Below, in pieces: positions 1-64,000 of a stretch of DNA of 64,000 nucleotides. Source of the DNA: Mytilus edulis. Taxonomy: Eukaryota. The notes below the pieces were generated by a model. That model searched no databases, was not told the origin of the DNA, and saw nothing but the letters and a program-made list of their open reading frames with translations. The translations under genes and the position numbers were made by a program. The stretch's first letter is position 1. Every line of letters begins with the position of its first letter. Location: assembly GCF_963676685.1 (NCBI RefSeq), contig NC_092346.1:5766001-5830000 (forward strand), in the 5' to 3' direction.

Positions 1-908
1 ATATAAGTAGGAAATATTCCTTTGAACAAGTTTTTTTAACTTCCTCTGTGAAATTTTTGAACTTTATTTCTTGCAATTACAAATGTTTTTCAAATCTTAA
101 TATGCATTAATATCTATATCTTCTTCGTTCCAAAGTCTTGTTCCAACAGATTTGTATATTGTTTTCTAAAAACATTTTGTAGTTCTGAATTAGGTCTTAG
201 TATTTATTAAATCAAATTCAAGAATTTAAATAACCTCAAATGGGATAAATTTGACAACTAATGCCGGACTGCTGGTGTAACAATTCAAAATACTAGTATG
301 TTTATAAGGACATAAAACATGTATCATTATTGCTAATTTGTTACATGTATAAATATATGTAGCAATTCAAAGTAGGATACCATTCAAAAACTATCTATTT
401 TTAGTAACAGTGTCTTTGACCTTTGAATGTTGACCAATAATTAATAAGTTTCCTATTACTTCCATCTATCTAATTTTAATTAAATCAAGAGAGGTAAACT
501 CAAGCTACCATTAAGAAAACCGTTTTACATTTTTTCCTTCTAGTTTTTAGAAACAGACTTTGACCTTTGACCTACTGACCGGAAAACATTAGACTTCTCT
601 CCTTTTCTTATCTCTTCTATCATAAATTTCATAACAATTAAGAAAGGGATGTTTTTGTACACACAGACAGACAAGCCAGACAGATTGTAAAAGATAAACC
701 AAAAAGGTTGAGAAAGACTGTCAGTATTTGTTACAGTGATTGACAGTCAAAATTAAATATTTGCAATAAACTCTTTGTAGAAGTTTCTTTTGGTTATTTG
801 TGTTGTTAGGTTGTAGTCTACTTATCCTTTTTTATTTTTGATGGTTGTTTTGAGACAGAAATTAAAACAGTGGAAGGAATTATTTTTTTCAGTTGACAAA
901 GGCATTAA

Positions 909-1638
909 GGTTCATCATAACAAACGGACAAATATGGCTGTATTTTCATGCCAAAAATTACTCTGAGTACAGACTTACCTGTGAAGTTGGACAAGTTTTA
1001 ATGCCTGGCATCCACTAGATATAATAAAGTTAAATGCATTTTGTGTTTCAGTAAGATAAAATCTCTTTTGGATTTTGATGGGCATTTTTTTTCCTTCATG
1101 CAAAAAGTGTGAAAATAAACTAATTTGTGATACAACTATGAGATGCTCCCTCAGGTAAAAAAAACTGGTTTGTACTGTTTTGATTGTCCTTAATTGACAA
1201 AGGGTGTGTTTGGATATACGCCTGAGGCATCCTATGGTTACCCATAGGTACCTATGGTTTGATATTTTGTGTATAAAATATCAAACCATAGGTACCTATG
1301 GGTAACTATAGGCCGCCTCAGGCGTATATCCAAACACCCCCATAGACAAGAGTTATCTTCACAACTACAGGTGAGTTAAAGAGTTTATCTGAGTCAGTGA
1401 GTGGACAGTATCAAAGTAATTCAGGTGTTTGTTTATTTTTACAGCTTCTGGAGAAAGGAACAAAAATGCCCATCAAAAACCAAGAAAGATTTTATCTTAA
1501 TCACAAAATGCATATAACTTTTATATATCTAGTGGATGCTAGGCATTAAAACATTCCAAACAGCACAGGTAAGTCTGTACACAGATTAGTTTTTGAGGTG
1601 AAAATACGGCCATATTTGTCCATTTGTTATGATGAACC
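909..1638. mobile_element. Non-autonomous TIR element (MITE) with TTAA TSD, Kolobok-like
   Basis: TTAA|GGTTCATCATAACAAA...TTTGTTATGATGAACC|TTAA with imperfect inverted arms over 130 bp. Purine-purine termini after TTAA fit Kolobok rather than piggyBac. Confidence 0.75.
1202..1341. mobile_element. Near-perfect 140-bp palindromic MITE nested in the 909-1638 element
   Basis: GGGTGTGTTTGGATATACGCCTGAGGC...GCCTCAGGCGTATATCCAAACACCCCC; arms pair to a centre near 1271. Confidence 0.7.
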
Positions 1639-1979
1639 TTAAACCAATAGAAGTCTGAAAGTTTAAGCAGGATCACCTGGTGATCATTTTTATGACACCA
1701 TGACAATAAAATTATGTAACAGGTGTTAAGTGTGGTGTTTATTTTTGCAGACTAGTATACATTATTGTTTAAAGGCAACTGAAGCACACCAGGAATTTTC
1801 GGTGTGTTGAAGACCCATTGGGCCTGTGGGCTGATTTCTGCTTGTTGGTTTGGTTGTTTAATAATCTCTGTGACACTTTCCCCACTTCTATTATCAATTA
1901 TAATCTATTAGTGGATAACCAATATATACACACTGATGTTCTCTGATATCAGTAGAATTGATTTATTTCTTTTGTTTAA

Positions 1980-2215
1980 GACCAAATAAAAATATATGTG
2001 TGGTTCCAGTGACCCTACCTTCCCTACTTTTTGTTTTGAAATTAGCCTACCCTAAAGATTTTATTGTCATTTTTCATTAAGCACTGTTAAAGTCAGAATG
2101 ATGCTCCCATAGACTCAATGTAAAAAGAAAACATAAAATAAAAAAAAAATCCCTACGTACCTACCTTACTTTTTTTCAGATGTAACTGGAACCACACATT
2201 TTTTTTTATTTGGCC
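1980..2215. mobile_element. MITE, TTAA-like flanks (Kolobok-like)
   Basis: TIR CCAAATAAAAA..ATGTGTGGTTCCAGT / ACTGGAACCACACAT..TTTTTATTTGG; internal CCTAC repeats. Confidence 0.6.
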
Positions 2216-2482
2216 TAAGTTTATTTGCTTTCTTGCTTTATTATCACACTTACCTGAAATCTTTTATATGCTTATTTTGAACTTGGTCAAGGTTATATAT
2301 TAGTCAATGTTGCCTTTTGATGAAAGTACCATATTTAAATACACCAAAATTAAAACATTCATTATACAACCAGAAATTACAATTCACTACTCTTTGAAAG
2401 GATCTTGATTTTTCAATTTTGAAATTAAAGCAAGCAAAAGTACTGGTATGTATAATAAGAACACATCAAAGTTAACACTTAC

Positions 2483-2579
2483 TTGACAGTTTTTGTGTCA
2501 GGTAAATATTTTGATACCATGACAGTACATGCACCACATCCTCCTTCTCCGCAACCAAGCTTTGTCCCTGTCAAACATA
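2483..2579 (-). CDS. XDH: XDH coding exon 3 (2Fe-2S ligands, [20 protein letters not shown])
   Basis: 97 nt; acceptor TAATAG just downstream of a TCCTTAAC branch site; donor AA|GTAAGT. Confidence 0.93.
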
Positions 2580-5500
2580 CTATTATACTGTTAAGGACAT
2601 AATAATTTTAACAGCTAGTAATTATCTAGGTTTACATTTTATATTAAATTTAGGCATATTCTCCCTATGTTTATCTGATGATGTCTAACTATATTTTTAA
2701 TATTTACTGTTCACATGTGACATGGATATGAGATGCACTAAAGTAATATTTATCCAACTACATTTACTGACCCAATTGGAGGCTTCAAGATTTGAACTAA
2801 GTTTCAACATCAAACCAGATGCTCCGCAGGGCGCAGCTTTATACGACCGCATAGGTTGAACCCTGAACGGTTGGGGCAAGTATGGACACAATATTCAAGC
2901 TGGATTCAGCTCTAAATTTGGATTGTGATTAAATAGTTGACACAGCATAGGTTTTGGACACAGAATGAATGTGGTTTAATGAACTTAAAATAATTTTTTT
3001 GTCTTTGAGCAATCACTATGCTGTTGAATATTAATCTCAAAAAAATGTTTGAAGAAATTTCCTTTTTATTTATGAAATCTGAAATAAGAAAAATTAAACC
3101 CCCCACCCACCATTTTTTTTTTCACATCCCCCTTTCCCTTTTTCCAAAACTGATCTCAATTCAAATTTCTAATGGAGTTTGCAACAATAACTACTCATTT
3201 AAAAACATCATAAAATATTAAAATGTAACAAAAAGTGCTTGTTATCACTGAATGGTAAAGAGTGTTTTAATTTATCAGTTGGTAGTAAAAGTGAATATAC
3301 ATTGTGCATTGTATAAAACAATGATTTAAGTTGATTCAACTACTATTCTGGACAAAGAAAGATAACTCCAATCAATTGAAAATTTCTTGCTATTGCACAA
3401 TATTGTGCAATTAGATATTTCTTGCTATTGCGCAATACTGTGCAATTGAAAATATTTGCTATTGCACAATACTGTGCAATTGAAGATTTCTTGCTATTGC
3501 ACAATACTGTGCAATTGAACATTTTTTGCTATTGCACAATACTGTGCAATTGAAGATTTCTTGCTATTGCTGAATACTGTGCAATTGAAAATTTCTTGCT
3601 ATTGCACAATACTTAATATAATAATTTTAGATCCTGATTTGAACCAACTTGAAAACTGGGCCCATAATCAAAATCTAAGTACATGATTAAATTCAGCATA
3701 TCAAAAAAGCCAAAGAATTCAATTTTTATTAAAATCAAACTTAGTTTAATTTTGGACCATCTGGTATTTAATGTAGACCAATTTGAAAACGGGACTAAAA
3801 ATTAAGAATCTACATACACAGTTAGATTTGGCATATCAAAGAACCCCAATTATTCAATTTTAGATGAAATCAAACAAAGTTTAATTTTGGACCCCGATTT
3901 GGACCAACTTGAAAACTGGGCCAATAATCAAAAATCTAAGTACATTTTTAGATTCAGCATATCAAAGAACCCCAAGGTTTCAATTTTTGTTAAAATCAAA
4001 CTAAGTTTAATTTTGGACCCTTTGGACCTTAATGTAGACTAATTGGAAAACGGGACCAAAAATTAAGAATCTACATACACAGTTAGATCCAACATATCAA
4101 AAAACCCCAATTATTCAATTTATGATGAAATCAAACAAAGTTCAATTTTGGACCCTTTGGGTCCCTTATTCCTAAAAACCTGTTGGGACCAAAACTCCCA
4201 AAATCAAACCCAACCTTCCTTTTATGGTCATAAACCTTGTGTTTAAATTTCAAAGATTTCTATTTACTTATACTAAAGTTATGGTGCGAAAACCAAGAAT
4301 AATGCTTACTTGGGCCCCTTTTTGGCCCCTAATTCCTAAACTGTTCAAACCCTCAACTCCCAAAATCAATCCCAACCTTTCTTTTGTGGTTATAAACCTT
4401 GTGTTAAAATTTCATAGATTTCTATTCACTTTTACTAAAGTTAGAGTGCGAAAACTAAAAGTATTCGGACGACGACACAGGACGATGACGCCAAGGTGAT
4501 AGCAATATACGACGAAAAATTTAAATTTTTGTGGTCGTATAAAAACCATGACTAACAAGTGGGAGACAAATAATCTCCATAGTAATCATGGTAACGAAAT
4601 GTTTAAATGCTACTTCCACTGCATATAAATAGCAAGAACATAGTGGTTCTTCTTAAACTGACACAGTTGAAGGCTGTACTTTAGCTACAAAATGTATAAT
4701 GGTTTACTTTTACAAATTGTGACTTGGATGGTGAGTTATCTCATAAGCAATCATACCACATCTTCAGTCACTGTGACTGCCATCAATGCAAGACACAGCT
4801 TGCCTAAGTATTCCCTTCACAATAACTGAAAACAACACGTTTAATAATTTCTTGACTGTGGATTCATTTACTTTGGTGGGTACCAATTTTTGGGGATAAA
4901 GGAAAACTTGCATGTTCATGGATATTAAAATTCATGATTTTGCCAAGGTCCTCATACCAGCCTTTAGAAAATTTGTCATTCGTTGAACGTTTAATTTTGT
5001 GTTTCACCAATACCCATGAAATCCGTGAAAATTGATATCCGACCAATAATAATGTATCCACAGTAGACCAACCAATAATAATGTATCCACAGTAGACCAA
5101 ACAATAAAAATGTATCCACAGTAGACCAACCAATAATAATGTATCCACAGTAGACACCAAACAATAATAATGTATCCACAGTAGACCAAACAATAATAAT
5201 GTATTCACAGTAGACCAACCAAAAACAATAATAATGTATCCACAGTAGACCAAACAATAATAATGTATCCACAGTAGACCAACCAAAAACAATAATAATG
5301 TATCCACAGTAGACCAAACAATAATAATGTATCCATAGTAGACCAAACAATAATAATGTATCCACAGTAGACCAAACCATTATAATGTATCCACAGTAGA
5401 CCAACCAATAATAATGTATCCACAGTAGACCAAACAATAATAATGTATCCACAGTAGACCAACCAATAATAATGTATCCACAGTAGACCAACCAATAATA

Positions 5501-8500
5501 ATGTATCCACAGTAGATCAACCAATAATAATGTATCCACACTGACAGTAGACCAACCAATAATAATGCATCCACAGTAGACCAACCAATAATAATGCATC
5601 CACAGTAGACCAACCAATAATAATGTATCCACAGTAGATCAACCAATAATGTATCCACAGTAGATCAACCAATAATAATGTATCCAGAGTAGACCAACCA
5701 ATAATAATATATCCACAGTAGACCAACCAATAATAATGTATCCACAGTAGACCAACTAATAATAATGTATCCACAGTAGACCAAACAATAATAATGTATC
5801 CACAGTAGACCAACCAATAATAATGTATCCACAGTAGACCACACAATAATAATGAATCCATAGTTGATCAACCAATAATAATGTATCCACAGTAGACCAA
5901 ACAATAATAATGTATCCACAGTAGACCAACCAATAATAATGTATCCACAGTAGACCAACCAATAATAATGTATCCACAGTAGACCAACCAATAATAATGT
6001 ATCCACACTGACAGTAGACCAACCAATAATAATGCATCCACAGTAGACCAACCAATAATAATGTATCCACAGTAGATCAACCAATAATGTATCCACAGTA
6101 GATCAACCAATAATAATGTATCCAGAGTAGACCAACCAATAATAATATATCCACAGTAGACCAACCAATAATAATGTATCCACAGTAGACCAACTAATAA
6201 TAATGTATCCACAGTAGACCAAACAATAATAATGTATCCACAGTAGACCAACCAATAATAATGTATCCACAGTAGACCACACAATAATAATGAATCCATA
6301 GTTGATCAACCAATAATAATGTATCCACAGTAGACCAAACAATAATAATGTATCCACAGTAGACCAACCAATAATAATGTATCCACAGTAGACCAAACAA
6401 TAATAATGTATCCACAGAAGACCAAACAATATAAATTGAGATATTTACATATAAAAATGTACATACATTAAATAAATGGGGAATGTGTACATATCATGTT
6501 ATATGGACTGAGAACACAGTTATTTCGTAGTGCATTTCTTTTAGACAATAACTTCAATTAAACAGGAATGTGTCCATATTACACAGATGCCCAATTCGCA
6601 CTATCATTTTCTATGTTCAGTGGACCGTTTAAATGGGGTAAAATCTCTAATTTGGCATTAAAATTAGAAAGATCATATCATAGGGAACATATTAACTAAG
6701 TTTCAAGTTGATTGCACTTCAGCTTCATCAAAAACTACCTTGACCAAAAACTTTAACCTTAAGCAGGACAGATGGAGGAACGAGGAAGGAACGCACAGAC
6801 CAGAACACATAATGTCCATAAATGGGGCATAACAAATCACACCTGCTCTAGTTATGGCTGAGTTCATAAAAATAGGTGAAAATATTCTAATCAATGATAA
6901 ACATTATTGATATCAATAATCTTACAAAAGTCATAAACAACTTGTACTTTCCTAATAGATATATAGGTTATCAGGTTGTCATATATTGATATTATAAAAT
7001 CAACTTGAGATACAATTGATGTGAACCTTTCTTGGCAAGTGAGGCATTGGCAGCAAACAAGCACAAATGTTTCCTGATGGCCTCAGTATTACTTGCATAA
7101 CTTTATTGAGGCAAGACACTAAAAATTGAGAAACATACATGTAAACATGTGTATACATAATTCACACTTTAATTTCACAAGCAATGAACCATTCACACTT
7201 ATTCTTTCAATGTATGTTTACTTGTTTTTGTTTTAATGTCTTTTTAATCAAGCTAATACAGACTAGAACATTGGTTTTCCTGTTTGAATTACTTTATACT
7301 TAATTCTTTTTTAGGCCCTTTATAGCTTGCTATTCAGAGTGAGCCAAGGCTCTGTATAGAAGCAGTACTTTGATCTATATCTGTTACTTATACATTGTGA
7401 CTTTGATGGAGAGCTGTCTCATTGGCACTCATACCACATCTTCTTATTTATATGAAAGTATTTTTTACATATTCATCATGTTTATTACTATCAATGAGAT
7501 AAACACAAATGACAAATATATACATGATCATTTATGTCATAAAAATAGATTAAAATATTCTAATCTAATTTTATGATAAAAGGTGATATCAATAATCTTA
7601 CAAAAGCCATGCACCATTTGTACATCACTAATACATATAGGTTATCAGATGTTCTAGGTATTGTTATTGTAGAATATCAGCCTCCAGCCACAATGTGAAC
7701 TTTTTTAAGGCAAACAACAGCTTCCTATTGTGTTGTTTTGAATGATTTCTATGAGTAGAAAATCTGATAATAAGTTTATCATTTATTGATCTGACATCCC
7801 TAAAAACTTGTATAGCCAAACAAATGCCCCACTTTGGCGAGGTATTTACTGTTGGTCTGGAAAAAACCTTAGGGACCATATTTCTTTTCCAAAGTCACCC
7901 TTGCCATGACAGGGGTGGAAGATATGATATCAGTTTCATATGAGTTTTGTTATAAATTCATGCAATCTTAACCCCAAAAACTACAGAGCTTTAGTGTTTA
8001 TATGTTTGAAAGGATACATTTCTTTCTGAGGTAGAACAGTAAAGTATAACCTGGATCAGGATCAGGATCTTCTACCTGTAATAAAAATGTAAATCTGTAA
8101 CATGGTATTAATACAATTTTAAAAAAATAAATAGATATTTCTTTGGTTTAATCATTTGAGAAGAAGTGGGGTATAACTCAATGAGACAGCAATCCTTCAT
8201 TTTAACATAGAAAGATATAATAGAAAAGCAATGTATGTATGTACTTTGAGATTCCACCAGTTGAGACGCACCCCTTGATTGACTGCAAGGGTACAGTGGA
8301 TCCATGTACACTCCCTAAGGATTAATGGAGATGTGTCCTTTACAATATTATCCCACCACCAGAACAATCCTCACCCAACACCGCCCAAGGGAGCGAGTAG
8401 GACACCGGGAAGTCTGTTATTATGGTGGAGGAAGCCAAAGTACTCGGAGAGAACTGCCGGGCTTCTCTGCGGGAACAGACAACACGAAGAGATTTCAGAA

Positions 8501-11500
8501 GATTGATCTCCAGGTCAAGCTGGGAATAACTTCGACCTACCAAGGCCCCGAAAGTATCCAATCTAGTTTTAACTCCAGTCTGGATACCAGAGATGTGTGT
8601 GGGAGGGTGAAAATCACCCTACTGATGTACTGAAAAATTCAACGTCTCGAGTGAGATCGAACTCGGGACCTTCAGTACTGTATCCATCAGTCTTAACCAC
8701 TAGACCTTCAACCCACACTGGGTTATGCCCATCAAAGATTCCAATCTCCAATTCAATAAGTACAAAAAATGACATAAAAAAAGATTATTCCAAAATCTAA
8801 GAAATCCTTTTTTTTTTTTTTTAATTAATTCACAACTTGCATTAATCATTGTTAATTGTATTAATTGTTCTTTGATTTTTTTGTTTTATTTTAGCTGTCG
8901 TAAGTGTATATATATATGAGTCAAGAATAGAACTGGTAGTCATTCTTACCTGAAAAAAACTTATCCGGTCAACATACTTGTAATTACATTTACTGTTTAA
9001 ACAAGCGTAATTAATTAACTTGTCACAAAGCACCTGCTATCAAGGTTTATATAGATAGCAGACAGCTGAAATTTACTTATTTCCTTGTGAATGTATAATT
9101 CAATTGTCCCTGTAGATCTTTCTGAAGTTAATTTTATGTTTTAAATGGTTTGATATTGAACTATTAAAGCAAAATTTCTATTAAAATTGATGAAAAAAAG
9201 TGCACTGAATCCTTTCTACATGAATATATCATAAACAACTTCTGTACAAATTTTATAAATTCCAAGATGGTTCAACAAAGTTATTAGTGTCAGACACCTT
9301 CTAAAGAAATTTTTTATGTCAGAAGTTTAAAGTTGACCAACCGCATTTCACATGTGAAAACATGAGCAAATCTGGAAAAACCTGATAATTAAAAAACAAT
9401 GATGTGGAGTTATTTCCCTTTGCAATGAAATTCATTTATAACAAAAAATTTAACATATAAACTGCTTAATGTTATCAGAAACTAAATTAAACGGTTTTTA
9501 ATGTTTAATAAAATATTTTAATAAACTACATATTTGGTTGTGAAGAATTATTTTCTGAGTCTAAAATTTTATTGTGTTGGATTACATTTACATCCCATGA
9601 AGTGCCATGAGGAAGAATATATATATATGTTATATTCCCCATAATAATTTAAACTTACACTTAAAGTTATGCTGGATTGTAATGCTAGTCTTAGATGTAC
9701 TTGACAAAAATCAAGATGGTTATCAAATAACACAAGAAATTGATATGTATATCATATAAATCATTAGAGAAGAGGAAATTGTCTTGTATTCAAGGCTTAT
9801 AAATATCAAATCATTTATATGTAGATCTTTACTAAAAGAAGGAAGTTATGCCGCAATTTAGAAAATAGATAAAGGGACTTATTATATTCGTTAATCAACA
9901 AAATCTTTAAACAATGATTTACCACAAATAAGTTCCCTTTTCAATGGACTATAGTCATCATATTTTAGATAGAACACTGTAACACCTAAAGCTTTTAATT
10001 AAAGCTGAGCTGCTTTTTCATAATTCAGTGTTTCAATTTTGCAAAATCTAAGATAAACTGTTGACACTTTGATATACCTCACCTACATGTATGTCCTTAA
10101 ATTTATTTTTGTGATTTTAGGAAAAATTGCATTTATAGTCTTATTGGACCACAGATGAATTATCACGTTGTGATTGGTTAAACGCCGTCACGTGGTGACC
10201 CCCTATGAGACCGTATGGGGTTAGTAAGTTTCATATGGGGTTCATGACGCGTTAATGGCGACGTCATCTATTAATGTTGTTGTGTTTCATTGTTTATTTT
10301 TCAACAAAACGCCGCAGAAAAAGTCTAGCGTCCGATAAATTCGTTATACGGTTAACTACTGACCCCCTACGGATCCATAGAGGGTGAATAAAATGCATAG
10401 GGGACTAGGCCTCCGGCCTCACCCCCTATGGATTTTACTAACCCTCTATGGCTCCCTATGGGGTCAGTAGCGAACCATATAACTTATAATATGTACATGA
10501 TGTATTAGATATTAGATTTCAAATTCTTATCATTGCAATAATAATAACTTTAATAACACCCCTCTTTCCTAGGACTTTGGATCCAACCTGGATTGTAATG
10601 CTATCAGTACTAGTATATAAAAATAAGAAGATGATATATTCTGTACCTCATTTTGACTGCTTATTTTGTTTAGCGTTTTTGGTGTATCCTACAAGAAAGG
10701 TGATATTCTGACCCCTTATATTTCCCAGGCCCCCCCCTCAGAATCAAATGGTTGTCCCATAAGCATATTAAGAAATAAAACCAACTTTTAAATATTTTTA
10801 AGAAAATGAGAAATTCTCGACTTCGGAATAAGAGATAAAGACAGCAAAAAATAAAACTTATTAAATGAAACTATGGTAATAAAAATTAAACATGATATGC
10901 CATGCACCTTACAATAACTCAGCTCCAATGTCATTTCAAATAATATCAATACTGACCAACAATAGGTATGCAACTACATGTACTAACAGACATACATGTG
11001 AACCTCCCGACAGGAGTACAATAATCCCGTTTTCAGGGGTCTCTTCCTGTCCTCCCCTTTAGGAGAAAAAAATCCTGTGTATGAAATCTTTTATGAATGA
11101 AAATTTTCAGCCGCCATTTTTTATAATTTGTTAGGTAGTACTACGGGTGTAAGTGACAACTGTGTTAGATTTTACCTGTAAATCAAAGAGGATGTATAAT
11201 TATATGGCTTCACCCAGCTTGGGTGTCAAACATACTGGTAATCAACAATGTTTACCTCTAGAAAACTGTGAATGTGTAATAAAAACTGTGTATTGGAAGA
11301 TAATTGAAATCGATTTTGGTTACTTCCCTTTGATTTATCCTGTTTTAAGTTATTTTTCTATAAATAAGGTAAATTGTAAGAGGATACAAAGGATATATAT
11401 ATATTTTAATCAAATAGTCATAAAAAGATGGTAATTAAATGATTTTAAATGTCTTGGGACAAATAAGTAACATAAATTTAAAAAAAAAAATTGAGGAATA

Positions 11501-12357
11501 TAGACTTCTTTGCAAGGCTTGTATTGAAATTAATATAAAAAAAATCTGACATTTATGATTAATTTGTATATCATTTGATCACTTAATTAAGGTTTTAACT
11601 TGCCTAAAAACTTCAAGGTCATAGTGTATTATTAATAGGCAGACAATAACAAATATTTGAAAAAACTAAGAAACTGAAAACAGACTCTTCTTAAATTTTC
11701 CCGAATTTAAATAAAGTAAATCCCGACGTCCCGAAATCCGAAAAAAAGAATTCCTGGATCCCGAAAGGGCCAATCCCGAAATCCCGAGCTTAAAAACACC
11801 CGATCCCGGAGTCCCGATAAAGGTCCTATCCCCCCTCATGTATCATTCAAATAGAAAGGCTAAAATATGATACTATAAAATGATAAAGATATATTGTATT
11901 CTGATGGAAAGTTGAAGAAAAAACACTTTTATAGACAATTTCTACATCAAACAGTTACATTTACGACAAAATATATGTTGATAAAAAACCTCCTGACCAA
12001 AATTTCCCAATCTCCTGATCTGATTTTCAAAGTCCATCACATCGACACATGCATGTATGAACAGGAGTTAGAGAAATAGAAAACCTTATTTGTGAGAAAA
12101 TTGAAATTATGTCAGTACATGGTTTAAACTCCTTTAAATATTTATTGAGAAAAATAAAAGGCTGTTAGGCATGCAGGTATTGTTCCCATTTTAGGACACT
12201 GCAAATGACAGCCCAAGGTGTACTTTTTACACAGACTTCTAATTTTTTAGTCACTAACTTATTCAGCAACAATGTCATTACTATGTGTGAAGTTATTTAA
12301 AATGTTTCTTACCTTTTTTCCATTTACATAAAATACCAGTGGTCCCTTCTTATACAT
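2483..12357 (-). CDS. XDH: Xanthine dehydrogenase/aldehyde oxidase family molybdo-flavoenzyme, 5' part (coding exons 1-3; the gene continues beyond the left window edge)
   Basis: Exons 12357-12313, 8075-8018 and 2579-2483 splice in frame to [15 protein letters not shown]|[19 protein letters not shown](L)|[31 protein letters not shown](K). This is the XDH/AOX N-terminal 2Fe-2S domain (CGEGGCGAC). No exon 4 was found in 1-2482. XDH versus AOX cannot be settled from about 66 aa. Confidence 0.9.
2812..4545 (-). mobile_element. Helentron-associated interspersed element (HINE/DINE-1-like) with internal tandem arrays
   Basis: On the minus strand: 5' subTIR TTTATACGACC with a nearby partial inverted copy, (GTC)n-like microsatellite, internal arrays (about 35-bp units at 3372-3612; longer units at 3630-4460), 3' subTIR GGTCGTATAAA, GC-rich hairpin and a T-run. 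Confidence 0.75.
4855..5066. mobile_element. Short MITE with ACTGTGGATTCATT / AATG(T/A)ATCCACAGT ends
   Basis: Inverted termini. Related right ends ending in ATCCACAGTA-like motifs occur near 38735 and 27281. Confidence 0.6.
5041..6430. repeat. 29-bp minisatellite (GACCAACCAATAATAATGTATCCACAGTA), about 47 units, with a higher-order duplication
   Basis: Direct reading. Variant units recur at a 438-bp offset (5636/6074, 5854/6292). Source of all the ORFs at 4864-6429. Confidence 0.97.
6560..6833 (-). mobile_element. Short HINE-like non-autonomous element
   Basis: ATGCCC...GGGCAT subterminal inverted motifs, terminal hairpins, degenerate GGAC/GGAA microsatellite and A-run flanks. Confidence 0.45.
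8018..8075 (-). CDS. XDH: XDH coding exon 2 ([19 protein letters not shown])
   Basis: 58 nt; acceptor TTTATTACAG; followed by U12-type donor GTATCCTTT; DP..TLL.YLRK motif. Confidence 0.9.
8250..8714 (-). mobile_element. tRNA-derived SINE with V-domain-like core
   Basis: Minus-strand head GGTCTAGTGGTTAA (A box) ... GAGTTCGATCT (B box). Body contains TTCTCTCCGAGTACTTTGGCTTCCTCCACC, resembling the V-SINE core. 3' boundary approximate. Confidence 0.65.
10134..10488 (+). mobile_element. Non-autonomous element with GATTGG/CACGTG head and a long terminal hairpin (Crypton-like)
   Basis: Imperfect palindrome at about 10345-10483 centred on AGGCCTCCGGCCT; same layout as 27510-27816. Superfamily is inferred. 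Confidence 0.5.
12313..12357 (-). CDS. XDH: XDH coding exon 1 ([15 protein letters not shown])
   Basis: 45 nt from ATG; LVFxVNGxK start motif; donor AAG|GTAAGA, phase 0. Confidence 0.88.
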
Positions 12358-14330
12358 AACTCGTTAAATTTTTAATGTTTTATAAGCTTGTGTTTTCTTT
12401 TGCAAGCACCCTTATAATCCTAAATTAGCTCTATCTTTTGTGCGTTTGCTATCAATAGAGTCAATGGGCGGAGAATTTAAAGCGCCTATTAACCCAGAAT
12501 ATGAAACGTAAACAAATCCATACACAGAAATGAGTACTTTCCACTCAGTCCCTGATATCATACAAAGCAGTGTTTCGTTAGATTTAGATGGTATGAAATA
12601 AGAATAATGATCAATAATGAATATCATGTATTTGTCTTTCCAAATACCAGTATGGTTACATTTGTAATGCAATTGTGTTTCAGTATTTTTGTTTTTTTGG
12701 ACACTTCCTAAAAAGTTTATATATTATCAATTTTATTGATTTACTTATAAAATATAGGTGTTGTTACTGATATAGCAACACTGTCAGTCTCTTCATCGAA
12801 TTCTTCTTCTTCTTCTTCTTCTTCTTCTTCTTTAAGGTCAACAAGGCTTCAATACTGAAGAATACATGTTGTTGCGCATGCGTGATTGACAAAAATTTAT
12901 ACAAAATTTATAAAAATATTTTATAACAGTTGGAGTGTTTGTATTTACAGATTGTGATTAAAAATATATGTACATGTTTTGTTTGAAATTGTTTATTTGA
13001 AGCTAGAGAGAACAGCTGGTGTTAGCTGATCTCTAAAGCTGTCAACAGTGGTGGTTTCAATTACAGTTTGTGGTAATAAATTCCATTGAATAATTGTTCT
13101 CGGGAAGTATGACCATTTGTATGTGTCCTTGGAAGTTTGGATGTGTCTGTATGTCTGAGTATGATTTTGTCTTGTTCTGCTGTCTGTTTGTTCAAGAATA
13201 TGCGATGGAATGGCAACAAGACAATGTATTACTTTATAAAATAAAATAAGTCTGGTTTTTAAGCGTCTCTCAGCTAGTGGTGGCCATTTCAACTGATTTA
13301 GCATGTTTGTGACACTGCTCGTGTAATCGTAGTTGTTGTGTACATAACGAGCAGCACGCCTCTGTACCTTTTCTAATTGTATCTGTTGTTCTTCTCGAAT
13401 CCTGGTCTGTTCGGCCTAAATAGCTCCCACTCACATTTGGCTTTCAGGTTCGCACCCCACATGTTCACATTCTTTTTAAAGATTTTGTTTTGACTGGCTA
13501 TAAATTAAAGGACTATGCGAACATGTGGGGTAAGAAATTGAAAGGGAGCGAACATGATATTTGGTTCATTCATGCCTTCATCAAGGTTGTTCTTAAATGT
13601 ATTAGTAGTTGTCTAGTGGCCAAAAAATATGGCACAGGGCACAGGATGATACCTTTTTTTGTTTTTTTGTTATAAGATTAATATTAATTGGAAAATGGAG
13701 ACTTTAAGAATAACTTTGAAATAGTTCAATTCAATTTTGCTAAATATATTTCAATATTCTAGTTATTAGTCGTCTGACATCACCATGATCACAATTTAAT
13801 CAAAACTTCAGAAATTTAAAATTAACCTGTTTTAAAAAATAAGTTTTCCTTCTTTATACAATGTATCAGGTTCTCCATAAAAGCCTTAACATTTATTATT
13901 TCATGTCAATCATTGCACAAATTTGATATCAATTGTAGTGATGATAGAATTAGAATTATGTAACATGTATATTTCACTGTCTTTATTAAAGAACTTATGG
14001 ATTAAAAAAATGGAACAGGATTTTTTTAATATTAGAAGAAACTCAAAAGATAAACCTTTAAATTGTTCAATCCCACTAAGTTTCCAGTGATCGGGAAGGA
14101 CATGTGCCCTGCGTCTATAGCACATATTGACAAGAAATGGCGCATACAGTGACAAATGTAAGCGCCCACGTGGCGCACGATATTTTTCACTTCGTTTCGA
14201 AACGTTTAGATATTGTCAAATGGATTTACAATGTGTTCGGTGCTGCCATGTGTGTAAACACAACTGTGTAATGTTCCTCCAATAATAGGAGCACCTATAT
14301 ATTTTTTGGACGTCAGTTGTAGGTAATTAA
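12358..14330. promoter_or_regulatory. Probable divergent promoter interval between XDH and SLC30A6
   Basis: The genes are head-to-head. GGGCGG box near 12466. CpG-richer patch at about 14130-14210 with AAATGGCG (YY1-like) and CACGTG (E-box). Candidate first-exon donor AG|GTAATT at 14322/14323. TSS not determined. Confidence 0.5.
12802..13394 (-). mobile_element. 5'-truncated non-LTR retrotransposon (CR1/L2-group ORF2 C-terminus) with (GAA)n tail
   Basis: QLEKVQRRAARYV...LKWPPLAERR...SYFPRTIIQWNLLP (ORF 12993-13304). (TTC)n on + at 12802-12831. Candidate TSD TCGAAT at 12796-12801 and 13395-13400. Confidence 0.85.
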
Positions 14331-14844
14331 TCCTACATTTTTATTACATTACAATACTCATAAAACCCAGGTTTTTGGCATAAACGTATGTCCTAGGTAT
14401 TTCAAAGCAACATTATTTTTTTACATGTATTTGGGGTTTCTATAGACTATTTTGGAAACTTGAGGTTAAATGGTTACTAAAGCTTGTACACAGGTTAAAT
14501 AAGGGGAGAAATTAATTAGTTAATTTCCAGTGATGGTAATTTTTTTATATGCAATGAAATGTTATGTGAAATTTTTTCTATAGTACTGGACAGGATAAAA
14601 CTTTACTAATGCCAAGTATTTCTTTATTTGATAGAAAGATAAATTCTGCACAATATTTTGAATAGTGCAAATTTAAAAAAGACTAATAGGGGGAAATCAA
14701 TGGTGGTGTTACACCTAATAGTAGATAAAATTGATTACAAAAAAAAAATAGCAAAAGTTTTAGAATATTTTTTTTTTTTTTATAGTTCTTACAAATATGT
14801 AGTCTACATGGTCTAAGTTAACAAAAATATTATTTTTCTTGCAG

Positions 14845-14885
14845 ATGGCCAATTCAGTAGAGAGAGAACAAAATATTACACTTCT
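14845..14885 (+). other. Candidate upstream ZnT6 exon (MANSVEREQNITL..), out of phase with the 15441 exon
   Basis: Acceptor TTTTTCTTGCAG immediately followed by ATG, and donor CT|GTAAGT. It ends in phase 2 while the next exon starts in phase 0. Confidence 0.45.
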
Positions 14886-15440
14886 GTAAGTATTTACTAC
14901 TAATTAGTATTATAAATGACAGTCCCCCCCTTTTCAAGCTCAGCAACCTGCCATCCCAAAATTAAAAAAACATAGGAAACCAACAAATGATAGCTCTAAA
15001 ATTACAGTCAACATTAATTTTGGATCTCCAAATGCATTATGTCTTTCTGATAAGTGCTGTGTTTATTGTATTATAAAGAAAATACCTAAATGATTATAAT
15101 TTATTTTATTTTATCTAAGTTATATCTAAGAGAAATATATTATTGAGTTTCTGTTGATAGTTTTTTTTACTAAGGATGTTGTAACTTGCATTTACCATGT
15201 TTACAAAACTAAACTAGTGACTTTTCAAATTTAATAACCCAATGTTTTTTTAAACCTAGCTATAATATTGTCTGTTTAATTTCCATATTTCACAATCAGA
15301 CCTTTTCTTGTATATATAATATAGCATTGACTAGTTATTTATCATATGATCTTAAACTGTAAAAAATAAATCTATTTTCAAAAATTGTTTGCTTGCAATT
15401 TTGCTTATTAAAGTGTATGTATATTTTTCTTTTATTTCAG

Positions 15441-15524
15441 GGAACAATTTACCCTTTAGCTACACAAAAATCTTTCTTCAAAACAGTGCTCAAAGAAATA
15501 TCTAATGTAACAAGACTACAACAG
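15441..15524 (+). CDS. SLC30A6: ZnT6 exon (GTIYPLATQKSFFKTVLKEISNVTRLQQ)
   Basis: TTTCAG acceptor, CAG|GTATAT donor, phase 0/0; resembles vertebrate GTIH..SFF.K.L.E. Confidence 0.85.
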
Positions 15525-18500
15525 GTATATTTTGTCAAAACACAAATCTTTATACTGTTTTTAAAATTATAAATGGATCAGATACTAACATTTCTATTTC
15601 TATCAAACTATTTATTATACATAAGCAATTTTTATCAATCTTTTTATTTTTTCTGAAGCTGTCTTTTGATTTGTGAAACTATTAAACATGTAGTAACTTT
15701 TAAAATTTGTCAGTTTCAAGGGAGATAATTAGTTATTTTTGTTGGATATCCAAATATCTAAATAGAGTTATTTCCCTTGTCACAATGCTGCACATACTTA
15801 GTTTGTTTAACTTTTTGTGGTTTGACTTGCTTATTCTATTGGACATGATAAAGAAAACATAGCAGCATGATATCAAACATGACAGGTAAAAAATAATAGA
15901 AGTTTTCTACACCAAATTTTCAAAAACAGCACAAAGGAAAGCATTGAAAATGGAAAAAAAGAATGTGTAAAATAGACGACATCCTGACCAAAGAGCAGAA
16001 CACAGCCAAAAGGCTACCAATGGGTCAGTTTCTGATCTGTAGGTGGGGGTCTATGAGTTGGAACCTCCTTTTTTATTTTCCAATCAATGCATTTGAAAAG
16101 GAAAATATGGTTGAAACCCCCAATTTGTCCCTTTTGGACATGGTAAATAAATGGCTGTATCTGCCCCTAATGTTCAACTGATATTTAAGGCATTTAATCA
16201 GTAAATATTTATAGTGAATGTTTTCATCTTTTTTTTCTTTTCAGAGTAAAAAGATACTAACATTTTTAGTATTTAATTTTATTTGTACCTTTGTGTTGTT
16301 AATATGGTGTCACACAACCAACAGTATGGGTAAGTATGGACTCCTTTGTTATATCATTTATTCATAGCAATATAAAAGGGACGAAAGAGGAAGAGTCAAA
16401 CTCATAAATCCAAAATAAACTGACAACGCCATGGCTAAAATGAAAAAGACAAATAGACAAATGATAGTACGCAAGAAACAGCATAGAAAACTAAAGACTG
16501 TGCAACACAAACCCCTTCAAAAGCTGGGGGTGATCTCAGGTAAGCCAGAAGGGTAACCAGATCCTGCTCCACATGTGGCACCCGTCGTGTTGCTCATGTT
16601 AATACATAATATATGATTGAATTATAAATCAATTTGAAATAAAAACAAATTAAGGTGTTCATAATCACTTTTAATTTTAAAACATTTATAAAATAATAGA
16701 TGCCATTTTCATACAAATGCTGGTCTTTTATTGGATGAAAGGTGAATCATTTGATTCCCTCATATGTTTCCAATTCACATTTTACATTACTTATACATGT
16801 ATATATATTCTATATATGAAAAATTGATACAAGTATTTGATATTATCATTGTATGATGAATATTTTTGGAGCTACATGTATCTTATCATCTTCATTTTGC
16901 AAATTTGAACTTTATGACCTTTTGTTGTTTGAAGGTCAATGGACAATTTCTGCCAAAGTTTTGTCTTATTGTTCTTTTTTCAGATTCGAAATGTTAATAA
17001 CAAAAATATTTTTATTTTAGAGAACTGTAAATATAAAAACTGAATGCTGTGTTTAATTTATAAAAAATGAAATCAAGCCATGATCACAATTTAGCAAGAA
17101 AGGCTTCCACTCATGCAAAATGTAAAGTTCACTTGCTTTCACATTCTATAAATTACCAACAAAATCACTTCAGTTCTATAACAAAAACTAACACATAAAA
17201 AGATACAAAAGTTAACCAAAATAGACGTCAATAGGCAATATGCATTTTTTAACAAGAAAAAGATATAATGTTCTGGTGAAAAGTTGTTTTTCTTTATTTT
17301 TCTAGCCTTAACAGCCTATACCTATCTCACAATGTTCGACTTTTTAAGGTAAGTTGTTTTATTGTCATTTATTACTTTCTTAATCTTTTGCTATAAGTCT
17401 TCAGGAAATTATTTATGAAGACACATAATTTGCTTGAAAATTACAGGAAAAAAAAGATGTGGAAGGTAGCAAGGGTACTTTCTTATGGTGGTACCCAACA
17501 CTTTCCCTAAAATTAATTTGGATAGTTTAATTTTCATAAAATTTTATCAAAGTATTTACTTAGACCCCTTTTACAAAAATATAAAAATTTCAAAAATTTT
17601 GAACTGTTTTGTCAGAAAAATTACACTGGTTATATAGCAGTTTGACAAACACCAATTTTGATCATTGAGAAGCTCAATATTCCCTTTACAACACAACGTA
17701 ATTAAAACGTTTAGCTGACTTAACAGAGTTATCTCTCTGTAGTGTTAGGTACCGATTTAACTCATGAGTAGAAGAAAAACTGACAGTACCAAGACAAAAA
17801 ACAGAAAATAGCAAAAAGTCCACAAAACACTAGATAGGAAACTAGAGACTGAGGTTGTTAAGTTAAGTTCGCTTCCAACCAACATTAGAAGGTCAGCATA
17901 TGATAATGAATATTGATGATTAACACTTCATTGTGAAATTGCACCTTTATATGGGTGTCATTTCCTGGTTGTATTAGTAAAGCTTAGGAAGGCTGTAAAG
18001 ACGATGGTAGTTTTTGATTATTTTGAAATCTCACCATAATAGGAGTTATTTCCTGATATGTAATCAGGTTTGCGTAAGACAGTAGTGGAGATTTAAGTTC
18101 TTTGTAAGATTTAAGATTTTAGGGTCGGCTTTTTAACATTCTCATTTATTTGCTATAAATGAGTAGGAATTAATGACGACATTATAATTTGCTGGGGAAA
18201 AAGACTGAAGATATCAAAGGGACATTTAAAACTCTCAAGTCGAAAAAAAACTGACAATGTAGTGAGCGAAGAGATCTGAACACTCCATATGAGAGTTATT
18301 TCTCTTCATTTATTTATTTGTAAAAGGTGAAATGGGATAGTCAGGCTATTCATTAGGAGGTGGTACCCGGTACTTTTACCCTCCTCCTTTTACCCTATAT
18401 ATAAAATATTCATGGAATAAATTGAAAAGTACCACCTAGAAACGTGGAAAGTACCAGTCAACATGAAAGATAATGAAACCCCTAGATAGTATCTCATAAG

Positions 18501-21500
18501 CAATTTAGTTATAGAGACCTAAAGAAAATTTGTAATTATCACTTCAGGTGAAATCGCACCTTATTATAGGTGTTATTTCCTGGTCTTGTAATTAACACTT
18601 GTGTAGACAATAAAGATCATGGTACACTAGATTTTGATTATTTTGTAAATTAAAGTTCAATGCAATTTCCAATAATTTTGTAGATTAAAGTTCATGTTAG
18701 TTTTCACTTAAAATGTACGTACATGTGTACTACAAAATTTAGAGTTCATATTAATTTTCACCTTTAAACTGTTAAAGTGTGTATGAAATCCCATCTTATT
18801 ATAGGTGTTATTTACTTTTCTTGTTAAAAAAGCTTGTGTAAGACCCTAAAGATTATGAAAGCGTTAGATTACATGTACTTGTGAATTAAAGTTCAATGCA
18901 ATTTTCAATTATTTTGTAGATTAAAGATCACGTTAATTTTCACTTTCGTTGCGTATGAAATCGCACCTTGTTATAGGTGTTACTTCCTGGTCTTGTTAAT
19001 AACACTTGCGTAAGACAAAAATTCATGGTAGTTTTTGCTAATTTTGTAAATTAAAGTTCAATGTAATTTTGTATTATTTTGTAGATCAAAAAGTTTTCAC
19101 TTAAAGTCACTGTACTACAAAAATCAAAGTTCATGTTAATTTTCACTTTTATTATGTATGGTACAAATCTGTAAATAATCTCCAGTGTTGACGCCTGTTT
19201 ATCATGAGTATTTGTTGTTTAGAATGTCAATGAAATAAAAATGTGTGTAGCAAACAAAAACCCACTTAAATATCAACATTATGAAAATTACGAAATCGAA
19301 CTCCCTGACTGCGATGAGAAGGACATATTTACACAAGAAAACACAAAAATCATAACCAAACACACATTAAAATGTATTGTAAATGACAAACATGATCATG
19401 AAGTTACAAATTAAATTTCAAAAAGAACCATGTTTTTGTTATGAAAATATTTTCCCCCTGATTCCACATAGTATTGGACATGATAAAGAGTAAAAAGTAA
19501 AATCACAAAAATACTGGACTCTAAGGAAAATTCAAAAAGGGAAGTCCCCAATCAAATGCCAAAATCAAAAGTTCAAACACATCAAACGAATGGATAACAA
19601 CTGTTATATTCCTGACTTGGTACAGGCATTTTCTAAGAAAACTAAGTGTGAATATATATTATGCACGCCCTTCCACAAAGAATTAAATGAAACTTTAACA
19701 CAATATGATAAAGAAGATGTGGTGGGATTGCCAATGAGACAACTTTTAAGAGACATAAGCTTATTTATGATTATTAAGAAATGATATCTGAAGCAAATTT
19801 TTTTTTAATATTTTACTGATAGATGCCAGACTTTTTTTTTTTTTTTCAGTTAACATTTAGTTGCAATTTGGTGTTAAATATTTTTATGTATCAAAAACTT
19901 TTACGAAAATCCTCACCAAAATACATAGTGCTTGGATTTTAACAAATCATATTAGAATCAAGAACCCCTTCTTTAATTCCTTGTGTCAAAGATTATGAAA
20001 ATTTACAACTTAGGAACATTTGCTTTGTATGCACCAGTCTCTTTCCCTAACCTAAAAGTGTACAAGCTGGGCCCTTTCAGCCATGTTAGTTTCTGGTTTG
20101 TTTGTATATTTACAAAATTCAAATATTTTTTCGCACATGTTATTATTCATTTATGTTTCTAAACAGCATAAACTGGTTAAAACTGGGAAGATATTTACAG
20201 TTTGAAACAAACATCGAAAAAAAAAGATGACCATGAACTGTAATCTACTGTATTATTCTATCAATCCCTGGTCACTGATTGATGTTATATTGTGATCATC
20301 CTTCTCATCTACTCTAAACTTTTGTCTTTTGTTTTATTTTTGTTTTCTTTTGTATTAAAGTTCATGTTAATTTTCCCATTTGTTTTGAATATTTCAAACT
20401 GTAAAAGGCTTTAAACCAGTTTCTTTTGTTTAGAAGAATCTGAATAGAATGGAAACTTGTCCTTTTTAAAGGATCAAGATATGAAAGAATTAGATTTAAG
20501 AAATTTACATCATTTATTTGTTTGTCATAACAGTTATTTGTAGGTATATATTTACAGCCTAAACTATGTACATTTTCATCCAACAAAAACATAAAATCCT
20601 ATTTGTCTTTTCAGTTTATTGGTATGTCTGTTGACTTTATGGGTACAGATACAAAAACCTACATCAACATATTCATTTGGGTATGAGAGTAATATACATT
20701 GTAATTCATCATAAAAGAGGGGCAAAAAATACTAGAGGGACAGTCAAACTCATAGATCCAAAACAAACTGACAATGCCATGGCTAAAAATGAAAAAGACA
20801 AACAGAAAAACAATAGTACACATGACACAACATAGAAAACTAAAGAATAAACAACACGAACCCCAACAAAAACTAGGGGTGATTTCATCATAAAAGAGGG
20901 GCAAAAGATACTAGAGGGACAGTCAAACTCATAGATCCAAAATAAAGTAACAATGCCATAGCAAAAAAATAATAAGACAAATAAACAAATAATAGTACAA
21001 AAAACACAACATAGAAAACTAAAGACTAAACAGCACGAACCCCACCAAAACTGGGGGAGATCTCAGGTGCTCCCGAAGGGTTAGCAAATCCTTCTGCACA
21101 TGTGGCACCCATCCTGTTGCTCATGTTATTACAAAACTGGTAAATAGTCTAATTTGGTAGGTCACATTCATGGTGAAAAGGAAAGTGAATTGTAATTACA
21201 ACTTGAGGAACATATCTGATATCATCTGTGAAATGGTTATTCAATAATGGTCAACCAATTCGTAATGGTGTCCGTAAAATTTATGAAGGGATGATTTCAA
21301 CTTCATCATTTAATTTTAACCCCCCCCCTCCCTCCAACACTTTTTTTTTCATAGATTGAAAATGGTGATTCAAAAAGGAATGTAATTGGTAATCCTCAAG
21401 TGCCAAATGCTACTGTGTGTAACAGTTAGTGAAAATAAGCCTGTAATTTTAATCAACATGCATCACATTGTATTTTTGAGCTACAATAAGTGAAAAACAG

Positions 21501-24500
21501 ATTTTCATTTTATTTTGCAATAAAAAAAACTTAAAATATCATGTGAGGTTGCCTTTTAGAACCCTAATCATATAATGTTGAAAGACCATTCTAAAAAACA
21601 GTTTTCTATGCACAGGACACATATTTTGGAATAATCTTCATCAAGTACACTTCAGTTTAGAAAGGCAATGGTAGTTATAAAAAAAGAAAATGTGGTATGA
21701 TTGCCAATTAGACAACTCTCCACAGGAGACCAAATGATATAGATATTAACAACTATAGGCCACTATACAGCCTTCACCAATGAGCAAAACCAATACTACA
21801 TAGTAATCTGTTAAAAACCCTTTTGTAAAACAATTGAAAAGAGAAAACTAATGTCCTAAATTTTGTACAAAATAATGAACGAAAAATAAATATGTACATA
21901 ATGTTATGGTTGACATATGAACTTGTTCATTTTGTTTTACAGATATGAAAGATATGAGGTATTAGGAGTATTTGCCAGTACCATGCTAGCACAGTTAGGA
22001 TCTTTGTTTATTTTAAAAGAAAGGTTAGTGGCTTGGTGTTGAACTCAATTAATGTTATAGAACAAAATAAAAAAGAATTCATGTATTCAAGGGAAAAATC
22101 TGTTGTGCCATAAATAAAAATATTACCAGTAGTGTAAAGAGCTAATTATTGGTTGCATGCACTAATTTTATGCCTGCAAAAATTTTATGCATGGAAAAAA
22201 ATGAAAACTAATCTGACTATGCGGTATGGGCTTTGCTCATTGTTGAAGACCGTACGGTGACCTATAGTTGTTAATGTCTGTGTCATTTTGGTCTTTTGTG
22301 GATAGTTGTCTCATTGGCAACCATACCACATCTTCTTTTTTGTATTGAAATAATTTCATGCATTCAAAGCACTTTTCTGGATTTATCAGTAATGCTCAAA
22401 GCCAAATATTTTTATGCCGAGGATTATATAAGAACTTAAACAGTTGGGAGAGCTGTTCGACAAAAAAAGTACCTAAAAATAACAAAATTCTTATAAGGTC
22501 AACTTTACTTCAGGAAGTTGGAAACCAATAATTTTGAAATGACCAACAATATAAAAATCCTTGTAAATCTAGTATCTAGAAGAGGATAGTGCTATACAAT
22601 TTTGAACTTGAAAGAAGTGTCATAAACTATATATTGTCATAAACTATATGTACAGTGACCTATAGTTGTTTAAAATGTCTGTGTCATTTTGGTCTCTTGT
22701 GGACAGTTTTCTCATTGGCAATCATAGCACATCTTCTTTTTTATATATGAATATAATTGATAGATTGAATGATTGGTGTTTAAGGTCACTTTGTACACTA
22801 TTGTGCTATTTCATGGTGTTTAAATTTTATTGGTGGAAGACGCAGGAGTTCTTTGAGAGAATTATCGACCATCAGTAGGAAAACTAACAATCCTGGCCAA
22901 TTAAGATTGGAGTTGAGCACACCTGCCTAGTGTGGGATTAGAACTAACATCCTCAGTGTTGACAGGCTAGTGAAGAAGTTGTGCAACAACTTACACTAAA
23001 CAGCCACCAAATCCCCAATATGAAAATGAAAAAACAATAAGGTGATGTGGTATGACTGCCATTGAGACATCTATCAAACAGAGATGTTTGTCTTCAATTT
23101 CAGCAACTATAGGTCAACATGCGGTCTTTAACAAGGAAAAAAACCATACATCCTGTTCATTTGACATTACTATGAAATTCTTCTTCAGCAGAAACTTTTT
23201 ATTTTTGATTATTTATTTCAATGTTGTAAATTGAAAAATATGAAATTTGTATTTTTTTACTTTCAGTGTAGAGCGAATGTTTATACAACCTGATATACAC
23301 ACGTAAGTCTTTGATTTAGTACTTTAAACCATACCTCTCCTTGATTCAGTACTTCAACCCACACAAGTCCTTGATTTAGTATGTTTCTCCACACAAATCC
23401 TTGATTTAGTACTTTTACCAACACAAGTCCTTGGAATATAACTTTTATCAACACTAAAACTTTGTTTGTTTTTTTAAATGACTTCATATGTATACCATAT
23501 AAAGGTAACAACATCAACTGTTTGTGTGATGCTTTGAAATTGGGGAAGATCAATGTTAATTACTGTGCCCTTAAAGAGGTTCCTCTTGATAGCAAAAATG
23601 ATATTTAAAATATATATCAATTACAAACGAAAGTGAACCAACGCCTGGTGAGTCTGTAGTACGGTAGAGTCCATAAAGTGGATACCTCGCCGGGTATGCA
23701 GGGTCGTTATGATAAAAAAACATAAAATGTAGAGAGTCTTATAACAACAACACTTTAGGGACTGCTGCAGAAAATTTATTGATCGACATGTTTCGGTGCC
23801 TAGGGCGCCGTCATCAGGATAAAAACAATACATAAAATCATGCTGAAGAACAAAATCTATACACAGCCTGACAACTTATTGTATTATTCTTTCCACGATG
23901 CAAGAGGACAAACACATGTTGGCAGAATAATTTTAACAAACATTTTCACAACAAAAACATTTTATTTTAATTTCTTTTTATAGTTTACTTCCATACTTAC
24001 AATGAACTTTCACTTTCACTTTCAGTTGCTATTAACAACGTTACTTACCATTGTAACATTGTGATGTTTAAATTTTAACAACCTGATTTTGTTCTTTAGC
24101 ATGATTTTATGTATTGTTTTTATCCTGATGACGGCGCCCTAGGCACCGAAACATGTCGATCAATAAATTTTCTGCAGCAGTCCCTAAAGTGTTGTTGTTA
24201 TAAGACTCTGCATTTTTAAATATATATATATTAAAAGTTTAACAAGTAAGGAAGAATAAAACAATACTGTGAAATCAGATAGTGCAGCTTTCACAGTGTA
24301 TTGACTTAATTTTCATTTTTTTTTAACACAGCTAAAATAAAGTTTAAAACAAATGGATATATATTTAGAAAATCTTTTGTTTAAATAAGTGTTTTCTTTT
24401 AATTTCAGAGGTAGATTGTTGATAGGTACATTGTTTGCCTTCTTTGTGCATTTTACCCTTACATACAGTATAAACAACAGAGCCATGAACCATGTTGTTG

Positions 24501-34350: not shown

Positions 34351-36273
34351 ATTAAAATTTGTCTATAACATATGTTGTAAGTGAAGAGATACCAGTAAAC
34401 TGTTAGCTCGAGTTCCTTTGACCTAACTGTACTTATATATATATATGTAATATAAACATTGTCCATCATGTTGTCCTTGAAGAGTACGGCTTTAGGAAAA
34501 GCAAAACATACATGTTATTACCAAACAGATAATTATAAAATATTACATTTGTCCTGTTGTCACATTAAACTTAAATTCATGGCGTCCGAACGTCTAAATG
34601 GCAATATATATATCATTAAGAATTAATAGGCTACCTGAATACACATCCTTACACCATTTTTTGTCTTTGATGTAAAAATGACCAATGGTAAGCTATGATT
34701 TAATATGACTTAGCGGAAAAGTTTAATATTAGTCGTTATCATGTAAGTTGACCTCTCTTGTCATGTCTTCTGACACATGGACATTCATTTTCTCCGGCCA
34801 CGATGGTCAGTTATGGACTATTTTCTTTGAGGTACAGATTTAATCGCATATTTTACCTGCATGAGTTAACAATGACCATTATTACAACATTTTATTTTAT
34901 CTAGATATGGACAAAATATTTTATGTATTACATGAACTTGTGGTCACCAAAACATTTTTGACCTAAAAACGTGACTGATTTTTATCTTGTAAGTAATATT
35001 TAATGTAAAAATGCTCAAGATTGTTTCGAACGTAACTTCCAGTGGAAAATATTTCATGTACATTGTATATTTCGAACGACTTTCACCGGGTTTGATTATA
35101 TGTTTGTATTGTGTATGTTTGATATGTATGTATATATATTTATTGTGTTTGTTGTGTTTTATAAAATACATGTTGGTCACAAACTGTAAAGTTTATACGA
35201 CTATAAAATATTTGATTTGATTTGATTTAATTAAGGAACATTTTAGCGTTTTCGCCAGTTTAAAAGATACGTTGTGGATATGTTATAACTCTGTAAGTGG
35301 CGCAGTGGTGAGAGTAGCAAAGCTACTATTTTTCCTGCATCAAATCTCAAAGATGTGTGTGGGGTCCCCCCCTCTTTTCATCCGTTTATACAAAGAAAGT
35401 CTATAAGACATATGAATATATATAAACATTTAAGAATTAATACACGCAGATGCAAAGAGCAAAAAATAACAGTTTTTGAACAAACAAAAATTATATTATT
35501 TATTTATTAATGTTATTACTTATATGCGAATCAGATGAAAAAGTCTATTTAGATATCAGGAGTGTAAATCTAATACTAACATGAAATCAAGTTTTGTCTT
35601 ACACTCTTTTAACCATTTCCTCGTTTGTTTAAAACACGAATAACTGAAGAACATTCCACACCATCTCCTTCCTGAACAAGTACACTAAACAATATATGAA
35701 TGACAGATATAAGAGTCAATACTACCATGTCTTTTGTAGACGAAACAGGCGTCTGGCGTAATTATAAAATTTTAATCCTGGTATCTATCATTAGTTTATT
35801 GACCAACTCTGATAAATCAGAGGACAATTGATTAATATATTAATTGCGACAGAGGCTACTGTATAGATATAAGTAAACAAATATATATATAAAAAAAAAC
35901 AAAGGCTTTTGGCTTTTCCGATAGAATTATAAACTTTTTCCAAAAAAAAGTAGAGCACTTCTGATCGGCCTCAGATTTGTTTAGTACACAACCCATTGGA
36001 ATATTTTTAGTAGTGGCGAAAAACAACTAAATAAAGTTACACGATGAAACATAAACATTCTATTTGTGGTCCTTATTTCATCATTATCCGAATGATTTGT
36101 GTAACATAACAGATGCCATCTGACTTAAAGCTATTAATGTAGGTGTTTTAATTCTAATGGACGTTACATCGTTTCGTGTGGCCAATATCTCTACAAATAA
36201 ACCACAGGCGCTTGGGGAAAGGACTCCAGATTTTTCTATATATATATTTATATTCTTTATCTTTTCTTTTTTA

Positions 36274-36577
36274 GGGAGCTACCATTTGATTTTTATGGGG
36301 GGGGGGGGGGGGGGGGGGGGGCTAGGATGAAAAATTTTGTCCTGCTTTTTTTTAGTTGTAATATCTGTCCTGCCTGTTTTATTTTTTACTCTATTCGGAC
36401 CTGCCTTTTTTTTTTTACTAGTTTATCCTGACTTTTTTTTACACAAATTGTCATCCTGCCTTTTTTTTAACAAGATTCTCATCCTGCCTTTTTTTTTTAC
36501 TCAAAACTCCTGTCCTGCCTATTTTTTTCAAATTTCATCCTAGCCCCCACCCCACTAAAAATCAAATGGTAGCTCCC
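36274..36577. mobile_element. MITE with TTAA-like TSD (Kolobok-like)
   Basis: TIR GGGAGCTACCATTTGATTTTTA..GGGG..GCTAGGATGAAA and its inverse; internal TCCTGCC repeats. Confidence 0.75.
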
Positions 36578-39500
36578 TTAACATTTTTATTTCTTATCGT
36601 AACAAACGTTTGTATAAAATGCCTTTCTATATTTATTTTCGAAGTAGAATGTCATAGTATATGTACTGATGACAAAGCTTAACTTTTGAATTTGTTGTAA
36701 CCGCCTACTAATCAACACATACAAATCAACAACAATTAACACTTTTATTAATGTTAAGACGATAGATATTGAGTTCTGATTTTTCACAAAATTGATAATA
36801 TATTTGTGATGACCAGAGTGTGAAACACCCCAGGGGATCATGTTGAAATGCAAAGAAGTCAGTTTCGTCCCCTTTGAGAAAAATAAAGGAAGTACAACAA
36901 GCAAACAGAAATGCCAATGTCAAGCAGGGAAAATTAGATAAATGCTATAAATGGATATAATCATGATACATTGGGTATGAATCAGAGATGCCACAAGAAA
37001 AGAAGGATCTGCCTATCCTTCAGGATCATCTGACACGATCCTGTATTTTTGTTGACTTGTTTTTAGTTTTTGGGGGTAATGTTGGTCTCTTCAGTGTTTG
37101 TCTTTTCGAAAAAGAAAAAAAGACAACCTTCAACTCATGATTTTTGATTGCTGTTTTAATATATTTTGAGTTATTGTCATCATTGTGAGTCTTGCTATGT
37201 CAGCGTATGTAAGTAAAATAATTAATGAAAATGTGTCTTCCAGAGACATGACTTAATTTTCAGAGACACCATAATGATTTATATGGAAGATGTGTTATGC
37301 TTTATTTATCGCGGATACTTTATTTCGTATTTAGCTTTTCCCTGCCTTTTTATTTTTCACTCTATTCGGTCCTGCGTTTGAAAAAGATGACAGTCATTCA
37401 ATGTAAAAATTATACCTTATACGGGCCTGTGCTGAACTGAAGATTCTTCGTACCTACATGTATAATTGCATTTAGGAACGCACCGAAAATATGATTGTTC
37501 AAAACCATGAACTTCTGATCTGTGAAAACCGGCTATATATATCTTTATTAGCATCCCTTAGGAGAGATAGTGATACCAATACAATGTTAATGCATAACAC
37601 AATGTATACAAATTTGAATAGATAAACATACAAAAGAAAAAAAAATATAATTGAAAGTACTTTAAATTTAATTCACATTGTTAATTAGGATTGAGAAAAA
37701 ACTTTGAACTTAATTCATATTGTCAATTAGGAATGAGAAAATGTTTTGCAAAATCTGTGCATAAAAATTGAAAACGTTTTTTCTGTTCACAGTCTAGTAT
37801 ATGATTGTTCAAAACCATGAACTTCTGATCTGAGAAAACGGGCTATATATCTCTCCTATTTCAGTTCATAAACACATTTTGAGTGAAAAATGAAAAGACA
37901 GGACAGAGATTACAACTAAAAAATGCAGGATTTTTTTTCATCCACTAACACCACGTAAAAATTAAATGGTAGACCCCTTAACATAGACATATCGACCGTC
38001 CGTCGGTCTTCCTGGTTCATTTAATCCATCTTCAAACTGAATTAAAGAGTCAACATAAGTATTATACGAAATTTGATTTCTTACAGCATTGATTTCAATG
38101 GTGAAGACGTAACAGTTTAACTTGGTTTACAAATGATGCTTAGATTGGGATTTCAAGGTGAAACTAATGAACAAGTTTAAATCAAATGTTTGTTTGGTCG
38201 CCTAAGCAATGAATGGCGTGTTCAGTTTTTGTATTATTCATTTATTCAATTTGATTGCTTGTTTTAAATTCATCGGTATATATTTTATGCACATTTTATA
38301 GGACAAACATCTATTAATAATCGATAGTTGATATATTAGGTACAATGTAAGTCTTCCTAGAATATTACATGATGAGTTTGTTTGGAAGCTTGTTCTTTAT
38401 TAAAGGTTTCGTTTACCTCTCTTCTACATCTGTTTTTTTTAAACATTTCGGAGCACCTACTGTGAATGTATTCAATTTAGAGGGTTCCAACTTTCGTAGA
38501 TTGGGAAAACATCGCATGTTTGTGAATATTCGATTTTATGATAATGCCTATGTATGCATATTAAAGCTTATGTAAAAACTAAAATCACAAAAATACCGAG
38601 CTCCGTGGAAAATTCAAATCGTAAAGTCCCTATCTTTATTTTTACATTGAAATTCGTAGTTTGCCTATTTACACGGAAACCACGAACAAATGTTATACCG
38701 CGAAATTGGTGTTCCGCAAATGAGAGGGAATCCACAGTATTTATTTGTTTGTATTTTCGTCGTTATTTATTCGGCTATGATGTTGTCTACTTTCGTGTTT
38801 GAATTTTGTTTTTTGAGTGCCAATGTCGCTTGGCCACTAAACATCGTGGACATAGTTATGTGTATGGAACGCCATAGCTGTCTTATGTGTCTTTTTTATT
38901 GCTTTTTTATTATAAGATGGTGGTTTTCTGTTATAAGGTGCTTTTTTATTATAAGGTGCTTTTTTATTATACGATGGTGCTTTTCTATTATACGATGGTG
39001 GTTCCCGTGATTAACCGGAAGTGTGGAGTTTATTTGAAAAAAGGGACGGACCAATTGCTATTAATGAAATATGAAAAAAAAAATCAAGAAAATCAATTAA
39101 GTCTTTAAAAATTTTTAGGGATTATTATATTTGAAATAAAGAAAAATAATTAAACATAAATGATTTATATTAGTGAATTTATCAATATACCGGAATTCTA
39201 CCACCTGCTAAAACCGGCATTGTTTTAGACGATATATATGGAAAAATGGCGGGATCTATTAAAAATGCTTTTAACCCAAGTCTAATAGTAAAAAATATGT
39301 ACATTCAGCTACATACTATATATATATAGCTAGTACCTCGGACAGTTTTGAAAAGTACATTTTTTTAAACAATGGACTTGTGTTCTCCCGCAATACTTGT
39401 GACACAGTAAAACCTGTCTAAACTGAACCGATTACAGTTAGTTGAAGTAGAGACATATAAAACAAGAGAGTGGAAACTCTGAATATTATACAATAGAAAA

Positions 39501-39689
39501 TTGAAGAGGTTTCGGTCTGGAACATTTTATGACAAAATCAAGTTTTCATATTATCATGACAATATTTTGAAACTTACTAAATAACAAAGTATTTTGATAC
39601 TTCTTTTACAACTTCTGTGATATATTTAGATATCTTGTTAAGTTTTTGAAAAATTAAGGAATATATCTGAAAACTTAACTACCTTCTTT

Positions 39690-39724
<35 letters not shown>

Positions 39725-40019
39725 TTATACATGTTATATTCTTATCAAAGCATGTGGCTGCGATATTTCTCGAGATTTCACAAAGTTGCTTATCACTAGT
39801 ATTATATGTCTCTGGTTGAAGTATTTTTTAATTTGGCAAATTGTAAGACCAATGACTTAATATTCAGGACACAATGATTTTCAGTTCAAACAAAAACATT
39901 TAAATATTTGTTCATTATCGATCAAATTCTTTTAATGCATGTAAAAGTCACAGTTACATAAGTTTTCATTTAAAGCATTATCGAAGAATTTCATTTAGCT
40001 GAACCATGTAGCCAACCTT

Positions 40020-40320
40020 TATATGATGATGACTGATGTACCCATATTTTGACTATTTTATTTATTGTGTCTGTTTATTTAACGCATCAATGTAAAAATA
40101 TCGGAAATTGATGAGACTGTCATTAAAGTGAGAGGGTTAGCGCTATAGAACCAGGTTTAATCCACCATTTTCTACATTTGAAAATGCTTGTACCAAGTCA
40201 GGAATATGACAGTTCTTGTCCATTCGTTTTTGATGTGTTTTGTTTGATTTTGCCATGTGATTATGGACTTTCCCAATTGATCTTCCTCTAAGTTCAGTAT
40301 TTTTGTGATTTTTATTTTTT
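40020..40320 (+). mobile_element. Abundant SINE-like repeat (CCAGGTTTAATCCACC...GTACCAAGTCAGGAATATGACAG)
   Basis: Related pieces at about 19495-19635 (-), 32910-33185 (-), 52405-52555 (-) and 53025-53060. Confidence 0.6.
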
Positions 40321-40639
40321 TATATAAAGATACAACAGGGAATGGGAATAATTCGATATAAAACATCAAACAGCACCAACACCATCAATCAAGCCATCAA
40401 AATAGAGACATACAGCGACAACACAAAAAGGAAAATGTACAGAAGGAAGAGAGAATTCCCGACTTGATACAGGCACTCTGGCAAATCTTGGCAGAGTGGT
40501 GGGGTTGAACCATGTTTATGGGTACACTAACCTTGCCCCTCAATCTACTCGACTTCCTATCAAGATTCGAAAGACGCGCAGCAAAAAGACTTGCACAATT
40601 CAATTGCCAACTCGGCGTCCTTATAAGTTAGAAAAATTG

Positions 40640-40995
40640 GTTATAATGTTTTTTACTTTTCTACATTGGCTAGAGGTATAGGGGGAGGGTTGAGATCTCA
40701 CAAACATGTTTAACCCCATCGCATTTTGCGCTTGTCCCAAGTAAGGAGCCTCTGGCCTTTGTTAGTCTTGTTTTATTTTATTTTAGTTTCTTGTGTACAA
40801 TTTGGAAATTAGTATGGCGTTCATTATCACTGAACTAGTATATATTTGTTATGGGGCCAGCTGAAGGACGCCTTCGGGTGCGGGAATTTCTCGCTACATT
40901 GAAGACCTGTTGGTGACCTTCTGCTGTTGTTTTTTTTCTATTGTCGGGTTGATGTCTCTTTGACATATTCCCCATTTCCATTCTCAATTTTATAA
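40640..40995 (+). mobile_element. SINE-like interspersed repeat nested in the IS3EU element
   Basis: GC-richer block; its 3' part (TTGAAGACC..TTGG...CCCCATTTCCATTCTCAATT) recurs at about 1790-1900. Confidence 0.55.
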
Positions 40996-41223
40996 TAAAT
41001 ACTAAAATAGTTAGAGGATCTACAGATCTGTACGTTGTTCGTGTACTACCTCTACACAAAATGATACAGTTATATATAACCAATATACCACTTTAAAGCT
41101 TTAAGTTGTTGAAAGTCATGGGGTTTTATAAGATTAAGTATATAAAGAAGTTATGCAGTTATCCATTTACGTTCAAGATATGAAGGCAATTTAGTAAATT
41201 ACAAACAAGTTTTAATAACCAGT

Positions 41224-42184
41224 TTAGTTATTTCTTTCAGTGACTTCCAAACATTCAAGATAATAATCTATTCCAAAGTTAGTATTGCTTCTTATCAATT
41301 GTTGAGTTAAATCCAGCCTGCATTGATCACTTATCATGTGTGCAAGGGGTCCAAATATTGGTCTCTCGCCCTCTTCTACATCATTTTGATCCACATAGCC
41401 TTCAATTCCATAGTCTTGCAAATTTGCTTCTCGGTAATTCCTACGGCATTTTGAAGTTGACCTGAAGTCCACAAGCTCAATGGAGATGAATTAACAGTGC
41501 GTAGTCTATGACCAGCCCATGCCTCTGCCCAAAATTGCAGCTTCCTGTTTATTTCGCCCATGAAAACAAAGTGGAGAGCAGCTTAGTTTGTCAGTTTTAG
41601 TGGGTCTAGATAACCTTCATCTTCCATGAAATAAAATAATTTGTAAAAGTAACTAAGCACACCTTCATACACATCTCTCCATAGTCTTTTTCCCGTTACC
41701 ATACTGTTTGTGCCTTTTTGAATCAACATGTAGTTTGCCACAGAAACATTTTCCAATCCTTTGTCAGACCTAACTTTATTGGATATCCCATACTTTGCAA
41801 CACCGGAGAAGAAACAATCCAAAACTGTTCTTGATGTGTTGTTGTCGGTACATTTTAAAAATGTTATCAATCGACTAAACCCGTCAATGCCACCTACAAT
41901 TACAAATCTCCACTTTTTAGAACAGACTTTGGAATATCAAATTTCGGAGGGCCGCATTTAGAGTTTATTTTATTAGGGGCGGACGTTCCATATTTTACAC
42001 ATTCAGTTCTTAACTTCATCATATCTGCCCTACTAGATACACCTAATATTTCCATTTCATGTGTCGAAAGCCTACATACAATGTCTGGAGTGATTTTCTC
42101 TCTCTCAAAGTTTGGAAATGCTTGCTGCAAGTTTAATTTCTGTAAAAAAATTAACATTTTAGTATTCACAGCCATGGCCGCCAT
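41224..42184 (-). pseudogene. IS3EU-like DDE transposase pseudogene with SAM-like N-terminus
   Basis: WRFVIVGGIDGFSRLITFLKCTDNNTSRTVLDCF...KVRSDKGLEN...RLWRDV...LHFVF...AWAGHRLRT..SPLSLW. Contains an in-frame stop, frameshifts, and apparent deletions of the HTH/first-Asp region and of the NQRIE (catalytic Glu) segment expected in this family. Confidence 0.85.
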
Positions 42185-42236
42185 GTTGGTTCGGTGAGAT
42201 TCAAATACACACCACGCTTCCGGTTAATCACGGGAA

Positions 42237-42725
42237 CCACCATCGTATAATAAAAAAGCACCTTATAACAAAAAAGCACCTTATAATAAAAAAGCATCTT
42301 ATAATAAAAAAGCACCTTATAATAGAAAACCACCATCTTATAATAGAAAAGCACCATCTTATAATAGAAAAGCACCTTCGTATAGTAGAAAACCACCATC
42401 TTATAATAGAAAACCACCATCTTATAATAGAAAACCACCATCTTATAATAGAAAAGCACCTTCGTATAATAGAAAACCACCATCTTATAATAGAAAAGCA
42501 CCTTCGTATAGTAGAAAACCACCATCTTATAATAGAAAACCACCATCTTATAATAGAAAACCACCATCTTATAATAGAAAACCACCATCTAATAATAGAA
42601 AACCACCTTCGTATAATAGAAAACCACCATCTTATAATAGAAAACCACCATCTTATAATAGAAAGGCACCTTCGTATAATAGAAAACAACCATCTTATAA
42701 TAGAAAACCACCATCTTATAATAAA
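42237..42725. repeat. 21/18-bp tandem array inside the right IS3EU TIR (about 24 units)
   Basis: Unit TTATAATAGAAAACCACCATC; only about 5 units in the left TIR (38905-39001). Confidence 0.95.
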
Positions 42726-43616
42726 AAAAGCAATAAAAAAGACACATAAGACAGCTATGGCGTTCCATACATGTGCTTAGGAAAGTGAAGCAGTTTTGTT
42801 CCATTGAGATTTTTTTTCAGACGAAAAACTCACATAACTATTGAATAATTGAGTGAGCTTCAAGATTAAAGATTACAAGGAGATGGTGTTTTAATAAGGC
42901 AATTTTAACCTCAATCATTTTTTGCTTTCTTGTTTCTTCTTCTGACGAACAGTTTTATTCAAACCGATCCTATTTAATTCATAACCTTCATTAAAATATA
43001 GTACATAGAAACCAGGAACTATAAAATTAGCAAATTATGTGATATTTGAGACATAACAGGATGTTCCTAAGATTAATAATTTTTACGTATGAGCATCCCT
43101 GATGAAATATCTTTCAGAAAAGGGAGTAATACAACGAAAATCATATTATATTGTCGATTTTCTCATTCTTATTCATTGATACAACGTCTGAAATAGAATG
43201 TACTGAATAATCCGTGAATGACATTGTTTAGGCGAAATAAAGGAAGCGTCATGAAGGTAAACTATTGACGTTAAAACAAATACAGAAATTTAAAAGAAAA
43301 CAAATATTGAGAACAGTTTTATAGTTGCAACCATTTCATTGAGATTATCTTTTTATCCGTAATATTGATAAAAAAAAAAAAAGAAAAAAAAGGATCTTTT
43401 TCATCATATTTCAGACCACGCATACAAAAGCTCAACAAAATAATTTTGAGGCCTAAGGTACAAAAAAAAAGTTATAAGTCAAATATAAACAGACAAGCCC
43501 ATGACCAACCGGGTTGATTTTTTGTTCTCCGGAAGGTTATTTATGTATTGCGATAGCTCACTTTACCCCCTAGAATCATGGACAAGAAAAACGCACCAAT
43601 CATTCATCGCAAAAAT

Positions 43617-43775
43617 ATTTGGTGATAACAAAATCACAACAGTAGATTGAGGTGATAACAAAATCACAACAGTAGATTGAGGTGATAAAATCACAACAGT
43701 AGATTGAGTTGATAACAAAATCACAACAGTAGATTGAGATGATAACAAAATCACAACAGTAGATTGGGGTGATAA
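43617..43775. repeat. 30-bp tandem repeat x5 (GTGATAACAAAATCACAACAGTAGATTGAG)
   Basis: Direct reading; one unit has a 3-bp deletion. Confidence 0.95.
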
Positions 43776-43869
43776 TTCATTTTGAACCAAAAAACCAAAA
43801 GGAAAACAACCATGGGAAACGCATGTACCAAGGAGATATAAATGACATCGGGTGCGCCGATAATATGAA

Positions 43870-44932
43870 CTATAGACAATAGTTTACCGATGCTAAAAGT
43901 GTGTCGGACTATGAATTTGTCACTTGTCATGAAAATAATGTCAGGATAGTCAATAGTAGTTTACCGAGTCTCAACTTGTCTCGTACTACTAGTATATATT
44001 TATCAGTCGTCATGAAAATCATATCACGGTACACAACATGTGTTTACCAATGCTCAACGAGTCTCGTACAATGTTTTAATCAGTCGTCATGAAAATAATG
44101 TGATGATAGACAATAAATAGTATTTTAACGTTGCTCAACTTGTATCGTACTATGTATTAATCAGTCATCATGAAAACATTTTCCCGAAAGACAATAGTAG
44201 TTTACCGTTGCTCAACTTTTCTCGTACTACGTATTGATCAGTTGTCATGAAAATAATGTAACGATAGACAATAGATATTTACCGATGCTCAACTTGTCTC
44301 GTACTATGTATTTATAACTCGTCATGAAAATAATGTAACGATAGACAAGAGTAGTTTAGCGATACTCAACTTGTCTCGTACTATGTATTTATCAGTCGTC
44401 ATGAAAATAATGTAACGATAGACAATAATAGTTTAGCGATACTCAACTTGTCTCGTACTATGTATTTATCAGTCGTCATGAAAATAATGTAACGATAGAC
44501 AATAGTAGTTTAACGATACTCAACTTGTCTCGTACTATGTATTTATCAGTCGTCATGAAAATAATGTAACGATAGACAATAATAGTTTAGCGATACTCAA
44601 CTTGTCTCGTTCTATGTATTTATCAGTCGTCATGAAAATAATGTAACAATAGACAATAATAATGTAACGATAGACAATAATAGTTTAGCGATACTCAACT
44701 TGTCTCGAACTATGTATTTATCACTCGTCATGAAATAATGTATCGATAGACAATAGTAGTTTAGCGATACTCAACTTGTCTCGTACTATGTATTGATCAT
44801 TCGTCATGAAATAATGTATCTATAGACAATAATAGTTTACCGAGGCTTAACTTGTCTCGTACTATATATTTATCAGTCGTCATGAAAATAATGTCATAAT
44901 AGACAATTGTAGTTTACAAATGCTCAATGTGT
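43870..44932. repeat. 77-bp satellite array (GTCATGAAAATAATGTAACGATAGACAATAGTAGTTTA..CTCAACTTGTCTCGTACTATGTATTTATCAGTC), about 14 units
   Basis: Period 77 (44398 to 44475). Homogeneous in the centre and diverged at the edges; resumes at 45511-45575 after a MITE. Confidence 0.93.
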
Positions 44933-44935
44933 CAA

Positions 44936-45510
44936 AGGAGTAGGTCCGGTAAGGACCGATTTTGGCCTCAAATTTCAGGTTCATCTGACGAAAGATTTTG
45001 ACCACTTTTTAAACAAGTGTCTATTTTATTTGAATTAATTAGTTTATGTGAAAGATTTAAACAGATTTAGTCATTAAAAACGATCCGATTCAAGCTCAAA
45101 TATGAAAAATCTATCTATTATGCCGAAAAATTTCACTTTTCAGATGGTTTTTGGTAAAAATGAAAGTGGCCGCATCCGTGTTCATCCTCAACCTTTATAT
45201 ATGTTATGCATTATAATCAAATACAACGTACATTTCAATATTAAGGATGAACACGAATGCGGCCATTTCGTTTTACACGAAAACCGTCTAAAATTTAACT
45301 AAAATGCTAGAATTTTGAGGATTTCAGTAATTTAGCATGACTTAATGGTGCTAGTACCGGATATATGTGCATTGTATTGTCAAACACAGCCCATATTTAT
45401 GTAGCAGAAGCATTCTACTGTCCAATAAATAACTAAAGGTTTAGATTTTAACAATTTTGTAAAACTGCTATATTTTGGGGCCAAAAAGGGGTCTTACTGA
45501 ATCTACTCCT
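44936..45510. mobile_element. Kolobok-like MITE inserted in the 77-bp satellite
   Basis: Imperfect TIR AGGAGTAGGTCCGGTAAGGACC..TTTTGGCC / GGCCAAAA..GGTCTTACTGAATCTACTCCT; TTAA-like flanks. Confidence 0.7.
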
Positions 45511-46085
45511 TTATCACTCGCCATTAAATAATGTCATAATAGACAATAGAAGTTTACCGATGCTCAATTTGTCAACTTTATCACCTGATTTTCTATATAT
45601 TTATTTATATTCTTTGTCATTTCTTTTCTTTTTTTACATTTTAGTTTATTTTCACTAATTTTATGCGTTATTGCTTGTATCGTAACAAACGTTTGTATAG
45701 AATGCCTTTCTATACTTATTTTCTAAGTAGAATATCATTGTCTATGTACTGATGACAAAGCTTAACTTCCAGTGTTTTTGAATTTATTGCAACCGCCTAC
45801 TGATCAACACCTACAAATCATCCACAATTAACACGTGTATTAATGTTAAGACGATTGATATTGAGTTCGTATTTTTTGTCCAATCACACTGCATAGACTT
45901 CTTACTTTGGAACATATTACAATAAAGAATACTAGTCTGCAATCATTTTTACTCTAAGGGGTGGAATTTAAGGCTTGTTTTTATCATAGTTGCCCTTAAT
46001 CAACTTTTTATTGATAAACTTACAAATTGCATAGGTAAAAAAAGTTCCTTTATTTATTAAGTGTAAAAATATATATCCCCCTTAA

Positions 46086-46510
46086 GGTGGCACGGTAGTA
46101 TTTCCTGGCCCATAAGGGATAATGATAGCCTTTTTAGAATTTTCACCACCTAACACTGCAAAAAATTCTACATTCACAGTTAACTGAAGTACTTTCATTT
46201 TACTATTCAGAAATGAATTTGAAAATGTATCATGACCGTTTACTTTTTTTGCTATTTTTAAAAACCTAAGGCCACTAGTTTTTTACGGTGCAGTGAATAC
46301 AAACTTCTCAAAAATTCTCAAAAATTCATTTTCATTTGTATGAAAAATTATTTCATATTTTTCTACACCTGATTCATCCCTCGGTTCGGGAAAGTATGTT
46401 CAGTTGATACTGTATTTTTTTGTCCAATTACACTGTTTAGATACATTTACCTAAGTAGGGTACACAAAAGAGCAACCTAAATTCAGTAATGCAAATACTA
46501 CCGTGCCACC
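46086..46510. mobile_element. MITE with TTAA TSD (Kolobok-like), copy 1
   Basis: TTAA|GGTGGCACGGTAGTATTT...AAATACTACCGTGCCACC|TTAA. Confidence 0.85.
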
Positions 46511-47734
46511 TTAACCAAGACATAACAAACGTGAAACCAATCATGACACCCATGATGCATAGACTTCTTACATTGGAACATATTACAATAAAGAATACTA
46601 GTCTGCAATCATTTGTTACCAAAAAAAATGAAACATTACATCCCTACCCCATCTGGCAGATTTACTCTTTTTTTTCTTCTTACCATTTTTACTTAAGGAG
46701 TGAACAAAACCCAAATATATGATGTTTCAAATCAACACAGAAGTCAAACATGGTGATTCAGGAGGAATTGTTGGATTGCCAACTCTGTTAATGGTTAATC
46801 TGACTGAAAGAAACAGTTTAAGCACAAAATCACGAAAACTGATATTAAAGTCCATTCCACATTTTACAGCATGCCTTATGTTACTTTAAACATTTCCAGA
46901 TTATGAGAGCAATACAACAAGAGTCTTTAGATTGCAGTTAACTATTATTCCAAAATCTGTTTGACAATACATGTACTAGAATACATCTCTAAGTTGACTG
47001 TTTGTCTATTTCTCATGTATGCATTAAGTTAAATTATGTCCCCTTACATAATCAATTTGCCTTTATTGTGCTTTTCACTGTCAGAAAATCTTAACAACTA
47101 ATGGTATTTGCATGGAAAATGAATAAACCATTTAATCTTGCTGATATAACATAATAAATACATTCTTTGTCAAAAATAATGTTTAGTCAATGTATAGAAA
47201 CCCCCTATTTCTATCTCTATTTCAGACCAATATGAGAGCTAAATGAATAAGTAAGGACCCCTTAATCACTTACTGGTTCCCCAAAAGCTCCTACTAGTGT
47301 CATGTTACATCAGAACTACAAATTAAACCTCAAGAAAACTAGTATAGCTGTACTTGTGTTGAAAAAAATAAGAAATTATGCAATTTATTTATTTCGGTGA
47401 AAATAATAGGATGTACATGCAACCGAAGAAATTTGCGTCTCAAATTTCAGTGGTTGCACATGTGTCAGACACTGCAAAAAGTTAAAGCGAGCATATACAA
47501 TTACAAATGTTTTGCAAGTTACATAAAAATAATGAAGTTCTACTTTCTAGGTAAATTTTGACATTATTACCTACAGATCAGGCAAAATTTGCTGTATCAG
47601 CAATTTTTACTCTAAGGGGTGGAATTTAAGGCTTGTTTTTATCATAGTTGCCCCTTTTATTGATAAACTTACAAATTGCATAGGTAAAAAAAGTTCCTTT
47701 ATTGATTAAGTGTAAAAATATATATCCCCCTTAA

Positions 47735-48161
47735 GGTGGCACGGTAGTATTTCCTGGCCCATAAGGGATAATGATAGCCTTTTTAGAATTTGCACCACCT
47801 TCTAACACTGCAAAAAATTCTACATTCACAGTTAACTGAAGTACTTTCATTTTACTATTCAGATATGAATTTGATTATGTATCATGACCGTTTACTTTTT
47901 TTGCTATTTTTAAAAACCTAAGGCCACTAGTCTTTTACGGTGCAGTGAATACAAAATTTAAAAAAAATCTCAAAATTCATTTTCATCTGTATGTAAAATT
48001 ATTTCATATTTTTCTACACCTGATTCATCCCTCGGTTCGGGAAAGTATGTTCAGTTGATACTGTATTTTTTTGTCCAATTACACTGTTTAGATACATTTA
48101 CCTAAGTAGGGTACACAAAAGAGCAACCTACATTCTGGAATGCAAATACTACCGTGCCACC
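47735..48161. mobile_element. Same MITE, copy 2, sharing about 135 bp of left flank with copy 1
   Basis: Near-identical to 46086-46510; right flank TGAA. Confidence 0.85.
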
Positions 48162-48163
48162 TG

Positions 48164-49785
48164 AATGTCGCTTGGCACTAAACATCGTAGAGAAAATCAG
48201 GTGCTTAGGGAAGTGAAGCAGTTTCGTTCCATTTATAAGTTATTTTCAAATGAAAAACTCATATAATTATACAATAAACTTCAAGTTTTAAAATTGCCAG
48301 GATTATGGTGTTCTAATTAAGCCATTTTAAGAGGGTAGACCTTGGTTCAGGGAGATAACTCTTTAAATCAGTTATGTGTTTGTTAAAGTCAAGTTTCATC
48401 AATGAATTTTAAGCATTTACCTGAAACAGATTGGAAATAATCTATGTAACCTAGAAGCTTAGAATATATTTTTGAAAATGGTTGACACAAACGTACTGGT
48501 GATTTTAAGAGTTATTTCCCTTAACCTAGGTCTACCTCCTTAACCTCAATCATTTTTTTCAAACGGACATTTTATTTCACGTTGATCGTATTTAATCCAT
48601 AACCTTTCATATAAATATAGTACATAGAAACCAGGAATTATAAAAGTAGCAACTTATGTGATATTTGAGACATAACAGGATGTTCCTAAAGAATCATTCT
48701 TCTAGTTTGATCATACCTGCTGAAGGTTCTTCCAGAAACAGGAGAAATTAAAACGGAAATCATATCAGATTGTCTTGTTCTCATTATTATTAATTGATAC
48801 AGCGTCTGAGTATTAGAATATACTTAATAAACCTTGACAGACATTGTTTAGGCGAAATGAAGGAACCTTTGTGGAGATAAACTATTCATATTAATATTTT
48901 CATCGATAAAAACCTTTGAGAAATATATACAATGTTGAGCATAATTGTTTTATAGGTATTATATTGAAAAAGAAACATATTTCTTCATCATATTAAAAAA
49001 AAGGCGTAACAGAACCTTAGGTGCCACTAAAGTCAAAGATTAACAGTTAGTACTATGCATGATCAATACAAAAAAATTGAGATAAACAAACCAAACAAAA
49101 AACTAATTTGTATAGCTACATACCCATGATAACGACAAAATTGCACACTACACGCGTTTTTCTAAGGAATTTTCCAGATTCAGGGAAAATAAAACGCGCC
49201 AGTAATCATCGCAGATCGATCCTAGCAATATTGCATAATAAGATTGTGATGATAATTCCTTTTGAACGTTCGAACCGAATAGAAAACAACAGAGGGAAAC
49301 GCATGAACCAAGGAAAAATGATTGAGATCAGTTGCTCCTACAGAATACATTATAGATAGCAGTTTACCTATGACCAACTTGTCTCGAACTATGTATTTAT
49401 CACTAGTCATGAAAATAATGTCACGATAGACAATAGTAGTTAACCGATGATCAAAGTGTCTCGTAAGATGTATTTATAAGTCGTCATGAAAATAAGTAGT
49501 TTACCGATGCTCAAAGTGTCTCGTACTATGTATTTTAAGTCGTCATGAAAATAATGTCACGATAGACAACAGTAGTTTACCGATGATCAACTTGTCTCGT
49601 ACTATGCATTAATCACTCGTCATGAAAATAATGTCGCGGTAGACAATAGTAGTCTATCGATGCTCAATTTGTCTCCTAATATATATGTATTCGTCAGTCG
49701 TCATGAAAATAATGTCACGATAGACAATAGTAGTTTACCGATGTTCAACTTGTCTCGACCTATGTATTTATTACTCGTCATTCGT
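48164..49785 (+). repeat. Diverged local duplicate of 38822-38862 plus 42770-44930
   Basis: Collinear matches (ATATAGTACATAGAAACCAGGAA, GACATTGTTTAGGCGAAAT, GGGAAACGCATG.ACCAAGG) ending in the same 77-bp satellite (49355-49780). Confidence 0.85.
48331..48539. mobile_element. MITE with TTAA TSD confirmed by a paralogous empty site
   Basis: TTAA at 48327-48330 and 48540-48543; TIR GGTAGACCT.GGTT.AGGGA.ATAACTCT; the paralogue at 42905-42908 has a single TTAA. Confidence 0.85.
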
Positions 49786-52022
49786 CAAAGAAATAATACC
49801 ACGATAAGAAGTTGGACACACTCGGAATATTTACAGATGGATCAAACCGTTTTAAGGTCAACTTTCTTCGGAAGGGTAAACAAATTCTGCTTCACATGTG
49901 ACCCAACAAGTATCATCATCAGGTTCTATTGAACATAAACTTTAAGAAAGTCAAACAAATTAAATAATTAAAACATAGGGACACATTTTAAAATAAAACT
50001 TAAAGTACAATTAAATTGAATTATTTGCAGTTGTCAAGACCGAAGCATTGGTTTGTTGAGGAACCAAAAAAAGTTATATTACTGTAAAAAATAAGTTATT
50101 CCAACCCTACACATGAAAAATTTCGCTTACAAAAATATTCAACTAAATTCCAACAAGTATCAAATAACCACACACACATACAGTATAAAGTTACAGAATG
50201 TATTCGGTGTTTTAAAACAGGAAGGAATACGGAGCGGCATTGTTTTACCATAAGATATGTCTTAATACATAATCATAAAAACCACGTCAAAATTCATCAA
50301 AGATATATCTAATCCTTATAAGCTAATAATTGACTTTAGTTTTTTGAATGACGATTGTTTATTTTATTATTATATTTATTTCGAGATTACTAATTTTATG
50401 ACTTACTAAAAACTTTAAAGAAGAAAAATCTGTATAAGAATCATAGCTTTAGAAAATATATTACTAAAGCTTTCGGTAAAAAATATCTATTGAAATGATA
50501 ATAATACTTTCAGTTGAATGAAGGACAAAATCTCCATTACTCAAATTTTTCGTGTCAATATGAAACATAATTCCTTATTGTAATAGTAAGTCATAGTTAG
50601 AAAGAGGGATACAGCATTGAGGTAAATAAAATGCATAAATTAACGAAAAACAGAATGATGAAAAATTAAAAACAACAAAAATATCAACCCGACAACTGAA
50701 GTAACCGAATGTTTCTGCGACATAGTCATGGATTGATCAGACGTCTGATTGTCATTTTAACGACACTTGCACACTTTCCCAAGCCGTAAATTACATTAGT
50801 CGTATTTGGCACAACTTTTTTGGTGACAAAATATCGTCGATATATTTGAAAGTGAAATAAAAATTTGCCAAAAAAAATTTAAAAAATTACAAACTCCATC
50901 ACAAATTGGTTTGCCACTAGGGAATATCTGTTTCACAAATGACGATGGATACATTCAAACTTTCATAATCATAATCCAATCCTCATATCCTCCAATGTGA
51001 CATCACCGAATTAAACTTTTCGCTGAATGTGTTCTTACATGAGCAACGCCACATGTGAAACAGGATCTGCATTCCTTTTCGGAGTATCCGTGATCAACCC
51101 AAGGCGGGTTTCGTGTTGCTCAGTTATTAGTTATTTATGGTGTTTTTTTTGGTAAATTATCCGGTTTTATTTTTGCCATGGCTTTGTCAGATTTTTTACG
51201 ACGAATGAGTGATTTTATTGGCATAGTTATCAACTGCATTATTAACCTGAATTTTGTTTTTCAATATAAATAAATGCAACAGAAGTATACCGCTGTTCGA
51301 AATTCATTAATCGATTGAGAAAAAACAAATTCGGGTTACAATATTCAGGCCTTTGCCTTACAATTCTTTTCCCTTTTGTCACTAGCTTTCTTTGTTTTGG
51401 TTAGAGCAATTCTATTAAAAATCGTTTCGGTGGTTCAAAATAGTGGATACAATATTTTTGGTGAAGGGTTATGAAAAAAGGGATAGTTTCCTAGTTGAAG
51501 TAATAAATTATTTTTCTTCACAGATTTTGGTTAGAAAATATTACTTTAGATTTATATATAGCAGGGTCGTCAAGATGTTCCAATCAAGAACTTTCTCACG
51601 TTCTTACTATGAGTCTTTCTACGGTAAAAAAAAATGACCACCAGAAATATAGTCAATCAACAATGTCAATCAGGTGTGTATTTTAAACATTCCTAAAGAT
51701 CTTCCCCAAAATCGGTAATCATTATCCTTATAATTATGCCTTGATAGCAAGTCCTGTCAATTTTCAAAACCGTGCTCAATTAAAAGATCCACATCATCTT
51801 CTCTTTAAGAAGTACACCACTAATGCATGGCCCCATTGCTTTCTATGTTAAATTCCGCATTTTCAAGCAGACACAGCTCTTTCATTTTAAGTTCTGTCAG
51901 TCAATGACTCATATTTCAATGAGAATGTATGACAAACGTGATTATTTCGACTTTCCGATTGTTAATTTCTCATTTTCAACAGTAACACACACTCTGTTCC
52001 ATCGTATGGTGTTTTCACAATA

Positions 52023-52226
52023 TTTCAAATAAATTCAGGAATTATTGCGAGATTTTTATTATTTGCGAAAAATGCGACCGAGTTGTAAACGCAATAATTT
52101 AAACTCGCATTTTGAAATTTATTATTTGAATTAAACAGGATTTTTCTCAAAATCGTAAACGAGTTTAAGTCTAAAATGATAAAATCGCAATAATAAATGT
52201 ACGCAATAATTTCTGAATTTACAGTA
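52023..52226. mobile_element. MITE with TAAATTCAG.AATTATTGCG / CGCAATAATTTCTGAATTTACAGTA ends
   Basis: Inverted termini; interrupts a decayed Naiad-like RT fragment (MYDKRDYFDFPIVNF near 51925). Confidence 0.55.
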
Positions 52227-52719
52227 TTAAGTTAATACGTTATGTATGTGTATGTCTACACTATACGCGCTTCAGTCCTAGACAGATCAAAATGACCGTC
52301 ACAGATCAAAATTGGTTTACTGGTCTGTGGTCAGATAGAAATATATTGTTATCAGTATCATTAATACTATCCTGTCATCTTTCCTTCGTTAGCTAAGTTT
52401 AGTATAAAGTAAAATCACAAAAATACTAAACTCAGATGAAAATCTTATCGGAAAGTCCATAATCACATGGCAAAATCAAATGACAAAACACATAAAAAAC
52501 GAATGGACGAAAACTGTCATATTCCTGTCTTGGTACAGGCATTTTCAAATGTAGAATGTATGTTTCTTTGGCATAGATCAGTTCACGAAGAGCACATTAT
52601 GAAAAGTGAGACTACTACCAAGGAGAAGATGATTATCTCTCTGATGCGCATAAAAATCAATAACAGTTCTGGTATATCTTTGTTGTTAGCAAAACTGATA
52701 TAGTTGTCGACTTACTGGT

Positions 52720-53568
52720 TGCATTTTGAGTGTGAATTCACATTACTATAAGACGTGTCCCAAATTCATGTATTTGGTTTTGATGTTATATTTGTTATTC
52801 TCATAGGATTTGTCTAATGCTTAGTCCGCTTCTGTGTGTTACATTTTAATGTTGTGTCGTTGTTCTCCTCTTATATTTGATGCGTTTCCCTCAGTTTTAG
52901 TTTGTTACCCCGATTTTATTTTTTGTCCATGGATTTATGAGTTTTGAACAGCGGTATACTACTGTGCCTTTATTTGAAATGAGACCTGTGATAACATTTG
53001 ACAATTGCCATGTTTTTCCTTTAAAAATGTCCTGTACCAAGTCAAGAATATGGCCATTGTTATATCATAGTTTGTTTCTGTGTGTTACATTTTAACGTTG
53101 CGTCGTTTGTTTTCTCTTATTTTTGAGTGTAAGTTCACATTGCGATAAGACGTGTCACGGTACTTGTCCATCCCAAATTCATGTATTTGGTTTTGATGTT
53201 ATATTTCTTATTCCACGTGGGATTTTGTCTGATGCTTAGTCCGTTTCTGTGTGTGTTACATTGTAGTGTTGTGTCCTTGTTCTCCTCTTATATTTAATGC
53301 GTTTCCCTCAGTTTTAGTTTGTTACCCCGATTTTGTTTTTTTCCATGGATTTATGAGTTTGAACAGCGGTATACTACTATTGCCTTTATTTATATTATAG
53401 TTCGTTTCTGTGTGTGTCAAATTTTAATGTTGTGTTGTGTTTCTGTTGTGTCGTAGTTTTCCTCTTATATTTGATGTGTTTCCCTCAGGTTTAGTTTGTA
53501 ACTCAGATTTGTTTTTTCTCTATCGATTTATGAATTTCGAACAGCGGTATACTATTGTTGCCTTTGAT
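52720..53568 (+). repeat. Cluster of three SINE-like repeat copies ending GAACAGCGGTATACTACTGTTGCCTTTATT
   Basis: Copies end near 52975, 53390 and 53565; relatives at 55860-56070 (+) and 51265-51340 (-). Confidence 0.7.
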
Positions 53569-53942
53569 TTGCAAGTCGAATTTGTATTAGGAAATTTTTA
53601 AAAATAAAAACAAAAACCAGATGTTTTACACAGTTAGCGTACGGTTGTTATTGACCCAAATGCTGAAAATATGAACAAATGATACAAAACTATGGACTTG
53701 GCTACCTCAAGGCAGTGTTTTCCCAAGATGAGTTGTGTATTCCTTGCATAAGTTGAACATGCTTTTCTTTTAACTGTTCATAAATCGACAAATCAGATCA
53801 CACCCAGGTAAATACATTAACGACAACGGAACAACAGAAATCCTGTATCGCACCAAATACAAATCCTCCAGTGATATGAAAATGCTAAACAAAATATCGT
53901 AAAATAACTACAACAGTACATGACAGGAATAAAATATACATA

Positions 53943-55233
53943 CACATGGAAAAAAGTATTGCAACACCAAATTGAAATTCATATTAAAAAAACACTCTCT
54001 TTTTTTGGTGATATAATTTGTTGAAATAGAACTAGTTAAACATTATTTAAATATCACCTGAGTGTAATCAATAAATATCGACTCTATAAGTTCTTATCTG
54101 CACATGCATCTACTGTACTCGTAAACAATAAAACAGATGTTTTTATCCTCATTGTTTTCAACACTTTAAATAACCAAGTTTATAAAGTTATGTGATTGAC
54201 AGTTTGTAATTGGTCTTCCACAACTCATAACTGCAGCAAGATGGGAGATAATCAGCATGAGAGAAGCAGGTATGTCGCTCTGACAATTGCAAGTATTGTT
54301 GGTCACCACCATTCCACTTTAAGTCGTTTGAGAATAAAAATCAGGCAACAAACAATGTTAAAGACCTTCCGAGATCAAGAAGACCCCCTATAACATCTGC
54401 TAGGGAAAATCAAGCATAACGCAAGTATGTCAGAAGGAAGCTCATTGCAAACAAGACAATCCTAAAAAGAGAGTGATGACCACACAGGAGCTTTAAACAA
54501 AAACTGTTCGAGATCGACTCATCGCTACTGGTTATCGAGCGATAAGACCATTTCGGGGACCTTTGCCTACGAACAGACACATAGTTGCCCGTATCCAAGA
54601 TAGTGCAGAACTCGCCAAAGTTGGAAATTAGCATCGTGGAGGAAGATCCATTGTTCCAATGGAATTCGGTTTATCTTCCTTGATCCGATCGTAGCCCGAA
54701 TTTGAACCATATCGAGCATATATGGGACACTATTGTGCGTTTTAAGTGCACGAAAGGACACTCCAGTTCAAACACGTAATGAAATAAATAATACCCTTCG
54801 TCAAGCATGGGTGCTGCTACCTTAGCAACAAATTAGTCGACTTATGGCAGGAATCAGAAGACGTTAAGATTCGGTTATCCGTTTGAATGGAGGCTGCGCA
54901 CAAAGTACTAATTCTTTGGCGTATAACGATCACCCATGATGTGAACAATCATCTAAAAATTAATTTTGAAATGTCTGACATTGTAAAGTTCGACTACAGT
55001 AAAAGTTGTAAAACGATTTTTTGTACAAAAAACACTTCATTTTGTTATAAAAATTTTGGTTAGATAAATTTTTTTTATTTCATACATTTTTTTTATTCGT
55101 TTTAATGCCAATGTTATCATTAACTACGTTTCTATATTATTTTACAAATATTTTATCATATTCCATCCAAAATAAGAGGCTGATTTTTCAAGTTTTAAAA
55201 AACCAAGGTGTTGCAATACTTTTTTTCCATGTG
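53943..55233 (+). mobile_element. Tc1/mariner DNA transposon, decayed and internally deleted
   Basis: TA|CACATGGAAAAAAGTATTGCAACACC...GGTGTTGCAATACTTTTTTTCCATGTG|TA. Remnant transposase with HTH-like IASIVGHHHSTLSRL and Tc1 motif SPNLNHIEHIWD; multiple stops. Confidence 0.88.
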
Positions 55234-57284
55234 TATATAAATGCAAGAAAACTCAGGACATAGCAATACATAAATAAATAATAGTACATTACATCATATA
55301 AACCCAAGAATAACAAATATGCATCTTATATTTGATTACTCCTTGCCCTCCCAAAACTCTCCATATTTTGCTTCTTCTAAGATTCCCTGTTTAACAGAAT
55401 TTCAGAAAAGACAAGGCAACTAAAACGGAGTGACAAACGTCGGTTACGTACCACATGTTTGATATGATATTGTTTGACTGTTTAAAAATGAATCGATTGG
55501 ACGGAAATAAATATTTTGAAAACAAGTTATGATTTGAAGACAATAATGACAAACAAAGGTTAATAAATCAGCAGTATCGTCTGGGATAAACTAATGGTTT
55601 CGTTGGGATTAGAAATTCCGGCAGAACAAATAACATCCTTCATATTTGACATGGCGTTCACATCCATTGTTATTCGATAAACATCATGAATGTGAAGGAC
55701 TTGGATGGCAAACTTTCTCGTTCAGTCTTTACCATACAAATTTTAAAAGAAACCTTTTGATTATATAGCTTTAAAGTCACATGAACAAGATTCTGTATTC
55801 TTTTAAATAATAATCTTAAAATGCAATATTGAATTATTGCAAAGCCAAATGAGTTTGTACCTAGTCAGAAATATGGCAGTTGTTATCTAAAAGTTCGTTT
55901 TTATGTATGTTGCGTTGTTGTTTGTTTTTTGTTCCACTTCATTGTTCTGTTATTTCCTTGTATTGCTATAGATGATGTGTTTCACTTGGGTTTTATTTTG
56001 TTATCCGGATTTTTTTTCTCTCAATCGATTTATGACTTTGGAACAGCGGTTTACCACTGTTGACTTTATTTTTACAGGGGTAAATGTGGCTCTACATGAT
56101 ATATAAGGGTCCATGCGATTCCCTCCGTTTTTGTTTATTACTTTGATTTGTTTCTACCTTATCAATTGATGAGATTGAAACATCGGTAAGCTTTTGTCGC
56201 CTTAATCTATGTGTATTGATATACAGTTATGAACAATTATGGTCCTACATACTATACTTATATGTTGGCATTGTACAAAGATATGCTTTTGTTTATGACG
56301 TCTATACACTAAATTTGGTGAATGTGTACATAAATATTGATATTTTAGTCTTGGAGAAAAAAGATTATCTATAAGTTACAATGAGCATTGAACCAGCTTT
56401 CAGTGTCTGCAAGTTCTTTAGATTTGTCCGGTTTAAAAATGGTCTTTTAAGTACGGTATTTTTGTGATTTGTGTTAGTCTGCGTTTGAAACACTCTTTCT
56501 AACTGTTTCTGTACTCTGTTATTGTGTTATGCAGTCAAACTTCCGTTCAGTTTTGTGGAGGGCTGGGCGTTAATCGATATATTTAAATCCAAGTATTTTG
56601 GTATTTGGTTGATAGTGGTCACATTGGCAGTAACACAACCTCTCCTTATTCTGATATGTGTTAAAAACATAAAATAAAATGTAATATAAAATAGCTATCA
56701 GGAAATACAGATCTGCTTCAAGTGAAATGGTGAACTATATGACAAATACTCTATATCAAAACAGTTTCTGCATTGGAGCAAGAACTATACTGATAATTCC
56801 TTAGTGTATTCAGTTCTTGTTTTTGTAGTTTTCTGAGTAGTGTTATTGGACTGTTATGTTTTGCTTTTCATTCTTTTCTTTCAGTAATGTTTTAGTCTAA
56901 TAATTTTTAGATTAGTTTATGTTTGCCATCTCAGTATGTTCGTCCATACATATTTTTTTAATGTAAAGATAAAAACTGTTCTATCATTAATATAATTTTT
57001 ATTGATTATATATATATTTATTGAGCATACATGTGCGAGACATTTATACAAATAAAAAAGCACATAAAGGGATAGAATAATTATTTTTTTGCCAATTACA
57101 AGAGATTCAAAACATCTTATCTAAGACATCGTTTTTTGTTCCATTGGTGTGTTCTGTTTATGATGTCGAATTCATATTATTTTTTAAAACATTAAAATTA
57201 ACTTGAAATTTAAGATTAAGAAAGTTAAAATTTCTGGTGATTTACAGAGATGTAAAACATATCATTTTCCAATCATAATAGTTC

Positions 57285-58225
57285 TTCGGAGGACGTGTTT
57301 TTCAACAGACTGTCGGCATCCCAATGGGAACAAACTGTGCCCCTCTACTTGCCGACTTGTTTCTTTATTATTATGCGGCTGACTTCATACAGGAACTTAA
57401 TAGGAAGAAAGATAAGAAGTTAGCAATATCCTTTAACTCTACTTTCCGCTATATAGATGACGTTCTTTCACTAAACAATTCAAAATTTGATGACTATGTG
57501 GAACGCATCTATCCCATCGAATTGGAGATAAAGGATACTACAGATACAGTTAAGTCGGCTTCATATCTTGACTTACATCTAGAAATTGACAATGAGGGTC
57601 GGTTGAAAACAAAACTTTACGACAAAAGAGATGATTTCAGCTTTCCAATTGTGAACTTTCCATTTCTAAGTAGCAACATTCCAGCAGCACCTGCATACGG
57701 GGTATATATCTCCCAATCGATACGATATTCCCGTGCTTTCATTTCCTATCATGATTTTCTTGATAGAGGGTTACTGCTCACAAGGAAGCTATTAAACCAA
57801 GAGTTCCAAATGGTGAAGATGAAATCATCCCTTCGTAAATTTTACGGACGCCATCACGAGTTGGTTGACCGTTATGGAATAACCGTTTCACAAATGATAT
57901 CGGATATGTTCCTTACGTCGTAACTACAATCCCCTTCCCTTTCATGAATGTGACCTACCGAATTAGACTATTTACCGGATTTGTAATCACATAAGCAACA
58001 CGACGGGTACCACATGTGGAGCAGGATCTGCTTACCCTTCCGGAGCACCTGAGATCACCCCTAGTTTTTGGTGGGGTTCGTGTTGTTTATTCTTTAGTTT
58101 TCTATGTTGTGTCATGTGTACTATTGTTTTTCTGTTTGTCTTTTTCATTTTTAGCCATGGCGTTGTCAGTTTGTTTTGGATTTATGAGTTTGACTGTCCC
58201 TTTGGTATCTTTCGTCCCTCTTTTA
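57285..58225 (+). mobile_element. 5'-truncated Penelope-like retroelement, Naiad-type (RT C-terminal half plus 3' non-coding end)
   Basis: FGGRVFQQTVGIPMGTNCAPLLADLFL...FRYIDDVLSLNN...YLDLHL...LYDKRDDFSFPIVNFP (ORF 57324-57923). The ORF stops after the thumb with no C-terminal GIY-YIG. Confidence 0.88.
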
Positions 58226-58747
58226 AACCCTTAGAATCTGACTGAGACAGCAGCTTACTGTGGAACATGGTCAGCTTATCCTTCCCACTCACAGTTTTTT
58301 TAATAGGATTCGTGTTGCTCAGTCTTTAATTTTCTATGTATTTTTTTTTATGTGTATGTGTGTTTTTTATTTTTTTGGCTATGGCGTCATCAGTTTATTT
58401 TTCAATTATGAGTTTGAATGTCCCTTTAATTTTGGTGTCGTACACCTCTCGAACACGAGTGGACTTAATTTTTGGTTGGGCTTCTTTTTCTCAGTATGTT
58501 TATGTTTTGCTTAAGTGAACATGTTTGTCTTTTCGTCTTTCCCTTTAATTTTTTCCCATAAAATTGTCAGTTTCACTTCGATTTAAGAGTTTTGAATGTC
58601 CTCCATGAAAATTATTTTGTTGTCCCCGAAAACAATGCCACAAACAACACCGTTGTTACGTGTAAATCACTTTACATAAACTTCTTATTAAATGTATAAG
58701 GTACATGTATTAACAATTCACTTCGAAACATAACATATACCCCCATG

Positions 58748-58898
58748 CAGGGGCGGATCCAGCCATTTAAAAAAGGGGGGGTTCCTAACCCAGGACAAAA
58801 GGGGGGGTTCCAATTACATGTCCCCATTCAAATGCATTGATCGTCCAAAAAAAAGGGGGGTTCCAACCCCCGGAACCCCCCCTCTGGATCCGCGCCTG
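58748..58898. mobile_element. 151-bp MITE with 6-bp TSD
   Basis: CCCATG|CAGGGGCGGATCCAG...CTGGATCCGCGCCTG|CCCATG. Confidence 0.8.
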
Positions 58899-59227
58899 CC
58901 CATGTAACTTATTAAAGAGGGAATCCAGGGTAGTTATAGGTCTGTTCTATATTCTTTTGTAGTTTCAACCAAGGACGAAGAACTCATATCTTCCGTCACC
59001 GTATTGGATACCTAAACTACATAAGTGTTCGTACAAACAACGGTTTATTGCTGGGCCTTCCAAATGCTCAATGATTATTTTTTTATGGGGCTAGTGTTGA
59101 TCAGTCTTTGATTTTCAATGTATTGTTTGTATTTTCGTTTTTGACTATGACGTCATCAGTTTATTTTTCAATTATGAGTTGGAATGTCCCTTTGGTATCT
59201 TTCACCTCTCTTTTTAATATCCTTTAA

Positions 59228-59812
59228 TCAAAACTTTACGACAAAAGAGATGATTTCAACTTTCCAATTGTGAACTCTTCATTTCTATGTAGCAACATTC
59301 CAACAGCTCTTGTATAAAGAGTATATATCTCCCAATTGATATGAAATTCCCTGGCTTGTATTTCCTATCATGATTTCCTTGATGGAGGGTTGCTGCAAGG
59401 ATGCTATCTAACCTAGATTTGCAAATGGTGAAATTGAAATTATTCCTTCATAAATGTTACGGACGCTATTACAATTAAGTTGGTTGACCATTATGTAATA
59501 TCTGTTTCACAGATGATAGCGGATAAGTTCCTAATGTCGTAACTACAATCCTAACCCCTTTTTATAAATGTGGCCAACCGAACTAGACTTGTTACTTGGT
59601 TTGTACTAACATGAACAACACGACGAGTGTAACATTTGGAGCAGGATCTGCCTACCAGAGCACATGGGATCTCCCCAGTGTTTGATGGATTTCCTGTTGC
59701 TTAGTCTTTAGTTTTCTATGTAATTGTTATTTTCCCTATTAAGCAGTGGTGTTGTCAGTTTTTTTCAACTTATGAGTTTGGATGTGAATCTGGTACCTTT
59801 CGCCCCTCTATT
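59228..59812 (+). mobile_element. Older, decayed second Naiad-like copy
   Basis: Collinear with 57610-58222 but with stops and indels; further 3'-end fragments at 58260-58440, 59090-59215 and 50900-51200. Confidence 0.8.
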
Positions 59813-62800
59813 TCATAGCAACAGCAAAACCTCTCAGTTTAAATCTTCAAAAAAATTGTTGCATAATATCTTAGATTGAGAGCTAACTGTTATATTGACC
59901 TATAATCCGACTTTACTAAAGAAAAAATAATGTTTAATCGATTTTAATCATTACAACATATAGCTTAATAAATGTTTATGCAATCTGTTACAAGAAATAT
60001 TACATTTTAATGACTTGCGCTTTTGACAACGTGTCATAACCTTGATAAATTTAACCTTGAAAAAAAATCAAAGCATAAACTTTTTACTATGCTTTTCACA
60101 ACTATTTTTCATACAATTTGTTGACAATTAAATCATTGCATTAGCACGCATCGACTCGTAAAAACAATATATTGAACGTTTCCCAATTGATTTCCTATTA
60201 TATTTGATAGGTTAAATGGAGGTCAGTCTAGTATTGAACTGTTAAACGTTGGATGATTACGTAGAGCTGTAAAGTAAATAGGTGTACTATTTCAAAGCTC
60301 GTAATTAGTAAAGAAAATCTATTAATCGTTTCAGGTTAGTATAGTATCCTGTCCTTGACTGAAGAAAAAAAAAGATATCATGTTTTATTATTTCTTTTCC
60401 TTTATAAAAACATATACAAAAAATAACATATTGTGATTGCCTTGGAAGGATTTTCTCATTAAGAAATGTATAATAACGTGAGAGTCTGATTAAAATAACA
60501 GTATTGAATATACTTATATATACAAGAATATAAAATCGTGTTAATGGCCATTGGCACAAGAAATGTATTCGACGATAGTACCTCGAATGTAAAAAAGTAA
60601 CGTTATCGGCAACGCTATCATTCTCCTGCTTTTTAACTTAATACTTATTTAAGTAAAAATCTTGAATTTAAGAAAACCAACTCCATTTTGGTTAGAATGA
60701 TAATATTTTTATTTAATGCAATAAGATAGATGTGTTATGTGAAAATTATATAAATTGCTTTTCTGTAGTTAAGAGGCTAGAATGTCTTGATTTTGAACAT
60801 ATGATTAGGAACTTCCCGATTTAAATTATCATTGTCGTTCGGTATTACTGTTATTTTACTTTTAATTTGAGTTATAGTTGAAGATAACAAACACAATCTA
60901 AAACCATGATATTTCTCTGGAAAATACAAAAAAAATCTTTGATATGCAAAAGCAAATTTGATGCAGCCTTAAAAATCGTTTGAAGTTAAAATAATTCTAA
61001 TTTTAGTTGGATATGATTTTGACATACGGAATAGGACTCTGAGTGAAAAATGCTATGCCAATGGGTCATGCCCGCCCCACATAGGCGAATGGGTCACAAA
61101 TACCCGCCCCACAAATGTAAACAAATATTAATAAATGGGTTGCTCCTTTATTGCCTTTCTTAATTAATGTTCAACGAGCTGAAATCCGAGAACATAAATT
61201 GTGAAAATAGCAATTTATACTTAAGGATTTATTCAATTTAAAAGATTGGAAATAATCATTAAAATGCTTTAAATAAGGTTGGGTCTGTTTTCCAATTTGT
61301 TTTGCTAGATGTGTAATTTGCATTAATCATGGAGAAAAAAAAATACACAAACAATATAACATACCTACGTTAATGTAAAACATCCACATACAGTTTGATG
61401 CTATTCAAACTTAAAATTATTCTGGTTCAATTGTTAGTTTTTGTGTGGTTTTTTTTTTTTTATCGTTCTTTGTTTTATTTAAACTAATGAATGATTTATG
61501 AAATAGGTAAGACTAACGTTCAAAATGATCTTTTTTAAAAATGTTAAATTTTGCATATTTTGCATATTTGAAATATTATTGAGATAAGTCCATCACGAAA
61601 CTACTATCAAGAATATACGAAAACGCAACTTTGGCCTTTGCAAAGAGACTTTTACTTATATTGTTTTATCCTAACTTGACAATTTATATTATTGTTACAA
61701 GTGGACCACTTAATACCATTTCAAAGAAAAAGAAAAAATATGAAAAGATATTATTCTGTGAATTTAAAATACGATTGATTCCCATGGGTATTATTTATGC
61801 AGCATGTCCTCTTCACAGATGCATATGAACTAACGACGCTTAGTTAATAACAAGATCAATACAATTAAACTAAAAACGCACTAGACAATAACACAATGCT
61901 AGGTCGCCGAGGACACGACACCGGTCAACAGAAGTGCAACTTGAAATTTGAGGCATGTTTTAATAGTTTAGAATTTTTAAAAGTAATTTTGAATGACGGC
62001 CACAAAAGATAAAACTGGGTAATTCAAATATCATTTTATTTCATCTACGAATGATGATTTAAATGTGGTCAGTAACGGGTCAGACCGCGGTCAGTGCCGG
62101 CTGACCGTAAATAAACCCTTCAACTTTATTTTTTATCGGGTCAATGCTGAATAACTTTGCAGGGAATTTATTTGCAGTTTCTAAATCCAGTCTCGCGCTG
62201 ACTGACTATAACAAGTGCGAGGACACGTGACCTTTGAATGCCCCCGTGTCTGTGCCATATCGATGTGCACTTTGATTGGCAAATGCAACTATTCTCGTCT
62301 GCTATTAAAACAATTTTCTTTGTTTCAGTTGACATGTATCGTCTTAAACTTCTTTTAACAGATGCTTCATTATTTTCTCACTGATTTCATTAACTATCCC
62401 CCATGTATGTTGGAATTATGTCGGAGAGAGAGGTTAGTGTGATTGATGTTTAATATGTAAGTAGGTATTTTAAACATTTAACCTCCGTATGACCTTGAAA
62501 GCTTAAAATAATATACAACATGCCACAAAGCAGATAATGTAATTATTTATTTGATCATTGATCATAAGATTCGATAAAAAAAAACAACGTTGGTATAGTT
62601 AATAGATAAGGCTCGTCAGGTACTTTTGATATTTAAAAAAAAATTCCCGATAAATTTTGCTTCCGTATCTTTGTCAAACTTCAATGCAAAGAGTTTTTCC
62701 TGTTTCCATTATCTGTGTAGAATTTACGTTTAAAGGAAAATGATATATAACAATTTAACAGATTGTTATCCGAATAATTTAGGTTTTTATTAGGCTTTTG

Positions 62801-63269
62801 AAAATGTCCGAGGAAATTTTTATGACAATACATCTCTTTAGAATAATATAAATGAAAAAAAAAAAGATTTGTAATTTTTCAACCATTTAATTATATCAGA
62901 ATTAAAAGAAAATCGTAAAATTTACGTTTTTTTTATATGTAGGTGCGTTAAGTAGTGCACCCACAAGGAACACACCATATGACAAAAGGCACTTCCGTAT
63001 CAAATTAAAATAATTAAGAACAGTCATTGTACAATACACTACATGTATACTAATATATATATATGTATTAAAGATATGTACACAGCCAAGTACCACCATC
63101 ATTGCTGGTGATCCGATGAATAAACCTGTTGTAGAGTTGTCACTGACTCGGGCGTACTTATATGTATTAATATAATGGTTTACTTTTTAAATTGTTATTT
63201 GTATGGAGAGTTGTCTCATTGGCACTCACACCACATCTTCCTATATCTAATTAAAGATATATAACCAAA

Positions 63270-63487
63270 AAAATACATATTACTTCCTATCACTACCTCA
63301 AATACATATTACTCCCTATCACTTATCACTACCCCAAATACATATTACTTCCTATCACTACCTCAAATACATATTACTTCCTATCACTACCTCAAATACA
63401 TATTACTTCCTATCACTACCTCAAATACATATTACTTCCTATCACTACCCCAAATACATATTACTTCCTATCACTACCCCAAATATT
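63270..63487. repeat. 29-bp tandem repeat, about 7 units (CAAATACATATTACTTCCTATCACTACCT)
   Basis: Direct reading. Confidence 0.95.
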
Positions 63488-64000
63488 TGTTAATATACTG
63501 GAAAATGAAGAATGTAGGCTCAAAATGTTCGGAACCGCTAACGTGAGAGTACCCAGATTACACATACATGTATTTTGACAGTTATTTCCCGTATGTTTAT
63601 TTAAGATATAGACAAAACTCAAAACGACCCAAGATTTTGTAATGAGGAGTCCCTTTTCTCCACGTATTAGACCAATTCGACATTTATTTTGTAGAAAATG
63701 ATGCCTCTGACATATGCACAATTTCAAATGTTGATTTTTGTGTGTGTATTTTTCTTTCGGGAAACATATACTTTTATATATAATGTGACCGTTATGTGTT
63801 TATTCAGATATACATGTATTAAACTCTTTTGAAAGACTTGAATAATGAAAAATTATTTTAAAAAATCTAATTATTTAGTTTCTAAGAGAACTTGTAAGAG
63901 TTCCGCTGCACTCCCTGTTTATTTCTTTGTTTTCTTTCACCAAAGCGCAGCGAGCCAAGCGTTTTAAGATCGAAATACACCATGGTATAAACATGCAATT

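What the first reader, a model, noticed from the sequence alone, without database searches (positions are those of the whole stretch)
23618..24212. Inverted pair of hammerhead ribozymes inside a ZnT6 intron
Seen: two 125-bp inverted arms 227 bp apart, each with an intact core (CUGAUGA...GAAAC-AU-GUC). One is sense to the ZnT6 pre-mRNA (cleavage after 24157) and the other is its exact antisense. Known: minimal type I hammerheads with a palindromic stem III characterise Penelope-like pseudo-LTRs, generally need dimerisation to cleave well, and PLEs make inverted insertions. Inference: the pre-mRNA contains a ribozyme together with its own upstream antisense blocker. The arms would form a 125-bp dsRNA stem about 200 nt before the next acceptor, a possible ADAR or Dicer substrate. 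The inversion may explain why a sense ribozyme is tolerated here. No same-strand partner is present, so activity may be low.
Basis: partly seen in the sequence, partly recalled or inferred. Interest (0 to 1): 0.7.

Follow-up and report, generated by a model that had tools for sequence, protein, structure and literature searches.

The report
Penelope insertion with twin RNA starts
The two mirror-image ribozyme motifs in this zinc-transporter intron are one back-to-back insertion of a jumping-gene family, likely a harmless by-product rather than a switch for the host gene, but the family shows that such insertions carry one end from each of two matching predicted RNA folds, which likely tell two copying enzymes where to start.

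Summary
Observation confirmed: 125-bp inverted arms (one mismatch), each with a minimal hammerhead, inside a spliced ZnT6 intron. They form one head-to-head insertion of a 1,074-bp non-coding Penelope-like element (67 exact cores in the genome) whose RT + GIY-YIG parent shares the pLTR at 90%. Inverted pLTRs, opposite-strand hammerhead pairs and a one-sided tail are published. The idea of a selected antisense blocker is unsupported: the shape is routine for the family, the ribozyme is monomer-type and carries a stem II mismatch in both arms, and RNA reads show normal splicing and no cleavage ends; editing could not be tested. What the family adds: element ends fall at two sites 107 nt apart; 22 of 22 automatically paired insertions, and 13 sister-family pairs, have one end of each kind, mostly with 13-bp target duplications. 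Each site lies in the loop of a homologous three-helix RNA module, with compensatory changes between modules and in a held-out family. Likely two RTs start on one RNA, one per module and per target strand. This scan noted twin priming in other genomes and the parent's extra zinc-finger ORF in this one; I found no note or paper on the twin module.

The parts
23267..23302 (+). ZnT6-like exon upstream of the insertion
   Evidence: joint 23302>24409 with GT..AG in 16 reads, 4 of 4 RNA runs; gene identity from a downstream exon
23303..24408 (+). 1,106-nt intron; the element fills more than half of it
23604..23617 (.). left copy of the AT-rich target-site duplication (about 13 bp)
   Evidence: 10 nt shared with the right flank in this haplotype; the right-flank variants seen in runs X1 and X10 (tables 3-4) make it 14 nt by my reading
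23618..23857 (-). left arm: unit positions about 236-476 of the 1,074-bp non-autonomous element; outer end is the B start site; includes the 107-nt tail
   Evidence: 98.8% to L007
23618..23645 (-). 5' half of RNA module B, cut in its loop by the element end
23676..23755 (-). complete RNA module A (P1-UU-P2 with start-site loop-CCUGCA-P3-P1')
   Evidence: descriptor scan of 23001-25000 finds only this one; covariation
23782..23820 (-). minimal type I hammerhead, antisense to ZnT6; predicted cut after 23785; stem II mismatch at 23807
23856..23857 (.). head-to-head junction of the two arms, 2-nt microhomology
23856..24216 (+). right arm plus spacer: unit positions 1-369; outer end is the A start site
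   Evidence: 96.7% to L007
23858..24084 (+). the 227-nt spacer: element sequence, a decayed remnant of the parent's ORF3 end and 3' UTR
   Evidence: local alignment to L111; 80.6% over 377 nt to L112
24122..24160 (+). minimal type I hammerhead, sense to ZnT6; predicted cut after 24157; U>C at 24135 weakens stem II (-5.0 vs -8.9 kcal/mol)
24187..24216 (+). 5' half of RNA module A, cut in its loop by the element end
24214..24228 (.). right copy of the target-site duplication, slightly changed in this haplotype
24409..24552 (+). next ZnT6-like exon (end read from the first GT donor in the sequence)

Best explanation
This is one head-to-head insertion of a 1,074-bp non-coding Penelope-like element with a 13-bp-type target duplication, likely made when the parent's endonuclease nicked both target strands and two reverse transcriptases each copied the element's RNA from a different one of two matching predicted RNA modules. 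Shown: family, parent, architecture, two end sites 107 nt apart, one end of each kind per two-armed insertion, modal 13-bp duplication, variants shared between arms, each end site in the loop of a homologous fold. Inferred steps: staggered nicks about 13 nt apart; the top-strand 3' end at about 23617 primed in the module B loop and copied about 240 nt; the bottom-strand 3' end at about 24216 primed in the module A loop and copied about 360 nt; both ran through the uncut hammerhead (template uncleaved or circular); the two cDNA ends were joined by 2-nt microhomology. The antisense arm is then a by-product. In the pre-mRNA the duplex would form, the ribozyme is likely near-silent, and the intron is spliced normally.
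For: Family: 42 matches among 40 scored of 233 candidates; 67 exact 33-nt cores, control 0; non-coding 1,074-bp tandem unit. Parent L111: RVT_1 E 1.3e-10, GIY-YIG E 4.8e-8, pLTR 89.8% over unit 229-472. Ends: 40 A and 43 B of 83; 22 of 22 automatic pairs are A+B; shared flank 13 nt in 11, 9-15 nt in 21; 0.5^21 is about 5e-7 if ends were chosen independently. Sister families: 7 of 7 pairs that I picked are A+B, 6 with 13 nt; in 20 further loci 6 of 6 pairings with a duplication of 11 nt or more are A+B. Arms share 20 non-consensus letters against 4.9 in shuffled pairs (max 13 of 2,000), 4 of them found in no other of 91 segments, two in arms 4.8 and 5.6 kb apart. Modules: 99.5% of cells paired over six families; A against B 98.8% paired, 8 of 15 pairs changed on both sides; the held-out family L237 has both modules with further compensatory changes, 0 of 300 shuffles have two. 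In vitro a Poseidon PLE nicks and extends both strands, starts at two internal sites that bound the tail, is modelled as a dimer and uses uncleaved RNA (PMC11167929).
Against: No biochemistry here; that the modules act as RNA and position RT is inferred from where genomic copies end. Within each module class most pairs never vary (only one two-sided change each in P2 of A and of B), and the A-versus-B changes are largely one ancient duplication counted many times; the count of pairs changed on both sides did not beat the shuffle (225 of 500). Shared arm variants also fit two RNAs from one source locus or later gene conversion. One of the 22 pairs has no duplication (3 nt) and is a rearranged copy; 39 of 83 ends were unpaired, several in two-armed copies that I could not resolve. 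One search also printed two B+B pairings and one B+A with only 6-7 shared letters; I read the B+B ones as internal ends but did not inspect them base by base. End positions blur over about 10 nt because of AT microhomology. PMC11167929 saw no difference in start site between strands in vitro. No empty allele of this site was seen. RNA evidence is shallow (6-18% of four runs).
Confidence: 0.7

Rival explanations
1. One RT primes at one site; the second arm comes from fold-back or self-priming and the second end is cut by the endonuclease at a matching motif read as DNA, so only one module is a priming site.
For: PMC8557442 ascribes the tail to endonuclease resolution of the intermediate; PMC3846280 proposes self-priming on an antisense template. 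This also gives one end of each kind and shared variants.
Against: Both end sites sit at the same place in homologous folds, some 15-30 nt 5' of the CCUGCA motif, and both occur as the only called end of one-armed copies. Several B arms stop near module A (unit 392-407 in L039, L063, L067), as expected if two RTs share one RNA. G-U pairs occur in the stems. The window's junction is a 2-nt microhomology, not a palindrome.
Confidence: 0.2
2. The inverted arm is kept by selection because it blocks a ribozyme that would otherwise cut ZnT6 pre-mRNA, or the duplex regulates ZnT6 through editing or small RNAs.
For: The duplex is very stable and the antisense arm is transcribed first. The insertion seems shared by runs of different species labels. 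Retrozymes are depleted from Xenopus introns (bioRxiv 2026.07.22.740005).
Against: Two-armed copies are routine (44 of 83 ends); the ribozyme is monomer-type, misfolds alone and has a stem II mismatch in both arms; the arms are drifting apart (three differences); splicing is normal, no pile of read ends at 24157, A>G places 2-6 against C>T 12-16 (though those reads are almost all from other copies).
Confidence: 0.05
3. The palindrome is itself a mobile unit (MITE-like) or arose after insertion by rearrangement of tandem copies.
For: Long terminal inverted arms with a target duplication; a few loci look segmentally duplicated (L037/L058, L118/L124).
Against: Each two-armed insertion has its own junction and length (about 260 bp to 5 kb); none repeats the window's 236/1 junction among the 42 clusters; rearrangement would not give strict A+B ends with 13-bp duplications.
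Confidence: 0.05

Closest known systems
Insertion units of endonuclease-positive Penelope-like elements: inverted 5'-truncated pLTR with a tail at one end (PMC3846280, PMC8557442; passages read)
   Same: Head-to-head arms, AT-rich target, target duplication, tail on one arm only, hammerhead in the pLTR, partial tandems.
   Different: Tail 107 nt instead of 30-40; duplication 13 bp (8-10 in Adineta); A+B pairing is strict where the papers say optional or often; each end lies in a duplicated RNA module not described in the passages or searches I saw.
PAc, the Poseidon element studied in vitro (PMC11167929; parts 1-2 of 4 read)
   Same: Two internal start sites bounding the tail, downstream of the hammerhead, in a stem-loop; AT-rich targets; no RNA reads ending at the ribozyme cut.
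   Different: PAc's sites lie inside the ORF, which starts in the hammerhead; here the AUG in the core meets a stop after four codons and the sites lie upstream of ORF1 in two separate modules.
Minimal hammerheads of metazoan PLEs (PMC4209133; parts 1-2 of 4 read)
   Same: Extra base after A9, G10.1-C11.1, 6-bp stem II, short stem I, small palindromic stem III; that paper already reports pairs 100-700 bp apart on opposite strands.
   Different: This copy has a broken stem II pair in both arms.
Non-LTR retrozymes of mussels and vertebrates (PMC7229834 passages; bioRxiv 2026.07.22.740005 part 1 of 5 and passages)
   Same: Non-coding tandem units, one type I hammerhead per unit, PLE-derived.
   Different: Unit 1,074 bp, not 350-390; PLE-type minimal ribozyme; descent from an identified coding parent; circles not shown.
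Neptune element of killifish with a separate upstream ORF (PMC12602865, passages)
   Same: Short ORF1 separate from the RT + GIY-YIG ORF, as in L111 and L169.
   Different: The parents here carry a third ORF with two C2H2 fingers whose start abuts the endonuclease stop.

Membership tests
EN+ Penelope-like elements (parent L111/L169) | RT with C-terminal GIY-YIG endonuclease | tested here: met
   RVT_1 E 1.3e-10, GIY-YIG E 4.8e-8 at residues 661-744 of 755; sister 61% identical
EN+ Penelope-like elements (parent L111/L169) | pLTR with hammerhead; partial tandem and inverted copies | tested here: met
   L169 has two direct and one inverted hammerhead-bearing repeats; L111 has only the 3' pLTR
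EN+ Penelope-like elements (parent L111/L169) | single ORF | tested here: not met
   three ORFs in both full-length parents; a separate ORF1 is also reported for a fish Neptune (PMC12602865)
Neptune/Nematis clades | CX2-5CxxC linker before the endonuclease and CCHH motif (PMC8557442) | tested here: met
   read by eye in the translations
Neptune/Nematis clades | placement on the RT tree | not tested
   no reference set fetched; Neptune and Nematis not told apart
Non-autonomous PLE derivative (window family) | shares pLTR with a coding element, non-coding itself | tested here: met
   89.8% over unit 229-472; 81% over 70 nt with the ORF1 start; six-frame translation full of stops
Non-autonomous PLE derivative (window family) | target duplication at AT-rich sites, tail at one end | tested here: met
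Minimal type I hammerhead of PLEs | core, base after A9, G10.1-C11.1, palindromic stem III, covarying stems | tested here: met
   stem II 5 of 6 pairs and stem I 1 of 3 changed on both sides over six families
Minimal type I hammerhead of PLEs | self-cleavage as dimer or with protein | not testable with these tools
   no pile of ends at 24157 in four shallow RNA runs
Non-LTR retrozymes | tandem non-coding units with a type I hammerhead each | tested here: met
   1,074-bp units, about two per arm at most
Non-LTR retrozymes | short unit of about 170-400 nt | tested here: not met
   1,074 bp
Non-LTR retrozymes | abundant circular RNA | tested here: inconclusive
   family RNA is low and mostly sense; these reads cannot tell circle from tandem

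The most novel reading that the evidence does not exclude
Neptune-type Penelope RNAs carry a duplicated three-helix module that is the docking site of the RT-endonuclease: each module loads one subunit of a dimer and sets one start site in its loop, so a single RNA is copied from both strands of a 13-nt staggered cut. The tail is simply the distance between the modules. This would give the inverted-repeat-plus-tail signature of PLEs a defined RNA structure and a 250-nt testable substrate.
Probability: 0.5. Interest if true: 0.65.

Novelty: new variant of a known kind. Interest (0 to 1): 0.38.

Why it matters
As a ZnT6 feature it is ordinary: a Penelope-type insertion in an intron that is still spliced. 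As a record of mechanism it matters modestly. How PLEs make inverted ends with a one-sided tail is open (PMC8557442 calls the cycle undefined; PMC11167929 maps two start sites but not the second end). Here a strict one-of-each rule, a 13-bp stagger and two homologous RNA folds, conserved over seven families, predict exactly where RT should start and what should happen when a module is removed or swapped, and a full-length coding parent (L169) is available for the test.

Tried and rejected
Rfam found no hammerhead or other relevant family in the window or in three loci with whole modules. BLAST of the unit against itself did not find the A/B homology; it appeared only by fold and alignment. Pfam gave nothing for two single ZnT6 exons; PDB gave ZnT7 at E 0.06 for one and nothing useful for the other; one search settled the gene. 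Editing, small RNAs and cleavage at this locus could not be read from four RNA runs. No empty allele in four DNA contig sets; contigs show presence, not absence, and X5 does not cover the junctions. A module-B pattern in metagenome contigs gave 14 hits, 11 without hammerhead or module A, taken as chance, so I cannot say how far beyond mussels the module reaches. ORF3 had 6 homologues among 106 candidates, the two named ones from Mytilus (lengths 114-364 aa only). No ORF remnants by tblastn in 20 sister loci. I did not test intron versus intergenic placement (no annotation), build an RT tree, or fold proteins. Figures of the papers and bioRxiv supplements were not visible; the three text supplements of PMC11167929 had none of my four terms, and its Fig. 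S2C on RNA folding may bear on the novelty of the module.

Full report
Observation. The arms are as described: 23733-23857 and 24085-24209, one mismatch, 227 nt apart, each with a hammerhead core and predicted cuts after 24157 (+) and 23785 (-). My core pattern matches nowhere else in the window. The pair folds into one long duplex (z -32); the sense ribozyme alone does not adopt the hammerhead fold (z 0.10). Rfam has no hit. The host gene is ZnT6-like, and the 1,106-nt intron 23303-24408 is removed in 16 reads from 4 of 4 RNA runs. The host is likely a Mytilus mussel, inferred from named homologues.

Family. The arm has 42 matches among the 40 scored of 233 candidates, and the 33-nt family core occurs exactly 67 times (control 0). 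The family is a non-coding 1,074-bp unit found in partial tandems. The window copy is unit 236-476 reversed, joined by 2 nt of microhomology to unit 1-369; the spacer is element sequence. Both arms carry U>C in stem II, seen in 2 of 61 motifs, these two, which lowers the hairpin from -8.9 to -5.0 kcal/mol.

Parent. The best GIY-YIG hit of 150 scored lies 850 bp upstream of an exact core. Locus L111 has ORF1 (183 aa), an RT + GIY-YIG ORF (749 aa from its first Met), ORF3 (208 aa, two C2H2 fingers, acidic tail, start overlapping the previous stop) and a pLTR 89.8% identical to unit 229-472. Similarity drops outside the hammerhead-to-B stretch, so that stretch is the conserved cis signal (inference). 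A full-length sister, L169 (61% protein identity), has the same three ORFs, two direct pLTRs and an inverted one; further sisters carry ORF3. The linker motif points to Neptune or Nematis (PMC8557442); no tree was built. A separate ORF1 is known in a fish Neptune (PMC12602865, passages). ORF3 did not turn up in my paper searches but was noted earlier by this scan in the same genome.

Two ends, one of each. Element 3' ends cluster at unit 360-377 (A, 40 ends) and 469-484 (B, 43 ends). I first picked 17 of 42 clusters that had both outer ends resolved; all were A+B. An automatic pairing on the larger set gave 22 of 22 A+B, with 13 shared flank letters in 11 and 9-15 in 21; one pair has none and is a rearranged copy; 39 ends stayed unpaired, among them two near-identical loci with a short inverted B arm and a 13-nt duplication, and several two-armed copies I could not resolve. 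In sister families 7 of 7 hand-picked pairs were A+B, 6 with 13 nt. In 20 further loci, 13 gave a single end; of 9 pairings printed, the 6 with duplications of 13-15 nt were all A+B, one B+A shared 7 nt and two B+B shared 6 nt. The window is B left, A right; its duplication is 10 nt here and 14 nt by my reading of the variants in X1 and X10. In 20 pairs the arms share 20 non-consensus letters against 4.9 when partners are shuffled (max 13 of 2,000), and differ at 39 against 62.6: both arms come from one source, though one RNA, two RNAs of one locus and gene conversion are not told apart.

Twin RNA module. Both end sites lie in the AU-rich loop of the same descriptor, P1-UU-P2[loop]-CCUGCA-P3-P1', 107 nt apart. 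It parsed for 11 of 12 modules in six families; the twelfth has an insertion. RNAalifold predicted the hammerhead stems, module A and P2 of B unprompted. Counted pairs: 99.5% paired over six families, most two-sided changes being in hammerhead stem II; A against B, 98.8% paired, 8 of 15 pairs changed on both sides, a count that shuffles reach in 225 of 500 while the covariation score is reached in 0 of 500 (relatedness inflates this). A seventh family from metagenome contigs, not used to derive the fold, has both modules with new compensatory changes in P1 and P2; 0 of 300 shuffles had two modules, 2 had one. Rfam does not know the module.

Mechanism. Outward-facing 3' ends, each beside a copy of the duplication, are what priming on both target strands gives. 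PMC11167929 (parts 1-2 of 4) shows in vitro nicking and extension of both strands, two start sites bounding the tail, a modelled dimer and uncleaved RNA as template. I infer two RTs, one per module, on one RNA; B arms that stop near module A (L039, L063, L067) fit this. Both window arms cross the cut site intact, so the template was uncut or circular. The main rival is one priming event with endonuclease resolution or self-priming (PMC8557442, PMC3846280; passages).

Host effect. The duplex would form in the pre-mRNA, but nothing here points to selection for it. Single min-HHRs showed no cleavage in vitro and opposite-strand pairs 100-700 bp apart are already described (PMC4209133, parts 1-2 of 4). 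In RNA, unique intron bins have zero depth, 49 of 49 reads at 24135 and 36 of 38 at 23807 carry the family letter, no ends pile up at 24157, and A>G places are fewer than C>T (6-18% of each run read). Contigs of X1 and X10 bridge the right junction; X1, X2 and X10 reach 18-25 bases into the left end, short of the tool's 31-base rule; no empty allele was seen. The insertion is therefore likely old and shared, which is not evidence of function.

Novelty and verdict. The inverted ribozyme pair is a known PLE by-product. Twin priming has been inferred by this scan in other genomes (unchecked notes, seen after I had stated the same reading). The duplicated module, the 107-nt tail and the strict pairing did not appear in my paper searches (listings, plus the papers named) or in the scan's notes. 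PMC7229834 and bioRxiv 2026.07.22.740005 were read in passages and part 1 of 5. Verdict: new variant of a known kind, interest 0.38.

Noticed in passing
window 24510-24744: A 60-bp unit repeated four times duplicates the 3' end of the ZnT6-like exon with its splice donor, giving four candidate donors 60 nt apart; each unit also has an AG 42 nt before the donor; reading through the first donor meets TGA.
   Followed up: no
L111:2912-6347, L169:1939-5659, L163-L167: The parent clade has three ORFs; ORF3 (two C2H2 fingers, a conserved KWxPPxEA-type block, acidic tail) starts at or next to the endonuclease stop in at least four families. Also noted earlier by the scan (e1-9033574).
   Followed up: partly
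L213, L214, L215 (G000 C8, C9, C2): A sister non-coding family with an 879-bp unit forms arrays of up to five whole units with the same hammerhead and twin modules; another has a unit of about 1,080 bp (L181). Long arrays suggest rolling-circle or template-jump copying.
   Followed up: partly
window 57282-57920 (+); repeats at 16437, 20712-21311, 57808-58225: Fragment of a PLE-type RT (RVT_1 E 0.003; Naiad-like is my recalled label) and related repeats in the opposite orientation elsewhere in the window.
   Followed up: no
window 905-1642: Nested inverted arms around a near-perfect hairpin at 1194-1349, probably a MITE; gives chance microRNA hits in Rfam.
   Followed up: no
window 41586-41936 (-): Integrase core fragment (rva_4, E 2e-34).
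   Followed up: no
L077 near G000:C3:67529711; L089 and L110: Other, unrelated hammerhead-like motifs beside fetched loci.
   Followed up: no
L007:1527-1802 and sisters: A conserved UGCAG just after the hammerhead was paired by RNAalifold with the CUGCA of a module; a possible long-range contact or switch.
   Followed up: no
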